This document shows, piece after piece, positions 1 to 64,000 of a stretch of 64,000 nt of DNA. The stretch is from positions 4,891 to 68,890 of the forward strand of contig JAGVMN010000003.1 in assembly GCA_020053795.1 (NCBI GenBank), given 5' to 3'. The notes below the pieces were generated by a model. That model searched no databases and was not told where the DNA came from. It saw nothing but the letters and a program-made list of their open reading frames with translations. A program made the translations under genes and the position numbers. This stretch comes from Bacteroidia bacterium. GTDB lineage: Bacteria > Bacteroidota > Bacteroidia > NS11-12g > UBA9320. Within the stretch, counting starts at the first letter, position 1; each line of letters starts with the position of its first letter.

Positions 1-2
1 CC

Positions 3-332
3 CCGACCATCGCCCGACTGATTGCCCTTATTGATGAAGGCAAGTTGAGCAACAGCGTTGCAACACAGGTAATTTTTCCGGAGTTGGTGAAAAATCCAAT
101 GTCTGACCCGTTAGAAATAGCAGCCCGATTGAACGTCATCCAAACAAGTGATGCCGGATTCTTACAGGAACTGATAGATGAAGTTTTGACGGCATACCCC
201 GAAAAAGTAGCCGAATACAAAAGCGGCAAAGAGGGATTGCTGGGCTTGTTTGTTGGCGAGGTGATGAAAAAATCTAAAGGCAAAGCCGACCCGAAACTGA
301 CGAATGAGATGCTGAGGGAAAGATTGGGTTAG
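3..332 (+). CDS. gatB: Asp-tRNA(Asn)/Glu-tRNA(Gln) amidotransferase subunit B, C-terminal part (truncated by window edge)
   Basis: Frame open from base 3. C-terminal GatB/Yqey motif (EY+SGKEGLLGLFVGEVMKKSKGKADPK). Confidence 0.9.
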   Translation, partial: PTIARLIALIDEGKLSNSVATQVIFPELVKNPMSDPLEIAARLNVIQTSDAGFLQELIDEVLTAYPEKVAEYKSGKEGLLGLFVGEVMKKSKGKADPKLTNEMLRERLG

Positions 333-721
333 ATCAATTTAGACTTTAACTCCTCAATCTTTATTGAGTTCAATGGCTTATTAATAAAACCAACCACGTT
401 CTTGTATTGTCCTGCCTTTTGCCGATCAGTTTCAGCCAGTGATGACGAAAGCATGACCACTTTTATGTCCTTAATATGGTCTTCAGGAAGCTTGTTAAAC
501 TCCTCTAGAAACTCAAATCCATCCATCACAGGCATGCGTATATCAAGAAATATAATATCTGGTCTTTCTTTAGTGCCAATGAGCTTCTCTTTTAACAGTG
601 ATAGTGCAGCAACTCCTGATTGTGCGACATGGATTTGTTTTGCAATTCCTGATGCTTTAACCTGTCGTTCATTAATGAAATTGGCCACTTCGTCATCGTC
701 AATAAGCAGAATATTTTTCAT
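329..721 (-). CDS. Single-domain response regulator (receiver only)
   Basis: ILLIDDD...PDIIFLDIRMPVMDG...MLSSS...INKPL. ATG at 721 follows the kinase stop; ATG at 730 is an alternative. Confidence 0.9.
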   Translation of the reverse strand: MKNILLIDDDEVANFINERQVKASGIAKQIHVAQSGVAALSLLKEKLIGTKERPDIIFLDIRMPVMDGFEFLEEFNKLPEDHIKDIKVVMLSSSLAETDRQKAGQYKNVVGFINKPLNSIKIEELKSKLI

Positions 722-722
722 C

Positions 723-3700
723 TTAACCATTCGTCTGATTAGGCAGGGCAATGATAAAACGACTTCCTATGCCTGGTGTTGATTCCACCGAGATGTTACC
801 CAACATCTTTTCAACAATTTCTTTACATATATACAAACCCAACCCTGACCCAACAGATTTGTCTGAGTTTCGATAGAACATTTCAAATATTTTCCCCTTT
901 TTATCATTCGGTATCCCTTCTCCATTATCTTCAACTGCTAACACTCCCTTATCAACCGAAGATATAAATGAGAATTTGACAAAGGAATTCTTCTCTTCTT
1001 CGCGGCTGTATTTAATAGCATTGGAAATCAGGTTGTTTATCAAAGTTTGCACCCTCTGTTTATCAGAAATAAATACAACCTTCTCATTAGTGGTAACTGA
1101 AAAACGGATGTTTTGGGCTTTTTTCAAATGTTTCAAATTGTCAACAATGGTATTTGCCATTTCCTTAATATTCAAAGTTTCAGGGATGAGTTTCATTCTT
1201 GAGTTTCTGGAATAATCCAGAATGCTCTGTATGGTGTCATCAACCTGATGGACACTCCTTTTCATCATAGTCAGATAAGAAGCTATTTCTGAGTTCAAAT
1301 CAGCAGCATCGCCGCTTAAATCAATAAGTCCTAAAATTGACATCAGCGGGGCCCTGAGGTCGTGAGAAGTGCTATAGACAAACTGGTCAAGTTCTTCATT
1401 TATTTTCTTAAGCTCCTTATAATTACTTTCCAGTTCTTGCTGGGCCTTTTTGTGCTCGGACACATCAATAACCACGCCTTCGATAATTTGAGATCCTGTT
1501 TCTATATCATTTTGTAGAGATGAATTTTCAATAACATATACCGCTTGCCCATTCTTGTGTTTCAGCACCCCCTCTATATACTTTAATTCCCCGGTCTTCC
1601 TCAGACTATTGAGAAAGAACTGACGATCCGTGTCGGCGAAATAAAGGTCCTTTGCTTCCTTCTTAATAAAGTCTTTACTGGAATCATAACCAAGCATTTT
1701 GGCAAAAGCATCATTACAGGTTAGAATCTTTCCCTCAAATGTAGTTTGATAAATTCCTGCCAGATTCCTTTCAAATAACGAACGAAACTTGATTTCACTC
1801 GCTTCTAATTGCTGTTCGGCTTTTTTCAAATCAGTAACATCTGTAACAAATCCTTCCAAATGCAACAGGGTGCCATCGGTATCAAAAACACCAAACCCTC
1901 TTTCCCAAACCCATTTTATTTCCCCTTTTTTGGTTAGAATTCGATATTCAACCTCGTAAGGTTTTTGCCTGTTTAATGCTTCCTGAACCTGTTTCCAAAC
2001 TTGTTCCGAATCTTTAGGGTGGAGCTCCTGGCCGCAGGAGATTGTTCTTTCAACCAGGTATTCATTCTGCGAATACCCGGTTATTTCAAGGACGCTTTCA
2101 CTGATGTATTTAGGTGTATAGTTTTCATCGTTATTAACTTGATATACATACCCGGGCAGGTTTTTGATAATATTCGACAAAAATGCTTCGCTTTTTTGCA
2201 ACGCCTGTTCTGCGGATTTTCGTTTGGAAATGTTCATAACAAAACCGGTAACCCCTTCAACAGTTTTGTTTCTTATAATTGGGTAGAGGAATACCTGAAC
2301 ATACTTGATATCATTTCCAATTGCGTAACTAAATTCAAAGGAAACATTCCTTCGCAGAAGCGTTTCGTCTATTTTTTGCTTCCAAAAATGCTCATCTTCC
2401 AGTGGCATTGCCTGATAAAAAATAATTCCGGTGGTCGGGGTATTTCCACTATAAAGTGAGTACTCATCACCAAATGCTTTGTTGAAAACAATAAGTCGAT
2501 GATTTCTATCCATAGACCAAATCATTTCTGCGGAGTTATCCATTATCTCCTTCAGGTTCTTTTCGCTCTCCTGCAATTTGTCTTTCGACAACATCAGTTC
2601 TGTGAAATCTGTATGAGACACAACAATCTTATCTGAATCATTTCCAAAGTTCATAACCCTGAAAATAAACCATCTTAAGTTATCGGAAGAATGACAAGGA
2701 TATTTCAATTCAAAAGCGGTTTTTTGTTTGTTCAGAACCGAACGGATGCCCGCGAGAGCATCAGAAGCAATTCGATCTCCTGATTCTGCGGCTTTTTCAC
2801 AATGTTCGAAGAAGTTACTTCCCGCTAAAAGCCTTTCAAGGTTGGTATTCCCATTTTTTCTGGCAAAGTCAGCCCAGGATTTGTTTACGGTCAATACGAC
2901 TCCACTTGCATCCATAACTGCAATATGGCTGGTGAGTGAAGACAAAATATTTTTATTAAACGCTTCACTTTCTCTCAGATTATTTTCAACTTTCTTGTTT
3001 TCGCTGATGTCCCTTATACTGCTGATGGCAATAATACCATTGCCCGTTTGGAAATAACTTAAGCCTATATCAACGGGGAATTCGTCTCCGGTTTTTTTTA
3101 CGGCAAAAAGCTCCCTGTTTGCTCCTCCCATCATTCGATTCGTTGGATTTTCGAAATAACCATCCACATGAAATTGATGGGTCAAATGGTATTTAGCGGG
3201 AATCAAAATTTCAATTTTTTTTCTGCTCACCTCTTCTTGTGAATAACCAAAGAGCATCTCAGCTTTTGGATTGAACAGTACAATTTCGCCCTTTTCATTG
3301 ATCCCTATGATGCCATCGGGCGAGGCACTGAACAGCCCTTCAAACAAATGCTTCTGTTCCTGTAACTCCCGGTCTTTTTCTGTCATAAGTTGGTTTTGTT
3401 TTCGAAGACTCCGGTTAGCCATTAATATTACCGAACCGAGAAGGGTCAGAAGCAGCCCCGACAAACTGAAGAATAATATGATCTGAAAACGTTTTGATGC
3501 TACAAAAACCTTCACTTTCATATTCTTAGCATCAACATCTGTTAGGTTAAAATCAAAAATGGAGTTAATGGAATGCTGAAACTCCTGCTTTCGGTTTCTA
3601 TTCTGAGATTCAAAGATGTCTATGGCTGCCTGAGCATCAATCGTACTGAGACGAACCAAATCCATGCGATTCTTAATATTGATACTTCTTTGAGAAACAA

Positions 3701-4055
3701 AGGAATCAAAAAGTTCGCGTTCCTTCAAACTGTTTATTAGTTGCCTGTAAGCCAAAATATACCGACTTGTCTTTTGCAACCCTGATTGTATCTGTTTCTG
3801 TTCTTCCTTTCTTTTTTCATCACTATTGGCATATAATAGCCTGAGAGTAGCCTCCTCAATCAGGTGTGAGGTATGCCGAATATTGGCAATAATTGTCAAT
3901 TTTTCGGTTGTATTTTTTGAAATACCCTGATACAATTTAGTGGTTTGATTCGAAGTATTGATAATCGAATAAGAGGTGATGACAATGGTTAGGAAAGAAC
4001 CGATATAGAGCAGTAACAGTAGCTTTTTTAAACCAATTTTAGAGAGAATTTTCAT
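723..4055 (-). CDS. Membrane sensor histidine kinase: four-helix-bundle periplasmic domain, five PAS/PAC domains, HisKA and HATPase
   Basis: Two TM segments, five PAS-like repeats, SHDLRAPL H-box, NLISNAIKY, DNGEG and GSGLGL boxes. Start taken at MKILSK (4055). Confidence 0.9.
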   Translation of the reverse strand: MKILSKIGLKKLLLLLYIGSFLTIVITSYSIINTSNQTTKLYQGISKNTTEKLTIIANIRHTSHLIEEATLRLLYANSDEKRKEEQKQIQSGLQKTSRYILAYRQLINSLKERELFDSFVSQRSINIKNRMDLVRLSTIDAQAAIDIFESQNRNRKQEFQHSINSIFDFNLTDVDAKNMKVKVFVASKRFQIILFFSLSGLLLTLLGSVILMANRSLRKQNQLMTEKDRELQEQKHLFEGLFSASPDGIIGINEKGEIVLFNPKAEMLFGYSQEEVSRKKIEILIPAKYHLTHQFHVDGYFENPTNRMMGGANRELFAVKKTGDEFPVDIGLSYFQTGNGIIAISSIRDISENKKVENNLRESEAFNKNILSSLTSHIAVMDASGVVLTVNKSWADFARKNGNTNLERLLAGSNFFEHCEKAAESGDRIASDALAGIRSVLNKQKTAFELKYPCHSSDNLRWFIFRVMNFGNDSDKIVVSHTDFTELMLSKDKLQESEKNLKEIMDNSAEMIWSMDRNHRLIVFNKAFGDEYSLYSGNTPTTGIIFYQAMPLEDEHFWKQKIDETLLRRNVSFEFSYAIGNDIKYVQVFLYPIIRNKTVEGVTGFVMNISKRKSAEQALQKSEAFLSNIIKNLPGYVYQVNNDENYTPKYISESVLEITGYSQNEYLVERTISCGQELHPKDSEQVWKQVQEALNRQKPYEVEYRILTKKGEIKWVWERGFGVFDTDGTLLHLEGFVTDVTDLKKAEQQLEASEIKFRSLFERNLAGIYQTTFEGKILTCNDAFAKMLGYDSSKDFIKKEAKDLYFADTDRQFFLNSLRKTGELKYIEGVLKHKNGQAVYVIENSSLQNDIETGSQIIEGVVIDVSEHKKAQQELESNYKELKKINEELDQFVYSTSHDLRAPLMSILGLIDLSGDAADLNSEIASYLTMMKRSVHQVDDTIQSILDYSRNSRMKLIPETLNIKEMANTIVDNLKHLKKAQNIRFSVTTNEKVVFISDKQRVQTLINNLISNAIKYSREEEKNSFVKFSFISSVDKGVLAVEDNGEGIPNDKKGKIFEMFYRNSDKSVGSGLGLYICKEIVEKMLGNISVESTPGIGSRFIIALPNQTNG

Positions 4056-4205
4056 TCCATTTGATTCCTTTAAGTCGTTTTTAGAACCTGACTTAAGCTG
4101 CAAAAATGATAAAAACCCTGATGAACGGAAATTTGGCCAAAGTGGTATTGCAACTGCTTGAATTGAACATGTTCGTCATTCATGAATAAGCACATGGTTA
4201 TCCCG

Positions 4206-4892
4206 TTATTCCTGCTCATAAAAGGATTTCAGTTTGTCGGGATTTACAATTACAAATTTTTTATCTCGCTTAAGAACCCAACCATTTTTTGTAAAATCTG
4301 CTAAAATACGGGAAGTGGTTTCTTTACGCAGACCGGTGTACAAAGAAAGTTCATCATTCGTAATTTCGACTTCACACTCATCTTCTTTGCTGGTAAGACT
4401 TATTAACGAAAATGCGACTTTGGTTTTGGCATGGTTACTCATCATTATGACCAGGCGGTTATTGCAGAAAAAAAGTTTTTTCCTCAGTCCTGCCATCATC
4501 ATTTTATTTACCTCAGCGTTCGTGTTGCAAAAAGAGTTTATCAAACCCCTGTCAACCATACAATAGGTAATGGGTTTGGAAACTACACCCGAAAAAGGAA
4601 ATTTTAAAAGGTCGGAGAAATATGCCAACATACAAAGTTCACCCGGCTTTATGAAGTCAACAATGCCTTCTCTGTTGTCATGGTTTTCCTTCATCATTTT
4701 TATCATTCCTGAACGCAATATCGGGAGACTGATTATGGTGTCGCCTTCGAGAAATAAAAATTGATTTTTCCCCGCTTTTCTTGGAGTTTTTTGAAGATTT
4801 AATGCATTTTTTTGCTCAGTGGTCAAATAAACGTAAATGCACTTTTGATTCAAGGTACATGAATGACAATTGAGACTTTTTATTTCCGGCAT
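4206..4892 (-). CDS. Crp/Fnr family regulator, FNR-type (putative 4Fe-4S sensor)
   Basis: C9-x2-C12-x5-C18 plus C111. cNMP-like domain and HTH with ETTSR recognition helix. Confidence 0.85.
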   Translation of the reverse strand: MPEIKSLNCHSCTLNQKCIYVYLTTEQKNALNLQKTPRKAGKNQFLFLEGDTIISLPILRSGMIKMMKENHDNREGIVDFIKPGELCMLAYFSDLLKFPFSGVVSKPITYCMVDRGLINSFCNTNAEVNKMMMAGLRKKLFFCNNRLVIMMSNHAKTKVAFSLISLTSKEDECEVEITNDELSLYTGLRKETTSRILADFTKNGWVLKRDKKFVIVNPDKLKSFYEQE

Positions 4893-4943
4893 TTGTATTT
4901 TTACAAAGAATTGACAAACGTAGAAAAATAATAAAATTCAAAA

Positions 4944-4957
4944 TTGATTTAAATCAA
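4944..4957. promoter_or_regulatory. FNR-box consensus site upstream of the FNR-like gene
   Basis: TTGATTTAAATCAA equals TTGAT-N4-ATCAA, about 50 bp upstream of the start at 4892. Confidence 0.75.
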
Positions 4958-5000
4958 CAACAGTGGTCTAAAAGACTTTGTTTGATTAAGAGTAAATCTT

Positions 5001-5032
5001 AAAAAAAACCCGCAAAAGTTATTTGCAGGTTT
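5001..5032 (-). terminator. Intrinsic terminator after the lipoprotein gene
   Basis: Minus strand AAACCTGCAAA-taact-TTTGCGGGTTT followed by a T run. Confidence 0.65.
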
Positions 5033-5056
5033 CCCGTGATTAAGATTTGGGCTGAC

Positions 5057-5482
5057 CTATCGCGTATAGTTATAATTATTCTTTTTGCCTCCGGCCGTAA
5101 ATTCAACATTGTAATTTGTCTCTGTCAGTTTTTTGATATCCCACCAATAGGAGACCGTTGATCCGCCGAAACTAAAACTGACAGTTAGTGAATTTGAGTC
5201 GAGGTCATTGAATACAAAATTTCCGAGTTGTTTCCAATTGCCTTGTTCCAAAAACATAAATGTCCCATTTTCATTAAACAGATATCTGCCGGTACCATCT
5301 GTTGTTTTTTGAACATCATCCTCAAATGTTTCTTTTAAAACCCATTCGTTGGCTATTAGCGACAACTGTGATTTCTTTGCCGGAGTTGGGTTTTTAGGTT
5401 GGGTCGGTTCAACGGTCTCATCTTTGCAGGCGTAAACCGTGGTACACAGCAAAGCAATGTAAATAAGTCTTTTTGTCTTCAT
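5057..5482 (-). CDS. Lipoprotein, lipocalin-like domain
   Basis: Lipobox (VYA-C) after a short signal. LIANEWVLKE resembles the GxW lipocalin start; beta-rich. Confidence 0.7.
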   Translation of the reverse strand: MKTKRLIYIALLCTTVYACKDETVEPTQPKNPTPAKKSQLSLIANEWVLKETFEDDVQKTTDGTGRYLFNENGTFMFLEQGNWKQLGNFVFNDLDSNSLTVSFSFGGSTVSYWWDIKKLTETNYNVEFTAGGKKNNYNYTR

Positions 5483-5528
5483 GTCTTTTTTTGATTTAGT
5501 TAAATTTAGTTAAAGAGGCAGGTGAGAA

Positions 5529-5557
5529 GCAACGTGTTGCAGGTGCAAAGCGTCTAA
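5529..5557 (+). promoter_or_regulatory. Possible ECF-sigma promoter toward the LytTR gene
   Basis: GCAAC-N17-CGTCTAA. Confidence 0.35.
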
Positions 5558-5570
5558 GGTGTTCATTAGT

Positions 5571-5621
5571 GACCAACAGGAAGAACTGGACAATGAATGG
5601 CAAATTTTCGTTGACGAACCG
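5571..5621 (-). promoter_or_regulatory. Three 9-bp repeats at exact 21-bp phase (LytTR-type operator)
   Basis: Plus strand GACCAACAG (5571), AATGAATGG (5592), GACGAACCG (5613), with 12-bp spacers. Confidence 0.6.
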
Positions 5622-5718
5622 TAGAGTAAGAAACACCATATAAACTACTTTTAAAATGAAATTGTCATCGGCGTCAAAAATTTGAATCCCAAAAAATGTT
5701 AACCGGCAATGAGAAAAT

Positions 5719-6420
5719 ATGAAACCAATTAAGTTGCGTTGTATTGTAGCTGATGATACAGCGTTGGCACGTCGCCAAATCATCCGGCAATTGGGAAAAA
5801 TTAGGGAAATAGAAATAGTTGGAGAGGCCGAAACGATTGATTCATTAATTGAAGCCAATGACAATCATAAGCCCGATCTGATATTTATGAATGTCATACT
5901 TAGAAACAAGAGTGCTTTAGACTATCTGCCCAAAACCAGCAAAAAACCCATGGTGATATTTGTCACTGAACATAGCAACTATGCTCTTTCGGGTTACGAA
6001 ATCAGTGCCGTTGACTATTTGCTAAAACCCGTTTCCGATGAAAGATTGGTTCAAAGCATAGAGAAAGCTATAAAACAATTTTCTGATTCGCTTTCGTTTC
6101 CTCTGATTTCCAATTTGGACCTATTCCTAAAAAGTAATGGCAAGTACTATCGGATCATGGCCTCTGAAATTCTGTTCGTCAAAAGCCTGGAAAACTATGT
6201 GGTTGTCTATCTGGACAACAGGAAACTCATTTGCAAAATAACGCTGGAGCAAATACTGCGAATGTTGCCACAAAACCTGTTCATACAGGTACATCGTTCC
6301 TATATAGTAAATGCTCAAAAAATTGATTGTATTGAAAAACTCAATATTCATATTAAGGATGAGATCGTTCCTATCAGCAGGGACAGGAGGTGCGAAATTT
6401 ATGATCGGTTAATGCGGTAA
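5719..6420 (+). CDS. LytTR family response regulator with atypical receiver (Asp to Asn)
   Basis: Receiver (ADD...PDLIFMNV...FVT...LLKPV) plus LytTR domain (FIQVHRSYIVN). Confidence 0.9.
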   Translation: MKPIKLRCIVADDTALARRQIIRQLGKIREIEIVGEAETIDSLIEANDNHKPDLIFMNVILRNKSALDYLPKTSKKPMVIFVTEHSNYALSGYEISAVDYLLKPVSDERLVQSIEKAIKQFSDSLSFPLISNLDLFLKSNGKYYRIMASEILFVKSLENYVVVYLDNRKLICKITLEQILRMLPQNLFIQVHRSYIVNAQKIDCIEKLNIHIKDEIVPISRDRRCEIYDRLMR

Positions 6421-6495
6421 GATAGGGGCGACTGTCGTATTTAGGATAAGAAATTCGGTCACAAGAGTTTCCGGAAAATTGTGTGACTCATAGAT

Positions 6496-7401
6496 TTACA
6501 GTGATGGGAAATATGAATGCCGCCAATTACAATTAATTTTTAGTGCATTTTGGACTTCACCTAAGTCGGCCAATAAACATGTAATCGTAATGGTCTTGCC
6601 ACTTTTTAGTTTGATTCTCAAATAATTAAAACTCTTTTCGTTTTGAAATTCTTTGCCTGAATAAATAATCAAACAATCTGCTATTTGATCCCTGCCAAAT
6701 ATTAGTTGACCATAACGATCAGAATACATGACCTTTTTCGTTTCATTGCCGATCATCAGCACAGCGTTGAAATTTTGAATTGAATAAGTAACAAAAAGAA
6801 ACAGATCACCTCCCCAAATCAAAATAGCTATCATTTGAAGAAATAGCAAAAACAACAATTCCGATTCTTGCGGGGGATTAACATAAAACAACATCAAGAA
6901 AGTCAAATTCGCCAACAATACAATTATTGGCCACCTCAAATATTGCCACTTTCTTCGATCATTGAAACTATACTGCAAAATTTCATCCGGTATTTCTATT
7001 TCACTCTCCTCCGCATTTTCACCTGAAATATCGTAATCTACTTCAATCACTTCCTCAATATTCTGATTAAAAAACATATCTATATAGTCTTCGGGCCCAT
7101 TTCCATTTGGGTTTAACAGAATATCATTTGACAAGATGAGATGTGCAGAGCCTCTATCGTTTTCATAAATGATTTGAAAGGATTTCAAATTGTTGGCATA
7201 TATAGAAAGTCTATTCAGGTTTTCATCTGTAAGAATCATGGAGGGTACAGTTGATGCCCATTCTCGTTGCGTTAATTCCTCAATTTGATCCTCCCATGGG
7301 AAATTATGAAATGCGATGATGCATTCTTCAAGAGTGACCTCACCCATGGATTCAATTTGATCTTCAAACAAGTGCAATTTTTTAATTTCAAGCGTAATCA
7401 T
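6496..7401 (-). CDS. Hypothetical membrane protein (acidic N-terminal domain, two TM helices, soluble C-terminus)
   Basis: 301-aa ORF with an acidic linker and a hydrophobic pair. No family recognised. Confidence 0.65.
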   Translation of the reverse strand: MITLEIKKLHLFEDQIESMGEVTLEECIIAFHNFPWEDQIEELTQREWASTVPSMILTDENLNRLSIYANNLKSFQIIYENDRGSAHLILSNDILLNPNGNGPEDYIDMFFNQNIEEVIEVDYDISGENAEESEIEIPDEILQYSFNDRRKWQYLRWPIIVLLANLTFLMLFYVNPPQESELLFLLFLQMIAILIWGGDLFLFVTYSIQNFNAVLMIGNETKKVMYSDRYGQLIFGRDQIADCLIIYSGKEFQNEKSFNYLRIKLKSGKTITITCLLADLGEVQNALKINCNWRHSYFPSL

Positions 7402-7539
7402 CCCCAGTCATTGTTACTCTGTTAAACCGTATAAAGTCACCACTCTGCACATTTCAATTGACTCCCATCTTCTATTTCACATTTCTAAAGTCAACATATT
7501 TATGATACTGCATCTAATTTTCTTAGTTCAAAATTTTAT

Positions 7540-8214
7540 TCAATTTGAACGCATTAGATGTTTGATAGAAACCAAATGAGCAAGTATCACAATTGGCACC
7601 ACCAAACCGGGCAGAAACAGGAAGGGGAAATACAGCACCGCAATATTGGGCTGATCAAAGGCAAATTGCTGGAAATCAAAAGGAACGGACAAAACAGCAT
7701 TTACAACTATGTTTAGAAGTAAGGCCATGCAAATCAAATTCCACCACAAGATGGCCCTGCGGCCCATTTTCTTGTTCCTATATCCAAAATACCAAACAAG
7801 GGGGGCCGTCATTCCGGCGAGAATATCAAAGTTCCTTCCTTCGAAGGTCATGAGTTGAGGCACCATCTCAAACATGCTCAACCAAAAAAGTACGACTTCT
7901 ACCGGAAACCTGACCGTATGAAGGAGCGTGAGTCTTTCAACGCTTAAACCATCAATAAATTTCCTTCCTCTCATAGTCACAAAAAGAAACAAGATGGTAG
8001 CAAATGGAGGTAAAACCAAAAACAAGATTCTCGGTGGCAAGCCTCTGGTCACTTCATAGAATTCTGAAAGCCCAATAAATGTCTGAAGTATTGTCCATGC
8101 CGTGAATACAATCATGACGATCTTTGATTTACCGGATGCCCAATAAAAACCGGCAACAGTCGAAAGGGTTGTTAACGCAAAGATGACAGAGATAAAAATG
8201 GGCAGACTTTCCAT
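7540..8214 (-). CDS. Hypothetical multi-pass membrane protein
   Basis: Six to seven hydrophobic segments. Start taken at MESLPIF. Confidence 0.75.
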   Translation of the reverse strand: MESLPIFISVIFALTTLSTVAGFYWASGKSKIVMIVFTAWTILQTFIGLSEFYEVTRGLPPRILFLVLPPFATILFLFVTMRGRKFIDGLSVERLTLLHTVRFPVEVVLFWLSMFEMVPQLMTFEGRNFDILAGMTAPLVWYFGYRNKKMGRRAILWWNLICMALLLNIVVNAVLSVPFDFQQFAFDQPNIAVLYFPFLFLPGLVVPIVILAHLVSIKHLMRSN

Positions 8215-8267
8215 TGAAGTATTTATAAAGGTGTAAATTAATACTTTTTGCTCACAAGTATCGGGAA

Positions 8268-8299
8268 TTTTCAAATTTTCAAATTGGCAAATTTTCAAA
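8268..8299. repeat. Four 8-bp tandem units (TTTTCAAA, one TTGGCAAA) between divergent genes
   Basis: Direct reading of the sequence. Confidence 0.7.
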
Positions 8300-8321
8300 T
8301 TAATTGAGGCACAATAATTGT

Positions 8322-8329
8322 TATCTTTG
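8322..8329 (+). promoter_or_regulatory. Bacteroidota -7 promoter element
   Basis: TATCTTTG (TAnnTTTG) just upstream of ATG 8346. Equivalent elements at 9533, 19711, 31210, 38064 and 50271 (plus) and at 12603, 24361, 41744 and 56149 (minus). Confidence 0.7.
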
Positions 8330-8345
8330 CCTGCAAAATTCATTT

Positions 8346-9488
8346 ATGAGAATATTTCAAAATTGGGGTTCAACTCTGTCAATGTTGTTTATTGGCTTGG
8401 CGTTATTCATGGCTTGTGGCAGCAACAATGCCTCAAATGCTGTTGATTCTTATGAGATTGCGGGCACTGTAAAAGGAGCTGCAAATGCACTGGTAGTGTT
8501 GCACGAAATCACTACCTCAAAACTCATTTTTAAAGACAGCGTTCGTACTGATGCCAATGGAAAGTTTTTAATGAAAGGAACAATTCCAAATGCAACGATA
8601 TGCTATCTAACCGTTAATTCTGATAAACCACCAGGCGTACCTGTTGTTTTAGAAAACAAGCAAAAATTGAAAGTTGACATCACATTGGGAGATTATATAC
8701 AGGCCGAACTCAAAGGAGACAAAGCCAATGAAAAGATGAATATTCTCTACAAGTTGTACATGGGGCACAATAAAGTAATGAGCGAGTTTCAAGTTCGCGT
8801 AAATTCGATTGACCCGACATCGGCAAGTGATAGCATAAAATTGGCCATAGATGCGGAATACAAAAGCCTTCAAGATAAAATGTACAAAGAAATCAGGGCA
8901 TTCGTCAATGCCCATGAGGGAACACTGGCAACCTATTTTGCCGCAACCTATCTTATGCAGGAAACTCCGGTGGCCTTGGTTGAAGAAGCCGCTAACAAAA
9001 TGAAAACAACACTTCCCACATCAAGTTATACATTAGAACTCGAGAACAGAGTTTCCTCCATTAAACCACTTGATCCTGGTAGTTTGGCTCCAGACATAAG
9101 CCTTACTTCACCTGACGGAAAGGTAGTACAACTTTCTTCCCTAAGAGGTAAGGTGGTGATGATTGACTTCTGGGCATCATGGTGCAGACCATGTCGCATA
9201 GAAAACCCGGCAGTTGTAGCACTCTACAATAAATACAAGCAAAAAGGGTTCGAAATTTATGGCGTATCACTTGATCAGGATATGGCCAAATGGAAAGCTG
9301 CCATTGCTGCCGACGGCCTTACCTGGCACCATGTGAGCGATTTAAAAGGATGGAGTTCTTCAGCAGCTCAATTATATAAAGTAAACTCAATTCCTTTTAC
9401 AGTATTGCTTGACAAAAATGGTCGAATTTTGGAAAAAGGCTTGCGTTCACATCAGCTTGAAGCCAAACTGCAGGAATTATTAAATTAA
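8346..9488 (+). CDS. TlpA-like disulfide reductase lipoprotein (DUF4369-like N-terminus plus AhpC/TSA domain)
   Basis: Lipobox FMA-C, FWASWCRPC active site, YKVNSIP. Confidence 0.88.
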   Translation: MRIFQNWGSTLSMLFIGLALFMACGSNNASNAVDSYEIAGTVKGAANALVVLHEITTSKLIFKDSVRTDANGKFLMKGTIPNATICYLTVNSDKPPGVPVVLENKQKLKVDITLGDYIQAELKGDKANEKMNILYKLYMGHNKVMSEFQVRVNSIDPTSASDSIKLAIDAEYKSLQDKMYKEIRAFVNAHEGTLATYFAATYLMQETPVALVEEAANKMKTTLPTSSYTLELENRVSSIKPLDPGSLAPDISLTSPDGKVVQLSSLRGKVVMIDFWASWCRPCRIENPAVVALYNKYKQKGFEIYGVSLDQDMAKWKAAIAADGLTWHHVSDLKGWSSSAAQLYKVNSIPFTVLLDKNGRILEKGLRSHQLEAKLQELLN

Positions 9489-9554
9489 CCATTACATAAA
9501 CCTGAGATAACAGGTTGTGTTCTTGTTTGGAATAATTTTGCAAAAAATTAAAAT

Positions 9555-10232
9555 ATGGGCAACCGTATACTCATTGTTGATGACGACCCGGATATTACCG
9601 AGTTTATTCAATACAATCTACACAAAGAGGGCTTCGAAACCGAAATAGCATCAGACGGGCTTGATGCGTTGAAAAAAGCCGACAGTTTCAAACCGAATCT
9701 TATACTTTTGGATGTGATGATGCCAAAGATGGATGGGATGGAAGTTTGCAGAATACTAAAATCATCAGCCGGCAATAATGCCTCCATTGTTTTTCTTACG
9801 GCACGCGATGAGGAGTATTCCGAGCTCGCAGGATTCGAAGCCGGGGCCGATGATTATATATCAAAGCCACTAAAACCAAGAGTCTTATTGAGCAGAATTA
9901 AAGCCGTTTTGAACCGGAAAAAAACAGACACTGATAATTCAGACGCCATACACATCAAAGATTTGAAGATTGATAGAAACAGTTATACTGTTATGTTGGG
10001 TGAAAAGGAGCTTTTTCTTCCAAAAAAAGAGTTCGATTTATTGTTTTTATTGGCATCGAAACCCGGTAAGCTGTTCAATCGTGAAAAAATCCTTTCGGAG
10101 GTTTGGGGCGATGATGTTTTGGTTGTTGACAGAACCATTGATGTTCACATCAGGAAAATACGGGAAAAAATAGGAGACGAAAAAATCAAGACAATTAAGG
10201 GCGTTGGTTATAAATTTGAAGACTCTATTTGA
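9555..10232 (+). CDS. OmpR/PhoB family response regulator (PhoP-like)
   Basis: Receiver DVMMPKMDG plus winged helix (RTIDVHIRKIREK...TIKGVGYK). Confidence 0.9.
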   Translation: MGNRILIVDDDPDITEFIQYNLHKEGFETEIASDGLDALKKADSFKPNLILLDVMMPKMDGMEVCRILKSSAGNNASIVFLTARDEEYSELAGFEAGADDYISKPLKPRVLLSRIKAVLNRKKTDTDNSDAIHIKDLKIDRNSYTVMLGEKELFLPKKEFDLLFLLASKPGKLFNREKILSEVWGDDVLVVDRTIDVHIRKIREKIGDEKIKTIKGVGYKFEDSI

Positions 10233-10258
10233 GAGAATCTTAAAATTCTGATGGTTAA

Positions 10259-11293
10259 ATGCGTAAAAACCCAACGCCCGGTTCTATTGCCCTTATAGCT
10301 GCAACAATTGTAGCCGTAGTAGTTGGAATTTCAGGAATTATTTTTTACGGAACCTCAATAAAAACTTTGATTCTTTTCCTGCTCAGCTTTATTTTTGGGT
10401 TGGGTGCTTTCTATTTTTTACTCGATCGTTTTATATATCGCAAAATTAAACTTATTTATAAAACCATCCATAAACAGAAGAGGCACAAATACTCTGTTCC
10501 CGGAGGGATGACCCACATGAAAGGTGATCCCATTTCTGAGGTTAGAGATGAAGTAATGTCATGGGCCAAAGACAATATTGAAGAAATCGAGGAATTAAAA
10601 AAGCAGGAATCTTACCGAAGAGAATTTCTGGGGAATGTGTCACATGAATTAAAAACACCCATTTTCAATATACAGGGTTATATACACACTTTGTTAGATG
10701 GTGCCCTGAAAGATGACACTGTTAATGAAAAGTTTTTGTTGAAAGCATCAGGCAATATTGAACGCTTAGTTGAGTTGGTAGAAGATCTTTCTGCCATCTC
10801 ACAACTTGAGAGTGGAGAGCTAAAAATGAAGATGCATCGGTTTGACATTCATGTTCTGGCCCGTGAAGTTTATGAGTCTGTCGAGTTGAAAGCAAAGGCA
10901 AAAAATATTTTTCTAGGATTTAAAGAAGGTTGCAATGGTTCATTTTATGTGAAAGCCGACAAGCAAAAGATCAGGCAGGTTTTCACAAATCTTGTTGTAA
11001 ACGCTATAAAATACGGCAGAGAAAACGGACATGTTTTGGCCGGCTTTTATGATATGGACAAATATTTACTCACTGAGATTTCTGACAACGGTGAGGGAAT
11101 TGAAGAAGTACATCTGCCCCGTTTATTCGAACGCTTTTATCGAATTGATAAAAGTCGCAGCAGGGGAGGTGGAGGGTCGGGTCTTGGATTGGCTATTGTA
11201 AAGCACATCATTGAGGCTCATAAGCAAACCATTAATGTCCGCAGTGCTCCAGGGATAGGAACGACTTTCGGGTTTACATTGGAAAAGGGATAG
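10259..11293 (+). CDS. Sensor histidine kinase, PhoR-like
   Basis: Two TM segments, NVSHELKTPI, RFYRIDKSRSR, GGSGLGLAIVKHI. Adjacent to the cognate regulator. Confidence 0.88.
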   Translation: MRKNPTPGSIALIAATIVAVVVGISGIIFYGTSIKTLILFLLSFIFGLGAFYFLLDRFIYRKIKLIYKTIHKQKRHKYSVPGGMTHMKGDPISEVRDEVMSWAKDNIEEIEELKKQESYRREFLGNVSHELKTPIFNIQGYIHTLLDGALKDDTVNEKFLLKASGNIERLVELVEDLSAISQLESGELKMKMHRFDIHVLAREVYESVELKAKAKNIFLGFKEGCNGSFYVKADKQKIRQVFTNLVVNAIKYGRENGHVLAGFYDMDKYLLTEISDNGEGIEEVHLPRLFERFYRIDKSRSRGGGGSGLGLAIVKHIIEAHKQTINVRSAPGIGTTFGFTLEKG

Positions 11294-11352
11294 GAGACCG
11301 CAAAAAAAGGCAACTCGTAAGAATCGCCTTTTTAGTTGTAGTTCCCAAAAAG

Positions 11353-12576
11353 TTATTTTGAGGGCACGACAGGATCTTTGCTCTGAGATTTGAAAGCCTG
11401 AATATCAAACAACAATGTGAATCTGAGAGTATTTTGCAAAGGGTGCCTTTGACTGATTGGTTGCAAATAGGCAATGTCCAATCCAAAAACATTATACCTG
11501 ATACCAATCCCAAAAGTAAGATAATTACGACCGCCTTTGGTTTTTGCTTCATGGAAATAACCCGCTCTCAATGCAAACTGTTCATCATACCAATATTCCA
11601 TGCCGGCAGAGGTAGTAAACTCTTTTAGTTCTTCACCAAACCCACCCGGGGCATCACCAAATGATGAAAACATTCCTGCAATTACAGGACTATTATCAAG
11701 TTTTCTACCGGTAATAATTTGCTGCCCGTTTACGGTGTCATATTCATATTGAGGAGTTGGAACCATTAGTTTATTAAAATCAAGCATTAGGCCCAATTGG
11801 TTATATTCATCCATTTTTATTTTCCAATAGGTTCCCAGCCGCATGTTGATTGGAATAAAATCCCTGTTGGCATCTGTGGTATAGGTTATTTTGCTACCCA
11901 TATTGCTAATATTGGCACCCAGAGCATAGGTAACATCTTTGCCACTTATTTTGATATCATCTTTCCAGTAAACACCAATATCTCCGGCACCGGCCAGTCC
12001 GGCTTTTACATCTGAAGAATAAACCCTCGAAACCAGTCTTGACTGAACAAAACGAAGGGCAACTCCAACAGAAAATCGTTCTGATAATTTTGAAGAATAC
12101 GCTACGTCAAAAGCAAACTCCTGGGGCTTGTCAGTTCCCATAGGGTTTCCCTGATCATCTGTAAATTGAATTTCACCCAAAGTAAAATATCTCATTGAAG
12201 CCGCTAAAACGCTTCTGTTGTCTTTGCCAAACTTACTGTAACCCGACAGGTAATATAACCACATGTCAGGCACCAATTGCTTTAACCAAGGCGTGGCAGA
12301 AAGGCTGATACCTGCCTTTTTATCATTTGGAATAAAAGCGAGTTTACCAACATTCCAGTGAATTGAATTGGCATCCGGATCCATGGCTACACCGGCATCA
12401 CCCAATCCTCCTGATCGGGCATCGGGGGTGATATTAAGGAATGGCACTGCAGTGGTAATAACGTTTCTTTCGTCTTTCAAATTATCTTTAGTAATACTTG
12501 TCTGAGCTAAAGAACAAATTGACCATGACGCAAAAGCGAAGGTTAAAAGTGTGTGTTTAAAATTTTTTGTTTTCAA
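11353..12576 (-). CDS. porV: T9SS outer-membrane shuttle PorV
   Basis: ITTAVPFLNITPDARSGGLGD and EYWY...FALRAGYF motifs, downstream of porU. TTG start (MKTKNF) below its own TAATTTTG promoter. Confidence 0.9.
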   Translation of the reverse strand: MKTKNFKHTLLTFAFASWSICSLAQTSITKDNLKDERNVITTAVPFLNITPDARSGGLGDAGVAMDPDANSIHWNVGKLAFIPNDKKAGISLSATPWLKQLVPDMWLYYLSGYSKFGKDNRSVLAASMRYFTLGEIQFTDDQGNPMGTDKPQEFAFDVAYSSKLSERFSVGVALRFVQSRLVSRVYSSDVKAGLAGAGDIGVYWKDDIKISGKDVTYALGANISNMGSKITYTTDANRDFIPINMRLGTYWKIKMDEYNQLGLMLDFNKLMVPTPQYEYDTVNGQQIITGRKLDNSPVIAGMFSSFGDAPGGFGEELKEFTTSAGMEYWYDEQFALRAGYFHEAKTKGGRNYLTFGIGIRYNVFGLDIAYLQPISQRHPLQNTLRFTLLFDIQAFKSQSKDPVVPSK

Positions 12577-12635
12577 TCTTTTAGTCGTTTGTAGATTCGA
12601 AGCAAAATTATACAATTTTGGCAATTCGCAACTTT

Positions 12636-15600
12636 TTAGCGAATTATTAATTTATCAAAAGCAAAATCACCGGAGCCATCATCAGCAGTTACACTAAGCT
12701 TTATGATGTACATACCGGCGGCCAAGCCTTTGAGAAACTGTTCATCACGACTATCTGTCTCTATTCTGGTCGGGGCATTTTCTATCATTGATTTCTTTTG
12801 ATAAATCAGTTTGCCATCAATGGATGAAATAATGATATCTGTTGTGATCGTCATACCACCTTTATTATGGTTGAAAACAACTGTAGTGTAATCCGTGGCT
12901 GGATTTGGATATGAAAAAAATGCGTTTATTTTCATCTTGTCCTTTGGCCCGACAATGAATTCAGTATAAGCATCTGCTGAGTTATTATAAGAATCCCAAA
13001 TCTTCAAATGGATGCTGTGTTTCCCCGGTTGTAATTCACCCATTGGATAACGAATTTCTCCGTATTGGTAACTGTCCAGTTTATTACTATAGTAACTATT
13101 AAGAATGATTATTTTTTCATTGCTGGTGCCTTTATCCAAGATCGCAACAATGTCTCTTCCTATCCCATTGCCTACTGTGTTTATCCCATTTTCATCAAAG
13201 ATATTGGCAAGAAACAAAGGAGATGAGGATACCATGTCTCCAAATTTGAAACTACTATCCTCCATGAACAATTTCAATTTCGGCCCCTTGTTGTCGGTCA
13301 CAATTTGGTCGGTTGACCCACCAACATAAAAATCGTTATTATAACCGGAAGCATCAATTTGACCATTCGTTGCGTAATATGATATTTTACCAAAACCATA
13401 TTGGTAAGAAATATCCTTTGGAACAACAAAACTAAATTTGAACTTTCCCTCCTCAATGCTGACGATGCCTTTATACAATACACTGTTTTGCATTTTATAA
13501 TCAACCACATAACTGCCCGGGTCATTCCCCAAAGTTTTGTAAGTCAGAAATTTATCATAAACGGTTGGATAGAGTGTTCCACTGAATTCGTTATCCAATG
13601 AAACTCCGTTGCGTACTTCTCCTTCAATAGTAACTATTGAAAGAGCCCGGAGGGTATCACTTATTGTGTCTAATCCCATTTCATTTATTTTGGTAGTGAC
13701 CACCTCTTTTTTAGGATAGGCAAGTGTCAGAGCAGGATCTCCAATCAGAATAAAATTCCTTTGATTAACGTCTCTTACCGAATTGTTTTTGCTGTCGGCG
13801 TAAACCTGACCCATTGTGGGCCATACGCCATTTCTCTTTTCAAAAATATTGCGATTAAAAACCACTTCATTCAAATCGCTGTTTAACCCAATCCAAACAA
13901 CTCTGGAGGTACTGATAAGCCCGATACCGCCACCATTGGGGTTGAAGAGAAAAAGTTCCCCGGGAGAACGTTCAATCGGATCGTCAAATTGAGTAAATGT
14001 GCAGGTAGCTGTTATAAACAAAGGCAGTTTATTTTTGTTGGTCCATGCACTTATCATGGCCCTTGTAACGACTCTTTCATGGGCCAGGCCTGAACCCCCA
14101 CCATGCCCGATCCAATTAAAAATCAGATGTCCGCGGTCGAAAGCTGCTTCTATTGCTTCATTCACATCAGGGTACTTATCACCGCTGCCAAAACTAACTT
14201 GCTTGTAGGCGTCAAGGTAAATTTTGTTCACATTATAAGATGGAGACTGGTTGGTAATAACTGCTGTTATTCGTTCTACATCGTTTAAATGAATGTTTCC
14301 ATCCTCATCATCTCCAACAAAAGTGATCTGATTTCGCCAATCCCCAAAGGATTCTGCTTTGTGATAATTTATCACTTTGTCAACTGCAATTTTTGCGTCT
14401 TCTTTTGTGCTTGCCGGAATGCGACCAATACCAATATCCAAACCTTCCAGGATGTTTTGAATTCCCCAATATCCTTCCCCGTCATCTAAAATAGCATAAT
14501 AGTCGTCTGAAACGTAAGAATCCGTGGGAGAATAAGAGTTTGGGCTTTCATATGATGCAACCAGATTCGTCAAAGGGTTTTTATAGTCATAGCTGGCATC
14601 GCCAAACATTAAAACATTTTTTAATTTTTTTGAAGTCCCTTGTCCTCGGTCATACAGCATTTTTAAAAAATCTCTGATTGCCGTTACGTCCTGAGTACCA
14701 GAAGAAAACTCATTATAAATTTGCTGGGGGGTGACAAGGGCATAAGTGTAACCTTCCCTTTTTAAATGAAATTCTCCCAATCGCTTTGCCTCGTCTTTGA
14801 AATTCGGATGAGCAATGATAACATATTCCAAATCTTTCATTGCGTGCAAATTTTGATTTTCAACTTTGCCTATGAATATAGGCTTATCTTCCAGGTTACT
14901 GAGATCAAACGCAATAAATTCTTTTAATTTTCCTTCACCATTCACAAGAAAAGTGGTGATTCCTGCTGAACTGAAAGAATTTTGGATTACTGGGTTTAAA
15001 AAATCGCTGACATCCCATATCATTTGTGGTGTTCCTGCTATTTCATACTTTATCCAATCCTTTAACTGGGTCCCTTTTTTTCTGAAACTAAGTGGCACCC
15101 CTGAATATTTTAAGTCACTTGTTGACAGAATCTCATAATAGTCTAGATAGACATTATCACTGGTCTTTGGTTTAGAAAAATCAAAAGAAATATTCAAAGC
15201 CCCCCCACTGGTCGAAGTATTTTCTTCTATAATTTCAGGTGGTGTCATAAATTCCCTATCATACTCGCCATATACAGGAGAAAAGATTCTTGTCAAAACA
15301 GTGTTATTATTGATTTTTATTGATAGTGAGCTGCCAGACTGAGCAAGAACCGCACGAACCGAGAGCCTTGTTCTGAAAGTCACCGGCTGCGTTGTCAATG
15401 GTATTTCTTCACTAAAATTGGCAATTGTTATTTTATCGTCTTTATAAATCGGGCTAAACCATTCCCTGCCACTGCGAATGACATTTTTTTCATTAAACTC
15501 TCTATGAAACAGATAGTCATAATCCTTTATTGTCATAGCCGGGATATTCCCCTGACCATCATTTCTTTCACCTATTCTTTTACTTTCTGCCCCATCCAAC

Positions 15601-16445
15601 GTCAGAAAATAATACGCCTTACTATCATAATAATGCGATGAATACTTGAAAATATTTGACGTTGTATCTAACCACCACCCATTAGGACCCTGACCATAAA
15701 ATAGAAGATAATCACCACCATCCATTTTGTTATTGCCATTCTGATCCCGGATATATACCGGATTTTCAACCAAATCATCCGCTCTTGGCACTGAAATCGG
15801 TTCAGGCAACATTAATCCTCCGTTTCCAAAAACTTTTATTGATTTCAACGCAGTTCCAACAGGATTGATGCCCATCTTCGAAAGTAGTTCCGCATCTATT
15901 TTATAGAGGCCCGATTTTGAAATACTCATTTTATACCATTTGCCGTCAGCCAATATACCGTTTTCAGTATTTCCCTTCTTGTTCAATTTAGCACCAGTCT
16001 TTGGAGGTGCTTCTTTCATTTCAAGTGAAAACTTCGACAACAATTTCATTATGCCGGTCTCGGAGTATCTTACCGGATAAACATAAATAACCGTATGCGA
16101 TTGGCCCTGTTCCAGTACGATGCTGCTTTGATAAAAGTAGCTTTCAGAATATACACCCTTTATTGAAAGTTGATCACATCCAATTTCTTCACCAATCCTG
16201 AAATCAGCAATTATAAAGGCACCGGGAATTTTCTGAAAATAATAAGGAACCAACATATTGTTCTTTAATTTCCAATTTACATTCGTAAATCCACCGGTAA
16301 TTTTATCTGCAGATGCAACACAAGGAACCTTCACCCAATCTAATGAAACGGAAATTGCTTCGGCACTTATTTTTGAGTACCACAATATCAATAAAATAAA
16401 AAAAGATACAATTTTGGGATTCAATATTTCGTGCTTTTTTTTCAT
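12636..16445 (-). CDS. porU: T9SS sortase PorU (C25 gingipain-like)
   Basis: C25 domain (FNWIGHGG...LFITATC), LYKG...GKFKFSFVVPKDISY, C-terminal CTD. Synteny with porV. Confidence 0.92.
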   Translation of the reverse strand: MKKKHEILNPKIVSFFILLILWYSKISAEAISVSLDWVKVPCVASADKITGGFTNVNWKLKNNMLVPYYFQKIPGAFIIADFRIGEEIGCDQLSIKGVYSESYFYQSSIVLEQGQSHTVIYVYPVRYSETGIMKLLSKFSLEMKEAPPKTGAKLNKKGNTENGILADGKWYKMSISKSGLYKIDAELLSKMGINPVGTALKSIKVFGNGGLMLPEPISVPRADDLVENPVYIRDQNGNNKMDGGDYLLFYGQGPNGWWLDTTSNIFKYSSHYYDSKAYYFLTLDGAESKRIGERNDGQGNIPAMTIKDYDYLFHREFNEKNVIRSGREWFSPIYKDDKITIANFSEEIPLTTQPVTFRTRLSVRAVLAQSGSSLSIKINNNTVLTRIFSPVYGEYDREFMTPPEIIEENTSTSGGALNISFDFSKPKTSDNVYLDYYEILSTSDLKYSGVPLSFRKKGTQLKDWIKYEIAGTPQMIWDVSDFLNPVIQNSFSSAGITTFLVNGEGKLKEFIAFDLSNLEDKPIFIGKVENQNLHAMKDLEYVIIAHPNFKDEAKRLGEFHLKREGYTYALVTPQQIYNEFSSGTQDVTAIRDFLKMLYDRGQGTSKKLKNVLMFGDASYDYKNPLTNLVASYESPNSYSPTDSYVSDDYYAILDDGEGYWGIQNILEGLDIGIGRIPASTKEDAKIAVDKVINYHKAESFGDWRNQITFVGDDEDGNIHLNDVERITAVITNQSPSYNVNKIYLDAYKQVSFGSGDKYPDVNEAIEAAFDRGHLIFNWIGHGGGSGLAHERVVTRAMISAWTNKNKLPLFITATCTFTQFDDPIERSPGELFLFNPNGGGIGLISTSRVVWIGLNSDLNEVVFNRNIFEKRNGVWPTMGQVYADSKNNSVRDVNQRNFILIGDPALTLAYPKKEVVTTKINEMGLDTISDTLRALSIVTIEGEVRNGVSLDNEFSGTLYPTVYDKFLTYKTLGNDPGSYVVDYKMQNSVLYKGIVSIEEGKFKFSFVVPKDISYQYGFGKISYYATNGQIDASGYNNDFYVGGSTDQIVTDNKGPKLKLFMEDSSFKFGDMVSSSPLFLANIFDENGINTVGNGIGRDIVAILDKGTSNEKIIILNSYYSNKLDSYQYGEIRYPMGELQPGKHSIHLKIWDSYNNSADAYTEFIVGPKDKMKINAFFSYPNPATDYTTVVFNHNKGGMTITTDIIISSIDGKLIYQKKSMIENAPTRIETDSRDEQFLKGLAAGMYIIKLSVTADDGSGDFAFDKLIIR

Positions 16446-16614
16446 AACCGTTAAATTTAGAGACACTATAACAATAATACGGCAAAAATATTGTTTTAAT
16501 GGTTGTGAAATTTGGTAAAAGAGAAAAAATGGGCTTATTTTGACATTCTGATTATATTTGACGGCTTTTTTAGTCATCGAATTGAATTTACAAATTGGAA
16601 ATTTTTGACAAATT

Positions 16615-17607
16615 ATGAAATATATATTACTTTTTCAGCTATCCGTATTGTTGTTACTTAAGGTCGAAACGTCATTTGGTCAGGACCCAGAGTTTACGCA
16701 ATTTTATGCTACACCAATTTATACCAATCCTGCAATGGCAGGTACCGGTCAATGCGATGGAGGTGGTCGTGCAGTACTTAATTATCGTAACCAATGGCCA
16801 AGTTTGCCTGGCACTTTTGTAACCAGTGCATTTTCCTATGATCAGCATTTTGATAAAATTGGAGGAGGAATAGGACTTCTCGCCGTTCGTGATCAGGCGG
16901 GTGAAGGATTGCTTACATCAACAAATTTGAGTGGCATATACTCTTATCAATTAAGGGTAAACAAGAAGTTCACCATGAGGTTTGGCTTAGAAGCACAATT
17001 CGGAATGCGTAGCATTGATTGGAAAAAGTTGCGTTTTGAAGATCAGATTGATCCGGCCAAAGGGTTCGTCAACCCAACGTCTGAGCCTTATATCGGCAAC
17101 CAGATTAGTTATGCCAATTTTGGTACCGGATTTTTAGCTTATACGCCAAAATTCTATGGCGGTATTGCGGTTCACAATCTGATCGAACCAAACCAAAGTT
17201 TCTATGGAGACCCTAAAGCAATCGTTCCAAGAAGATATACGGCACATGCCGGTGTTGTGGTGCCATTAGATAAGAGAAAACAGCCAAAAGCCACTTTCTC
17301 TCCAAATATCTTGTTCATGCTGCAAAACAAGTTTACCCAAATTAATGCCGGATTTTATATCAACAGGGGACCTTTAGTTACCGGCCTTTGGTTCAGACAA
17401 ACTTTAGGTGAAGAAAAAAATCCTGATGCTCTGATTGTTTTAGTTGGATTTAGAAAAGATAAATTCAAATTTGGTTATAGTTTTGACCTGACTGTTTCTC
17501 AGGCACGGGCCGCAGCAAGAGGGTCTCATGAGGTATCAACGGGAATAGAATGGTGTGCTAAACAGAGACCAAGAAAATATCCGAAGTTTAGTTGTCCTGA
17601 TTTTTAA
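16615..17607 (+). CDS. PorP/SprF family T9SS membrane protein
   Basis: QDPEFTQFYATPIYTNPAMAG, LNYRNQWP, GYSFDLTVS, GSHEVS. Confidence 0.9.
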   Translation: MKYILLFQLSVLLLLKVETSFGQDPEFTQFYATPIYTNPAMAGTGQCDGGGRAVLNYRNQWPSLPGTFVTSAFSYDQHFDKIGGGIGLLAVRDQAGEGLLTSTNLSGIYSYQLRVNKKFTMRFGLEAQFGMRSIDWKKLRFEDQIDPAKGFVNPTSEPYIGNQISYANFGTGFLAYTPKFYGGIAVHNLIEPNQSFYGDPKAIVPRRYTAHAGVVVPLDKRKQPKATFSPNILFMLQNKFTQINAGFYINRGPLVTGLWFRQTLGEEKNPDALIVLVGFRKDKFKFGYSFDLTVSQARAAARGSHEVSTGIEWCAKQRPRKYPKFSCPDF

Positions 17608-17690
17608 TTCGCCTATTTTATATATACTTGCAAAATAAAATAAATCTGTTCTCGTTTTTTAAAAGCATTTGAATTAATAAAATCCTGAAT

Positions 17691-19136
17691 ATGAAGAAAA
17701 GGAATATAGCTGTGATAGCATTGTTAGGAGCTTTCTTGTTGCCCACTTCCTGTAAAAAGGAAAAGTCGGCGATCACAGGTTGGAGATATAACAATGCCAA
17801 GTGGGGTGGGTTCGAGACCTATGATTATGCCGGTCAGGAAACCGGGCCCAACTTATTACTTGTCGAAGGTGGAACATTCACCATGGGATCATCTGAACAG
17901 GATGTATTATATGATCACAACAACATAGAAAGAAAGGTTACTGTACCATCTTTCTATATGGATCAAACAGAAATCAGTAACAAGCATTATCTTGAATATT
18001 TGTGGTGGCTGGGAAGGATTTTTGTTGATTTCCCTGAAGTTTATTATGAAGCACTGCCTGACACTTTGTGTTGGAGGGACAAACTGGCTTATAACGAACC
18101 TTATGTAGAGCTTTATTTGCGTCATCCCGCTTATCAAGAATATCCTGTTGTTGGGGTTAACTGGCTTCAGGCAACAGCTTTTGCCGCGTGGAGAACTGAC
18201 AGAGTTAATGAAATGATATTGATCCGTGAAGGTATTTTGAAACCTAATCAGCTCAATGGTGCCCAATTAAATGAAGAGAATTTCAATACCAATACTTACC
18301 TAAACGGGCAATATGAAAGCTCTGCTCCCGGCAAACACTTGCTGAAAGACATTAACGGTGGCAAAGGGATTACAAGAAATGTCAGAATGGAAGATGGTAT
18401 ATTGTTGCCGGACTACAGGCTGCCAACTGAAGCCGAATGGGAATTTGCCGCTTTGGCAAATATTGGCTCCTCCGTTTATGAAAACATTAATGAGAAGAAA
18501 ATATACTCATGGAATGGCTTGACCGTTAGAAACCATGGAAAAGAAAAAGATCGTGGCAGCATCAATGCAAACTTCAAAAGAGGCAAAGGAGATCAGGGCG
18601 GTATTTCAGGAAGATTGAATGATGCAGCGTTTATTACAACTGACGTCTTTTCATACTGGCCAAACGATTATGGGTTATACAACATGGGAGGCAATGTAAG
18701 CGAGTGGGTAATGGATGTTTACAGACCTTTGTCCTATGAAGACATGACCGACTTCAATTCTTTCAGAGGCAATGTTTACAAAAAGAAAAAATTGGATCTG
18801 GACGGAATTGTTGATCGTAAGGATAGTTTAGGAAGACTGCAATATATACCGGTTACAGAAGAGGAAAACGCAGCACGAAGGAATTACAAAAAGTCGGACA
18901 ACATTGGTTATATTGATGAGGAATATTACAACGATGGCGATCAGCAGTATGAGTATGGTGTTACCACCTTGATCAATAACAAAGCCCATGTTTACAAGGG
19001 CGGATCATGGAACGACCGAGCTTATTGGCTTACTCCCGGAACCAGAAGATTTTTAGATGAAGAGCAGTCTTTATCTACGCTTGGTTTCAGGTGTGCCATG
19101 CACAGAGTCGGAGCCCCAAATGATAAAAGAAAATAA
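17691..19136 (+). CDS. gldJ: Gliding motility lipoprotein GldJ (FGE-sulfatase fold)
   Basis: Lipoprotein, QETGPNL..VEGGTFTMG, SFYMDQTEISN, RLPTEAEWE. Divergent from porU. Confidence 0.85.
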   Translation: MKKRNIAVIALLGAFLLPTSCKKEKSAITGWRYNNAKWGGFETYDYAGQETGPNLLLVEGGTFTMGSSEQDVLYDHNNIERKVTVPSFYMDQTEISNKHYLEYLWWLGRIFVDFPEVYYEALPDTLCWRDKLAYNEPYVELYLRHPAYQEYPVVGVNWLQATAFAAWRTDRVNEMILIREGILKPNQLNGAQLNEENFNTNTYLNGQYESSAPGKHLLKDINGGKGITRNVRMEDGILLPDYRLPTEAEWEFAALANIGSSVYENINEKKIYSWNGLTVRNHGKEKDRGSINANFKRGKGDQGGISGRLNDAAFITTDVFSYWPNDYGLYNMGGNVSEWVMDVYRPLSYEDMTDFNSFRGNVYKKKKLDLDGIVDRKDSLGRLQYIPVTEEENAARRNYKKSDNIGYIDEEYYNDGDQQYEYGVTTLINNKAHVYKGGSWNDRAYWLTPGTRRFLDEEQSLSTLGFRCAMHRVGAPNDKRK

Positions 19137-19152
19137 TCTTTCAGATTAGTGA

Positions 19153-19185
19153 ACAAAAAAAGCCCGTTAAACGGGCTTTTTTTGT
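19153..19185. terminator. Bidirectional intrinsic terminator
   Basis: AAAAAAAGCCCGT-TAA-ACGGGCTTTTTTT between convergent genes. Confidence 0.9.
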
Positions 19186-19204
19186 TTATGGGATTTTTGA
19201 TGAT

Positions 19205-19621
19205 CTAACAGAATTCTTCGTATGCACCTTTCAGATTGGCAGCAATCATCTCGGCACTTCTTCCTTCGATATGGTGTCTTTCAATAAAATGAACCAGTTC
19301 GCCCTTTTTAAAAAGGGCAATAGATGGCGAAGAAGGCGGAAACGGCAATAAAAACTCACGGGCCTTCGAGGTAGCTTCCACATCTTGTCCTGCAAAAACC
19401 GTGTACAATTCAGCCGGTTTTTTTACTCCTGTCAACGACCGCAAAACGCCCGGACGGGCACTGCCCGCCGCACATCCGCAAACCGAGTTCACAACTAACA
19501 ACACGGTTCCTTCATTGTTTTGAAGTGCATTTTCTACATCTTCTTCCGTTTTTAGTTCATTGAAACCGTTTTGATTCAATTCGGCCCTCATTGGGGCCAC
19601 TAACATTTCTGGGTATGGCAT
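19205..19621 (-). CDS. BrxA/BrxB (YphP/YqiW) bacilliredoxin
   Basis: MYP-like start PEMLVAPMRAEL, NSVCGCAAG (CGC motif), PPSSPSIALFK. Confidence 0.9.
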   Translation of the reverse strand: MPYPEMLVAPMRAELNQNGFNELKTEEDVENALQNNEGTVLLVVNSVCGCAAGSARPGVLRSLTGVKKPAELYTVFAGQDVEATSKAREFLLPFPPSSPSIALFKKGELVHFIERHHIEGRSAEMIAANLKGAYEEFC

Positions 19622-19736
19622 ATATCTAAATTATGGGTCAAAAATAGTTAAGGCATCGGTGAAATAACAATTAACTAACAAAGGTGTTTTCAGGACAGAC
19701 TAATAAAACCTAAATTTGCCGCCAATTGAAAAAAAT

Positions 19737-21044
19737 ATGTCAGTGCAAACACAAACCTACAAAGTAAAAGACATTTCCCTGGCTGAGTGGGGAAGAAAAG
19801 AAATTAAGCTTGCCGAAGCAGAAATGCCGGGATTAATGGCCCTAAGAGAACAATATGGCCATTCGAAACCGCTTGCCGGTGCCAGAATTACCGGCTGTCT
19901 TCACATGACTATTCAAACAGCCGTTTTAATCGAAACGCTTACCGCCCTCGGAGCAGAAGTAAGCTGGTCTTCATGCAATATTTTTTCTACTCAGGATCAT
20001 GCGGCGGCGGCCATTGCAGCTACCGGCGTTCCGGTATATGCATGGAAGGGTATGACAGAAGACGAATATGAATGGTGCATAGAACAAACTCTTTTTGCTT
20101 TTAATGATGGCAAAGCACTAAACATGATTTTGGATGATGGCGGAGACCTTACCAATTTAGTTTTAGATCGATATCCTGAATTAGCTGAAGGCATTAAGGG
20201 CATTACGGAAGAAACCACAACCGGAGTGCTAAGACTTTATGAACGTCAGAAAAAGGGCTCCCTCCCTGTGCCTGCTTTTAACGTGAATGATTCGGTTACC
20301 AAATCGAAATTTGACAATAAATATGGTTGTCGTGAAAGTGCGGTTGATGCCATTCGTCGTGCAACGGATTTAATGTTGGCCGGGAAAGTGGTTGTCGTTG
20401 CGGGTTATGGCGATGTAGGAAAAGGAACAGCTTTGAGCTTTCGCGGAGCAGGGGCTCGTGTTATTGTAACCGAAATTGACCCTATATGTGCTTTGCAAGC
20501 AGCAATGGATGGTTTTGAAGTGAAGAAAATGGTTACGGCCATCCCTTTAAGCGATATCGTCGTAACTGCTACCGGAAATCGCGACATCATAAACAGCTCA
20601 CACTTTAAAATGATGAGGGATAAAACGGTAGTTTGCAACATTGGTCATTTTGATAATGAGATAGACGTCGCCTGGTTAAAGTCAAATTATGGAAAAAATC
20701 ATTACGAAGTAAAACCACAAGTGGATGTCTATAATATTGATGGAAGAGAAATTATTCTTCTTGCCCAAGGTCGCCTGGTTAATTTGGGGTGTGCCACCGG
20801 ACATCCGTCTTTTGTTATGTCAAATTCATTTACAAACCAGACACTCGCTCAAATGGAATTGTGGAATAAACATGCCAATTATGAGAAAAAGGTTTATACC
20901 CTCCCGAAGCATTTAGATGAAATGGTGGCTCGTTTGCATTTGGCTAAAGTTGGGGTAGAGTTGGAAGAACTAAGTGACGAACAAGCTTCATACATTGGGG
21001 TTCCTAAGCAAGGACCATACAAATCCGAACAATACAGATATTAA
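19737..21044 (+). CDS. ahcY: Adenosylhomocysteinase
   Basis: [46 protein letters not shown]. Confidence 0.97.
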
Positions 21045-21156
21045 ATTTTCAACGGTTGATAGGTTTATTAGTTTAAGGGTTGACAAAATTTGTGTGGTAT
21101 GCATTGCGTTATTTCAACTTATAAACCAATGTACATTTTTTCAACGCGTCAACCAT

Positions 21157-21185
21157 TAAAAAAAGAAATGGAGCCTAAGCTCCAT
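21157..21185 (-). terminator. Intrinsic terminator
   Basis: ATGGAGC-ctaa-GCTCCAT followed on the minus strand by TTCTTTTTTT. Confidence 0.6.
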
Positions 21186-21341
21186 AACTTACAATTAAAT
21201 ATGAAAATTACTCGAATATGGCTTTCAAAAACTCCGGATGAATGAGGGTCACAAACGCATATCCCACCTTTGTTTCCCATGCTCAAATTCTTTGTCGGGA
21301 AACCACCAGATTGGTTGCATAAGCATCCAAAAATAAAATGC

Positions 21342-22151
21342 TTATTTTTTAGTTTTTTCGGGCTTCATCAGTAAAAATCTGAAGGCTCCTTTTTTATGAG
21401 ATGTTTCAGGCTTATCATGTTTTTCAAATCCACTCCTTCTTTCATCAGAATTCCAATCACTAGTCGCCTCATATTTCGCCCGTATTGCTTTCATATCTGC
21501 CTTCCATTTACCACTTTCAGCTTCCAAAGAAAGTTTAATGGAATCAAAAGCAACCTTATGTGCCTCCACAATTGGCTCCAGGTTGACCTTCATTTCCTGT
21601 TTCATATCATGATGCTTTTTATGACTGTTATGTCTGCTTATGTGATGGTGCCCCCTTCGTTCTTCCTTGGCCCCTTCTCTCATCTTCCACACTTTTTTAC
21701 GCATTGCATCAATGGTTTTTCTTTCTTCTTCAGACAGTTCTTTATTAAACTCTAAACGCTTCTTCCTCAACACTGGTTCTATATTAGATTCACGATAGTT
21801 TCTCAATTCGCTCCTCATCTGCTTCATTTTATCCTTTTGCTCTTTTCTTAATTCCTTCAACCGGGTTTGCTGTTCCGGTGTTAACACGGTTTTTACTTCT
21901 TTCCGGTGTTCTCTGTGCAGGGCTCTGAGTTTTTCAGCATTCCCTTCAAGATCAGTCAGTAATGGTTTAATTTGTTCTCTATGCTTTTTATCAAGGTCTT
22001 CAATAAGTGCACGTTGTTCCGCTGTTAGATTTAGTGCTTCTGCCCATTGTTCCAATTGTTGTTTGTGTTTTACCTCCCAAGCTGACCCCTGAGCATGTGA
22101 TTTTAATACCATTGGTAACAACATCACGATGACAATCATTTTTTCCTTCAT
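21342..22151 (-). CDS. Spy/CpxP-like periplasmic helical protein with a His-rich segment
   Basis: Signal peptide, repeated LTxxQ-like motifs (LTAEQ, LTPEQ, LSEEE), highly charged. Confidence 0.65.
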   Translation of the reverse strand: MKEKMIVIVMLLPMVLKSHAQGSAWEVKHKQQLEQWAEALNLTAEQRALIEDLDKKHREQIKPLLTDLEGNAEKLRALHREHRKEVKTVLTPEQQTRLKELRKEQKDKMKQMRSELRNYRESNIEPVLRKKRLEFNKELSEEERKTIDAMRKKVWKMREGAKEERRGHHHISRHNSHKKHHDMKQEMKVNLEPIVEAHKVAFDSIKLSLEAESGKWKADMKAIRAKYEATSDWNSDERRSGFEKHDKPETSHKKGAFRFLLMKPEKTKK

Positions 22152-22442
22152 AACATTCGAATTTTAGGTTTTACTTATAACGCTTTTTTTGACGATAATC
22201 GTTTCAAAATCCGTTGCAGGGAATTTGAAGAAATAAAAAGGTGTTGAAACTTGCTTAAACCTGCTTGGAAGAATTTGAGTATTTGAATAATCAGACTATT
22301 CAAACATAACGGCAATCCTGACCGATTTTTATTCGTAAAATATTGAAAGCACCTTCAAACTGCTGTCATACCATCGGAATGATTGATTCGATAAAATGTC
22401 ATTAAAAACTGATTTCAGAGGGTGTTGCTAATGTGCATCTAC

Positions 22443-22937
22443 TCAGACAAATTTTTTCAAATAAACCTTTTTGATATTTTTTACCTCTTTTCCGGCTCCG
22501 TTAATGTAATAGAGGCCATCTATTTGCCATATATTCTGATAAGACTTATTTTGCATTACCTTATAAATGTACGACTCATTTTTGTCTTCGGCCTTATTTA
22601 TCAACTGTATGGTAATGGTCAAACCGTCCTTGGATAATACCCAAGATGTAACTTCACCATAATCGGGAGCCCATTTATAATCTCCCTTTTGGTTTGCAGT
22701 GAAATTATAAAACCCTTCAATAGGAGATTCGGTGGCAGATTCAATGGGTCTGCTATTGTCTTTGTAAACAGTAAGCGTCACCGCACTATCCATTATCCAT
22801 CTTCCAGTCAGAGAGGCCACTGTATGGGGTGTTATTGAAAGATCAGGCGGAATGGGTTCAGGGTTGTCTTTGCATGAAACAACAAATAAAGAATGGAGTG
22901 CAAACAGGGAGCAAGCAATCATGTAGATCTTTTTCAT
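22443..22937 (-). CDS. Lipoprotein, lipocalin-like
   Basis: Lipobox VVS-C, LTGRW motif. Confidence 0.7.
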   Translation of the reverse strand: MKKIYMIACSLFALHSLFVVSCKDNPEPIPPDLSITPHTVASLTGRWIMDSAVTLTVYKDNSRPIESATESPIEGFYNFTANQKGDYKWAPDYGEVTSWVLSKDGLTITIQLINKAEDKNESYIYKVMQNKSYQNIWQIDGLYYINGAGKEVKNIKKVYLKKFV

Positions 22938-23073
22938 GGGTTTATTTCTCTAGTTAGGACTATTAAATTCGACCACCAAAAATGGTGATCTTTTATTCTT
23001 TGTTCGAACTTAATAAATCAAAATGAAATTTCAAAATTTCTTTGCGTAAAAGAAAGCCGGCAATAAACCCAAC

Positions 23074-24339
23074 CTACATGTTTGCAATAATTGCATCACC
23101 AAATTCTGAGCATTTCAGTAGCTTAGCACCCGTCATAAGTCGCTCAAAATCATAGGTTACAGTTTTGGAGGCAATGGATTTTTCCAACGCCGAATAAATC
23201 AGGTTAGATGCTTCTGTCCATCCTAAGTACTCAAGCATCAAAGCCCCCGAAAGGATTACCGAGCCGGGGTTTACCTTATCAAGGTTTGCGTATTTGGGTG
23301 CCGTTCCGTGTGTGGCTTCGAAAATAGCATGACCGGTTACATAGTTGATATTCGCTCCGGGTGCAATTCCAATGCCTCCTACGATTGCTGCCAATGCATC
23401 GCTGATATAATCGCCGTTCAAATTGAGTGTTGCAATCACTGAATATTCCTGTGGTCTCAGCAAAATCTGTTGCAAAAAAGCATCGGCAATAGAATCTTTA
23501 ACCAGAATTTTGCCCGTTTTGATGGCTGCATCCTGTGCTTCGTTGGCTGCGGCTTCACCCTTTGCGTCTTTTATCTTATTAAATTGCAACCAGGTGAACA
23601 CTCTATCACCAAATTCTCTTTCGGCCAACTCATAACCCCAGTTCTTGAAGGCCCCTTCGGTAAATTTCATGATGTTGCCTTTGTGAACTAAAGTCAAAGA
23701 AGGTTTTTTATTATCAAGGGCATATTTTAAAGCGGCTCTAACAAGACGCTCCGTTCCTTCCTTAGATACCGGCTTAATCCCAATGGATGATGTTTCAGGG
23801 AAACGAATTTTTTTAACACCCATTTCCTCCATCAAAAATTTCTTCACCTTATCTGCTTCCGGCGTTCCGGCCATATACTCTATTCCGGCATAAATGTCTT
23901 CTGTATTTTCTCTGTAAATCACCATGTCGCAATACTCCGGATGCACAACAGGCGATGGAACACCTGTAAACCAGCGAACCGGACGAACACAGGCATACAA
24001 ATCCAAAACCTGACGAAGAGCAACGTTCAAAGACCTGATGCCACCACCAACAGGGGTGGTCAGTGGTCCTTTAATACCCACCAGATATTCATTGAAGGCA
24101 TCCAACGTTTCATCGGGCAACCAGTTGCCGGTTTTATTAAAAGCCTTTTCTCCGGCTAATACTTCCTTCCATTCTATTTTGCGATCACCACCATAGGATT
24201 TTTGCACAGCCGCATCAATCACTCTAACCGAAGCCCTCCAGATATCCGGGCCGGTTCCGTCTCCCTCAATAAAAGGGATGATCGGGTGATTGGGTACATT
24301 CAATACATTGTTGCTGATGGTGATTTTCTGAGCTGTCAT
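23074..24339 (-). CDS. icd: NADP-dependent isocitrate dehydrogenase
   Basis: [47 protein letters not shown]. Confidence 0.97.
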
Positions 24340-24559
24340 GGCTTAATTTTTTTAAGGGGGCAAAGGTATGCAGCCAGATTGTTATTGACAAGAGGGAATC
24401 AGATGACATTGGGGTGTTCTTAAAACAGGTGTCAAAAGAAATTCTTTGAGGGGCCATTTTGAATCTATTGGGAAATTTTCCATTTCTAGAAATAGAATAA
24501 GGTTTGAAACTATTATTCTAAATAACTTTCTATAATTGCAGTTCATATTTGTGTCATAA

Positions 24560-25318
24560 ATGAAGATCATTACAGTGAAAAAAGCCTTTTGTGTTATTTT
24601 ACTGATTGCCTGTCTGGATGGGTTCAGTCAGAATGATCTTGGAGATATGGAAGAGAAAAACGAAAAGGAAAAATTGAGTTTTTTCGATAAAAATGCCTTT
24701 TTCATTGTGAGACTTGGATGGGATGGTGGCAATACTCCTTCTACCAGTTATTCACGCCCTATTTACCCAAACCCATTTGACCCTGACCCCAACATTCCAA
24801 TTACTATGGAAACAGGCCGCCTTTACACCTCCTGGGTATCTATAGTTTCCATTGGGTTCGACAGCAGACTGAATCTCGTTAATTTTGCCGATAAAGCCTC
24901 CTTGTCTATTGCGAATGCCATGGACTTTTCTTTCCCAAGTATTACCTATGTTGAACATTACGACCTGAATGAAGCCGGTATGGGTCTTGGAACTTTTTCT
25001 ACCGGATTCTTCGCAGATTTGAACTTTTTAAATCACGCCACTTACAACAATAGCAATAAGAATGGTTTTACAATGGGTTTTGGAATGAGAGGATATTTGG
25101 CACCTCTCATTCCCATTGATGGTCCACCGGAAGGATTTGAATATAAGAAAGTTGTTTTTGGTCCTTCGGTACGCCTAATATTTAAAAGGGATAACAATGA
25201 TAGAAACATGGCCTATTACCTGGAGGTCGGAATACCTGAAAACGGAATTGACATAGGCGGATTTGAAGCTGCTAATGTATTTATTCGACTTCAACTGGGG
25301 TGGATACTTGGATATTAA
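24560..25318 (+). CDS. Hypothetical exported protein, probable outer-membrane beta-barrel
   Basis: Signal peptide, amphipathic beta strands, C-terminal aromatic (LGWILGY). Confidence 0.6.
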   Translation: MKIITVKKAFCVILLIACLDGFSQNDLGDMEEKNEKEKLSFFDKNAFFIVRLGWDGGNTPSTSYSRPIYPNPFDPDPNIPITMETGRLYTSWVSIVSIGFDSRLNLVNFADKASLSIANAMDFSFPSITYVEHYDLNEAGMGLGTFSTGFFADLNFLNHATYNNSNKNGFTMGFGMRGYLAPLIPIDGPPEGFEYKKVVFGPSVRLIFKRDNNDRNMAYYLEVGIPENGIDIGGFEAANVFIRLQLGWILGY

Positions 25319-25321
25319 CTT

Positions 25322-27457
25322 ATGAAAACATCAGGACTTTTGATGGGCTTGCTATTCATCACTCAAATGGTCATCGCCCAGGAAGGCGACCCGTTTAAAT
25401 CTACGGGTAGAATTCCTGATGAACTGTTTTTGTCAACAGTTGAGAAATACAACAAAAAGAAGAAAGAAGCTTTAAAGGCAAATATCAATCAACCAAGAGA
25501 ATTGCGTCAGTCTCAGGGTATTTTTTATCAGTCCAGCTATTTTATTATTGATGCTATTAAGAGCAATGCCGGCATTTATATAAACGATGAATTGACCATC
25601 TATATTAATAAAATAGCTGATGAAATTCTGAAAGACGACCCGGTTTTAAGATCGAAATTGCATTTTTACAGCTACCGTTCGCCCTATGCCAATGCATTTT
25701 CAACAGATCAGGGAGATATTTTTGTCACCGTTGGTTTACTGGCTTACTTGCACAACGAAGCAGAACTTGCTTTTATACTCTGCCATGAGATCGTACATTT
25801 CAAAAAACAACACAATATTGTAAAGTTCACAGAAACTGCCAAAGCCGAATTAGGAATGGGTAAATACAAAGACGTAGCTGTTGATGAATCGATTGAAGCA
25901 ATACATGGTTTTTCCAGAGAATTGGAAACTGAAGCAGACCTGAAAGGAATGCAAATGTTCCTGAAAACAAAATACGATATTAAATCAGTGGCTACCATGT
26001 TCGATGCACTCGAGGCATCTTCTTTACCTTTCCGAAATGATAAATTCGACCCGCTTCTAATTGGTACCGATTTTTTTTCAATACCAGAGAAATTTTTACC
26101 AAAAAAAAAGGAAAAAGAGCAGATTGAATCTGATGATGAAGATGATGAAGACAAGTCAAGCAGCCACCCACACATAGACGATCGAAGGCAATATACCTCG
26201 GAATTCATTACAGAGGAAAACCTGAAAAGCAGTAACATCACCTTTCTTCACAAGACGGAAACCGAGTTTGCACTATTGACCGAAAAGGCAAAACATGCTA
26301 TGTGTTATTACTATTTCGACAATGGTCAATATGTAAAATGTATGTATTTGGCCTACCTGCTTAACATTCAAACGCCTAAGGAAGAGTATGTGAAATTGAT
26401 GATGAAAAGCAGCTACACGGCGATGATGCTCAAAAACAAGAAAAAAAGTATCTCCGAAAAAAGATGGGAAGTTTTCGAAGGAGAAGAATATCCCTTGTAT
26501 CACCTGCTCTACAAATCGAAAAAGGAAACCCTTGGCTCCATTAATTTTTTGATTTTCTGGAGCTATTTATCAAAAAATCCGACAGACAGTTTTTGGCGTT
26601 ATGCCACCTTACTGTCATTAAATGAAATGGTGAATGCATGCGGTAAGAACTGGAGTTCTTATCAGTCAAATAATTTCGACACCACCAGTAAAACATCGGA
26701 ACACATTATTCTGATGATGCCCTATCTCAAAAAAGCATTTAACGAACCGCTGTTCAAGCAGTTATTCGGAAATATATCTGATTACAAATTCAACCCTGCC
26801 GATAAGGAAGAAAATCAGGAAAACGACTTTCACAAAATTTCAAAACAAGCCGAGCCCCCAGGAATTAAAAGTTTGCTCATTATTAATCCTTTTTACTTAA
26901 GGGAAGATGCTGCAGTTGATGGTGGTATTGATTTCATAACGGCCTATTCTAAAGAAACCATAATACTCAATCACCTGAAATATGCCTCCAATAAAGCTGG
27001 GATTAAGACTTCTATAGTTGATGCGAGAATTGCCGGTAAATATGACGGCGAAATTTTTGACGAAATAGCCGTTGCCACTTCCTATTTTGACAAATTCGCA
27101 GAAATAGCGTTCGATACCTCTATAGCCATTATGCCATCTTCAGAAAAGCGGATAGAAGCCCTAAGTCGTAAGTATGATGCCCGCTATTTTATGTATTTTG
27201 GAATGAGATCATACAGAGGAGGTGTGGATTATGACAATATGTGGGTCTTGGCCTGGGTTGCTATTTTTCCCAATTTATTACCACAAGTTATCATGACGAC
27301 TTTCGCAAAATATAGAAAATCAGAATATTACTACCTGATAGTGGATAGTCAAACAGGAAAGGTTGTTACCAGTGGATACCTTGAAACCGAAGGATTACGA
27401 GATAACACTCCAATAGTTACCAGAACGCTTTATGAAATTTTTAAGACACTTAACTAA
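25322..27457 (+). CDS. M48 family zinc metalloprotease with long C-terminal extension
   Basis: NAF...G.IFVTVGLL...NEAELAFILCHEIVH, FSRELETEAD, SHP motif. Confidence 0.85.
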   Translation: MKTSGLLMGLLFITQMVIAQEGDPFKSTGRIPDELFLSTVEKYNKKKKEALKANINQPRELRQSQGIFYQSSYFIIDAIKSNAGIYINDELTIYINKIADEILKDDPVLRSKLHFYSYRSPYANAFSTDQGDIFVTVGLLAYLHNEAELAFILCHEIVHFKKQHNIVKFTETAKAELGMGKYKDVAVDESIEAIHGFSRELETEADLKGMQMFLKTKYDIKSVATMFDALEASSLPFRNDKFDPLLIGTDFFSIPEKFLPKKKEKEQIESDDEDDEDKSSSHPHIDDRRQYTSEFITEENLKSSNITFLHKTETEFALLTEKAKHAMCYYYFDNGQYVKCMYLAYLLNIQTPKEEYVKLMMKSSYTAMMLKNKKKSISEKRWEVFEGEEYPLYHLLYKSKKETLGSINFLIFWSYLSKNPTDSFWRYATLLSLNEMVNACGKNWSSYQSNNFDTTSKTSEHIILMMPYLKKAFNEPLFKQLFGNISDYKFNPADKEENQENDFHKISKQAEPPGIKSLLIINPFYLREDAAVDGGIDFITAYSKETIILNHLKYASNKAGIKTSIVDARIAGKYDGEIFDEIAVATSYFDKFAEIAFDTSIAIMPSSEKRIEALSRKYDARYFMYFGMRSYRGGVDYDNMWVLAWVAIFPNLLPQVIMTTFAKYRKSEYYYLIVDSQTGKVVTSGYLETEGLRDNTPIVTRTLYEIFKTLN

Positions 27458-28160
27458 GTTAATGGCGATCTGGGCATCATCCCTGATTTCTGCTGAAACA
27501 GTCAATGGTCAGGGCTGGGGAATAATTGACCGCAAGAACAGTCTTTATGTGCAGCCCGAATTTCTAATGGTGCATAATTTCGCTGAATTCTTAGGAATAG
27601 ATTTGAGGTACTCCGCAGGTTATAGCCGGCAGATAACCCCTAAAATGGAGATGGGAATCAGGATTATGTCAGCCAAAACTAAGATAATTTATCAACCGGA
27701 TGAAGAGCCTTTTTACAGTTATGAAAGCAGGGGTGGCTTAAAAATGAAAGGGGCAGAACTTGTTTTGAAGCGGTACCACAAAAATGGTGAATTTGTTCCT
27801 TTTGGAAGGTTTCTGGAATTCTCAGTTGGTCTTAACATGTTCATTGCGGAATCTTCTGTTTATTACAAATCCGTTGAAATCCCACATGACCCATATCGCA
27901 TGTGGAAAAAAATCATTGAACCAGACCGTGAAATTAAGACACTTTCTGTTGGATTCAAATTTGGTAAACAGTGGCTGTTCGAGAATCATTTCTTCCTGAA
28001 TACAGGTGTTTCGTTTAGATTGCATTTTGTAACCGATGAATATTTTGACCCGACCTTTAACAAGGAAGATTTTCAGGTCAGTTCAAAACAAATCTATATT
28101 TACTCCATTTTTTCAAGAGACGTTGTGACATCGTTTGTCTCTCTGGGTTATTTCTTCTGA
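27432..28160 (+). CDS. Hypothetical outer-membrane beta-barrel protein
   Basis: Signal-like N-terminus, alternating beta strands, terminal SLGYFF. Confidence 0.65.
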   Translation: MKFLRHLTKLMAIWASSLISAETVNGQGWGIIDRKNSLYVQPEFLMVHNFAEFLGIDLRYSAGYSRQITPKMEMGIRIMSAKTKIIYQPDEEPFYSYESRGGLKMKGAELVLKRYHKNGEFVPFGRFLEFSVGLNMFIAESSVYYKSVEIPHDPYRMWKKIIEPDREIKTLSVGFKFGKQWLFENHFFLNTGVSFRLHFVTDEYFDPTFNKEDFQVSSKQIYIYSIFSRDVVTSFVSLGYFF

Positions 28161-28215
28161 TGCCATTTTTTTTATAAACCCTCAAGTTTTTTTCAAAACT
28201 TTCAGGGTTTGAAAA

Positions 28216-30966
28216 TTATTGAACCTTCACCAACCTAACCCCCGCTCCATTGGCCTTTAGCAAATAAATACCATTGCCAAGAGCAGAAATGTCCAGATTG
28301 TTTTGGCCGGAAGAGCAAGGCTTTTCGTAAAGGAGGTTGCCAACCATATCATAGATGGTTACCGTTCCGGATTGTTGTAGGTGAACCGTCAAATGTCCGG
28401 GGGTTGGGTTTGGGTAAACCCTTATAGCGGGCAATTTTTCTGGAAAACCTTCTATGCCCACGTTGCAGGATGGGATCGTGCTGACGAGCGTATTCTTCAC
28501 TTCATTGGTCATCACCGGCGGGTTGAAATCGAAGTAGATTCCTGCCTTGCCTTTTACAATCGTTCCATTAGGCAGTCCGCTGTTGGGCATGATTTCATAG
28601 ATCACATAGCCGTGACTGCCTTTTTCGTCGGTGTTGCTGTCTGGCAAATGGATATTGTCGAAACGAAACTTCATCACCCGACCGGGCAATACTTCGGTGA
28701 TCATGGGCCGATGACTTTGGCCAACTACTCTCAGGGTATTGATGTCCAAATCAGCATCAAGCGAATCCAAAATATAAATGTCTATGGCATCTGCACTTCC
28801 GGTATTTTGAAACTGAACGGTATAAGTAAGCACCTCATTTTTCAGGGCATAGTTTTCCTTGCAAGCCCCGGCCGGATAAACGGATTTGATATTGGGGTCG
28901 TAGGAATTTCTAACGGGATAACAATACCGTTTGATATTGTTTTTGGTGTTGGAGTCTCCAATTGAGGGCGTAATAAATACATCAAAGCAGAGGGTATCTC
29001 TTCTTGTCAAATTCGTCTCCGAAGTAACATTTATAAAAGGTTTGATTGGTTTTGAGTCATAAGACAATCCGGTGAAATTCCAGAATAAAGTGTCTCCTGA
29101 AATAAGGTCAGGGTTTGGGGATGCACTGTTGTAATTTACATCAGAATCTAATACCAATCTCATCCCCCCATTCACGGGGTAGCATCCATCATTGAAAGGA
29201 GACACATATATATTCGATTTCCTTCCAGGGCTAAAAACATTGGTCGCCAAATCGACAGTTAAGTCAAAGCCTGAGCTGTAGGTAGGTTTATTTATCATCA
29301 GGGATTTGAATCTTGAACAATTATTGTTATCGGTCACCTTTATTGAATAAATTCCAGCCGATTTCAAAGTTGCAAAAGAATCCATTGTTGGAGGCACTGT
29401 ACTCCACTCGTAAGCGTATGGTTGCCTTCCATGAGATGCATGAACGGATGCAAAACCAGCCGTTTTGCAAAGGTTGTTTATTAGGCTATCAACAACCAAA
29501 ACAAGGTTGGCACATGAGTCTTGATTCAATTTTTGGATAAAAGAATTAATATTTAACATTTTATCTGAACCAAAACCAGTTACAAATACATTTCTAGTCA
29601 TATCAACCGCGATTGAAGTACCCCAGAAGCCTGTTTTGCACGCATTCAAACATTGAGCCCATTTAAAATTTCCATTTGAATCTAATTTAGAAACGAATGC
29701 GGCATCATTTTCTGCATTCAAATAACTAATTCCAGTACCCGGATCAAAATCTACCGAATCCCTAAATGATCCTGTGAAGTAAACGTTTCCAGAATTATCC
29801 AGAGTCAATGATAATATCTTGTTTTCGGAATACCCACCAATATTCTTTGCCCAAATAAAATTTCCAGAAGTGTCTGTTTTTGATAGATAAAGGTCTTGAT
29901 CGCCACTGGCTTTCAAAAAATAGGTACTGGCTCCGTGGTCAAAATCAACTGACCCTGTAAACTCACCCGAAGCGTAAATATTACCAAAATCATCCAATGC
30001 AATTTTTGACACAGAATAATCATTCATTAATGATTGTATATGGTTTACTTCAAAATTTTGTGCCCAAATAAATTGGCCTGAAGTATCCAATTTCAAAATG
30101 AAGTTGTTTCTTTTGATAGTGTCGGCAGATTGGTAAAACGAACCTGCGTCAGGATTAAAATCGACCGTTCCGTTAAAGTTTCCAGAGGTGTAAATATTAC
30201 CGGACTTATCTGTTTTAATAGAGGTTCCGGCAGTATAGATGTTTCCTCCTACTCTTTTTGCCCAGACAAAATTTCCATTAGGGTCTAATTTTGATACAAA
30301 TAAGTCCTGCGGACTTGTGGCAGTTAAAAAGAAGATACCTGATCCCGGATCAAAATCAGCCTTTCCGGCAAATGAACCGGTAGTATAAACATTTCCCGAA
30401 GGATCAAGCGTGATCGACAACCCAACATCACCTTCGGCAATGGATAATGCAAGAGGACCCTCATAATTGGTAGCTCCTCCCATATTTCTTGCCCAAATAA
30501 AATTGCCGGAGGCATTTAATTTTAGCACGAATATATCAGAACTCCCGGAAGCAGTTAATTTATAGACACCATTGCCAGGGTCAAAATCTACAGTATTATA
30601 AAACTGGCCCGTTATGTAAGAATTGCCCGATATGTCTACTACTAGAGAAGTCCCATGTGTGTAATGAGGCTCGGTACTTCCGCCAATCATTTTTGCCCAT
30701 ACAAAATCTCCATCAAAATCAAGCTTTGAGACAAAAATTCCGCCGGGAGTTAAGAAGAAGGTATCAACTCCAGGGTCAAAGTCAGTTAATAAATTGATCG
30801 ATCCAGTGGAATAAACATTTCCCCACCCGTCCGTGGCAACAGAATTTGAAAGAACGCCGCCCTGTCCATTACCGGTGAATTTTTTTAACCATTCTGATTT
30901 CGGTGCCTGTGCATTAATAAATGTTGGTGCCATAAAGCAAAGCAACGGGAATAATATTTTTTTCAT
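28216..30966 (-). CDS. T9SS cargo: SBBP beta-propeller repeats, SprB-like repeat, DUF7619-like domain, type A CTD
   Basis: Repeated xDxSGNVYxTGxFxxxxDFDPG...FVSKLDxxGNFxWAK. SYDPNIK, YTVQFQNTG, IYFDFNPPVMTN, RVYPNP. Confidence 0.88.
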   Translation of the reverse strand: MKKILFPLLCFMAPTFINAQAPKSEWLKKFTGNGQGGVLSNSVATDGWGNVYSTGSINLLTDFDPGVDTFFLTPGGIFVSKLDFDGDFVWAKMIGGSTEPHYTHGTSLVVDISGNSYITGQFYNTVDFDPGNGVYKLTASGSSDIFVLKLNASGNFIWARNMGGATNYEGPLALSIAEGDVGLSITLDPSGNVYTTGSFAGKADFDPGSGIFFLTATSPQDLFVSKLDPNGNFVWAKRVGGNIYTAGTSIKTDKSGNIYTSGNFNGTVDFNPDAGSFYQSADTIKRNNFILKLDTSGQFIWAQNFEVNHIQSLMNDYSVSKIALDDFGNIYASGEFTGSVDFDHGASTYFLKASGDQDLYLSKTDTSGNFIWAKNIGGYSENKILSLTLDNSGNVYFTGSFRDSVDFDPGTGISYLNAENDAAFVSKLDSNGNFKWAQCLNACKTGFWGTSIAVDMTRNVFVTGFGSDKMLNINSFIQKLNQDSCANLVLVVDSLINNLCKTAGFASVHASHGRQPYAYEWSTVPPTMDSFATLKSAGIYSIKVTDNNNCSRFKSLMINKPTYSSGFDLTVDLATNVFSPGRKSNIYVSPFNDGCYPVNGGMRLVLDSDVNYNSASPNPDLISGDTLFWNFTGLSYDSKPIKPFINVTSETNLTRRDTLCFDVFITPSIGDSNTKNNIKRYCYPVRNSYDPNIKSVYPAGACKENYALKNEVLTYTVQFQNTGSADAIDIYILDSLDADLDINTLRVVGQSHRPMITEVLPGRVMKFRFDNIHLPDSNTDEKGSHGYVIYEIMPNSGLPNGTIVKGKAGIYFDFNPPVMTNEVKNTLVSTIPSCNVGIEGFPEKLPAIRVYPNPTPGHLTVHLQQSGTVTIYDMVGNLLYEKPCSSGQNNLDISALGNGIYLLKANGAGVRLVKVQ

Positions 30967-31015
30967 GGGATGATTAGGTTGGTTTTCAGATGATCGGTTT
31001 CGGTCGTCAATACCA

Positions 31016-31042
31016 TAGACACTATAATCCCGAAAGGTTGCA
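31016..31042 (-). promoter_or_regulatory. Possible ECF-sigma promoter for the T9SS cargo gene
   Basis: Minus strand TGCAAC-N16-GTCTA. Confidence 0.45.
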
Positions 31043-31083
31043 GACGAATGACATGATATTCATCCGATTAATGTCATATTTTT

Positions 31084-31186
31084 TCAATCGAGGTTAACCT
31101 CCTGATACAACCCCGGAATCTCTGCACTCCTAAACCCTTTGCCTTTGAGTGCCGCCTTGAACAATTCCTGCTTTTCCGGTTCGCCG
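31084..31186 (-). pseudogene. Orphan second copy of the 3' end of the beta-CASP RNase gene
   Basis: Encodes GEPEKQELFKAALKGKGFRSAEIPGLYQEVNLD*. 79/90 nt identical to 31906-31995. Confidence 0.9.
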
Positions 31187-31281
31187 CTTTTGATTGAATA
31201 CTTAAAATTTATCTTTGAACCAATCTTCAGCACAGCAGATTCAATGACTACTTAGTATCGCAACAGAACAAACTAATTGAA

Positions 31282-31887
31282 ATGACGTACAATCCGAATG
31301 TTCATCACCGCAGATCAATCAGATTAAAAGGATATGACTATTCGAAGGCGGGTGCCTATTTCATTACCATTTGTTGTAAGGATATGAAATGTCGGTTCGG
31401 AAAAGTTGAAAATGAAGAAATGATATTTAACGAATTTGGTTCAATCGCAAATGATGAATGGTTGAAATTGCCGGAACGGTTTCCAAATTTTGAATTGGAT
31501 GTTTTTCAAATAATGCCGAATCATATGCACGGCATTATTGTTTTGAACGAAACTCCTGTCGGGGTAGGGTTCACCCCTACCCAAAATATGCAAGACAAAC
31601 GAAAAAATGTTCTAAATGAAAACATGTCTGCGTTGGAAAATGGGGCGGGGGTAAACCTCGCCCGGACGGTGAACCCCACGGTTGGGGACATTGTTGGTGC
31701 ATACAAATCATTGGTAGCAAATGCATGTCTGGATATTTACAAATCGAAGAATAAAATAATGGGTAAATTGTGGCAAAGGGATTATTATGAGCACATTATC
31801 CGCAAGGAACAATCGTATCAAAGGATTTCAGATTATATCATCAATAATCCTGCAAAATGGGATGCTGATAAATTTTTTGATCGATAA
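31282..31887 (+). mobile_element. REP-associated tyrosine transposase (RAYT, IS200/Y1 HUH family)
   Basis: HHRRSIRLKGYDYS..GAYFITIC, IMPNHMHGII (HUH), WQRDYYEHIIR, YIINNP (catalytic Tyr). Confidence 0.9.
31558..31667. repeat. Inverted pair of REP-like palindromes embedded in frame in the RAYT gene
   Basis: GTCGGGGTAGGGTTCACCCCTACCC (31558-31582) versus the reverse complement of 31642-31667, 18/25 identical. Confidence 0.7.
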
Positions 31888-31892
31888 CCAGT

Positions 31893-33299
31893 CTAACTTA
31901 ACTCCACCTCCTGATACAACCCCGGAATCTCTACATTCTTAAAACCTTTGCCTTGAAGGGCTGCTTTGAACAATTCCTGTTTTTCGGGTTCGCCGTGCAC
32001 GAGGAAAAGCTTTTTCAGTTTGGTTTTGTCCAGGTGTTTCAGGTAATCCAGCATTTCGGGTTCATCGCCGTGGGCACTGAAGCTGTCCATGATTTCTATT
32101 CGGGCATTCACCCTCACTTCTTTGCCAAAGATGAATACCGGGTTTTCACCGTTGCGGATGCGGGAACCCAGGGTTCCATCGGCACAATAGCCAACTACCA
32201 GCACAGTAGTCGTTGGGTTTTCCAGATGATAGCTCAGGTGGTTTTTGATGCGTCCGGCGTTCATCATCCCCGACGCACTTACGATAATGCAGGGGTCTTT
32301 GTAATTGTTAAGAGCCTTGGAGGCTTCCGCCTCGCGGATATAGGTTAGTCCGTTGAAACCAAAGGGATTCGGGTCATGCAACATATATTGATTGATGCCA
32401 TCGTCGAAACACTCGGGGTGCATGATGAAGATTTCGGTTGCATTCACTGCCATGGGGCTGTCCACAAAGACTTTAATCTTTGGCAAGCGGCCGCTGCTTT
32501 CCAGTTGGTCGAGCATATAGACCACTTCCTGGGTTCTGCCCACGCTGAAGGCCGGGATCAGCAATTTTCCGCGATTCTCCACACAGGTTTCCTTGATAAT
32601 CCGCAAAAGAGCTTCTATGTCTTCGGATTCTTTTTCGTGAACAGTTCCGCCGTAAGTAGATTCACAAATCAGGTAATCAACGTCTGGCATCGGTACAGGG
32701 TCGCGTAAAATGGGGCGGTGCGGACGACCGATATCTGCTGTAAATCCGAAATACACAAAACTCCGGTCTGCCTTTTCTATTTTAAGGGTGACACTGGCCG
32801 AGCCCAAAATATGGCCACTGTCGCGAAACAAAACGGAGATGCCTCTTCGCATGGTGTGCCATCTTTCGTAACCGATACTGACAAACTGATCGAGGCAACG
32901 GGTAGCGTCTTCGGCGGTGTATAAAGGTTTTTCGAAAGGTTTCTTGCTGTGGGCATTCCGCCGGTTGCGATATTCTGCTTCGCGTTCCTGTATCATGGCC
33001 GAGTCAAGCAACATAATGGCCGACAGATCGCGGGTGGCACTGGTGCAATATATTTCGCCCTCGAAACCATCCTTCACCAGTTTGGGGATGCGGCCTGAAT
33101 GGTCAATGTGGGCGTGAGACAAAATCATGATTTCAATCTCTGCCGGGTCAAAACCCCATTTGCTGTTCAAATTGTTCATGTCCTCCCTGTGGCCCTGATA
33201 CAGGCCGCAGTCGAGCAGTATTTTGATGCCTTCGTCAGTAGTGATCAGATGACAACTGCCCGTTACCGTTCGGGCTGCTCCGCAGAATTTTACTTTCAT
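31893..33299 (-). CDS. MBL-fold beta-CASP ribonuclease (YSH1-like)
   Basis: GAARTVTGSCH, LSHAHIDHSG, SGHILGS, CESTYG, SASGM, FSAHGD, LVHGE. Confidence 0.92.
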   Translation of the reverse strand: MKVKFCGAARTVTGSCHLITTDEGIKILLDCGLYQGHREDMNNLNSKWGFDPAEIEIMILSHAHIDHSGRIPKLVKDGFEGEIYCTSATRDLSAIMLLDSAMIQEREAEYRNRRNAHSKKPFEKPLYTAEDATRCLDQFVSIGYERWHTMRRGISVLFRDSGHILGSASVTLKIEKADRSFVYFGFTADIGRPHRPILRDPVPMPDVDYLICESTYGGTVHEKESEDIEALLRIIKETCVENRGKLLIPAFSVGRTQEVVYMLDQLESSGRLPKIKVFVDSPMAVNATEIFIMHPECFDDGINQYMLHDPNPFGFNGLTYIREAEASKALNNYKDPCIIVSASGMMNAGRIKNHLSYHLENPTTTVLVVGYCADGTLGSRIRNGENPVFIFGKEVRVNARIEIMDSFSAHGDEPEMLDYLKHLDKTKLKKLFLVHGEPEKQELFKAALQGKGFKNVEIPGLYQEVELS

Positions 33300-33440
33300 A
33301 TTGTATTAATTATTAAACCACATTCTTACATTGTTTTAAACCTTGAATGAGAAGTATTTGCTTTTTCACCGTGCGGTTTTTTCTACTCTTAATAAAGGTT
33401 AGTATTTGTCATTTCGGCAAAGTAATGATATAATTGAAAA

Positions 33441-34337
33441 ATGACCAAAAAGCATCATTATCTGCATGATGAAAAACTGGCTGTTTATGAAGGCAGGAAC
33501 TTTCAATTGAAGAATTTCAATACCGATTATCAGGGGAATTTTGAAAATCAGAAAGACGGTGTGCAGCAATTGGAGGCCGACAAAAAGAAGCTTTACGAAC
33601 TCCAACAGCTGCTCTTCGCAACAGACAACCACGCCCTACTACTCATCTTCCAGGCCATGGACGCAGCGGGCAAAGACAGCACCATCAGCCATGTTTTTTC
33701 GGGGATGTTTCCACAGGCGGGAACCGTTCACAGTTTCAAAGTGCCCGGCCAAGCCGAGTTGGATCACGACTATTTGTGGCGGACAACCAATTGTCTGCCT
33801 GAACGAGGCAGGGTCAGCATTTTCAACCGGTCGTATTACGAGGAAATTTTAGTGGCCAAAGTGCATCCGCAGATTGTTTTGAATCAGAGGATTCCGGGAG
33901 TCAGTTCTTTGAAAGACGTAGATGAAACCTTTTGGAAAAACAGGTATGAGAGCATCCGCAATCAGGAAAAACACCTGACCCAAAACGGAACGATCATCCT
34001 CAAATTTTTCCTGAACGTATCGAAAGAAGAGCAAAAGAAAAGATTCGTTTCCCGCATTGATGAAAGCAAAAAAAACTGGAAATTCAGCCTCGAAGACCTG
34101 GAAGAAAGGAAGCATTGGGATGCCTATCAAAAAGCCTATCAGAAGGCCATAGCCGAAACCGCCACCTCCGATGCTCCCTGGTTTGTGATCCCCGCCGACA
34201 AAAAATGGTTCATGCGGGCAGCAGTTTGCAACATCATTGTCAATCGCCTGGCCGAACTGAATCTGAAATACCCTGAATTGACTGATGCCGCAAAAGCTGA
34301 ATTAAAAGAGGCGAGGGAAAAATTGATGAGGGAGTGA
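33441..34337 (+). CDS. ppk2: Polyphosphate kinase 2 family protein
   Basis: FQAMDAAGKD, FNRSYYEE, KFFLNVSKEEQ, PWFVIPADKKW. Confidence 0.92.
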   Translation: MTKKHHYLHDEKLAVYEGRNFQLKNFNTDYQGNFENQKDGVQQLEADKKKLYELQQLLFATDNHALLLIFQAMDAAGKDSTISHVFSGMFPQAGTVHSFKVPGQAELDHDYLWRTTNCLPERGRVSIFNRSYYEEILVAKVHPQIVLNQRIPGVSSLKDVDETFWKNRYESIRNQEKHLTQNGTIILKFFLNVSKEEQKKRFVSRIDESKKNWKFSLEDLEERKHWDAYQKAYQKAIAETATSDAPWFVIPADKKWFMRAAVCNIIVNRLAELNLKYPELTDAAKAELKEAREKLMRE

Positions 34338-34393
34338 CAAGCAAACGTATTCTAATTATGCTTAGTCAGGTAGGATCCATAAAGTCGCGTTTA

Positions 34394-34554
34394 TAGATTC
34401 CTCCTTCGTCGGAATGACAAAATTGTTATCACGGAATGACAAGAGTGTGATGGTATGACACCTATCCTTTGTGACTGCTCCATTTTTTTGTCATGCTGAG
34501 ATATGAAGCTTCTCTTTACATCTGTAATGAGATTCCTCCTTCGTTGGAATGACA
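34394..34554. repeat. REP-like cluster (AGATTCCTCCTTCGTYGGAATGACA family)
   Basis: Near-identical 25-mers at 34394 and 34530, partial CGGAATGACA at 34431, inverted TGTCATGCTGAG at 34489. Confidence 0.8.
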
Positions 34555-34570
34555 AAAACGCCAATCCCGG

Positions 34571-35701
34571 CTAAACAACAAACAACTGCGAAGCCGTATA
34601 GTCGGCAAACAGCTTCCCTTTGCTGGTAACCCGCAAAATGGGTCCTTCTTTATAAATCAATCTTTCAGCCAGCAATTCCTCTATTTTGGGCAAGCCTGCT
34701 TTTTGAATATCAATCCCTGTTGCAGAAAGAATCTTATCCAAATCAGCACCCCACCGTGTTCTGAGTCCGGTCATGAGCATTTCATTGGCTTTATTGGCAG
34801 GGGTTAAGGTTTCCTCTTCAAAACAAGCCGTTCCCTCAGTTATAGCCCTGATGTACCAGCTATTATTTTTGGCATTCCAGCGGCGTTTCCCGTCTTTAAA
34901 GGAATGGGCAGAAGGCCCTATGCCCAGATAAGGAATCCCCTGCCAATAGCTGGTGTTGTGGCGGGAATAAAGACCCGGCTTGCAGAAATTGGAAATCTCG
35001 TAATGCTCCCAACCTGCGGTTTCCAACTTATCCATCATCAAAACATATTGTCGCTCACTGAGGGCATCTTCCGGGTTTTGCATTTTGCCTTTTTGGATGA
35101 GTTTCTTCAGTGGAGTTCCTTCCTCAACAGTGAGGGAATAGGTCGAAATATGCTGAACATCTAAATTCAAAGCCGTTTTGATATTATTCAGCCACCGCTC
35201 ATCATGGCTTCCGGGCACTCCAAAAATAAGGTCAATGTTAATGTTGTCAAATCCCACCAATTTGCTGTTTTCAATAGCTGATAATGCCTGTTCTGCGTTG
35301 TGAATGCGGTTCATCCATTTCAGGTCGTTATCGTCGAAAGACTGCACCCCGATACTCAGGCGATTGATCCCCAAATCATGTACGGCCTTGCAATAGTCTT
35401 TTGTCAAATCATCGGGATTTGCCTCAAGGGTTATTTCAACATTGGGTTCTATTCCAAAATTCTTTCTTGCAGTTGCCAGCAACTTTTCTATTTCGTTTGA
35501 CTTCAAAACAGAAGGGGTTCCCCCGCCAAAATACAATGTTCGCAACAGACTTCCCTCAAAAAAACCGGCGTTTCTTTCCATCTCCTTTTCCATGGCCTGC
35601 AACATTTCAGCTTTGTGATTCAAACTAATGGCAAAATGAAAATCGCAGTAATGACAGGCTTGCCGGCAAAAGGGAATGTGAATATAGAGGCCTCCGGTCA
35701 T
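34571..35701 (-). CDS. hemW: Radical SAM heme chaperone HemW
   Basis: GLYIHIPFCRQACHYCDF, YFGGGTPS, YEISNF, HNTSYW. Confidence 0.93.
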   Translation of the reverse strand: MTGGLYIHIPFCRQACHYCDFHFAISLNHKAEMLQAMEKEMERNAGFFEGSLLRTLYFGGGTPSVLKSNEIEKLLATARKNFGIEPNVEITLEANPDDLTKDYCKAVHDLGINRLSIGVQSFDDNDLKWMNRIHNAEQALSAIENSKLVGFDNINIDLIFGVPGSHDERWLNNIKTALNLDVQHISTYSLTVEEGTPLKKLIQKGKMQNPEDALSERQYVLMMDKLETAGWEHYEISNFCKPGLYSRHNTSYWQGIPYLGIGPSAHSFKDGKRRWNAKNNSWYIRAITEGTACFEEETLTPANKANEMLMTGLRTRWGADLDKILSATGIDIQKAGLPKIEELLAERLIYKEGPILRVTSKGKLFADYTASQLFVV

Positions 35702-35710
35702 GGACTTTCT

Positions 35711-36334
35711 CTAATCATCCAAATCAAGTTGAAGTTTTTCTATCAAGTTGATAATTTCAGGGTTGGTTTTGATCATGGCGTCCAGTTTTTGCCTGCCGGT
35801 AAAAGGTTTTGCTTCATGAACGGCGGTAGAAACGATCTCATAGTCGAGCGAAACAGTTTTCAACCCAAACCGCTCCCTGATGAAAACGATGAGCTCTTTC
35901 TTTACACTTTCAATCTGTTTTTTCTGCTGGCTGAGAACCGTAAATAACAAAATCCCGTTGTTCCATGACACAATCGGCAACCGCATGATGGAGGCTACGC
36001 TTTTACTGCCTGATTTGAATAACTGATCCGCAAAGGCGTTCATGGCCTCTTTCAAAGTGTCTTCGGTTATTTCATCTGAAGTTACAATATCTGGAATATG
36101 AGGCTCTGATACTTCATGTGTCGTTTCATCCTCAGCCTTTTTCTGCTCTTTTTCTGCGGTTGATGAATTGACTTCTTTCTTCCCAGAAACAATATTCTTG
36201 AGATTTCCAATACGGGCAACGCTTGGTTGCTCTTCATTTGAAATAACTTTTTTAGACCCGCTAACAATTGGGTCTTGGGACTTGGGACTTGAAACTTGAG
36301 ACTTGGAACCTGACTCTATTTCAGACTTTTTTTT
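35711..36334 (-). CDS. dnaX: C-terminal (tau-specific) part of DnaX in the -1 frame
   Basis: Frame is open from 36334, inside the A10 run, to the stop at 35711. Low-complexity linker, then a domain ending KLDAMIKTNPEIINLIEKLQLDLDD. Confidence 0.8.
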   Translation of the reverse strand, partial: KKKSEIESGSKSQVSSPKSQDPIVSGSKKVISNEEQPSVARIGNLKNIVSGKKEVNSSTAEKEQKKAEDETTHEVSEPHIPDIVTSDEITEDTLKEAMNAFADQLFKSGSKSVASIMRLPIVSWNNGILLFTVLSQQKKQIESVKKELIVFIRERFGLKTVSLDYEIVSTAVHEAKPFTGRQKLDAMIKTNPEIINLIEKLQLDLDD

Positions 36335-37416
36335 TTAAGCTCTTCCGAGAGATTGATGGCTTCGTTGAGGTGACACAGTTTGATGATGGCCAATTCCACA
36401 TGCAACCGTTGATTGTGGCTCATTTTGTAGGTGGTGTCGTATTGATTGATAACATTAAGGGCGTTGATCATGAACCCATAATTGGTAGCCGCCGCCTGTG
36501 TCTTGTATTGTTCAGCAATATTGCCCGGAACCTCCAGCAAGGGAATAGTTTCAGGAACCTGACTTACCAACAAATCTCTGAAATGTGAGGCCAGTCCATT
36601 AAGGAATATTTGCCCGTCGAACCCTTTTTTCAGTATTTCATCAAATATCAGAAGAGCAGAAGAAATATCCCTCTCGGCAAAGGTTTTTGTAATCCTGAAA
36701 TAATAATCGTAGTCGAGTATGTTCAGGTTATGAAGCACTTCCTTGTAGGTGATACTTTTTGTTCCCGAGAAGCTCACCATCTGGTCAAAGATGGAAAGGG
36801 CATCACGCATAGCACCATCTGCCTTTTGGGCGATCAGATGAAGGGCTTCAGTTTGTGCAACAATCTCTTCCAGTTTGCAAATCTCGGTCAGGTGATCAAC
36901 TATCTGTGTCACCGTAATCCGTTCGAAGTTGAATATCTGACAACGACTGAGAATAGTTGGTAAAATCTTGTGTCGCTCTGTAGTTGCTAAAATAAATATG
37001 GCATAAGGCGGTGGTTCTTCCAGTGTCTTCAAAAATGCATTGAACGCACTGGGAGATAGCATGTGGACCTCGTCTATGATATAGACCTTGTATTGGCCAA
37101 TTTGAGGTGGAATCCTCACTTGTTCAACCAGATTTCGTATATCATCAACCGTGTTGTTGGAAGCAGCATCTAGTTCGAAAATATTAAAGGCGAAATCACC
37201 CTTGCTACTCCCATCTTCCTCCTTGTTTATTTCCTTGGCAAGAATGCGGGCACAAGTGGTTTTTCCAACGCCACGAGGGCCACAAAACAAAAAAGCCTGA
37301 GCCAGCTTGTTACCCTTTATTTCGTTAAGCAGGGTTTGGGTAATATGCTCTTGTCCCACCACCGTGTCGAAAGATATAGGTCTGTATTTTCGGGCCGAAA
37401 CGACGTATGAACTCAT
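36316..37416 (-). CDS. dnaX: DNA polymerase III subunit gamma (zero-frame product, 366 aa)
   Basis: VSARKYRP, GPRGVGKTT, ELDAASNN, IIDEVHML, TILSRCQ. Start at MSSYVV. Confidence 0.95.
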   Translation of the reverse strand: MSSYVVSARKYRPISFDTVVGQEHITQTLLNEIKGNKLAQAFLFCGPRGVGKTTCARILAKEINKEEDGSSKGDFAFNIFELDAASNNTVDDIRNLVEQVRIPPQIGQYKVYIIDEVHMLSPSAFNAFLKTLEEPPPYAIFILATTERHKILPTILSRCQIFNFERITVTQIVDHLTEICKLEEIVAQTEALHLIAQKADGAMRDALSIFDQMVSFSGTKSITYKEVLHNLNILDYDYYFRITKTFAERDISSALLIFDEILKKGFDGQIFLNGLASHFRDLLVSQVPETIPLLEVPGNIAEQYKTQAAATNYGFMINALNVINQYDTTYKMSHNQRLHVELAIIKLCHLNEAINLSEELKKKSLK

Positions 37417-37490
37417 GAGGACACAAAAAAAAGGATTCTGCACCATATAACCTTCAATGTTTATAAAATCGGTTGGGTTTGTATTGCCAC

Positions 37491-37812
37491 ATGGGACGGA
37501 TTGAAATCCATCCATACCAAATGTTTCGAACCTGTCTGTCGAAAGGAAGGCGGTTTTATGTTTAGAGTTGTAAATGTTTTTAGTTTCGTTGAACGTGTCC
37601 CGAAAGTTTTCGTACGTCAACTTATGAAACAGTTAATGCAGATTAAAGTTCCGTAGGGACGGCACCATGGTAACAATAGATATTTCATCAAAAGTCAAGT
37701 CCCATAGGAACGACACATCATTTTAAACTTCTGAAAATATTTGTTCCGTCCCTGCGGGACTCAATATCTCTTTGTGCTTTCAATTCTACCTTTATGCCGT
37801 CCCTATGGGACA
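37491..37812. repeat. Cluster of palindromic REP-like units (GTCCC-nTA-GGGACG family) plus a GGATT-GA-AATCC hairpin
   Basis: Forward units at 37646 and 37697, inverted units at 37745 and 37795, hairpin 37491-37515. Confidence 0.75.
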
Positions 37813-38101
37813 TTTAAGGAAATAATTGGAATTGAGCTGACGCATATGCGAATTATTTCGGGAAAGACTATATTGAGACAATTGGATTATTGGCTTTAAC
37901 CATGATTTCAACAATTCGACATGATCCATTTTGAATCCTTTTGTTATTGACGGGTAAAACTTTCTGAACGGTTTCATCAAAAGAAAGCATGGTCATTTGC
38001 AGTTTTGAAATGACCCAATCAATAATAAACCAGCCAAAGGTTGGATAATTGGACATGGAATTTTACTTTTGCCGTCCTTAAAAATAAAACGCTGCAATAA
38101 A

Positions 38102-38470
38102 ATGACAAAAAATCAGTACGAATCTGTAATCATACTTACACCCGTGCTGTCTGAGAGGCAAATGCAGGATGCTATCACCAACTACAGACAGTTGATTACG
38201 GAAAATGGTGGAGAATTGATCCACGAAGAAGATTGGGGTCTTACAAAGCTGGCCTTTCCGATTCAAAAGAAGACGACAGGCTTTTACCACATCTTCGAGT
38301 TTGCCGGTCCAAGTGATCTTGTGGCCAAACTCGAACTCACCTACCGCAGGGATGAGCAAGTGATGCGTTACCTTACTACCAGGCTGGACAAGCATGCCAT
38401 TGCCTACAACGAGAAAAGAAGAAGAGGCGAATTTGACAAACCTAAAGTAGAAAAGGAGGTAGCTGTATGA
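38102..38470 (+). CDS. rpsF: 30S ribosomal protein S6
   Basis: QYESVIILTP...WGLTKLAFPIQKKTTGFY...RYLTTRLDK. Confidence 0.97.
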   Translation: MTKNQYESVIILTPVLSERQMQDAITNYRQLITENGGELIHEEDWGLTKLAFPIQKKTTGFYHIFEFAGPSDLVAKLELTYRRDEQVMRYLTTRLDKHAIAYNEKRRRGEFDKPKVEKEVAV

Positions 38471-38739
38471 GCAAGAAACAAGACAACAGAACCTTTTTGT
38501 TCAACAATCAACCCGTTGGACCGGTTCGCAAGAAGTATTGCCGTTTCAAGAAAAGTGGCATAAAGTACATTGATTACAAAAACCCGGAATTTCTTCTGAA
38601 GTTTATCAATGAACAGGGCAAACTATTGCCACGCCGCATTACCGGAACGTCTTTGAAATTTCAACGAAAAATATCGGTAGCTGTCAAGAAAGCCCGTCAT
38701 CTGGCTATTTTGCCTTATGTGGCCGATCAAATGAAATAG
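38467..38739 (+). CDS. rpsR: 30S ribosomal protein S18
   Basis: KYCRFKK..IKYIDYK...GKLLPRRITGTS.KFQR. Confidence 0.97.
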   Translation: MSKKQDNRTFLFNNQPVGPVRKKYCRFKKSGIKYIDYKNPEFLLKFINEQGKLLPRRITGTSLKFQRKISVAVKKARHLAILPYVADQMK

Positions 38740-38751
38740 GAGGGAGCATTC

Positions 38752-39195
38752 ATGAAAATTATTCTAAAAGAAGACGTTAAGAAACTGGGTTTCAAAGACG
38801 ATTTGGTAGAAGTGAAGAATGGCTTCGGACGAAACTACCTGATACCGAGAGGAAAAGCGATTCTGGCTACTACCAGTGCCGTTAAGATGCTGGAGGAAGA
38901 TATTCGCCAGGCAAAATTCAAACAGGATCGCGTAAAACAAGGTGCCATCGAAATGGCAGAAAAGCTGAACGGATTGACCCTGACCATCGGAACCAAGGCC
39001 GGAAGCAACGGAAAAATATTTGGTTCGGTTACCTCTTTACAAGTGGCTCAACTACTCAAAGAACAGGGATATGATATTGACCGCAGAAAAATTGTTCTGG
39101 ACAATGACATCAAATTTCTGGGCGAACACAAAGCCACCATCAATCTTCACCGCGAAACCTCGGTAGAGATTAATCTGAATGTGGTTCAGGAGTAA
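38752..39195 (+). CDS. rplI: 50S ribosomal protein L9
   Basis: MKIILKEDV..LG...VKNGFGRNYLIP, GKIFGSV. Confidence 0.97.
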   Translation: MKIILKEDVKKLGFKDDLVEVKNGFGRNYLIPRGKAILATTSAVKMLEEDIRQAKFKQDRVKQGAIEMAEKLNGLTLTIGTKAGSNGKIFGSVTSLQVAQLLKEQGYDIDRRKIVLDNDIKFLGEHKATINLHRETSVEINLNVVQE

Positions 39196-39219
39196 AATCC
39201 TAATAAAATATAACGCAAC

Positions 39220-39248
39220 AAAAAAGGCCTCCGAAAGAGGCCTTTTTT
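39220..39248. terminator. Bidirectional intrinsic terminator
   Basis: AAAAAAGGCCTC-cgaaa-GAGGCCTTTTTT. Confidence 0.92.
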
Positions 39249-39294
39249 AATGGGCAATGGTTAAGTGTTAATCAGGTGAATTCCTTGCCAACCT

Positions 39295-41169
39295 CTAAAT
39301 CTTTATCAACTTAAAAACTCGAATTTTGAGATTGCAATCTACTTTTAAAAAATAAGTGCCTTTAACGAATGAACCAATATTGAATCTTTGTGGATCAGTC
39401 AAAAATACCTCGCTGAATACCTGCATCCCTAATGCGTTATACATTGTAACAGTTGAACCAATCTCGGCACCTTCAATTGAGAATGAGGATGTAGCAGGAT
39501 TTGGAAAAACAACTGCTTCCCTATCCGTTATGCTTTTTACACCTAAAAGATTACCTATGTATATTGGGAAAATGAAAGTGTCGTTCCCACAATTATTGTA
39601 AGCTATCAGAGTAATGTCATAATCTCCACTATCTAAAAAGGTGTGTATGGGATGTTTTTCTGTTGTACTAACATTGCCATGACCAAAAAACCATTTGAAT
39701 TGATCTGAACCAGTACTTAAATTAGTAAAAGTTACTTTGCCGCCTTTTTTTGTGTAACTAAATATTGAATGAGGCTTGCAATTGTATTTGGCAGCATAGG
39801 GTTTACCCTGATATTGTAATGGAGGGAATACATAAAGATATGGTCCTGGATCATAGTCCGTATTTATGCCAATGAGTCCTGACAGGTATTGATCACCTGT
39901 AGAGGAAGCAAAAAAATTATTATAACCATTAAAAGCTGTTTGACCGGGCTCACTGATGTATGAAATCCATTCAAGACTGTCATTTAATATTGGTCCCCAA
40001 AACCCGATTCTTGGCTTATCAAAATAGTATTTGTTTCCAATGAAGAACTCTAACGGTTCGTTGCTCTGATCAACATCACTTGCATAACCATAGAAATATA
40101 ATTTTCCTTTTTCTGAATTGAAAACCCCTAGCTTTAAAGAATAGTTGGAAGAAAAATATTTTTTACTGACCAACACTCCACTAACCCATTTGGTCAAAGC
40201 GAATTGACTATTATCCAAAAAAGAATGATTCGACAAATAATAAGTTCCAATAGCAGCCTTTGTTATGAGATACAAAGTATCATTGTGGTAAGTTCCCGAT
40301 TCGAGGGTAAAACTACCTTTTACAGTAATAGTGTCCGTTAGGCCGAACAGACCCTCACCAAAAGAGATAATGGAACGAAAGGTACTATCAAAAGGGTATC
40401 TTACAGCATAAGCGACCCAAATTCCTGCATAATCAAAGATGACGGAACCTGTAGAAACTCGGGTTGACCAAAAATCAAACAAGAAATAATTTTTAAGTTG
40501 CATTGTAGCCAAATTTATTTTCAGACCGACAAATTTTTGTTGCTCGTTTGTGGCAAACACAGTATCGGTTTTGTTGGGAATTATATACGGTTGGGATACA
40601 TGAACAACAAAATCGAGTTCCTCATTTCTAATAAAGGATGAAAGGGAAGAAATTACAAAATTTGATCCCAGAAAAAAGTTGCCTTTGTATTCTCCATTCC
40701 GATCATATTTGATTAAGTGATATGCCATTGATCCTGATAATGTACCAATCCAAACCGCGAGCCTTAAAGGATAATTGAAATATAAAGTATCAGAATTTGA
40801 CCGAACAAGGGTAAAAATATCACCGGAGTTATTTTTCCAATTTTTCATGATTTCTTCCTTCCCGCTACCCGCAATTTGTCTATGCCAAATGTATTCCCCC
40901 GATCTGCTTTGCTTAATTAAGAAAGCATCTAAAGAGTTTAGAATCGAGGTATCCCTGTTATCAGAGTTATTTTTGTCTGCGGCAACATCTCCGGAAAATG
41001 AAATATGACCAATGTCTGAATTTGAATCCAACTCTATAAACGTCGCGGAAGCCAGGCTATTAACGGTAAAACTGTTTACGTACTGAAGATTCTGAGCATA
41101 ACAGTCTTGTGTATTATACCCCAAAGTTAATAATACCGTTCCGAAAAGGAATTTGATTTTTTTTGTCAT
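39295..41169 (-). CDS. T9SS cargo with PKD domain and type A CTD
   Basis: Signal peptide, degenerate propeller-like N-terminus, FTNLSTGSDQFKWFFG..STTEKHPIHTF (PKD), VFPNPA...VFKLIKI (CTD). Confidence 0.85.
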   Translation of the reverse strand: MTKKIKFLFGTVLLTLGYNTQDCYAQNLQYVNSFTVNSLASATFIELDSNSDIGHISFSGDVAADKNNSDNRDTSILNSLDAFLIKQSRSGEYIWHRQIAGSGKEEIMKNWKNNSGDIFTLVRSNSDTLYFNYPLRLAVWIGTLSGSMAYHLIKYDRNGEYKGNFFLGSNFVISSLSSFIRNEELDFVVHVSQPYIIPNKTDTVFATNEQQKFVGLKINLATMQLKNYFLFDFWSTRVSTGSVIFDYAGIWVAYAVRYPFDSTFRSIISFGEGLFGLTDTITVKGSFTLESGTYHNDTLYLITKAAIGTYYLSNHSFLDNSQFALTKWVSGVLVSKKYFSSNYSLKLGVFNSEKGKLYFYGYASDVDQSNEPLEFFIGNKYYFDKPRIGFWGPILNDSLEWISYISEPGQTAFNGYNNFFASSTGDQYLSGLIGINTDYDPGPYLYVFPPLQYQGKPYAAKYNCKPHSIFSYTKKGGKVTFTNLSTGSDQFKWFFGHGNVSTTEKHPIHTFLDSGDYDITLIAYNNCGNDTFIFPIYIGNLLGVKSITDREAVVFPNPATSSFSIEGAEIGSTVTMYNALGMQVFSEVFLTDPQRFNIGSFVKGTYFLKVDCNLKIRVFKLIKI

Positions 41170-41187
41170 GGGTAATCCTACCATAGC

Positions 41188-41729
41188 TTAAGTTGAGTAA
41201 CAACAATTTGAATATCTAACGTTAGTTTCCGCACAACAATTCAAACGGCCTTTGAAGTGAACGGGGCCTGTATTATTGTTGTCAACGCATACCCCCGTAG
41301 TTAAATTGCCATTAACTTCTACAACCTTGAAAATATAATTACATCCATTGGCCTGACACAGGCTGTCAAAATCCAATGGAGTACCGGATTGACAAATGAA
41401 CAATTTCTGCACATAAGGCAATGATTTAGTTCCTGGCCGAAGATAATTACATTGATTGCAAGGCGGAGGCGGCACAGGAACGGAAATATTATCCATAACC
41501 ATTCCCAAAAAAACGGGTGTTCCACAATCCTCATAAACTTCTATTTTAACACAACAATCTATGGCATTTTCATAGTCGTAAACACAAGATTGGGCCTGAG
41601 TTTTAGAGTTCAAACTGAAAACAAGTACAACACTAAAAGTAATAAATTTTAAGATAAATTTTTGAGTTTTGAGTTTTGAGTTTTGAGTTTTGAGTTTTGA
41701 GTTTTGAGTTTTGAGTTTTGAGTTTTCAA
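41188..41729 (-). CDS. Secreted 14-Cys protein; out of frame with its TTG start at the present repeat number
   Basis: Body open 41188 to about 41740 but has no usable start before the h-region. TTG at 41729 gives MKTQ...KFILKFITFSVVLVFSLNSKTQA when n = 1, 4, 7 or 10. Confidence 0.7.
41664..41726. repeat. Perfect heptamer SSR (GAGTTTT)9
   Basis: Nine exact copies counted. Confidence 0.97.
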
Positions 41730-41988
41730 AGCTTTTTTTTGGTCAAATTTAATTAATCCGTTGTATTTGTCAAGTAAATTTAGGAATAAAATGCTGGAAT
41801 TTGGTAAATGAGCAACCGATGGTGTTTTATTTGTTCAGCATTTTAAAGTTGGTTGATTATTTTAGTGGATTGTATCCGCCGTATGTAGGGCTCAATTGAC
41901 ATCTTTTTTTTTAGTTAAGATTTCAGTCATTGACTTATGCAGGTTAGATTCAAAAAAAAAGAGGAAAAAGATTTGCCATTTCATTTTA

Positions 41989-42008
41989 TCATCGTAATAT
42001 TGCAATGA
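41989..42008. promoter_or_regulatory. Probable ArsR operator
   Basis: Imperfect palindrome TCATCGTAAT|ATTGCAATGA immediately upstream of arsR. Confidence 0.6.
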
Positions 42009-42012
42009 ATAA

Positions 42013-42357
42013 ATGAGTAAAGAGATGGGAGCCACTAAAACAGATCATTTCAGCGACAAACAAAACCAAATAGCCAACCTGGCCAAAGCCCTTGGGCATC
42101 CGGCAAGAGTAGCCATTATTGAGCATCTGCTGAACGTAAACCAATGTGTTTGTGGTCAATTGGTAGATGAATTGCCGCTGGCCCAACCTACCGTGTCCCA
42201 ACACTTGAAAGAACTAAAAACCGCCGGACTGATCAGTGGCACCATCGAGGGTAACTCGGTCTGCTATTGCATTGATGCCGCGAAGTGGGAGCAATTCAAA
42301 TCTTTGATTAATGAGCTTTTCAACCTGTATGATCCCACAAAGAACCAATGTTGTTGA
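42013..42357 (+). CDS. arsR: ArsR/SmtB family repressor
   Basis: AKALGHPARVAI, CVCG, PLAQPTVSQHLKELK, C-terminal CC. Confidence 0.9.
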   Translation: MSKEMGATKTDHFSDKQNQIANLAKALGHPARVAIIEHLLNVNQCVCGQLVDELPLAQPTVSQHLKELKTAGLISGTIEGNSVCYCIDAAKWEQFKSLINELFNLYDPTKNQCC

Positions 42358-42376
42358 TTGTTAAAACTAAAATAGT

Positions 42377-42868
42377 ATGAAAACAAATCCTTTTCCAAGA
42401 ATGCATGTCAGCTTATATGTCAGCGACATTAAAAGCACCGTTGATTTCTATACCTCCTTTTTCGGGGTAGAGCCCATAAAGGTGAAAAAGGACTATGCCA
42501 AATTTGTGCTCGAAAGACCTTCTCTCATCATCTCCTTTGTCGAGAACAAAGATCGGGTTCATCAAAATTTCGGTCATCTCGGTTTTCAGGTAGAGACAGA
42601 GGAGGAACTAAGCATTAAACTGTGGCAGGCCAAAGTCAAAAATCTGGTAACCAAAGAGGAAACAGGCACCAACTGTTGTTATGCCAGGCAGGATAAATTC
42701 TGGGTATCGGACCCCGATGGTGTTCATTGGGAAGTATATTATTTCCATGAAGATGCACAATTTAACGACCCGCATTACAAGTCAACTGAAGCCTCGGTTT
42801 GCTGCAACCAAGCCGACAAAATCAAAGCAAATCTTGGTGAGTTGACTAAGGAAAAATACTGTTACTGA
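42377..42868 (+). CDS. ArsI/CadI family VOC metalloenzyme (C-As lyase-like)
   Basis: RMHVSL, HLGFQV, vicinal TNCCYARQDKFWVSDPDG..WE. Confidence 0.85.
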   Translation: MKTNPFPRMHVSLYVSDIKSTVDFYTSFFGVEPIKVKKDYAKFVLERPSLIISFVENKDRVHQNFGHLGFQVETEEELSIKLWQAKVKNLVTKEETGTNCCYARQDKFWVSDPDGVHWEVYYFHEDAQFNDPHYKSTEASVCCNQADKIKANLGELTKEKYCY

Positions 42869-43281
42869 TGAAAAAGGTATTGGTGCTTTGTACCGGAAAC
42901 AGTTGTCGCAGTCAGATGGCTGAAGGCTACCTACGGCAATTTGCCAAAGACAAAGCCGAATTATTTAGTGCCGGAATAGAAGCACACGGATTGAACCCGA
43001 TGGCCGAACGGGTAATGGGCGAAGTTGGCATAGACATTTCCGGTCAAACCTCTGATGTAATTGACAAATTTGCCTTGGAACGTTTTGACTTTGTGATCAC
43101 CGTTTGCGACAACGCCAGAGAAAAATGCCCTTGTTTTCCGGGAGGAGTCATACACTTGCATCAGAATTTTCCTGATCCCGCTAAAGCGAAAGGGACCTCG
43201 GAGGAAATCAGACAAGCTTTTCGGGAAGTCAGGGATGAGATAAAAGAATTTTGCCGTGCGTTTGTTGAATCTCAATTGTAA
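42868..43281 (+). CDS. arsC: Arsenate reductase, thioredoxin-coupled (LMW-PTP fold)
   Basis: LCTGNSCRSQMAEG, ITVCD, CPCFPG, DPA. Confidence 0.9.
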   Translation: MKKVLVLCTGNSCRSQMAEGYLRQFAKDKAELFSAGIEAHGLNPMAERVMGEVGIDISGQTSDVIDKFALERFDFVITVCDNAREKCPCFPGGVIHLHQNFPDPAKAKGTSEEIRQAFREVRDEIKEFCRAFVESQL

Positions 43282-43346
43282 GGTCATACTAAGAAAAGAC
43301 AATCCGGCAATCATATTTTTTATTTTATTTGCTTCAAATAAGTCTG

Positions 43347-44939
43347 ATGGATCATTCACTGTTTTTAATATTGACAATTTTGTTGTCGCTGTTTCCCGAT
43401 TTTCTTTTAGCCCAAAAACCTGCAAGAGTGGACAAAGGAGGAAATAATCCAAATGAAACAACCATTGTCATCAACCCGAAATCTCCGAATTTTGTCACAG
43501 GAGCCAGCAATATCAACATCCTTTACCTGTCATCAGACAGCGGAAAAACCTGGACTGAAACCACAGCCACCACCTCTTTGGGAATTTATGGCGACCCCGT
43601 TTTGATCAACGATAAAAACGGAAAAATCTACTTCGCACATTTGTCAAAGAATCTCCGGAAGACCGGTTACAATAGTTTGGATAAAATCGTGGTTCAATTC
43701 AGCGAGGACTATGGAAAAACATTTTCAGATGGCGTAGGCATCGGCTTCAATCAGGATAAGATGCAGGACAAGCCCTGGATGAGTCTGGATGAATTCGACG
43801 GATCACCTTTCTATGGCAACTTATACATTAGTTGGACGGAGTTTGACAAATATGGCAGTAAAGACCCAAAAGATAGTAGTCGTATCAGATTCTCCAGGTC
43901 TTCCGATGGCGGTAAGACTTTTTCAGAAGCAATAACCGTTTCCGACAAAACCGGAGATTGTCTGGATAGTGACAATACCCCTGAAGGGGTCACCACTGCT
44001 GCATTGCCCGATGGAACGATTTGCATAACCTGGTCAGCTTTTGGATCTATTTGGATGGACCGCTCAACAGATGGCGGCAAAACTTGGGGGAAAGATCAGG
44101 CTATTGCCTCACAAGTGGGTGGGTGGGATATGGACATTGAGCATATATACCGAAGCAATGGATTCCCCTTTTTGGTAAGTGATCGTTCCGGTGGGCCTCA
44201 TCTCGGAAGGCTTTACATGCTTTGGGGAGACAAAAGACTTGGCGATGCCGATGTCTGGCATATTTACTCTGACGATGCCGGAAATACATGGAGCTCTCCA
44301 ATAAGAGTGCATAAAGATGCCGAATCTAATGGTAAAGACCAATTTCTGGGGCATATAGCAGTTGATCCTTCAAGCGGATATATTTATACGATTTTTTATG
44401 ACCGACGGCATTCGGCCAACAATGTTTTTATGGATACATATCTGGCATGGAGTGAAGACGGCGGACAATCGTTCCGGAACAAGAGACTGACTGCTCATTC
44501 TTTTGCTCCGCCAGGAACGAAAATATTCTTCGGGGATTACATTGGAATTGCCGCTCAACAGAACCTGATCGTGCCGCTTTGGACTGAGTATCATGCTGAT
44601 TTAATGCTTTTTAGTCAGGCATTGAATTTCAAAAATCTTTCCGAAAAGGTCGCAACAGATACAGCATTCATAATTTATATTGATCAGAAGAACGGTTTAA
44701 TTGCCCTTCATTATACTGATAAAGTAGTAGGAATGATAATTACAAAAACATGGCGATTTTCCAGAATTTTTGGCAAGCGAAAAAAATCCAGAGTTGAGAC
44801 ATTATGCTGCGAAGAAAATGAGTTGGTCTTTAGATTCAAAAAGAACAGGCACTGCAAAATCAAGATTGATCTTTATTCGGAAATCACACATGCAAGGCAC
44901 AGCGTCAGGATGGAAAATTCAAAACTATCGAAACCATAA
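43347..44939 (+). CDS. BNR/Asp-box beta-propeller (sialidase-like glycoside hydrolase family)
   Basis: Signal peptide, repeated SxDxGKTW/F Asp boxes, FFGDYIGI. Confidence 0.8.
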   Translation: MDHSLFLILTILLSLFPDFLLAQKPARVDKGGNNPNETTIVINPKSPNFVTGASNINILYLSSDSGKTWTETTATTSLGIYGDPVLINDKNGKIYFAHLSKNLRKTGYNSLDKIVVQFSEDYGKTFSDGVGIGFNQDKMQDKPWMSLDEFDGSPFYGNLYISWTEFDKYGSKDPKDSSRIRFSRSSDGGKTFSEAITVSDKTGDCLDSDNTPEGVTTAALPDGTICITWSAFGSIWMDRSTDGGKTWGKDQAIASQVGGWDMDIEHIYRSNGFPFLVSDRSGGPHLGRLYMLWGDKRLGDADVWHIYSDDAGNTWSSPIRVHKDAESNGKDQFLGHIAVDPSSGYIYTIFYDRRHSANNVFMDTYLAWSEDGGQSFRNKRLTAHSFAPPGTKIFFGDYIGIAAQQNLIVPLWTEYHADLMLFSQALNFKNLSEKVATDTAFIIYIDQKNGLIALHYTDKVVGMIITKTWRFSRIFGKRKKSRVETLCCEENELVFRFKKNRHCKIKIDLYSEITHARHSVRMENSKLSKP

Positions 44940-45042
44940 AATGGCTATTTCTTGTTATCAGTTTTTTTTATTCGATTAAATAAAGCTTGCTTTGATTTTT
45001 CGGGGCAAAAAAACTTAATTTGCAGACTTTATTTTTTAGCGG

Positions 45043-47166
45043 ATGGCTGTTATTCAAAAAATTCAAAAACAAACGGGTTGCTTATTGCTGCTCATAGGTG
45101 CGGCAATGGTTGCCTTTGTACTAACCGACCTCATCAGTTCACGAAATTCCATATTCGGAAATGTTGATAATACCATTGGAGAAATCAGGGGAGAAAAGAT
45201 AGACTATAACATCTTTGAACAGAACTATAATGAACTGCTCAAGCAAATGAAAATTGGGAATCCTGAGGCAGAAATAACTGAGGAAATCCGGGAGTCATAT
45301 CGTGAACAGGCATGGAATATGATTATTCAGGAAAAAATCATAAAAAAAGAGCACGATGTATTAGGAATAACTGTTTCGGGCAAGGAATTGGCAGATATTA
45401 CAGTTGGAGCGAATGTGCATCAGAGAATTCAACAAGCTTTTACGAATCAGGAAACCCAACTATTCGACAGGGCACGCCTCGTTAAATTCATTCAGGAAGA
45501 TATTGAGGCAGACGAAGAAATGAAGTATAAATGGATCAATTTTTTTGAATTACCACTGAAAGAAGAGTTGATGGGGCAGAAGTACTCTGTGCTGATAAAA
45601 AGTGCGATTTATGTTAATAAACTTGACGCAATCGTTGAAGATGAGGAAAACACAAAAGCATTATCCGGTCAGGTTGCTGGTTTGCAATATAATACCTTGT
45701 CAGACAGTGCGGTTAAATATGACGACCGTGATTTGAAGTCATATTTTAACAAGAATAAAGATGAATTTAAGCACGAGGCCTCTTCTGATATTGAGTTCGT
45801 TTTGTTTGATGTAATCCCAACCCGTAAGGACACCCTGGACGCCCAACGCTGGACTCAGGACAATATCGAAAAATTAAAAAACGCTAAAGATGATTCAGTA
45901 TTTGTTGATATCATGGGGTCAGAAACCCCGTTCGATCCCTCATTCAAAGCAAGGGGTAATTTTCCGGAAGAGGTGGATGACTTGATTTTTGTCTCTGATT
46001 CAGGAACCATTATTGGACCCAATTATAAAGATGGGGTTTTTACTACTTATAAAGTTTCGAAAGTTTCGAGTGACAGTTTCTTTTCAATAAGAGCAAGTCA
46101 TATTTTGACATTTGCCAAAGGCGGAACAACTGCAGATACCCTTAATGCCGAAAATGAAGCAAGGAAGGTTCTGGCAGAAATCAGGTCTGGCAAAAAAACA
46201 TTTGAAGAAATTGCAAGAAATAATATTGACCCCACGGCATCCAAAGGTGGCGATTTGGGTTGGTTAAGAGAAAAAGATGATAAAATGCCTGAGAAGTTCA
46301 TGAGTGAACTCCTTCGTCACAATATGGGAGACTACTTTGTGGTGAGCACATCATTAGGAACACATTTGGTAAAGGTTACGGCAAATAAATCAAAAAGGAC
46401 GGCTCAGGTAGCCATAATGACAAAAACCATTGAAGCGAGTTCCGAAACGGATAAAGAAGCCTATAGGAAAGCTGGAGAATTGGCCTCACTCGCCCAACAG
46501 GAAAAAGACTTTGAGAAGTTGGCTGAATCTAAAAAATATGCTAAGAATGTTGCCGAAAAAATAAAAGAAAAGGACCGTAACATACCGGGAGTAAAGAATG
46601 CAGCACCGATTATCAGATGGCTCTTTGACGAGGAAACTAAAAAGGGCAGCGTTTCAGAGGTGTTAGAGGTTGATAATAAATATGTAGTGGTGAAATGTTC
46701 TGCCAAAAGAAAAGAGGGATATCCTAAACTTGAAGAAGTGAAAGATCAGATTATTCAATCGGTTATAAAGGAGAAAAAAGGCGTGATATTGGAAGAAAAA
46801 GTGAAGAAGGCATTAGCAAAATCTAAAACAATGGCAGATTTGGCTGCGGCACTAAATACCGATCTTCAGGAGATACCTAACCAAAATTTTAAGAATAACT
46901 ATGTTCCTTCCGTTGGAAATGATTCGAAAGTTCTGGCAACCATATTTGCTGTCAAGCATAAGCAATTTTCACCGGCAATAATTAGTGATAACGGGGTCTT
47001 TGTGGTTTGGGTTCATGGTGAGATTGCCGCTCAAAACCCTAATATGGACATACCGGGTCTTCAACGGTCATTGATGGAAAATTATAAATCAAGAATGGAA
47101 GGGCAAGTCCTTGAAGCTCTGAAGGCCACTGGCAAAATCAAAGATTATCGCTACAAGTATTTGTAA
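45043..47166 (+). CDS. PpiD/SurA-like peptidylprolyl isomerase
   Basis: MAVIQKIQ N-terminal anchor, SurA_N-like domain, parvulin motifs (ASHIL, GGDLGW, TSLGTHLVKV). Confidence 0.88.
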   Translation: MAVIQKIQKQTGCLLLLIGAAMVAFVLTDLISSRNSIFGNVDNTIGEIRGEKIDYNIFEQNYNELLKQMKIGNPEAEITEEIRESYREQAWNMIIQEKIIKKEHDVLGITVSGKELADITVGANVHQRIQQAFTNQETQLFDRARLVKFIQEDIEADEEMKYKWINFFELPLKEELMGQKYSVLIKSAIYVNKLDAIVEDEENTKALSGQVAGLQYNTLSDSAVKYDDRDLKSYFNKNKDEFKHEASSDIEFVLFDVIPTRKDTLDAQRWTQDNIEKLKNAKDDSVFVDIMGSETPFDPSFKARGNFPEEVDDLIFVSDSGTIIGPNYKDGVFTTYKVSKVSSDSFFSIRASHILTFAKGGTTADTLNAENEARKVLAEIRSGKKTFEEIARNNIDPTASKGGDLGWLREKDDKMPEKFMSELLRHNMGDYFVVSTSLGTHLVKVTANKSKRTAQVAIMTKTIEASSETDKEAYRKAGELASLAQQEKDFEKLAESKKYAKNVAEKIKEKDRNIPGVKNAAPIIRWLFDEETKKGSVSEVLEVDNKYVVVKCSAKRKEGYPKLEEVKDQIIQSVIKEKKGVILEEKVKKALAKSKTMADLAAALNTDLQEIPNQNFKNNYVPSVGNDSKVLATIFAVKHKQFSPAIISDNGVFVVWVHGEIAAQNPNMDIPGLQRSLMENYKSRMEGQVLEALKATGKIKDYRYKYL

Positions 47167-47200
47167 ATAGCCTCATCTTGTCGTTGAAATTTTGATTGAA

Positions 47201-48007
47201 ATGTTTTCAAAACACAAGGATGTGTCGTTTTTTTCAAAAGGCGAAACAGGGATATGGGTCGTTTTTTTGCATGGCTTTTGTGAGCGAAGCACTTTGTGGA
47301 AGCCAATAGAACCTTATTTACCTGCAAACTTCCGTTACCTTTTCATTGATCTTCCCGGCTTTGGAAATTCAAATGCAGTCGCAGCCGGTTCAATTCTTGA
47401 AATGGCAGAGACCGTTCGGGAAATTCTCAGAATCTTGAAAATCAATGAGGCCATATTTGTTGGACATTCTATGGGAGGTTATGTTTCTCTGCAATTGGCC
47501 AAAGAGATAAATTCTCCGGTTAGAGCTCTGGCCCTTGTTCATTCAACTGCATCTTCAGATAATGATAAAAAGAAGGCAAACCGGTTAAAAACCATTTCAT
47601 TTTTAGAAAAGAATCCTTTGCAAGCTTTTTTAAAGGTATTTGTGGAGGGACTCTTCAATCCTCAGAATTTGGGTAATAAGGAAATGGTTCACATGGCAAA
47701 CGAACTTGTTTCACAAAATACGGTCGAAGGGGTAATGGCTGGTCTTAATGCAATGATGAATCGTTCCGACAGCTATGATTGGTTGGCAGCTACCAACATT
47801 CCTATCATGATATTGGCCGGTCGGCATGATGGGCTGGTGGGAATCAACAAATCAATACACGAAGCATCTTTGTGTAAACGATGTATGTTGCACATATTAG
47901 AAAACTCCGGCCATCTGGGTTTCTTTGAAGAAACTTCCTTATGTGGCCAATACCTCAATGCTTTTATTCTTTGGGTGGAGCGTCAGCAACCTGTCCAGCG
48001 TCAATAG
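47201..48007 (+). CDS. Alpha/beta hydrolase
   Basis: FLHGF, IDLPGFG, GHSMGG nucleophile elbow, D and H (SGHLG) triad residues. Confidence 0.88.
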   Translation: MFSKHKDVSFFSKGETGIWVVFLHGFCERSTLWKPIEPYLPANFRYLFIDLPGFGNSNAVAAGSILEMAETVREILRILKINEAIFVGHSMGGYVSLQLAKEINSPVRALALVHSTASSDNDKKKANRLKTISFLEKNPLQAFLKVFVEGLFNPQNLGNKEMVHMANELVSQNTVEGVMAGLNAMMNRSDSYDWLAATNIPIMILAGRHDGLVGINKSIHEASLCKRCMLHILENSGHLGFFEETSLCGQYLNAFILWVERQQPVQRQ

Positions 48008-50099
48008 CCGGTTCAAGTATCGGCACATTGGCCGGTTCCTGATCCAATGCCGTCTGTTCTTCGGTTTGGTCTGTCGTATCATCCATATATTCCTCAACTG
48101 TTGTCTTGGCCTCAAATGGACGTTTTCCAATGAGTTTTTCCAAATCAGCCTGAAAGAGTATTTCGGTTTTCAGCAATTCCTGAGCTAATACTTCAACCTT
48201 GTCACGCTTGTCGGCCATCAATTTTTTGGTCCGCTCGTATGCTTCAGAAATCAACTGTCTCACCTCTTCATCAATCATTTGGGAAGTGCTTTCGCTGTAT
48301 GGTTTACCGAGGCCAAATTCGTTTTCGTTGTCATTGAAAGAAACGTTTCCTATGCGGTGATTCATTCCGTAAACAGTCACCATTGCATATGCCATTTTAG
48401 TAATTCGTTCCAAATCGTTTTGTGCTCCGGTGCTAATTTTACCAAAACAAACTTCCTCAGCAGCACGTCCCCCAAGGGTCATACACATGGCATCAAATAA
48501 TTGTTCGGTCCGGTAGAGGTATTGTTCCTTGGGAAGATATTGGGCATAACCCAAAGCAGCCACCCCTCTTGGGACTATTGATACCTTTACCAAAGGATCT
48601 GCATGCTCCAGAAACCATCCGGCCACTGCATGCCCGGCTTCATGATAGGCTACAATTTTTTTTTCTTCCGGAGAAATCAGTTTATTTTTCTTTTCAAGTC
48701 CACCGATGACTCTGTCAACGGCATCCTGAAAATCTATCATATCAATTTTATTTTTACCTTTTCGTGCAGCTATCAAAGCGGCTTCATTACATACGTTGGC
48801 TATTTCCGCACCGGCAAAACCCGGGGTTTGTGTAGAGAGTTTTTTTGGATCAATGTCGTCACCTTTTTTCAAAGGCAAAAGATGGACTCTGAAGATTTCT
48901 TCCCTTCCCTTCAAATCTGGTTTGTCAATTGAAATTTGTCGGTCGAACCTTCCGGGCCTCAATAGGGCAGGATCCAATATGTCCGGACGGTTTGTGGCCG
49001 CCAGAATGATAACACCTTTGTCTGTTTGAAATCCGTCCATCTCGGTGAGCAACTGATTCAGGGTGCTTTCTCTTTCATCATTCGACCCTTGCATCATTGA
49101 TCTGCCGCGGGCTCGCCCGACCGCATCAATTTCATCAATAAAAATGATACAAGGTGCTTTTTCTTTTGCCTGACGAAAAAGGTCGCGAACACGGCTTGCA
49201 CCAACGCCAACAAACATTTCCACGAAGTCGGAACCTGAAAGTGAAAAGAATGGAACATTAGCTTCACCGGCAACGGCTTTAGCCATTAATGTTTTACCGG
49301 TTCCAGGTGGGCCTATGAGCAAAGCACCTTTTGGTATTTTTCCACCCAGATCGGAATATTTTTTTGGATTCTTCAGAAAGTCCACAATCTCCATCACTTC
49401 AACCTTTGCCTCATCGAGACCGGCTACATCTTTGAAAGTAACACTCACTTTGGTATCTTTTTCAAATAGCTGGGCTTTTGATTTTCCGATATTGAATATT
49501 TGTCCGGCACCACCGGCACCACCGCCGCCCATACGCCTCAGAACCAAAAACCAAAAACCAACAAACAGGGCGATGAGAATAAGCCAATTGACCAACCCGT
49601 CATAATTTTTTTCACGAATCGTATCAACAACCACTTTTTGTTGAAGTGATAAATCCTTTTGAACATCGGAAATATTTTGTTCAAAAGTTTTGTAATCACC
49701 AATGTCACTCATGAAATAAACCGGGGCATCACCTACCGTAAGGATACTTCTGTCCCTAATATTTTTTTTGTGTTCTTCTGATGCGAGTGCTTGTTCGGTG
49801 AGGTAAATCTGTGCTTTTTCACGGTTGATAACCACAATCTTTTTGACCTCACCCTTTTGAACCATCTCCATGAGTTCTTTCATAGATACAGGCTTTCCCT
49901 GTTCGGATGAGAAAAACATGGTTGCCAATAAGAAAACTGCTAATATGACATATATCCAATAGAAATTGAATTTAGGACCCTCGCCTTTTTTACGGCCGCC
50001 ATCGGTTCCTGGATTAGTATTTTGATCTGGCTTGTTTTCGTTGTCTTTCTTAAACACAACGGGTTTCTTCTTTCCTTTTTTAGGAGTATTTTCTGACAT
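47964..50099 (-). CDS. ftsH: ATP-dependent zinc metalloprotease FtsH
   Basis: Two TM segments, [21 protein letters not shown]. Confidence 0.97.
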
Positions 50100-50302
50100 G
50101 CTGATGAATAGAGTTCAAAGATATGGATTCCGATTGTCAATGGCTATGCCAAAAACGGTTTGGGCAATTTATGACAACTTACTGCCATTTGAAACAAATT
50201 TGCCGCTTTTTTGATTTAAAAAATTGGAATGCCGCTTTCAAAACCATTCCTGTTTGATTCATATTTCCTATAACTTTGCCGACACAGCGAATAAGCAGAT
50301 TT

Positions 50303-51493
50303 ATGTACGACAAACTGAAACCTATACTGGAAAAGGAATTAAGACAGATAAAAGAAGCCGGACTTTATAAGAGCGAGAGGATTATTGTAAGCCCACAGGG
50401 GGCTGATATTCGTCTGAAGGATGGAAAGGAGGTAATCAATTTTTGTGCGAACAATTATCTTGGCCTTTCATCGCACCCAAGTGTGACAGATGCCGCTAAG
50501 AGGGCCATAGATACCCATGGTTTTGGGATGTCATCCGTTCGATTTATATGCGGAACGCAGGATATTCATAAAGAACTGGAAGCTAAACTTTCGACTTTTT
50601 TGGGAACCGAGGACACCATTTTGTATGCAGCAGCATTTGATGCCAATGGCGGCATTTTCGAACCTTTGTTTAATGAGGATGACGCCATCATCAGTGATGA
50701 GTTGAATCACGCCTCCATTATTGACGGTATCAGGCTTTGCAAAGCCGACCGGCACCGTTACCTGCACAACGATATGGCCGATCTGGAGCGGTTGCTTCAG
50801 GAAACTTCGGGCAAACGAAATAGAATAATTGTAACGGATGGTGTATTTTCTATGGACGGCACCATTGCCCAATTGGACGTCATTTGTGAACTTGCCGACA
50901 AGTATAGTACTCTTATCATGATTGACGAGTGCCATGCAAGTGGTTTTATGGGCAAAACGGGAAGGGGCACACATGAGCACAGGGGCGTGATGGGTCGAAT
51001 CGATATCATCACCGGAACATTGGGGAAAGCACTGGGCGGGGCATCGGGGGGTTTTACCTCCGGAAGAAAAGAGATAGTCGAAATACTGAGGCAGCGTTCC
51101 AGGCCTTATTTGTTTAGCAATACCTTAGCCCCTTCAATAACCGGAGCATCCATAGCCGTGCTTGATATGTTGAGCAGCACCACGGAACTCAGAGACAAAC
51201 TTCATCGGAACACCAAATATTTCAGAGAAAAAATGACGGAAGCGGGGTTTGACATAAAACCCGGAACGCACCCGATTGTGCCTATCATGCTTTATGAAGC
51301 CCCTTTGGCACAAAAAATGGCCGAGCAACTTTTGGATGAAGGCATCTATGTAATCGGGTTTTATTTTCCCGTGGTGAAACAGGGACAAGCCAGAATCCGG
51401 GTGCAGGTTTCCGCTGCCCACGACACGCATCATCTGGACAAGGCCATTGCCGCATTCAGTAAAATTGGCAAGTCTTTAGGGGTTATCAAATGA
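50303..51493 (+). CDS. kbl: Glycine C-acetyltransferase (2-amino-3-ketobutyrate CoA ligase)
   Basis: [39 protein letters not shown]. Confidence 0.95.
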
Positions 51494-52278
51494 AAATAGA
51501 CCTTACTGGAAAAACGGCTTTGGTTTGCGGCAGCACCCGGGGAATTGGGCAGGCTATAGCCAGACAAATGGCCAGTTGCGGGGCTGTTGTTATTTTATTG
51601 GCCAGAAACGAAGAAAGACTAAAGGAGACCCTTCAAACATTGGATATCAGAAATGGTCAAACCCATGGTTATGTTGCAGTTGACGTTGTTGACAGCGGTG
51701 ATCTTCAAAGCAAAGTAAACCAATTGTTGTTAAAGCTTGGAACTATAAATATTTTAGTCAATAATACCGGTGGACCGCCTGCCGGAACAATTATATCTTC
51801 AAAAACTGAAGACTTTGAAAGTGCCTTTAAGCAGCATTTAATAGCAAACCATTTATTGGCAGGTCTGGTGATACCAAAAATGATGGAGGAAGGTTTTGGT
51901 AGAATTATCAATATTATCAGCACTTCGGTTAAGCAGCCTTTGAAAGGACTCGGAGTTTCAAATACAATCCGTGCTGCGGTGGCCAATTGGGCAAAAACTT
52001 TGGCAACGGAAGTGGCTCCATTTGGAATAACGGTTAACAACATTTTGCCGGGGGCAACGGAAACTGAAAGGCTCAAGGCGATCATAGAAAACAAATCAAA
52101 ATCTTCCGGAAAATCACCAATAGAAACAGAAGCTGAAATGCTGAAAGAAATACCGGCAGGAAGATTTGCCAAACCAGAGGAACCGGCTTTTGCCGCGGCC
52201 TTTCTGGCATCGGATTTTGCTGCCTACATCACTGGAACCAATGTGGTGGTCGATGGTGGAAGGACTGGTTGTTTGTGA
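51490..52278 (+). CDS. SDR family oxidoreductase (FabG-like, SxxxR subtype)
   Basis: [19 protein letters not shown] in place of YxxxK, VDGG. Confidence 0.88.
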
Positions 52279-52413
52279 AATTTTGAAATTTGGAATAACG
52301 TCCTGACAGCTATAAGGATGCAATTTATAACCAAAGGTTATGAATCCATCGAAATCCGATGACTTTTGGATTATCATGTTGTATATCAGATTAAAAAAAT
52401 CACAGGTCAAACG

Positions 52414-52620
52414 GATCCAACAGTTGTCAGGGCAACACGCATTAAAATGAAATCATCGCAATAAGGAAAAGTTGAATTCAATAATATCAAGGGTTTGCAT
52501 GAATTTATAATCAGGTTGCCGTTCGGAAAGTTAAAATTGGTATTTTTATAAATCCCATAAACCATTGATTATGATTAAAACCATTTTTAATGCGTATTGC
52601 CCTGCGATAGCCGTTGGATC
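52414..52620. repeat. 207-bp element bounded by 36-39-bp imperfect inverted repeats (MITE, inverton or structured RNA candidate)
   Basis: 52414-52449 GATCCAACAGTTGTCAGGGCAACACGCATTAAAATG versus reverse complement of 52582-52620 GATCCAACGGCTATCGCAGGGCAATACGCATTAAAAATG. Confidence 0.7.
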
Positions 52621-52672
52621 ATAGTTCAGATAAGAACCGAATCCCTTTTCTTTGCACCAATAAAATGAAACT

Positions 52673-53170
52673 ATGATAAACATCGCAGTTGTAATGGGTC
52701 GTAACCGTGAGATAGGAATGGAGAACGACCTCCCATGGAGACTAAAAGACGATACTAAATTCTTCATGGAACTAACTTCCCACCACCCTATTATAATGGG
52801 CAGGAAAACCTTTCAATCACTGGGTAAACCCCTGCCCAATCGCACGAATATTGTTGTTTCGGGCTCCATGTCTTCTCAAGATAATGTCATCGTTTTGAGC
52901 AGTGTGGCCGAGGCTTTCGAACAGGCCGCCCTTTGTCCTGGCGGAGATGAAATTTTCGTTATCGGCGGTGGCGAAATCTATACACAGACCATAGGACAAA
53001 CCGAAAGGATGTATATCACTTATGTGGAGGGCGAATTCCCTTCGGCTGATACCCATTTTCCGGAATTCGACATGAGTGAATGGAAGAAAGTAGATGGCAA
53101 AAAGTTCAAGGCAAATGAAAGGAATGAATATGATTTTGAGATTTGCACTTATTTGAGAGTGAAGAACTAA
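52673..53170 (+). CDS. folA: Dihydrofolate reductase
   Basis: IGMENDLPWRL..D..FF, IMGRKTF, PLPNRTNIV, VIGGGEIY, ADTHFP. Confidence 0.96.
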   Translation: MINIAVVMGRNREIGMENDLPWRLKDDTKFFMELTSHHPIIMGRKTFQSLGKPLPNRTNIVVSGSMSSQDNVIVLSSVAEAFEQAALCPGGDEIFVIGGGEIYTQTIGQTERMYITYVEGEFPSADTHFPEFDMSEWKKVDGKKFKANERNEYDFEICTYLRVKN

Positions 53171-53180
53171 CCCGCGATTT

Positions 53181-53231
53181 GCTTCGACTCCGCTCAGTTA
53201 CCGATTATCGTTCGTTGAGCTGAGCCGAAAC
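53181..53231. repeat. REP-like inverted doublet (CTTCGACTCCGCTCAG family)
   Basis: GCTTCGACTCCGCTCAG at 53181 and inverted degenerate GTTGAGCTGAGCCGAAAC at about 53214. Confidence 0.65.
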
Positions 53232-53310
53232 GACCGACTACGTATCCGACGAGCGATAATGAAATGAATGAGATTTGATGAAGGAAATATATGTGTTGTG
53301 TCAACAATTT

Positions 53311-53347
53311 TCAACCTATCAACACTTCAACCAATCAACCCCTCAAC
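53311..53347. repeat. TCAAC-NNN repeat with 8-bp period (five copies)
   Basis: TCAAC at 53311, 53319, 53327, 53335 and 53343. Confidence 0.7.
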
Positions 53348-53358
53348 TAATATACCCC

Positions 53359-54540
53359 TCAACTCCTTCTGAGTGTTCGCTGATGAAAAACCAGATACGC
53401 CAGATAAAGACTCAACATCAAAATCATAGCTCCCGCTATATACGGAGCGTGGAAATCGAAGCCATAAAGCATGCCCCCTACGGCGGGGCCGACAACCCTT
53501 CCTAATGATCCGAAAGATTGATTTAAACCGAGGGTCTGCCCAAGTTCATTTTCTTTTGCTTCCTGAGAAAGAAGGGAGGCCAGACTTGGGCCTACAAACC
53601 CGTTGGAAAGAGCTATGGAAAGAAGGACAAATAATTCCCATGGCATGAACAAATCGCCTTTGAAAAAAGGCATAGCAAACAAGCCGCAGGCCATCAGCAG
53701 ATTTCCCATCACCAATAGTTTTCGCTCGCCAAAGCGGTGCGTGAATTTTCCGATGAATCCACCTTGTATCACCGCAGAGCAAATGCCGATATAGGCAAAT
53801 ACATAGCCGATATGCCGGTCGTCGAGGTTGCTGTGTTCTTTCCATAGAAGTGCGGCGGTTATCTGCATCATACTGAAGGCGGCGATGTAGATGAAGTTGA
53901 TGAGAAACAACTCGCGGATAACCGGCTTTTGCAGTTCTTTCCAAATGGAAGTGATGGGTTTGAATGAAAATATGGCCGTCGGGTTTTTAACTTTCAGCGA
54001 TTCGGGGAGCATGAACCAGGCCATAACTAAATTGATCAAACTCAAACCTGCGGCCATGTAACCCACATATTCTATCCCGAAGGCATCATTAACAACACCG
54101 CCCAGGGGAGGCCCGAAAATAAATCCCAGTCCAAAAGCCGCCCCGATCAATCCCATGGATTTGGCCCTGTTTTGCGGTTCCGTTACATCTGAAATATAGG
54201 CCTGAGCGATTGAAATATTTGCGGAGCCAATCCCGGCCATAATTCTCGCGGCTAACAAAAGTATCAATGTTGTGGATTGTGAAAAAAGCAAATGTGCCAC
54301 ACAGGTGATGGCCACACTGTAAAGAATTACGGGTCTCCGACCAATCCTGTCACTCAGGGTTCCCCAAAGAGAAGAGAATAGGAAGTTCATTAGTGCATAG
54401 ACAGCGGCTAAAAGTCCCACTTCGAAATCGGAAGCCCCTAATATTTTGGCATAGTTCGGAAGTATAGGGATGATGATCCCAAAGCCCACCAGATCTATAA
54501 AAGTGGTGAGGAAAAGAACGGCCAGGGGGCTTTTTCTCAC
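53359..54540 (-). CDS. MFS transporter, TetA/DHA1 family
   Basis: FIDLVGFGIIIPILP, motif A GTLSDRIGRRP, GAAFGLGFIFGPPLGG. Confidence 0.9.
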   Translation of the reverse strand: MRKSPLAVLFLTTFIDLVGFGIIIPILPNYAKILGASDFEVGLLAAVYALMNFLFSSLWGTLSDRIGRRPVILYSVAITCVAHLLFSQSTTLILLLAARIMAGIGSANISIAQAYISDVTEPQNRAKSMGLIGAAFGLGFIFGPPLGGVVNDAFGIEYVGYMAAGLSLINLVMAWFMLPESLKVKNPTAIFSFKPITSIWKELQKPVIRELFLINFIYIAAFSMMQITAALLWKEHSNLDDRHIGYVFAYIGICSAVIQGGFIGKFTHRFGERKLLVMGNLLMACGLFAMPFFKGDLFMPWELFVLLSIALSNGFVGPSLASLLSQEAKENELGQTLGLNQSFGSLGRVVGPAVGGMLYGFDFHAPYIAGAMILMLSLYLAYLVFHQRTLRRS

Positions 54541-54597
54541 TGTTTTTTGAATTAAGAATATTTTTTAATTCACTTTAGATTCAATAACTGGGTGTTA

Positions 54598-56139
54598 TTA
54601 AGGATTCAGCCTTCCGTACATTCTCGGAAAAGGAATGGTCTCGCGAACATGGGGCAATTTACAAACCCAACTTACCAGACGCTCCAACCCGAGGCCAAAA
54701 CCGGAATGCGGTACCGAACCGAATCTCCTCAAATCGAGGTACCATTCAAATTCGTTCATGGGCAATTGATGCTCGATGATCTTCTCTTTCAGTTTTTCTT
54801 CATCAGTCTCCCGCTCACCGCCACCGACAATTTCGCCGTATCCCTCCGGTGCCAAAACGTCCACCCCACGGGCAAATCTTGGGTTGTCGGGGTTGCGTTT
54901 CAGATAAAATGCTTTTACCTCATGCGGCCAGTCGTAAACCATTACAGGTACATCGAAAAGTCTGGTAAGAACGGTTTCGTCCGATCCGCCGAAGTCGCCG
55001 CCATATTGAAAACTCTGAGCAGAATCCAGCCATTGCGGAATGTTCCTTTCCTGTTCTTCCAATTGCTTGAGTTCCTGCTTTTGTTTGTCGATCATATTTT
55101 GGTTAAAAGCAATAACGCCTTTTTTCATCCCCCCGGCTTTCATTTCTGCTTCGCGTTTGGCATTGTCTTCCACTATTTCTGCGATGCGTTTTTGAACGAG
55201 TTTCAAATCCTCTTCCAATACGTCTGTCGAGCGTCTACCGTTCACTTCCTTTTGTCCTTTAATAATTTGGACGGCTTCGTCATAAGTGAGTCTGGGAAAA
55301 ATATTGTTTACGTTTTTCAACATATCAGTATTTCGTTCGAGCACCTCCAGTTCTTTTACACAATGTTCTAAAACACGATTCACCACAAACCGCAGAAAGT
55401 CTTCTATCAGGTCCATGTCATCAATAATATCAAAGAAAGCCATTTCAGGCTCTATCATCCAAAACTCTGCAAGATGTCGTCGGGTCTTTGATTTTTCCGA
55501 TCTGAAAGTAGGGCCGAAAGTGTAAATTCTGCCCATCGCCATCGCCATCGCCTCACCATACAATTGTCCGCTTTGGCTCAGGTAGGCAGGCTCTCCGAAG
55601 AAATCCGTTTCAAAGAGATCGGTCGTTCCTTCACAGGCGTTTCCGGTGAATATAGGGGCATCCATTTGTACAAAACCCTCCTTTTGAAAATACTCATGAA
55701 TGGCAAATATGGCCTGGTTCCGAACACGCATGATCGCCCATTGCCTTCTGCTTCGCAACCAAAGATGACGATTATCAGACAAAAATTCTACACCATGTTC
55801 TTTGTTGGAAATAGGGTAATCCTGGCAACTGCTGATCAGCATGAGGTCAATGACCTGAAGCTCAAAACCGCCCAGTTGACGCTCGTCTTTCACCACTCTT
55901 CCTGTCAGGCTAAGTGAACTTTCGAGTCCCAACGATGCAGCGGTGCTAAAGGTCTCCGCAGAAACCGAGGCTGTCGAAACCACGCATTGGCAAAGGCCGG
56001 TTCCATCCCTCAGATTTAGGAAAACCAAACCCTTACTTTCGCGTTTGTTGGCCACCCAACCTTTTAATGTCAACACGGTCCCCTCGTGTTTGGACAGGTT
56101 CTGAATATATACCTGCTTTTTATAGTCGTACATTCTCAT
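54598..56139 (-). CDS. asnS: Asparagine--tRNA ligase with internal helical insertion
   Basis: OB-fold (LKGWVANKR), RHLWLRS, SQSGQLY, FRSEKSKTRRHLAEFWMIEPE, GFGLGLER. Confidence 0.93.
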   Translation of the reverse strand: MRMYDYKKQVYIQNLSKHEGTVLTLKGWVANKRESKGLVFLNLRDGTGLCQCVVSTASVSAETFSTAASLGLESSLSLTGRVVKDERQLGGFELQVIDLMLISSCQDYPISNKEHGVEFLSDNRHLWLRSRRQWAIMRVRNQAIFAIHEYFQKEGFVQMDAPIFTGNACEGTTDLFETDFFGEPAYLSQSGQLYGEAMAMAMGRIYTFGPTFRSEKSKTRRHLAEFWMIEPEMAFFDIIDDMDLIEDFLRFVVNRVLEHCVKELEVLERNTDMLKNVNNIFPRLTYDEAVQIIKGQKEVNGRRSTDVLEEDLKLVQKRIAEIVEDNAKREAEMKAGGMKKGVIAFNQNMIDKQKQELKQLEEQERNIPQWLDSAQSFQYGGDFGGSDETVLTRLFDVPVMVYDWPHEVKAFYLKRNPDNPRFARGVDVLAPEGYGEIVGGGERETDEEKLKEKIIEHQLPMNEFEWYLDLRRFGSVPHSGFGLGLERLVSWVCKLPHVRETIPFPRMYGRLNP

Positions 56140-56197
56140 TAATTTTGGCAAAAATAATTGAAAAAACCGAGCGGATTAGGAGGAATACGAACAGGCT

Positions 56198-57679
56198 ATG
56201 CTCAAACAGAATTTAAGTCAGAAACTACTGCAAAAACTATCACCGCAGCAAATACAATTTGTCAAGCTGCTGCAGCTGAATACGCTCAATTTCGAACAGC
56301 GGGTAGAGGAAGAACTGATGGAGAACCCTGCCCTCGAGGACGGGAAAGAGGAAGAGGAGGAAACCTTTTACGATGATACAGACACCGGTTTAGAAGAACG
56401 AGAAGAGCGTGAGGAGCGTGAGGAAAGGGACGAACCTGAAGAATTTGATATCAGTGAGTATCTGGGAACCGAAGAAGGTGGCATTAAATTAAATGAAGAC
56501 TTTGGTGGAGATGACGATGATGACCGGGAGCCTATTCCTATAGTCAGTCAGGACTCTTTCCGTGAACAACTGCTCGACAATGTTTCGTCTGTTTTACATG
56601 ACGATCATGAGTATCAGTTGGCGTCACAAATAATTGGCACCATAGAAGATGATGGATATTTGAGAAGACCGTTAAAGGCAATCGTCAACGATTTACTTTT
56701 TACTTCCAACATCCGAACGACCGAAGATGAACTTGAAAAAATACTTTACATCATTCAAAAATTTGATCCTCCGGGCATAGGGGCTAGATCCTTGCAAGAA
56801 TGTCTTCTGCTTCAAATAACAAGAAAAGAAGATAAATCGAGCAATCCGATTTTGAAACTGGCCAGAGAGATTTTGGAACAATGTATGGAGGACTTTTCTA
56901 AAAAGCACTATAACAAGATCATTAAAAAGTTAGATGTGACAGAGGATTATTTGAAGGAGGCCATTGATCTCATCATCAAACTCAACCCAAAGCCAGCCGA
57001 CAGCAGCACCCAAAGCAGTACAAAAACAGACTATATTATTCCTGATTTTATTGTCAAAGAAAGTTACGGACAACTCGAGGTTCAACTCAATTCACGCAAT
57101 GCCCCTGAGTTGAGGATCAGTGCGTCGTATATGGAAACCATGAAGGCCTATGACCGTGCCAAGAATCCGGATAAAGGCACCCGAGAAGCGGTTCAATTCA
57201 TCAAGCAAAAACTCGACAGTGCCAAATGGTTTATAGATTCGGTAAAACAACGTCAACTGACTTTGCTTTCCACCATGCGGACCATTGTTGAAATACAAAA
57301 GGACTTCTTCATGAATGGCGACGAGGCCAGTCTGAAGCCGATGATTCTGAAAGACGTGGCCGAAAGGATCGGGATGGATATTTCAACTGTTTCCAGAGTA
57401 GCCAACAGTAAATATGTAGAAACGGATTTCGGTATTTTCCTTTTGAAGTATTTCTTCTCAGAGGGTATCACCACCGAAAGTGGCGAAGAAGTTTCCAATC
57501 GTGAAGTGAAGAAGATTTTGCAGGATGCCATTGGAGTGGAAGACAAGCAAAACCCTTTGACAGATGAGCGTTTGATGGAAATATTGAAAGAGAAGGGTTA
57601 CATCATCGCCCGCCGAACGGTGGCCAAGTACCGCGAACAACTCAACGTACCTGTTGCCCGATTGAGAAAGGAACTCTAA
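56198..57679 (+). CDS. rpoN: RNA polymerase sigma-54 factor
   Basis: QKLSPQQIQ region I, DISTVSRV HTH, RpoN box ARRTVAKYRE. Confidence 0.97.
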   Translation: MLKQNLSQKLLQKLSPQQIQFVKLLQLNTLNFEQRVEEELMENPALEDGKEEEEETFYDDTDTGLEEREEREEREERDEPEEFDISEYLGTEEGGIKLNEDFGGDDDDDREPIPIVSQDSFREQLLDNVSSVLHDDHEYQLASQIIGTIEDDGYLRRPLKAIVNDLLFTSNIRTTEDELEKILYIIQKFDPPGIGARSLQECLLLQITRKEDKSSNPILKLAREILEQCMEDFSKKHYNKIIKKLDVTEDYLKEAIDLIIKLNPKPADSSTQSSTKTDYIIPDFIVKESYGQLEVQLNSRNAPELRISASYMETMKAYDRAKNPDKGTREAVQFIKQKLDSAKWFIDSVKQRQLTLLSTMRTIVEIQKDFFMNGDEASLKPMILKDVAERIGMDISTVSRVANSKYVETDFGIFLLKYFFSEGITTESGEEVSNREVKKILQDAIGVEDKQNPLTDERLMEILKEKGYIIARRTVAKYREQLNVPVARLRKEL

Positions 57680-57683
57680 ACTT

Positions 57684-58298
57684 TTGAGGAAAGCTGCCAC
57701 TATTATTTCATGGATGCTGCATCCTGTTTGGCTTACAGGGATAGGAATCTGGATTATTTTCAACCATCATTTCATCTTAAAAAGCAAATTAACCGCCCTG
57801 TCCCTGGGGCCTTTGTACTTTGTTATTTTTCTTTCGACGGTTTTGTTGCCTGTGATGACCGGAATGATCATCACCGGAACGCAACATCTATCGAAACTCC
57901 CTACCATTGAGATTAAACATCGTTCAGCCTTCCTTATGTCCGGAGCCGTTTATACCTCACTCCTGGTTTTTTTCTTCACAAAGGCCTCTCTTGAAATTTT
58001 TGTACTGCCATTTATGATTGGCCAGGTGCTTATTCAAATCATTGGGGCGATTTTCAACCTGAAAATGAAAATCAGTTTGCATGGATTGGGTTGGGGAGGC
58101 ATAACGGCCATGCTCTACCAACTCATTGCAATAGGTTCGCCGCAGGTGTTCCGGATTTTTTTAGCAGCCATATTTTTGAGCGGGCTGGTACTTTCGGCCA
58201 GGTTAATTGTAAAAGCACATACGAGGTTCGAGATTTATTTGGGATATTCGGCGGGTTTTTTGATCATGATGTTAATCTTATTCTGCTTTGCTGAATAG
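57684..58298 (+). CDS. Membrane protein downstream of rpoN (PAP2-like TM domain)
   Basis: Six TM segments, KISLH and ARL..KAHT..EIYLG motifs. TTG start. Confidence 0.7.
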   Translation: MRKAATIISWMLHPVWLTGIGIWIIFNHHFILKSKLTALSLGPLYFVIFLSTVLLPVMTGMIITGTQHLSKLPTIEIKHRSAFLMSGAVYTSLLVFFFTKASLEIFVLPFMIGQVLIQIIGAIFNLKMKISLHGLGWGGITAMLYQLIAIGSPQVFRIFLAAIFLSGLVLSARLIVKAHTRFEIYLGYSAGFLIMMLILFCFAE

Positions 58299-58434
58299 TC
58301 TGTTAAATAACCCATGGAGTATCTGGTGTTAACACCTGACAGGTAGGAAAATAAATAATTCAGTGCCAAAAACTTCTATTGATCAAGTCACCGCACCAAT
58401 ACATTTTGGTTGAATAACAGGAGTATCATCATTG

Positions 58435-61400
58435 TTACCTCACAATCATAATCTTTTGGGTAAACCTGTTCAACTGCTTTGAGTCGTACAATGTGGTTGT
58501 ATAAAGTCCTTCAGGCAATTCTGAAATATCAAAAATGTACCAGTCATTAAACTGTCTGGATAGCGTGCGTTCATAAACCCGTTGGCCTATTGAATTTGTT
58601 ATCTCAATGTGATCATATTCAGACCCGTTCAAGCTGAGTTGCAAGAATGAACTTACGGGGTTTGGCCTAATTAAAGGCACAGCAGTAATACTTTTGCCAT
58701 TCCCGGGTATTTTAATAGCGACAGGCTCAGGGTATTCTTCAGGAAATGCAACCGTACATTCCGGCAAGCTGTCCAAAAACATATGGTCGGTTCCCCTTTC
58801 GAGTATTTGCTGTACCCGATCTATCTGGCAAACCCAATATTCTGCAAGCGGTATTAAATTAGAGTCTGCATTTGAGGCTAAATCCGAATAAAGAACTCCT
58901 GCTTTTGAATAATCGTTTACCAGACAAAATAATCCGGCTTTTTGAAATTTCAAATAGTCGAGTAACTGTATTGCGGCCAAATCCGAAGCAGTATCACATC
59001 TTGCAATCCAATAATTGATCGTGTTTTTGACACTTGCAAAGATGCCATTAGTAGAATCGGGATTGCTGAGAAATGCACTGTCACTGACCAGATAATCACC
59101 GGCAAGCTCGTTCATTTTGGCCAGACCAATATTCAGGTAAGCATAGTCCGTAACCGTGCGGGTGGTGTTCCATTCCGATGCTGTTAAAGCAATTTCCCAA
59201 TCGGGCATTATATCGACAGCTTGCACCGAATCATATTGTCTTGTGAGGATGTCTTCAAAAACATCTTTAACATTTTGAAAAGGAGCCCCATAAGTGATGG
59301 TTCTCGGATTTGTTGGTAATGCAGTTCCCGGGCCTGCTCCAGTGCCTGTGGTAGAACCAGCACAATAGGCGGTTCTCGAATAAGTTGACGGGGTTTCATG
59401 AACACCCGTGATTGTAGCCCTTGAGAATAAAGGCGGAAAGAATGGAAAAGGATCAGGGATATACCATAAATCATAATTTTGCGTGCTTACCGGTAAATAT
59501 GGTGAGGTGTTATCCCACAGGTTTCCCCCTCCTGCTAAATCTCCGTTGGATGCAACACCCCAAAAGGTTAATCCAACCAACGCCATGCCTCCACTGTTAA
59601 ATCGCAGATCGTTCTTTCCTCCGTTCAAATAAATGGGGTTACCGCCAATTCTGATTGTCTGATTAAACGCTTTGCCTGCACCAGCATTGAAGAACACATT
59701 TCCGCCACCGGCCTGACCAAAGGCATTGGCCATAACGACATTGGCCCCACTCGAAACCCTGAACCCATATCCAGTGTTGTCGCCGGTAAACGTTCCGCAA
59801 CGCGACATTAAAGACGATGTGGCATCAAATTCAACTGCATTTCCGGTAACAGTGTAATTGGCAGAAAACATGCTTAAAGGAGAGCTTGAATTCCCCGTGT
59901 AAGATGTCCCAACAACTACATCGCTGATAACAGGATTTGTCAATTTGCTCGGGTAATGAGCACCCTTTACCTTTATTCCATAATCATTATCCCCGTTTTC
60001 GATGAGTGGGTTTTCCAATATTAATGCCCGTCCATCTACCAGCAATCCCTGTCCGCACTCCTGAAGCTCAAGGTCATTAATTCTGAGCGGGAGGCCGCCG
60101 ACATTGTTAAAAGAATTCAAGCCATTGCTGCTTCCAGTAATAGTCAGGTCATTCAGTCCATAGCTGTGCCCCCAAAGATAAATACCGGCAAAGCTGCCGA
60201 TACCTGACATGGGTTCTACTTTCACATGGTTGAAAACACAACGCACGCCCAAATTCAGAACGGCATCTTCGCCCATCTCTATTTTGCCGTTTATAACATC
60301 AAAATGGTTGTTGCTTCCGCTGTTCACAATCCAGAAAAAATGATCTGTTACCTCCATCACTTTTGTAGATGATGAACTCCCTTCAAACCTTATGAAGCTG
60401 CCATTTCCAAATTGAATGCGGTTGGCAGCGGTCTCTGTATTTCCGATATTCGGCATGTTGAACCGCACAAAGCCCAGCCCATTGCTACCGCCCACAGGGG
60501 CTAAGGATGCACCATCTTCTAAAATCAATGTGCCGCGTATTTCAAGAATGGCGTTGGGGCCGTCTAAAATGATTTCGGTGCCCGGGCCTATGCGAAGCGT
60601 AGCCCCTTCTTCTATCACCAACTTGGAATTGTTGTTGATGCGGAGGGTGCCAGGTGGATTGGTCACGCCGGGGGGAATGACAAAAGACAACGAACTACCC
60701 GACTTATAAAGCATCCAGGCATTGTAGGTCCCGCCGTCATCGCCAACTTCAATAAGTCCTTCATTCATAACGGTAACAGAATTGCATACTTCTATAAAAA
60801 TATCAGAATACGAGGGAACCGAACTACCGGGAGCAAACCCCATCCCAAGACTTGTATTGTTCAGTGACAATGTACCGCTATTTATGGTGAGTTCATCACT
60901 AATAGCATCTGTTCCTAAATCTCCAGTGTAATTGAAAGTAATATTGTTGCCAATTGTGGGTACATCCACTAAAATTTCAGCATCATTGTTTTCATTAAAA
61001 TAGAGTTCGTCGCGTTTGGTGTCTTTGTTTTTCTTAATTTTATAATTTGGATAATTAACTGTCACGTATTGACTAAAGGCATCGGAGTTTATAATTTGAC
61101 CTTGATTTGTAGGGTTAAAATCAGAAATCCTGTTTTCATTGAAAACTTCCTTTGTTTCTGCTTTTAATTCGCAATCCAAATAATTTATTAGCACGTATCC
61201 ATATTCAAAAACATTTTGAATAACCGATTCGGTGATAAATGGAAAGTTATGAGGGCCGGTTGGAGGACCAGGATTATCAATTAGTGGGTGACAAATTTGA
61301 AGAAAAGTCAGACTCAAATCATCGGTTCTGCCGGACCTCCAGATACCATTATCATTATGAAGCTCAACGCCATTTATTAAGTTTGGATTTTCGGGTCCAT

Positions 61401-63240
61401 CAAACAAATCAACCATCATGGAGGCGATATTCATTTCTGACAATAAACCATGAGTGACGGTATTTTCAGAATTGAAGTTATTAACTCTATGAACATTATT
61501 TGTTGCTATTTCAGGATTGTCACCGTCAACAATTCGGCTCTCATAATCAAAACGCGATCCTAAATCACGCCCAGCTTCGCTATCAAAGTCCCTTGTAACA
61601 ATATCCATAATCTGCCCAAAGCCTTCGGCCCAGCCTTCGGACCAGGCCAACTTTTCCTGAAAACTATTAATGTCTAATCTGTGATCTCTAAATGGTAATT
61701 GATAATTGAACCACCTGTGTTGCAAATGCCACATCAGGTAATGTCCGAATTCATGATATGGGGTATTTTCTCCCTCATCATCGCTAAAATCGCGATATAT
61801 ACAGTCCTGATTTGAAAGTACCAAGTCTGAAAAACCGGTAAATTTTACCCAATCTCTCAATACATAAAGCATGACGTTATGATCAATTTTCATCGCGTTT
61901 GCCACATCGCCAGGCAACATAAAAGTTGCATTGACAAAGGGTAGTTGCATTATCTCCAGTTTGGAACCGCTACCACCAAGGTTAAGTCCGGGAACATTAT
62001 TGTTGACAAACTGTAAACACTGATGTGCATAGTGGACCAAATGTAGCTTAGTGTCATCCTTACCCGGATGTATTGCACCCATGTTCTGATTGTTGTCGTT
62101 GCCATTGTTGTAATACCAGGTGAACGGATTTGATCGCCTTGAAGTTCCTCGGATGGTCGCTCCAATTCGGTTTCTAACCCTGACCCTCTCACCGTCGTTT
62201 CTTGCAAATATTTTTACATATACTTCCAAATCACCTCCCTCCGGCTGATTGATACCCTGAAAATTCTGGCATACATTTACACTAATGGAGAACAGTCCTA
62301 AATTATCCGGATCACTGAGGTCGCTATAAGTATAACCGCTACCTAAAAAATCATCGGGATTCTTGCCATAGTCTCTGTCCCAAAGTTCAACATATATGCC
62401 TGTGATGTCCATATCTGTGCTTCCATTGCCATTTGTATTAACCCAAGCCTTGATATTCCCTTTGATTGTTCCCTTATAACGCTGGGTATTACCATTCTTA
62501 CACCCGTCTGTTTTGAAACGTTTGGCACCATTCATTATTTCGTTAGAATCAGGGTCATTAAGCCCTTTCATAGGAATGGTATAAGCCAGTCCGGGGTATG
62601 ATAAATATTGCAATGCAAAGGTATCTGTATTGAATTCTTCTATGGTGACATTGCTTTCGGGCAATGAGTCAGGATCAATATATTCCCTGAGGTTGGTATA
62701 TAACCCTTCCTCAGGACTGTCCCATTCACGTTTTAAATCCAGAAATTCATTGTACCCCCATATTTCAAGTGTGTTATATGGGGTGAAATAGATCATAAAT
62801 TTAGATTGACTTGCTTTTTCGTTGCTGTCATTGATTGCTTCGATCAATAAAGTCCGATATCAAAATGGTAAGTTTTCGCTGTTATAGTAAAACATAAGAC
62901 TATCAACGATACTGTCGCCCGGATAAAAAAGTCCGGTATCTACTAACATTGAAGAACCGCCAGCTCACCAGTCAGAGGCAGCGTAATTCGAATCGCCCTG
63001 TTGCTCATAGTCATAGAAATACAACTGTCGGTTCAGGTTAAGCGAATAATGCCAGGCAGTGGTATCTAAAAACCTGATTTTGAATATCACTTTTGCCGTG
63101 TCATTTGATTCGAGTGGGCGTTCCATACTTTGTATTTCGAGTATCCAATTATCTGATGAATGGGTGTTCTGTGCACTTGCAGATAAAGTACTCAAAAGGC
63201 AAATTAGAACGAATGAGATAAATGAATAAGTGGTTTTCAT
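58435..63240 (-). CDS. Large T9SS cargo with zincin-like domain, interrupted by two in-frame TGA codons (pseudogene or readthrough)
   Basis: Signal peptide at 63240 is in the same frame as the 1470-aa ORF. Only stops are TGA 62965-62967 and TGA 62860-62862. HEFGH...AWSEGWAEG motif, CTD IRPNPV...QKIMIVR. Confidence 0.75.
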
Positions 63241-63252
63241 GATTGAAATAAT

Positions 63253-63906
63253 TTATTGTACAATGTGGTAGTCCACCAGATTCCATATCTGGTTGAAGGC
63301 TGGAAATTCCTTGCGAACAATTCCAATATTTTTAGCCGAATAAATCAAGGTGGGTGTCCAGTTAAATGCAAGATTCATGTTGTCGTTAGCACGGACCACA
63401 TTATTAAATTGCAAATCGCCTGGTCTGTATTTGGAATAAATGGTGTCGAAAATGACAAATTGGCCAACTGGTCCATTGCTAATTGCATAACCCTTTATTG
63501 GTGGTGGGGCAACGAGATAACAAGAAGAGGAGTGTTCTCTATATTTCTCCCTGAAAGTCTGAAGCTTGACCGCATCGTTAGAAGTAATAACTCGTAAAAA
63601 GAACGTATCATTATGGTTTGTCCCAACAATATATGATTTAATTTCTTCCTTGAAGTTGTTTTTTAAACTTAGATGTGGTAATGTTAGCACCTCTTGACTA
63701 TAAACAAATACACTATCCTTTATCTCAGAGTTTTGCTCCTCATAGACCCACCATGTCCCGGGTTTAAAAGCCCCCCAGTCTTTGAGTTCCTGGCTCACGT
63801 GATCGTAATAAGGTTCGGGGTCCTTGCAGTTGTATAAGATGAAAGGCAGCATCATGCCCCAAGCCACCACCCACCAAAAAACCCTTTTTGTTTTTATCAC
63901 TATCAT
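63253..63906 (-). CDS. Hypothetical lipoprotein, co-oriented upstream of the T9SS cargo
   Basis: Lipobox LYN-C after a hydrophobic stretch, FKPGTWWVYE, YSAKNIGIVRKE. Start at MIVIK. Confidence 0.75.
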   Translation of the reverse strand: MIVIKTKRVFWWVVAWGMMLPFILYNCKDPEPYYDHVSQELKDWGAFKPGTWWVYEEQNSEIKDSVFVYSQEVLTLPHLSLKNNFKEEIKSYIVGTNHNDTFFLRVITSNDAVKLQTFREKYREHSSSCYLVAPPPIKGYAISNGPVGQFVIFDTIYSKYRPGDLQFNNVVRANDNMNLAFNWTPTLIYSAKNIGIVRKEFPAFNQIWNLVDYHIVQ

Positions 63907-64000
63907 TCTGAAATAACAGTACAAATCTAAATATAAAAAAGAACATCCGCCATCCGTGTAAACACTGATTTTGCATCCGTGTTTAATACGCTGCTGCATC

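Follow-up and report, generated by a model that had tools for sequence, protein, structure and literature searches.

A probable old recombination scar carrying a RAYT-family gene behind a beta-CASP RNase gene in a Bacteroidia bacterium

The window (the whole 64,000-nt stretch of DNA analysed here) contains an intact RAYT-family gene bracketed by two copies of the 3' end of the beta-CASP RNase gene that adjoins it. This arrangement is probably an old recombination scar, in which the RAYT gene was passive cargo and has since been inherited vertically, while the displaced RNase end (the orphan) has decayed, has been overwritten repeatedly by gene conversion from the working gene and has exchanged sequence with a second locus on contig C34.

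A repeat search of the window found a direct repeat of 90 nt at 88% identity, at 31,097–31,186 and 31,906–31,995 (spacing 809), which BLAST recovers against the 2.3-Mb genome itself with E = 2e-25. Read on the minus strand in the RNase frame, the copies differ at 11 positions, seven synonymous and four replacements (Q/K, K/R, N/S, V/A); the original prediction is confirmed on these counts and on the separate tails and stops. The functional copy, R (31,906–31,995, minus strand; codons for GEPEKQELFKAALQGKGFKNVEIPGLYQE), is part of an intact gene of 468 aa for a beta-CASP RNase of the metallo-beta-lactamase fold (31,893–33,299, minus strand; Pfam Beta-Casp, RMMBL and Lactamase_B), and reads through EVELS to a stop, with VELS and the stop at 31,893–31,905. 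The non-functional orphan copy, L (31,097–31,186, minus strand), is cut off at the GE codons and reads through EVNLD to its own stop, with VNLD and the stop at 31,084–31,096. Downstream of the orphan are an intergenic stretch (30,967–31,083, minus strand), which includes a hairpin ATGACAT-N16-ATGTCAT at 31,048–31,077, and a gene for an SBBP beta-propeller/DUF7619/T9SS-sorted surface protein (28,216–30,966, minus strand). The RAYT gene (31,282–31,887, plus strand, 201 aa) is convergent with the RNase gene, the two stop codons lying 5 nt apart, and is the sole ORF between the repeats; no integrase or recombinase was found between them or in the neighbourhood. Rfam returned zero matches at the locus. 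We rejected a diversity-generating retroelement (TR/VR pair), as an RT gene is absent and the mismatches, far from being adenine-specific, involve all bases. The RNase and PPK2 genes are GC3-rich (0.56–0.58 versus 0.41) and so are both repeat copies; base composition therefore does not discriminate for a foreign origin.

The age of the structure follows from an independent metagenome contig, L131 (JGI Ga0499958_0015222), a separate assembly from another sample that is 18% diverged. It has the same RNase–RAYT–spacer–orphan–SBBP layout and an identical orphan/spacer junction. Compared with the window, its RNase shows 92% amino acid identity (dS 1.14, omega 0.04) and its RAYT protein 73% (dS 0.55, omega 0.30). 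Because layout and junction are shared, the insertion is older than the split between the window and L131 lineages (dS 0.5–1.1), which points to a single ancient event followed by vertical inheritance. The prediction had offered the locus as a record of how RAYTs move between genomes; with the event this old and the RAYT gene vertically inherited since, it is not a readable record of recent movement. The comparison with an empty site that it proposed gave none at alignable distance: the closest genome is L131, which carries the insert. This search covered GTDB species representatives and all 66 family genomes (best RNase at most 70% amino acid identity), metagenome contigs (best match at most 65%) and the protein database, which gave L131 as the one close relative. 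The next relatives, L132–L136 (71–74% amino acid identity), are without the RAYT gene and have rearranged neighbourhoods, and the founding event cannot be reconstructed from the genomes searched.

The tails bear on which RNase end is the older. Orthologues of the RNase were found in 41 of 41 relatives searched, and on the RNase tree the outgroups end in NL[DE]-stop and the window gene, L131 and genus g12 in the derived EL[GS]-stop; the window orphan retains the ancestral NLD-stop, which is also present in a copy on C34. The orphan 3' fragment lies beyond the new end and its cargo, carries an ancestral tail, as expected of a displaced old end, and has an SBBP-family gene next to it in both genomes. 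The prediction of a displaced old 3' end stands to the extent that an RNase end, displaced and without function, forms the left copy beyond the RAYT cassette; the displacement is ancient and not a recent import.

The differences between the two copies have another source than was first proposed. Over the 90 nt, gene and orphan differ at 11 positions in the window and 14 in L131, the two functional copies at 12, the two orphans at 26 and the cross pairs at 20–22. Among sites informative for the four copies, seven group them by genome, two by position and none the third way. Lineage-specific singletons number 16 in the orphans (eight in each) and two in the functional copies (none in the window, two in L131). 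Against the reading preferred here, the orphan-specific changes show a mild excess at third codon positions (9 of 16). Because the orphans group by genome and the changes pile up on the orphan side, we attribute the pattern to gene conversion combined with orphan decay, not to two working alleles, and the proposal that both copies evolved as coding sequence does not hold. Conversion has also erased any signal at this locus that the new RNase end came from a foreign allele. Between genomes the orphans are 63–73% identical; truly unconstrained intergenic DNA is about 40–55% identical.

Contig C34 carries a third copy of the RNase 3' end (about 16,890–16,990), more decayed than the others and beside a paralogous SBBP gene. 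A 26-nt core is identical across all copies. All three orphans have an xGG codon where both working genes carry AAR, which argues for a common origin of the orphans. The tail of the window orphan and the adjoining intergenic stretch are nearly identical to C34, the latter at 89–95%. The N-termini of the L131 SBBP protein are 42–46% identical to the C33 and C34 paralogues alike.

The RAYT protein appears to belong to the Y1/HUH family, with the HUH motif as NHMHG and the Tyr within DYIINNP. Its sole sequence match in the PDB is E. coli TnpA-REP (4ER8, E = 0.001), to which NHMHG and the block WQ..YYEHIIR...DYIINNP align. Scores against the family models are 63 bits for NCBIfam REP_Tyr_transpos (cut-off 80) and 19 bits for Pfam Y1_Tnp (cut-off 23); homologues number more than 7,900, many annotated RayT by their sources. 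BLAST found no second copy in the genome, the sole paralogue being 33% identical, and the gene, with an orthologue at the same locus in L131, is under purifying selection. An IS200/IS605 insertion sequence was rejected, the gene being single-copy and without end hairpins or tnpB. No inverted repeats or REPs flank 31,282–31,887, where the flanks are the RNase 3'-end copies. The variable middle of the ORF (31,561–31,663, plus strand) contains two in-frame, G-rich REP-like hairpins, the first (31,561–31,583) 100% conserved in L131 and the second (31,643–31,663) replaced there by a hairpin of another type. A hairpin scan of the 74%-complete MAG found hairpins of this type only at C33:36451 and 36533, both within the RAYT ORF, and thus no REP/REPIN population. 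The spacer that separates the orphan from the start of the RAYT gene (31,187–31,281, plus strand) is about 88% conserved relative to L131, and 95% in its orphan-side part; it is likely the RAYT promoter (TTTG ... TATCTTTG), judged by the Bacteroidota -33/-7 consensus.

Similar footprints occur where no RAYT gene is involved. In the same genome at least four non-RAYT cassettes, on C3, C36, C41 and C22 (with OMP, CPBP and T9SS cargo), lie between a gene end and an orphan copy of that end. Differences between the copies amount to 31 synonymous and 6 replacement changes over the four, and 19 and 1 at C3, C36 and C41 alone; this bias indicates that at the latter three the new end comes from a foreign allele. 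The sibling murA cassette offered no usable empty site for comparison, the nearest MurA proteins being 83–84% identical and encoded at loci where other genes follow downstream. Since the same footprint flanks non-RAYT genes, the RAYT gene is not singled out as the agent, and passive cargo of recombination is its most likely role. The prediction also suggested looking for other RAYT genes between duplicated gene ends, and these exist: elsewhere, 6 of about 75 RAYT relatives lie between such ends, which makes 7 of about 76 family loci overall.

We propose the following history. Before the window and L131 lineages split, a cassette of about 0.7 kb, comprising the RAYT promoter and ORF, would have arrived directly behind the RNase stop and stranded a copy of about 100 nt of the RNase 3' end on its far side, beside the original downstream SBBP gene. 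The route may have been host recombination, either of the homology-facilitated illegitimate (HFIR) or "C-terminal displacement" type, one-sided homologous and illegitimate, or by integration of a circle through a single crossover; displaced 3' ends arising by HFIR have a precedent (Kirchberger et al. 2017, PMC5361080). The RAYT gene has since passed vertically under purifying selection; the orphan has decayed neutrally and been repeatedly overwritten, by intrachromosomal gene conversion, from the working gene 0.8 kb away, keeping the copies about 85–88% alike. In the window lineage the distal part of the orphan (the 26-nt core and NLD-stop tail), together with the intergenic stretch and the SBBP 5' end, would have been exchanged with the C34 SBBP locus.

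One alternative, to which we give a modest chance, is an insertion that in itself copied about 105 nt of target (the last codons and stop), leaving the two copies identical at birth, after which all differences arose and the window orphan took its NLD-stop tail from C34. The L131 repeat extends through tail and stop (102 nt, 86%), with VELG-stop on both copies, and the ancestral orphan may accordingly have shared the gene's tail, as would follow from duplication in situ; the window tail would then have been imported from a C34-type locus, to which that tail and the intergenic stretch are indeed nearly identical. Conversion and decay would account for the present differences. However, the C34 remnant still needs an RNase allele with an NLD-stop tail as its source, and the purely synonymous differences at sibling cassettes are left unexplained, as a neutrally evolving orphan would give about 60% replacements. 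We know of no insertion mechanism that yields target duplications of 50–270 bp.

Somewhat less probable still is a route in Bacteroidota, hitherto undescribed and independent of recombinases, that would add cassettes exactly at gene boundaries (4–5 nt behind a stop, or on a start) and duplicate 50–270 nt of the neighbour's end from a diverged allele, with RAYT-family genes as unusually frequent passengers or even agents. RAYT-family genes have their stop codons right against hsdR starts or the RNase stop, and this one RNase gene has Y1-family genes from three subfamilies behind it (in the window and L131, in G019 and in G011), a recurrence that hints at something site- or enzyme-specific unexplained by passive cargo. 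No duplicated RNase ends were found in the g12 genomes with a Y1 gene behind the RNase, and no shared end motif was found at cassette boundaries, whether at RAYT loci or at the G000 cassettes.

The reading originally proposed, in which a related genome donated a mobile RAYT cassette that integrated into the RNase gene in the manner of an integrase-driven island and supplied a replacement 3' end that displaced the resident one, with both copies evolving as coding sequence, now seems improbable. It would fit the tails, equal in length and different in sequence, with the orphan's ancestral and the gene's derived, as well as the 26-nt core common to all copies; the nearly synonymous-only sibling cassettes (19 versus 1) indicate that foreign alleles are imported in this genome, and a long-term route of RAYT transfer is left open by Bertels et al. 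2017. Against it, the structure predates the split and has been inherited vertically, each orphan clusters with the working copy from the same genome and decay is confined to the orphan side; there is also no recombinase, REP end or second RAYT copy at hand, and the footprint is not RAYT-specific.

We strongly doubt that the orphan resembles the gene because of a function of its own, as a small protein or as the promoter or leader of the SBBP gene. Two lineages and the C34 paralogue have retained it despite deletion bias, a 49-codon ORF (31,084–31,233) is open in both genomes, and comparison with C34 shows high conservation of the hairpin and intergenic stretch at its flank. Yet the states shared within a genome include replacements (K/R, A/E, Q/R and G/S codons) that are beyond the reach of selection, P>S and Y>S changes have hit the most conserved motif, EIPGLYQE, in the L131 orphan, and the N-terminal part of the ORF shows three replacements and no synonymous change; a role in SBBP expression could account for retention, not for the concerted pattern. 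A chimeric contig joining the RNase 3' ends of two strains, which the prediction had named as a refutation, is hardly credible even for a MAG that is 74% complete in 76 contigs, since L131 independently has the same order and junctions, no shared k-mer at the orphan/spacer junction could cause a misjoin and analogous structures occur in isolate genomes such as Hanamia caeni L051.

Of the known systems, the preferred reading of an old recombination scar comes close to C-terminal displacement at Rhs, CdiA and T6SS effector loci (Jackson et al. 2009; Kirchberger et al. 2017, PMC5361080), where a new gene end arrives with cargo and the old 3' end is left downstream as an orphan homologous to the conserved part; homology-facilitated illegitimate recombination is the proposed route there, and later recombination between main copy and orphan is known. 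Here, in contrast, a housekeeping RNase has been targeted and the peptides encoded by its two ends are almost the same, with no swap of a toxin tip, the cargo is a RAYT and not an immunity gene, and the orphan, about 100 nt and homogenised, is not a spare part. Integrase-driven islands and cis-mobilisable elements (CIME; attL/attR at gene or tRNA 3' ends) likewise leave the gene intact with direct repeats of the target 3' end around the insert, but this locus is without a recombinase, has 0.7 kb of cargo and repeats diverged over their full length, and has long been fixed in two lineages. With RAYTs and REPtrons (TnpA-REP, 4ER8; Nunvar 2010; Bertels & Rainey 2011; Bertels et al. 2017, PMC5581495) the gene shares the Y1/HUH class, the HUH and Tyr motifs and a single-copy, vertical state under purifying selection as in domesticated RAYTs; unlike them it lacks inverted flanking REPs and a REP/REPIN population, has hairpins in frame within its own ORF and falls below both model cut-offs. 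Concerted evolution of short repeats (tuf, rRNA operons, antigenic-variation pseudogenes) also makes copies within a genome closer than positional orthologues, but the tract involved here spans only about 90 nt (about 88% identity), with a dead gene fragment as one of the partners.

RAYTs clearly reach new genomes over long time spans (Bertels et al. 2017, PMC5581495), by a route that this locus does not reveal: its insertion is ancient and blurred by conversion, and ordinary accessory genes are flanked by scars of a similar kind, for which reasons we favour host recombination with the RAYT gene carried passively. The locus adds a RAYT lineage that lacks a REP population and has its hairpins confined to its own ORF, and it provides a datable case in which a dead gene fragment of about 90 nt has been held alike to its parent by conversion over a dS of about 1. 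It also advises caution: without an outgroup, a synonymous bias in the differences between a gene end and its orphan is not readable as two coding histories. The repeated occurrence of RAYT-family genes and other cassettes between duplicated gene ends is a pattern that can be mined systematically.

A repeat search returned the direct repeat of the original prediction at 31097-31186 and 31906-31995, with a length of 90 nt, 88% identity, a spacing of 809 nt and, by BLAST against the whole 2.3-Mb assembly, E = 2e-25. The predicted differences between the copies also hold: there are 11 mismatches, which in the RNase frame are seven synonymous changes and four replacements, and each copy has its own tail and stop (VELS* in the gene, VNLD* in the other). 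The right copy is the genuine 3' end of a beta-CASP/MBL RNase gene (31893-33299, minus strand, 468 aa; Pfam Beta-Casp and RMMBL) and the left one, which begins at the GE codons, is an orphan. The sole ORF between them encodes a 201-aa Y1/HUH protein of the RAYT kind (31282-31887, plus strand), convergent with the RNase gene and separated from it by 5 nt, stop to stop; 31187-31281 is its putative promoter by the Bacteroidota consensus. The left neighbor is an SBBP/T9SS surface-protein gene (28216-30966, minus strand), and to the right of the RNase gene lies a PPK2 gene, in a divergent pairing that is kept in several genera of the family. GC3 in the PPK2 and RNase genes (31893-34337) is 0.56-0.58 versus a genome mean of 0.41 (SD 0.06). 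An Rfam search of the locus gave no match. The source genome, G000, is a MAG (74% complete, 76 contigs) in which the window is C33:4891-68890.

No RNase closer than 70% identity was found among species representatives of the family, nor one closer than 65% among the metagenome contigs searched. The protein database yielded the single close relative behind our comparison, P0121 (93% identical), encoded on a 2.9-kb JGI contig, L131, whose alignment with the window covers 2,250 nt (82% identity). Its order is that of the window (RNase, convergent RAYT, spacer, orphan and the start of an SBBP-family gene) and the orphan/spacer junction is identical, which together argue that the structure is the product of one event older than the split between the two. 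That split is deep. The RNases are 92% identical in amino acid sequence (dS 1.14, omega 0.04) and the RAYTs 73% (dS 0.55, omega 0.30), and unconstrained intergenic DNA has fallen to ~40-55% identity, past alignability. A chimeric assembly is rejected, since L131 was assembled independently from a different organism and carries the same junctions.

Over the 90 nt, working copy and orphan differ at 11 positions in the window and 14 in L131, the two working copies differ from each other at 12, the two orphans at 26, and cross pairs at 20-22. Seven informative sites, including the codons separating FKAALQGKGF from FREALRSKGF, unite the copies by genome, two unite them by position and none supports the third arrangement. 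Lineage-specific changes number eight in each orphan versus none and two in the working copies; in the L131 orphan, P>S and Y>S alter the invariant EIPGLYQE motif. Across the two genomes, the orphans keep 63-73% identity, well over the neutral baseline. These patterns are most simply read as neutral decay of the orphan, interrupted from time to time by overwriting from the working gene at a distance of 0.8 kb. The proposal that both copies had evolved as coding sequence is not supported, given the grouping by genome (seven sites versus two) and the excess of changes in the orphans; purifying selection on the working copy together with recent resetting of the orphan would account for the synonymous excess, so that a second coding history is unneeded. 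Two sites (CTT/CTC and AAR versus xGG) are candidates for old differences between orphan and gene, and xGG is common to all three orphans.

The third of these is a further remnant of the same RNase end at C34:16760-17010 of G000, upstream of an SBBP paralogue (53% identical). Its 26-nt core and NLD* tail recur in the window orphan, as do ~70 nt of intergenic sequence with a hairpin, ATGACAT-N16-ATGTCAT; the identity is 89-95%, far exceeding the likeness of the SBBP genes that the two precede. The inner part of the C34 remnant is far more decayed and frameshifted, and its inner boundary lies within ~5 nt of that of the window orphan.

An RNase tree with 71-74% relatives and more distant sequences as outgroups places window and L131 together as the sister group of genus g12, though the support is weak (87/77). 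The RNase ends in ..YNLE* or ..NLD* in the outgroups and in ..ELS*, ..ELG* or ..DLG* in the window, L131 and g12. The window orphan and the C34 copy retain the ancestral type, NLD*, beside what is presumably the original downstream gene, as would be expected of an old end that had been displaced in the way of the original prediction. That idea stands in part; in L131, however, the orphan ends in VELG*, the tail of its own gene, with the repeat extending through the stop (102 nt, 86%). Conversion may have overwritten the L131 tail; alternatively, orphan and gene may have ended alike in the ancestor, with the window NLD* arriving later through exchange with a C34-type locus.

The RAYT product scores 63 bits against NCBIfam REP_Tyr_transpos (cut-off 80) and 19 bits against Pfam Y1_Tnp (cut-off 23), and among PDB sequences it matches only E. 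coli TnpA-REP (4ER8), in an alignment that spans the HUH and Tyr blocks. The family has >7,900 matches, the closest ~70% identical and scattered across many Bacteroidota orders. Only two G-rich hairpins of the RAYT type exist in the entire assembly, both in frame within the variable middle of the RAYT ORF (31561-31583 and 31643-31663). The L131 orthologue has the first with 100% identity despite a gene dS of 0.55; the second is swapped there for a different hairpin, GGGCAACCGCAAGGGATTGCCC, of a type that borders RAYTs at two loci of relatives (L051 and L124). A second Y1 gene of G000 (C3:81149-81742), of the YHIYNR...PNHFHLL type, has classical palindromes, TTTGGAAAGTTTGAAACTTTCCAAA, at both flanks.

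Nothing says that the RAYT was the agent of insertion. ORFs and repeats at the locus and a genome search revealed no recombinase, no end hairpins and no second RAYT copy. Self-comparison of the genome uncovered four other places, none with a RAYT, where cargo lies between the 3' end of a gene and an orphan copy of that end, plus two looser cases. The four have as target and cargo an MFS transporter and an OMP-like gene (C3:67371-68093, repeat 53 nt), MATE and a 349-aa protein (C36:22792-24100, 94 nt), murA and a CPBP-like gene (C41:33065-34110, 113 nt), and a 782-aa gene and a block of three genes, among them those for a T9SS protein and an ECF sigma factor (C22:14505-18886, 273 nt); in each, the repeat spans the stop codon and exactly 4-5 nt more. 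Their copies differ by 31 synonymous versus six replacement changes (19 versus one without C22), where ~60% replacements are expected of a neutrally decaying orphan, which suggests that these orphans belonged to working, diverged alleles until recently. Judged from these sequences, import of a foreign gene end along with cargo does seem to happen in G000, the cargo being ordinary accessory genes. A gene for a 204-aa membrane protein has 74 nt of its 3' part (58200-58273) repeated at 84% identity ~6 kb downstream, on the far side of a giant T9SS protein gene and just past the window end (C33:69124-69197); this may be another such footprint.

The check suggested in the original prediction, for other RAYTs between duplicated gene ends, was positive. 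Of 80 loci with relatives of the RAYT, taken from species genomes, 9 have the gene between direct repeats; the repeats are ends of neighboring genes in six of the nine and REP-like hairpins in two. At L100, L122 and L126 the gene end is the 5' end of hsdR (with three copies at L126, which bracket a second gene too), and at L051, from the isolate Hanamia caeni, that of a 710-aa gene; at L060 it is the start of the downstream gene and at L048 the 3' end of a methylase. As a control, 500 G000 genes of 150-300 aa were drawn at random; five of them adjoined repeats of 40 nt or more, two being Y1 genes and three belonging to the cassettes described above. The duplicated-end signature marks inserted genes in general. 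RAYT-family genes often lie within type I restriction-modification operons (L100, L115, L122 and L126). There the stop codon of the RAYT gene and the start of hsdR overlap, with an orphaned hsdR 5' end upstream, and the triple repeat of L126 resembles a cassette array. Directly behind the orthologous RNase gene, two g12 genomes, G019 and G011, carry Y1/RAYT-like genes that belong to other subfamilies and differ in orientation (L002:825-1451 and L003:2925-3257), with no duplicated RNase ends. The Y1 of G019 is 34% identical to the window RAYT and that of G011 is a fragment with hairpins; one of the two genes is co-directional, whereas the second is fragmentary and convergent, and the hairpin cluster at its end lies 11 nt past the RNase stop. 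Outgroups with the NLE tail have no Y1 gene behind the RNase.

The founding mechanism of the window structure is one that we infer. Among described processes, the nearest is the C-terminal displacement of Rhs, CdiA and T6SS loci, which leaves orphaned 3' ends and is ascribed to homology-facilitated illegitimate recombination (PMC5361080). The RAYT itself, single-copy, vertically inherited and under purifying selection, is like those of Bertels et al. 2017 (PMC5581495), in whose account transfer dominates solely over very long times, by a route unknown. Given both matches, the locus adds one more case of known processes, unusually combined and accompanied by an informative outgroup; it is not a novel kind of element.

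What the first reader, a model, noticed from the sequence alone, without database searches (positions are those of the whole stretch)
41188..41774. Candidate phase-variation switch: (AAAACTC)9 in a signal-peptide coding region, currently OFF
A promoter-like TTG-N19-TAAATTTG (41744-41773, minus) precedes TTG at 41729, which is followed immediately by nine perfect heptamers. With n = 9 the frame gives MKTQNSKL...KNLS* and stops. With n = 1, 4, 7 or 10 it joins the downstream ORF. For n = 1 it reads MKTQKFILKFITFSVVLVFSLNSKTQA-Q, a clean Sec signal. The open body frame has no start codon upstream of the hydrophobic region. One-unit slippage (9 to 10) would switch on a secreted protein and might have polar effects on the T9SS cargo gene starting a few bases downstream.
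Basis: partly seen in the sequence, partly recalled or inferred. Interest (0 to 1): 0.7.

Follow-up and report, generated by a model that had tools for sequence, protein, structure and literature searches.

The report
Seven-base repeat on/off switch candidate
Nine perfect copies of a 7-base repeat sit between the only start codon and the export signal of a small cysteine-rich secreted-protein gene and put it out of frame, which most likely makes it a slippage-driven on/off switch of a known kind, though no data on repeat-length variation could be obtained.

Summary
A perfect (AAAACTC)9 tract (minus strand, 41726-41664) follows a TTG at 41729. At n=9 the TTG frame stops after 26 codons. At n=1, 4, 7 or 10 it joins an intact 157-codon body that begins with a Sec signal peptide.

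The body is a real gene. Two distant homologues start with ATG-MK, have a signal peptide at the same place, carry no repeat, and also lie directly upstream of a homologue of the 629-aa T9SS cargo gene. The repeat therefore grew out of native codons 2-5 (AAAACTCAAAA).

A Bacteroidota-type promoter, TTG-N19-TAAATTTG, ends 14 nt before the TTG, which is the usual distance in this genome.

The most likely explanation is slipped-strand translational phase variation. It works like E. coli K1 neuO (AAGACTC heptamer) and Neisseria opa (repeat in the signal-peptide region).

The defining test, repeat-length polymorphism, could not be run.

The genome also holds many non-coding 7/8-nt arrays, so a neutral expansion that has just killed the gene remains a live rival. 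I class it as a new member of a known kind, of moderate interest.

The parts
41744..41773 (-). Bacteroidota-type promoter-like element: -33 TTG (41773-41771), 19-nt spacer, -7 TAAATTTG (41751-41744). The predicted transcription start is about 41740, in the A8 run.
   Evidence: Sequence. The motif TTG-N17-21-TAnnTTTG occurs 532 times on both strands of the genome, and its distance to long-ORF ATGs peaks at 10-30 nt. In F. johnsoniae the transcription start lies 4-5 nt after the -7 box (PMC6847099). Function is inferred, not shown.
41733..41740 (-). A8 run that forms most of the predicted ~10-nt leader (A at -4 to -11 relative to the TTG)
   Evidence: Sequence. Upstream adenines favour initiation in Bacteroidia (PMC6847099).
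41727..41729 (-). TTG, the only canonical start codon between the promoter-like element and the hydrophobic core of the signal peptide
   Evidence: The MKT... it encodes matches the N-terminus MKTK... of homologue P0005.
41664..41726 (-). (AAAACTC)9, a perfect heptanucleotide repeat. With the following AAAA (to 41660) it makes 9.6 copies. It has no stop codon in any sense frame and encodes (KTQNSKL)n.
41649..41729 (-). The reading frame as assembled (n=9): a 26-aa peptide MKTQNSKLKTQNSKLKTQNSKLKNLS with stop TAA at 41651-41649 (the OFF state)
41593..41661 (-). Signal-peptide coding part of the body frame: KFILKFITFSVVLVFSLNSKTQA, with predicted cleavage A/Q before QSC
   Evidence: It aligns with the signal peptides of P0003 and P0005. 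Gln at +1 is typical of Bacteroidota signal peptidase I substrates (my own knowledge).
41188..41592 (-). Mature part of the small secreted protein (134 aa, 14 Cys), intact to its stop TAA at 41190-41188
   Evidence: Homology to P0003 (E 2.3e-5, query residues 9-148) and P0005. No Pfam or NCBIfam family matches.
39295..41184 (-). Downstream gene: a 629-aa (or 624-aa, from the ATG at 41169) T9SS cargo with a PKD domain and a type A C-terminal sorting domain. It starts 3 nt after the small gene's stop and is probably co-transcribed.
   Evidence: Its N-terminus aligns with the genes downstream of the P0003 and P0005 homologues.

Best explanation
This is a simple-sequence-repeat translational switch (a contingency locus). 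A promoter at 41773-41744 gives an mRNA with a short A-rich leader. Translation starts at the TTG at 41729 and runs straight into (AAAACTC)n. The unit is 7 nt and has no stop codon in any sense frame, so each gain or loss of one unit by slipped-strand mispairing during replication moves the downstream gene through three frames.

Lengths with n = 1 mod 3 (7, 10, 13...) produce a pre-protein. Its N-terminal region is extended by (KTQNSKL) heptads, followed by the Sec signal peptide and a 134-aa mature protein with 14 cysteines. Other lengths end after a short peptide. The assembled allele (n=9) is OFF, and +1 unit or -2 units turns it ON.

The T9SS cargo gene starts 3 nt after the small gene's stop and no promoter of its own was seen, so switching may also change cargo expression through coupling or polarity.

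Shown here:
- the tract and the frame arithmetic;
- that the gene is real and intact;
- the ancestral repeat-free start;
- the conserved gene pair.

Inferred:
- the promoter and transcription start;
- use of the TTG as the start codon;
- actual length variation and its rate;
- function of the long N-terminal region;
- polarity on the cargo gene.
For: 1. Nine perfect copies make this the longest perfect single-unit repeat in the genome. It is unique in the order.
2. The frames behave as stated, and there is no other canonical start before the hydrophobic core.
3. The body is a bona fide gene. An exhaustive phmmer search finds P0003 (167 aa, E 2.3e-5, aligned over query residues 9-148) and P0005. 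Both start ATG-MK plus a signal peptide, then AQC..DCC..I(E/D)(V/I)Y, with no repeat.
4. The n=1 form MKTQKF... resembles MKTKQN... of P0005, so the tract grew from the native AAAACTCAAAA.
5. Synteny is conserved. The genes downstream of P0003 and P0005 align collinearly with residues 1-106 of the cargo (E 3e-5 and 2e-7).
6. The body ORF has no other lesion over 157 codons.
7. TTG-N19-TAAATTTG ends 14 nt before the TTG. In this genome such motifs lie mostly 10-30 nt before a long-ORF ATG.
8. There is precedent. In neuO an AAGACTC heptamer in the 5' coding region switches the gene by frame. Fragment analysis showed 93% of cells at 21 repeats, with 20 and 22 as minor lengths, and 3-53 copies are seen among genomes (PMC13001214). 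H. influenzae has heptamer SSRs in promoters and ORFs (PMC2651432).
9. A second heptamer array, (CAGCCAC)3(CAGCCAA)3, lies between the ATG and the hydrophobic core of another secreted protein of the same genome, in frame.
Against: - No repeat-length polymorphism data exist.
- The start is TTG, not ATG. In F. johnsoniae an A as the first base of the start codon is a positive determinant of initiation (PMC6847099). The predicted leader of about 10 nt is at the short end of the range.
- The genome is full of non-coding 7/8/14/16-nt arrays. Heptamer expansion may therefore be a neutral mutational bias rather than a selected device.
- The ON forms would carry an unusually long (19-26 aa), lysine-rich N-terminal region whose effect on export is unknown.
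- The copy number comes from a fragmented assembly and could be off by one unit.
Confidence: 0.55

Rival explanations
1. Incidental gene death. In a genome whose replication is prone to expanding heptamers, the native AAAACTCAAAA expanded neutrally and the gene is now a young pseudogene. The tract may still slip, but nothing selects for switching and the gene will decay.
For: Many long non-coding 7/8/14/16-nt arrays occur in the same genome, for example (TGGTTAA)49, (AGTTGTCAATGGTT)45 and (AACCATT)8. The small gene is dispensable in some lineages, since full-length cargo homologues in G016 and G033 have no small upstream gene. One homologue (L018) carries an in-frame TGA.
Against: The body is intact over 157 codons, including all 14 Cys and the C-terminal motif region. 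The tract is perfectly pure. One slip restores the frame, so physically the state is reversible whatever the selection.
Confidence: 0.2
2. Assembly miscount. The true dominant allele has 10 (or 7) units, and the gene is simply ON with a heptad-extended N-terminus.
For: The assembly is fragmented and incomplete (76 contigs, 74% complete). Several contigs end in long arrays (C22:1-636, C67:28889-28987), which shows that arrays trouble this assembly. A perfect 67-nt period-7 tract is a loop in a de Bruijn graph at small k.
Against: 67 nt is shorter than usual read lengths, so reads should span and count the tract. This is inferred, not checked. The tract lies in the interior of a 79-kb contig.
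Confidence: 0.1
3. The repeat is a 5'-leader element, not coding. The A-rich, unstructured (AAAACUC)n serves as a leader or protein-binding array, and translation of the body starts at a non-canonical codon (ATC 41655 or ATT 41643). Alternatively, translation reaches the body by -1 slippage of tRNA-Lys at the UCA-AAA-C sites, which recur once per 21 nt. Copy number then tunes expression rather than switching it.
For: Heptamer arrays placed just upstream of start codons and proposed as post-transcriptional sites are described in Beggiatoaceae, Cyanobacteria and five Bacteroidetes (PMC4679880). Bacteroidia favour A-rich unstructured leaders (PMC6847099). The leader is not significantly structured (z -0.82). 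ATC at 41655 would give MLKFITFSVVLVFSL..., still a plausible signal peptide. The body frame is -1 relative to the TTG frame.
Against: No canonical start follows the repeat before the hydrophobic core. The unit is not TAACTGA and occurs nowhere else in the genome or the order. The TTG-encoded MKT matches the homologue N-termini, which indicates that the repeat lies inside the ancestral coding sequence. No known frameshift stimulator is present.
Confidence: 0.1

Closest known systems
neuO O-acetyltransferase gene of E. coli K1 (CUS-3 prophage), heptanucleotide repeat (PMC13001214)
   Same: Both have a heptanucleotide tandem repeat in the 5' coding region directly after the start. The frame, and hence full-length translation, depends on copy number modulo 3. 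The repeat is translated as a hydrophilic heptad in the ON state. The unit AAGACTC differs from AAAACTC by one base.
   Different: The proteins are unrelated: the body here has no acetyltransferase or other Pfam or NCBIfam match. neuO is cytoplasmic and phage-borne in a pathogen. Here the repeat precedes a Sec signal peptide in an uncultured-type Bacteroidota genome. Here ON is n = 1 mod 3, not n = 0 mod 3. Variation is proven for neuO and untested here.
Neisseria opa genes: CTCTT pentamer repeats in the signal-peptide coding region (my own knowledge; Opa phase variation is listed in PMC11868660)
   Same: A repeat inside the signal-peptide coding region of an exported protein switches translation ON and OFF by frame.
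   Different: opa has a pentamer that encodes the hydrophobic part of the leader, not a heptamer in the N-terminal region. opa is a multigene family of outer-membrane adhesins in a host-restricted pathogen.
H. influenzae heptanucleotide SSRs: hmw1A/hmw2A promoter TGAAAGA arrays and the AACAACC array in the TonB-dependent receptor gene HI1369 (PMC2651432)
   Same: Heptamer units with 8-38 copies are associated with surface-protein genes. The HI1369 tract lies within the ORF and causes frameshifts between strains.
   Different: The hmw arrays act on transcription from about 100 bp upstream. The organisms and proteins are unrelated.
Intergenic TAACTGA-type heptamer arrays of Beggiatoaceae, Cyanobacteria and some Bacteroidetes (PMC4679880), and the non-coding 7/8-nt arrays of this genome
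   Same: Tandem heptamers lie near gene starts, and the phenomenon occurs in Bacteroidota. It shows that some genomes expand heptamers readily.
   Different: Those arrays lie upstream of a start codon, recur genome-wide with one unit, and are proposed to be binding sites. Here the unit is unique and lies downstream of the only start codon, inside an ancestral coding sequence.
Invertible-promoter phase variation of Bacteroides (PMC11868660)
   Same: Stochastic ON/OFF control of surface or secreted products in the same phylum.
   Different: That mechanism is site-specific DNA inversion by recombinases, not repeat slippage. No inverted repeats or invertase are involved here.

Membership tests
SSR-mediated translational phase variation (contingency locus) | Pure tandem repeat, with a unit length not divisible by 3, inside or at the 5' end of a coding sequence | tested here: met
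   (AAAACTC)9, 100% pure, directly after the TTG.
SSR-mediated translational phase variation (contingency locus) | Changing the copy number by single units alternates between a full-length ORF and early termination | tested here: met
   In-silico variants n=0-13: ON at n = 1 mod 3, stops in the other two frames.
SSR-mediated translational phase variation (contingency locus) | The switched ORF is otherwise intact and encodes a real, usually surface or secreted, protein | tested here: met
   Homologues P0003 and P0005 with signal peptides. Conserved synteny with the T9SS cargo. No internal lesion.
SSR-mediated translational phase variation (contingency locus) | Repeat number is polymorphic within a population or between close strains | not testable with these tools
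No other assembly of the locus was found. The genus has a single genome.
SSR-mediated translational phase variation (contingency locus) | High-frequency, reversible switching of the product or phenotype | not testable with these tools
   This needs culture or single-cell data.
NeuO (poly-psi) O-acetyltransferase family | Protein homology to NeuO or a hexapeptide-repeat acetyltransferase | tested here: not met
   No Pfam or NCBIfam family matches the body. Only the mechanism is shared.
TAACTGA-type 5'-leader heptamer arrays | The unit TAACTGA (or a unit that recurs genome-wide), placed upstream of a start codon | tested here: not met
   The unit AAAACTC occurs once in the genome and nowhere else in the order. 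No canonical start follows it before the hydrophobic core.
T9SS type A cargo (downstream gene) | C-terminal type A sorting domain above the curated cut-off, plus an N-terminal signal peptide | tested here: met
   PF18962 at 32.4 bits (cut-off 27) and TIGR04183 at 35.6 bits (cut-off 23). N-terminus MTKKIKFLFGTVLLTLGYNTQDCYA/Q.

The most novel reading that the evidence does not exclude
Heptamer repeats placed between the start codon and the signal-peptide core may be a recurrent, selected class of contingency locus in free-living Bacteroidota, gating individual secreted-protein and T9SS-cargo operons. This genome has two such arrays, one OFF (this locus) and one ON (C42:1499-1540). Earlier notes of this scan list several more in other genomes, all unchecked here. 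Heptamer-prone replication would supply the raw material. Selection by phage, grazers or surface attachment would keep the arrays at this one position, which tolerates insertions.
Probability: 0.25. Interest if true: 0.65.

Novelty: new member of a known kind. Interest (0 to 1): 0.4.

Why it matters
Repeat-driven phase variation is textbook biology for host-adapted pathogens. In Bacteroidota the documented mechanism is promoter inversion, and the 2025 review read here (PMC11868660) mentions Bacteroides only in connection with invertase- or inversion-driven switching. A heptamer switch in the signal-peptide region of a conserved two-gene secreted-protein/T9SS-cargo operon would extend SSR contingency loci to an environmental, probably uncultured Bacteroidota lineage. 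It would also give a handle on the function of an uncharacterised cysteine-rich protein family and its cargo partner. For annotation, it warns that such genes are truncated to a signal-less ORF (here 141 aa from the TTG at 41613) or missed altogether.

Tried and rejected
- **Other assemblies of the same locus.** Exact-protein look-ups for the small ORF, both cargo starts and the neighbouring ArsR gene found nothing. Protein-pattern scans of metagenome and genome contigs found no relative. An exact 29-mer from the repeat flank had 0 hits in metagenome contigs.
- **Relatives.** No homologue of the small protein was found in 60 related genomes, and the word-index search was empty. Only the exhaustive phmmer search found the family. 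The profile search added one fragment, P0006.
- **Structure.** An AlphaFold2 model from the 4-sequence alignment had mean pLDDT 43. It is unusable, so no fold search was run.
- **Repeat as a family-wide element.** Rejected, with 0 hits in 190 other genomes of the order.
- **Structured RNA leader.** Rejected (z -0.82).
- **A larger set of SSR-switched genes via poly-G/C tracts.** The 12 tracts of 8 or more G or C show no convincing pattern.
- **Homologues of the second array-bearing gene (C42).** Only distant ones exist, which is uninformative about copy number.
- **ORF is not a gene.** Rejected because of the homologues and the conserved synteny.

Full report
**The observation**

On the minus strand the sequence reads ...TTGACAAATACAACGGATTAATTAAATTTGACCAAAAAAAAGCT-TTG-(AAAACTC)9-AAAAATTTATCTTAAAATTT.... 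Tandem Repeats Finder reports 41660-41726, period 7, 9.6 copies, 100% matches, score 134. This is by far the best array in the window. A census of perfect repeats in the whole 2.32-Mb, 76-contig assembly (40% G+C) puts it first by length. A pattern search found (AAAACTC) in 3 or more copies in none of the other 190 genomes of the same order.

I rebuilt the locus with 0-13 units:
- n=9 gives MKTQNSKLKTQNSKLKTQNSKLKNLS*, 26 aa, with the stop at 41651-41649.
- n = 2 mod 3 ends at ...KIYLKIYYF*.
- n = 1 mod 3 (1, 4, 7, 10, 13) reads into the body. For n=1 this gives MKTQKFILKFITFSVVLVFSLNSKTQA/QSCVYDYENAIDCC...

The body frame is open from 41742. It has no ATG, GTG or TTG until the TTG at 41613, which lies after the hydrophobic core. 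The only near-cognate codons are ATC at 41655 and ATT at 41643.

**Is the body a gene?**

No Pfam or NCBIfam family matches it. No homologue was found in 60 related genomes. The word-index search of 5.8 billion proteins returned nothing.

The exhaustive phmmer search of 1.84 billion cluster representatives found two full-length relatives. These are P0003 (167 aa, E 2.3e-5, aligned over query residues 9-148) and P0005 (139 aa). Both begin with ATG-MK, then a signal peptide, then AQC-x8-DCC-x3-I(E/D)(V/I)Y, like the window protein. Their DNA (L017, L018) has no repeat after the ATG and is identical between independent samples.

P0005 starts MKTKQN and the window gene at n=1 starts MKTQKF. The TTG at 41729 therefore sits where the family's start codon is, and the tract is best read as an expansion of the native AAAACTCAAAA in codons 2-5 (inference).

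In both homologue loci the next gene begins within about 90 nt of the small gene's end; at the P0003 locus it overlaps that end. Its N-terminus aligns collinearly with residues 1-106 of the window's 629-aa protein (E 3e-5 and 2e-7). That protein has a PKD domain and a type A T9SS sorting domain above the curated cut-offs.

The small cysteine-rich secreted protein (14 Cys in the mature part) and this T9SS cargo thus form a conserved two-gene unit. Some lineages have the cargo without the small gene (G016, G033).

**Promoter and start context**

TTG-N19-TAAATTTG (41773-41744) fits the Bacteroidota -33/-7 consensus. In this genome 532 such composite motifs occur on both strands. Where one precedes a long ORF, the distance from the -7 box to the ATG peaks at 10-30 nt. 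Here the distance to the TTG is 14 nt, against 130 nt to the TTG at 41613.

In F. johnsoniae the transcription start lies 4-5 nt after the -7 box, 87% of leaders exceed 10 nt, and adenines at -3, -6, -12 and -13 and at the first base of the start codon favour initiation (PMC6847099). Here the predicted leader is about 10 nt, with A at -4 to -11, G at -3 and a TTG start. That is acceptable but not strong. The first 141 nt of the predicted mRNA are not significantly structured (z -0.82).

**Mechanism**

The arrangement is that of a translational SSR switch. The unit length is not a multiple of three, the array is pure, and there are no stops in any sense frame. The array sits between the only start codon and the export signal of an otherwise intact gene.

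The closest proven case is neuO of E. coli K1. There an AAGACTC heptamer in the 5' coding region sets the frame. Complete genomes carry 3-53 copies, and fragment analysis of one strain showed 93% of cells at 21 copies, with 20 and 22 as minor classes (PMC13001214). H. influenzae has heptamer repeats both in promoters (hmw) and inside ORFs (PMC2651432). Neisseria opa genes carry their pentamer in the signal-peptide region (my own knowledge).

The phase-variation review I read mentions Bacteroides only in connection with invertase- or inversion-driven switching (PMC11868660).

**What weakens the adaptive reading**

This genome carries many 7/8/14/16-nt arrays, nearly all intergenic or at gene 3' ends:
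- (AGTTGTCAATGGTT)45 at a contig end;
- (TGGTTAA)49;
- octamers upstream of sucC;
- (AACCATT)8;
- several (AATTTGAA)n arrays.

Heptamer expansion is thus a general mutational habit here, and the tract could be a neutral expansion that has just inactivated the gene. The literature also describes heptamer arrays just upstream of start codons as possible leader elements (PMC4679880). That model fits poorly here, because no canonical start follows the repeat and the unit is unique.

Two arrays do lie in the one coding position that tolerates insertions. One is the locus under study. The other is (CAGCCAC)3(CAGCCAA)3 in C42, between ATG-MKNSTFSVN and the hydrophobic core of a 508-aa secreted protein, in frame.

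Earlier notes of this scan list similar heptamer-after-start cases in other uncultured Bacteroidota. Some are said to differ in copy number between samples, and one was judged a dead gene. I did not check them, and they are leads only.

**What could not be done**

The decisive test is the repeat-length distribution in reads. No second assembly of this species was found by exact-protein look-ups, pattern scans or a flank 29-mer. The AlphaFold2 model of the protein was too poor to use (pLDDT 43). The OFF call rests on a copy number from a fragmented, 74%-complete assembly.

**Verdict**

The most likely explanation, at about 0.55, is a slipped-strand ON/OFF switch of the neuO/opa kind, caught OFF, that controls a small secreted cysteine-rich protein and possibly its T9SS cargo partner. 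The rivals are:
- a young pseudogene made by neutral heptamer expansion (0.2);
- an assembly miscount of a gene that is really ON (0.1);
- a leader element with non-canonical initiation or frameshifting (0.1).

I class it as a new member of a known kind, of moderate interest.

Noticed in passing
G000 C42:1499-1540 (minus strand; outside the window): A second heptamer array lies in a signal-peptide N-terminal region of the same genome. ATG AAA AAT TCT ACC TTC TCA GTC AA(CAGCCAC)3(CAGCCAA)3 encodes MKNSTFSVNSHQPPATSQQPTAKLQLLKLVSLIVTLLF... It has six units (42 nt) and is in frame, in a 508-aa secreted protein. Only distant homologues exist in relatives.
   Followed up: partly
G000 C22:1-636, C3:60018-60363, C3:75471-75607, C45:10221-10277, C67:28889-28987, C72:4314-4407: The genome is rich in long non-coding arrays of 7, 8 and 14 nt, such as (AGTTGTCAATGGTT)45, (TGGTTAA)49 and (AACCATT)8. 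Several lie at contig ends, so they break the assembly. Their function is unknown.
   Followed up: partly
window 8266-8301 (minus strand); also G000 C36:34295-34330, C3:62149-62183, C34:11602-11631: Octamer arrays (AATTTGAA or TGAAAATT)n read like tandem copies of the Bacteroidota -7 box TAnnTTTG. In the window, one lies just upstream of the gene that starts MESLPIFISV...
   Followed up: no
L018:796-798 (TARA Oceans contig): The P0005 homologue of the small protein has an in-frame TGA where the related P0006 has Gly (GGA). The frame continues to ...LILWYDCP*. This could be a nonsense mutation or a read-through.
   Followed up: no
window 41158-41165 (minus strand): An A8 run lies in codons 2-4 (ACA AAA AAA ATC) of the cargo gene's signal peptide if translation starts at the ATG at 41169. 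There are two candidate starts, ATG 41184 and ATG 41169.
   Followed up: no
G000 C63:33107-33117: A C11 tract lies inside a 1253-aa ORF and is read in frame as PPPP. It is another potentially slippage-prone site in a large secreted-looking protein.
   Followed up: no
window 41598-41604 (minus strand): A single further copy of AAAACTC lies in the C-terminal part of the signal peptide (AAC TCT AAA ACT CAG = NSKTQ). It echoes the repeat-encoded NSKLKTQ and is probably chance.
   Followed up: no

Follow-up and report, generated by a model that had tools for sequence, protein, structure and literature searches.

A giant T9SS cargo gene with two early in-frame TGA codons in a Bacteroidia genome: probably a young nonsense pseudogene

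A giant gene encoding a T9SS cargo protein, located on the minus strand at positions 58435-63240 of the analyzed window (the whole 64,000-nucleotide stretch of a contig belonging to a Bacteroidia MAG), is probably a young nonsense pseudogene that was inactivated recently, as judged from the gene itself and its homologs. The gene comprises 1601 codons and a terminal TAA. The frame opens with an ATG at 63240-63238 and closes with the TAA at 58437-58435, 1601 sense positions in all, and its translation is interrupted by two in-frame TGA codons located 105 bp apart. The first of them is codon 92 (62965-62967, minus strand, context ACTGG TGA G) and the second one is codon 127 (62860-62862, minus strand, context ATTTT TGA T). 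Neither a frameshift nor a third stop was found in the 4.8-kb frame. The initial annotation considered this region as one gene running from a signal peptide to a T9SS tail and cut by the two TGA codons only, and this was borne out by the translation of the frame and by end-to-end alignment with homologs; the 4.4 kb beyond the second TGA are indeed intact, the next stop being the terminal TAA at 58437-58435.

Uninterrupted proteins of 1573-1622 amino acids, encoded in related genomes, can be aligned with the frame over its whole length, signal peptide and tail included. Full-length intact homologs are represented by G015 (1598 aa), P0003 (1605 aa), L021, L023, L024 and L025. Since homologs of about 1600 amino acids align across both stops, the three open reading frames are parts of one gene, and the region 58435-63240 is better annotated as one pseudogene than as two or three ORFs. 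The closest full-length homologs display no more than 53% protein identity to the window copy, and a paralogous fragment of the same genome (C8) displays 68% DNA identity to it, with saturated synonymous sites; at such distances no direct dN/dS estimate was possible, and the retention of conserved columns and a relative-rate test were used instead. No close relative of the gene was revealed in JGI metagenome contigs by a scan with six peptide patterns.

The N-terminus of the encoded protein, i.e., the head of the 91-aa ORF, looks like a canonical-type Sec signal (MKTTYSFISFVLICLLSTLSASA followed by Gln; residues 1-23, 63172-63240, minus strand), as read by eye, and the N-termini of the homologs are equivalently hydrophobic. 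It is followed by a beta-sandwich domain (approximately residues 30-190, 62671-63153, minus strand), delimited in an AF2 model, which holds both stops. The pLDDT of this domain was 70-87 over residues 30-165, and Foldseek matched it to generic Ig-like sandwiches only; the model of residues 1-780 as a whole, built from only 9 sequences, was of low confidence (pLDDT 54). Further downstream, a HEFGH motif is located (residues 496-500, 61741-61755, minus strand), which appears as an invariant H-E-x-G-H across the aligned family members: H496, E497, G499, H500 and the downstream Glu535 are invariant in the family alignments. HEFGH together with Glu535 is a putative zincin-type metal site. No peptidase-family model or PDB entry matched the giant protein in Pfam, NCBIfam and PDB sequence searches; a weak SprT-like match was found in one family member (E 0.15), and the part of the AF2 model with HEFGH is of low confidence. 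A weak transthyretin-like match was detected in six of the nine family members, and the middle of the protein contains beta-helix-like repeats. In the body, this transthyretin-like sandwich and these repeats are joined by the Ig-like N-domain, the invariant HExxGH...E and a helical region. The protein terminates with a T9SS C-terminal sorting domain (PF18962; residues 1526-1599, 58444-58665, minus strand); its score of 27.7 bits (E 3.4e-6) is borderline but exceeds the cut-off of 27. Precomputed PF18962 assignments are available for the homologs P0002-P0004 and P0006; the NCBIfam sorting-domain model TIGR04183 remained unmatched in the giant protein at E<=0.01, and outside of the tail no Pfam or NCBIfam match was found. 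Taken together, these features point to a putative secreted zincin-like surface protein.

This architecture bears on the suggestion that the stops were selected for producing a signal-less cytoplasmic form of approximately 1450-1470 amino acids by re-initiation downstream of them. In-frame starts are indeed available, namely TTG at 62847 and ATG at about codon 149 (~62796), located 5 and ~22 codons past the second TGA, respectively, and the products predicted by gene callers are 1453 and 1470 amino acids long. However, the T9SS tail as well as the beta-helix/peptidase-like body point to a place outside the cytoplasm, and re-initiation would cut the first beta-sandwich domain mid-way, an arrangement observed in no relative; the signal and the N-domain are present in all homologs with examined N-termini. 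A deliberate conversion to the cytoplasmic form, as was proposed in the initial annotation, is thereby left without support, as no signal-less homolog occurs among the N-termini examined and the T9SS tail would be useless in the cytoplasm. We regard such an origin of the stops as very improbable.

The positions of the two stops were compared with the residues which homologs carry there. In the C8 paralog of the same genome, codon 92 (site 1) is represented by TGG (Trp) and codon 127 (site 2) by TCT (Ser). Trp and Ser are also found at sites 1 and 2, respectively, in P0003 and in both copies of the family in the genome G011, while G015 carries Leu and Ser; in more distant members, site 1 is occupied by Leu or Phe, and site 2 by His or Tyr. 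Cys was never found at either site in the aligned homologs, and no relative examined carries a stop at either of them. Beyond these sites, approximately 35 other loci of the family are free of in-frame stops in the matched part. The alignment thus shows sense codons at both sites and UGA conserved nowhere, with Trp and Ser being the ancestral residues at codons 92 and 127. Consequently, of the two TGG-to-TGA hits assumed earlier, only the one at site 1 stands, where homologs have Trp encoded by TGG; at site 2 the conserved homologous residue is Ser. Since the two sites align to Trp and Ser, reassigning UGA to any one amino acid would not bring back both, and this removes recoding as well as the acquisition of the gene from a donor reading UGA as Trp.

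The genome itself reads UGA as a stop. TGA terminates 646 of the 1856 ORFs of at least 150 amino acids in this MAG (35%); the ORFs of this size predicted with table 11 occupy 92% of the 2.32-Mb assembly, and when TGA is taken as a sense codon, the ORFs overlap and add up to 137% of the genome. The gene of RF2, prfB, is present (467 bits, above the curated cut-off), no match to selB above the cut-off was detected in the MAG, and the tRNA-Trp has the anticodon CCA. The 22 tRNAs detected in the MAG, which is 74% complete, include neither tRNA-Sec nor a tRNA with UCA anticodon nor a suppressor. The giant gene uses 25 TGG and only 2 TGA codons, and its composition matches that of the genome. Codes with UGA as a sense codon (tables 4 and 25) were rejected in view of the presence of prfB, the 35% of long ORFs ended by TGA and the inflation to 137%. 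A selenoprotein was rejected as well, as the sites align to Trp and Ser, no SECIS-like hairpin was observed, no selB scored above the cut-off and no tRNA-Sec was found. That UGA should be a sense codon here, by virtue of a code change, selenocysteine or import of the gene from a UGA-recoding donor, could be supposed from the facts that both breaks are TGA and that the frame is otherwise open; yet RF2, the TGA-terminated third of long ORFs, the CCA anticodon, the failure to find tRNA-Sec, selB or a SECIS-like hairpin, the 25 TGG codons and the Trp/Ser, never Cys, of homologs all oppose this reading, the relatives being ordinary Bacteroidia MAGs. It is effectively refuted already, and we ascribe next to no probability to it. 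The earlier idea of a recent origin from a UGA-recoding donor falls with it, considering the 25 TGG codons, Ser at site 2, the genome-like composition and the standard code of the Bacteroidia relatives.

With UGA acting as a stop, the two codons might still be passed by ribosomes at a low level. In E. coli reporters, UGA is the leakiest of the stops and is decoded almost always as Trp (PMC11126739, Romero Romero et al. 2024). The leakage is raised by G at position +4 and by G-rich upstream bases, and the tightest termination is provided by T-rich upstream bases together with T at +4 (PMC11126739). According to this E. coli yardstick, the context of site 1 would be of the leaky type, and its readthrough with Trp would restore the native residue, while the context of site 2 would be of the tight type, and Trp there would replace the conserved Ser. 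With a tight stop following a leaky one, the yield of full-length product should be negligible. The +4 base is G at site 1 and T at site 2, and these bases are found at 18% and 37% of genuine TGA terminators of this genome, respectively; the classically leaky TGA-C is rare here (9%). No stable RNA structure was found after the stops: the downstream 78 nt fold no better than shuffled sequences (z of -0.31 for site 1 and +0.51 for site 2). Neither position is a stop in any of the relatives, so there is no sign of a conserved programmed signal.

Considering these data, functional low-level readthrough by near-cognate tRNA-Trp at both UGAs, with a trickle of the full-length protein being exported and the stops serving as a throttle of a costly or dangerous product, seems improbable to us. 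It draws on the leakiness of UGA and its decoding as Trp, on the native Trp, the +4 G and the G-rich upstream bases of site 1 (PMC11126739), on the intactness of the downstream 4.4 kb and on the clustering of the lesions ahead of any catalytic part. It is opposed by the tight site 2, where Trp would displace the conserved Ser, by the multiplication of two stops to a very small yield, and by the facts that neither stop occurs in any relative and that stimulatory RNA structure was not found; moreover, sister genes of the family are broken by TAA, and the same genome contains TAA- and TAG-broken genes. The programmed readthrough proposed earlier finds no support in the same observations: the stops unshared by relatives, the lack of downstream structure, the tight site 2 and the genes of this genome broken by TAA or TAG. 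We also give little credence to the two UGAs being a maintained expression throttle or a selected pair of locks. Under such a reading, the leak at site 1 would restore a small wild-type fraction, and the second, tight UGA would set a very low trickle; alternatively, the second UGA would seal a leaky knock-out of a dangerous surface protein, e.g., a target of phages or grazers. In a broader form, early nonsense codons would recurrently switch off the giant genes for T9SS cargo in freshwater Bacteroidia, for which the counts are that three of the five stops of the family lie in the N-domain and that a second TGA-split T9SS giant exists in the genome.

The age of the lesion was evaluated by the retention of conserved columns and by the relative-rate test. 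Of the 106 columns without variation among the other five aligned homologs, the window protein retains 98 (92.5%), and the leave-one-out retention for intact proteins was 94% (P0003) and 87.5% (G015). In the relative-rate test over the N-domain, 9-13 unique substitutions were counted in the window copy vs 13-15 in the C8 paralog, depending on the outgroup. A simple young pseudogene had been envisaged in the initial annotation as a case in which relatives keep sense codons and this copy shows relaxed selection. The former was indeed observed, but relaxed selection is undetectable, given the retention of 92.5% and the balanced relative-rate test; this fits a very young lesion and is no proof of function loss. 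The stops would be either very recent in comparison with the divergence of the available relatives, or the downstream part would still be under selection; the first variant needs no extra assumption.

The position and the kind of the stops were considered odd for random decay in the initial annotation. TGA accounts for 27% of single-base nonsense paths in the giant gene, and 10% of its nonsense-mutable sites are located in the first 127 codons. The probability of two TGAs both so early is ~1e-3, a value computed after the fact, which makes the pattern mildly unusual and within coincidence; the clustering is thus mildly improbable, as was claimed, and at the same time still possible by chance. 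Possible causes are chance or one clustered mutational event. It may also have been advantageous to cut a costly exported giant short at an early point, or the second stop may seal a leaky first one.

Nonsense lesions are not restricted to the giant gene in this MAG. Genes in which a Pfam domain spans an in-frame stop (loci L055, L063-L065 and L070) include a type IIG restriction-methylase with TAG inside N6_Mtase/Eco57I (C57:26088-29237), two YhcG/DUF1016 nucleases with TAA (C61:16052-16966 and C76:79357-80442), a radical-SAM gene with TGA (C67:9462-10544) and a PAS sensor with TAG (C1:65317-66192). A second giant T9SS cargo gene of 1745 codons (C19:87645-92879, minus strand; L056/L057) has one TGA at codon 926; its signal peptide and S8 subtilase are encoded at one end and its NosD-like beta-helix and PF18962 tail at the other, a PKD domain is present as well, and no relative covering the region of its TGA was found. 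This list was compiled from a greedy ORF set, with junctions inspected by eye and with the criterion of a Pfam domain spanning the stop, and it gives a minimum rather than a full count; the candidates on C48, C55, C41 and C56 were not counted. The candidates on C22 and C9 were rejected, being separate genes, and a codon-usage score for counting pseudogenes was discarded as too unspecific, since its serial-TGA hits were non-coding frames of real genes. Within the family, stops are found in three further members: TAA at codon 47 in G011 C150 (L002) and TAA at about codon 1065 in G011 C124 (L013), in both cases with GAA in the G011 paralog, and TAA at about codon 255 in L047. The two stops facing GAA imply, by comparison of the paralogs, that G changed to T twice independently in a single MAG from Lake Mendota. 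As all three stop codons break genes in the MAG, and TAA does so in the family, nonsense lesions are general there and not TGA-specific.

An assembly, base-call or strain-mixture artefact, with the dominant population possessing sense codon(s) and the MAG bearing consensus errors or minority alleles, is in our opinion unlikely. It is conceivable for a MAG of 76 contigs with 74% completeness, where the database copies of all three ORF products come from one 79,286-bp contig only, and the single in-frame stops in at least six other genes of this MAG may be either real decay or consensus noise. On the other hand, consensus substitution errors are rare in short-read assemblies, two stop-making errors within 105 bp of a clean 4.8-kb frame would be an odd coincidence, and the similar single nonsense codons of the family in related MAGs from other projects suggest real biology. 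We infer that both TGA alleles are real in the population and not assembly artefacts; any order assigned to the two hits would likewise be an inference.

The nonsense pseudogene, which we consider the probable state of the locus, would have arisen by two independent point substitutions, i.e., TGG (Trp92) to TGA and the Ser127 codon (TCN, most simply TCA) to TGA; the former would be a plain transition, and the latter would be one step from TCA. Both hits would fall within the first domain of the protein, a putatively zinc-dependent giant of the cell surface secreted by the T9SS. Ribosomes are expected to terminate at codon 92 via RF2, releasing a 91-residue signal-peptide fragment, and the rare ribosomes reading through it would halt 35 codons further on, in a strong termination context, so that virtually no full-length protein would be available for export. 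That the other 4.4 kb are intact would then only reflect the lack of time for further decay. The loss may have been neutral or selected, e.g., for shedding a costly or exposed surface protein. Against the pseudogene speak the lack of other damage in 4.8 kb and the location of both TGAs in the first 8% of the gene, which is mildly improbable, as well as the leaky-type context of site 1, where readthrough would restore the native Trp (PMC11126739).

The giant gene is preceded by an intact lipoprotein gene (217-248 aa, lipobox ...FILYNC; 63253-63999, minus strand), which lies 12 bp before the giant ATG. A lipoprotein gene precedes the giant gene also in the homologs with examined upstream regions, and its C-terminus (...AKNIGIVRKEF...VWNLV...IVQ) is conserved; no Pfam or NCBIfam match was found for the lipoprotein. 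A paralogous module, consisting of a lipoprotein gene and a gene of 210 aa encoding the N-domain only, is located on another contig of the MAG (C8:12361-13654; L016 2362-3654), the 68% DNA identity to the window extending over 744 bp. A stand-alone N-domain gene (212 aa) accompanied by a lipoprotein gene was also found in G027, a genome of another family (L015 385-1773). This stand-alone form may thus represent a genuine variant and not a remnant of truncation. The two-gene module occurs in many uncultured Bacteroidia, Cytophagales and Chitinophagales MAGs (window 58435-63999; L003, L021-L025, L015). The T9SS tail is the only part of it covered by a Pfam or NCBIfam model, so that the pair of a lipoprotein (~215-250 aa) and a protein of ~1600 aa with the invariant HExxGH...E and the T9SS tail is an undescribed family.

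Upstream of both paralogous lipoprotein genes, a 31-bp element, ACACGGATGCAAAATCAGTGTTTACACGGAT, was observed (window 63952-63982, minus strand; C8:12257-12287), which holds a direct repeat of ACACGGAT. The two copies of the element are identical at 29 of 31 positions, and the flanking DNA is unalignable. It could serve the module as an operator or promoter. The ORF call of 248 aa for the window lipoprotein apparently starts too early; the element suggests the start at 63906, which gives 217 aa, as the likelier one.

The negative outcome concerning recoding is of use by itself: an in-frame TGA in a gene for a secreted protein of Bacteroidota is not to be taken for recoding unless the residues of homologs, the RF2 and tRNA content and the conservation of the stop all speak for it. 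A by-product of the analysis is possibly worth more than the stops, namely the conserved unannotated module of a lipoprotein and a giant protein, with several independent nonsense knock-outs and stand-alone N-domain variants.

Among known systems, type-A CTD cargo of the T9SS in Bacteroidota is exemplified by the gingipains of Porphyromonas gingivalis and by SprB/RemA of Flavobacterium johnsoniae. The window gene resembles such cargo in its putative Sec signal with Gln behind it, its multidomain body of very large size and the C-terminal PF18962, and differs from it in that its body belongs to an unannotated family and that this copy is broken by two stops; further CTD-bearing genes are present in the genome, e.g., the C19 giant. 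A general description of T9SS cargo proteins of Bacteroidota is given in PMC8400371, and the same work provides a T9SS-linked example of a nonsense mutation, that of gldB in an isolate of Flavobacterium psychrophilum. With the UGA readthrough of E. coli (PMC11126739), the locus has in common that the UGA of site 1 stands in for a native Trp and is followed by G at +4; the second UGA differs in replacing Ser and in residing in a termination-efficient context, the yardstick being that of E. coli and not of Bacteroidota. Bacterial nonsense pseudogenes are reviewed in PMC11078800. In comparison with ordinary pseudogenes of this type, the giant gene is distinguished by having two stops, both TGA, within the first 127 of 1601 codons and no further decay, whereas it agrees with them in the point-mutation origin of the stops, the existence of intact homologs, the affiliation with an often-lost class of genes (large surface proteins) and the similar lesions in the same genome. 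The lesion is of an already known kind, the knock-out of a surface-protein gene, as seen in many bacterial genomes.
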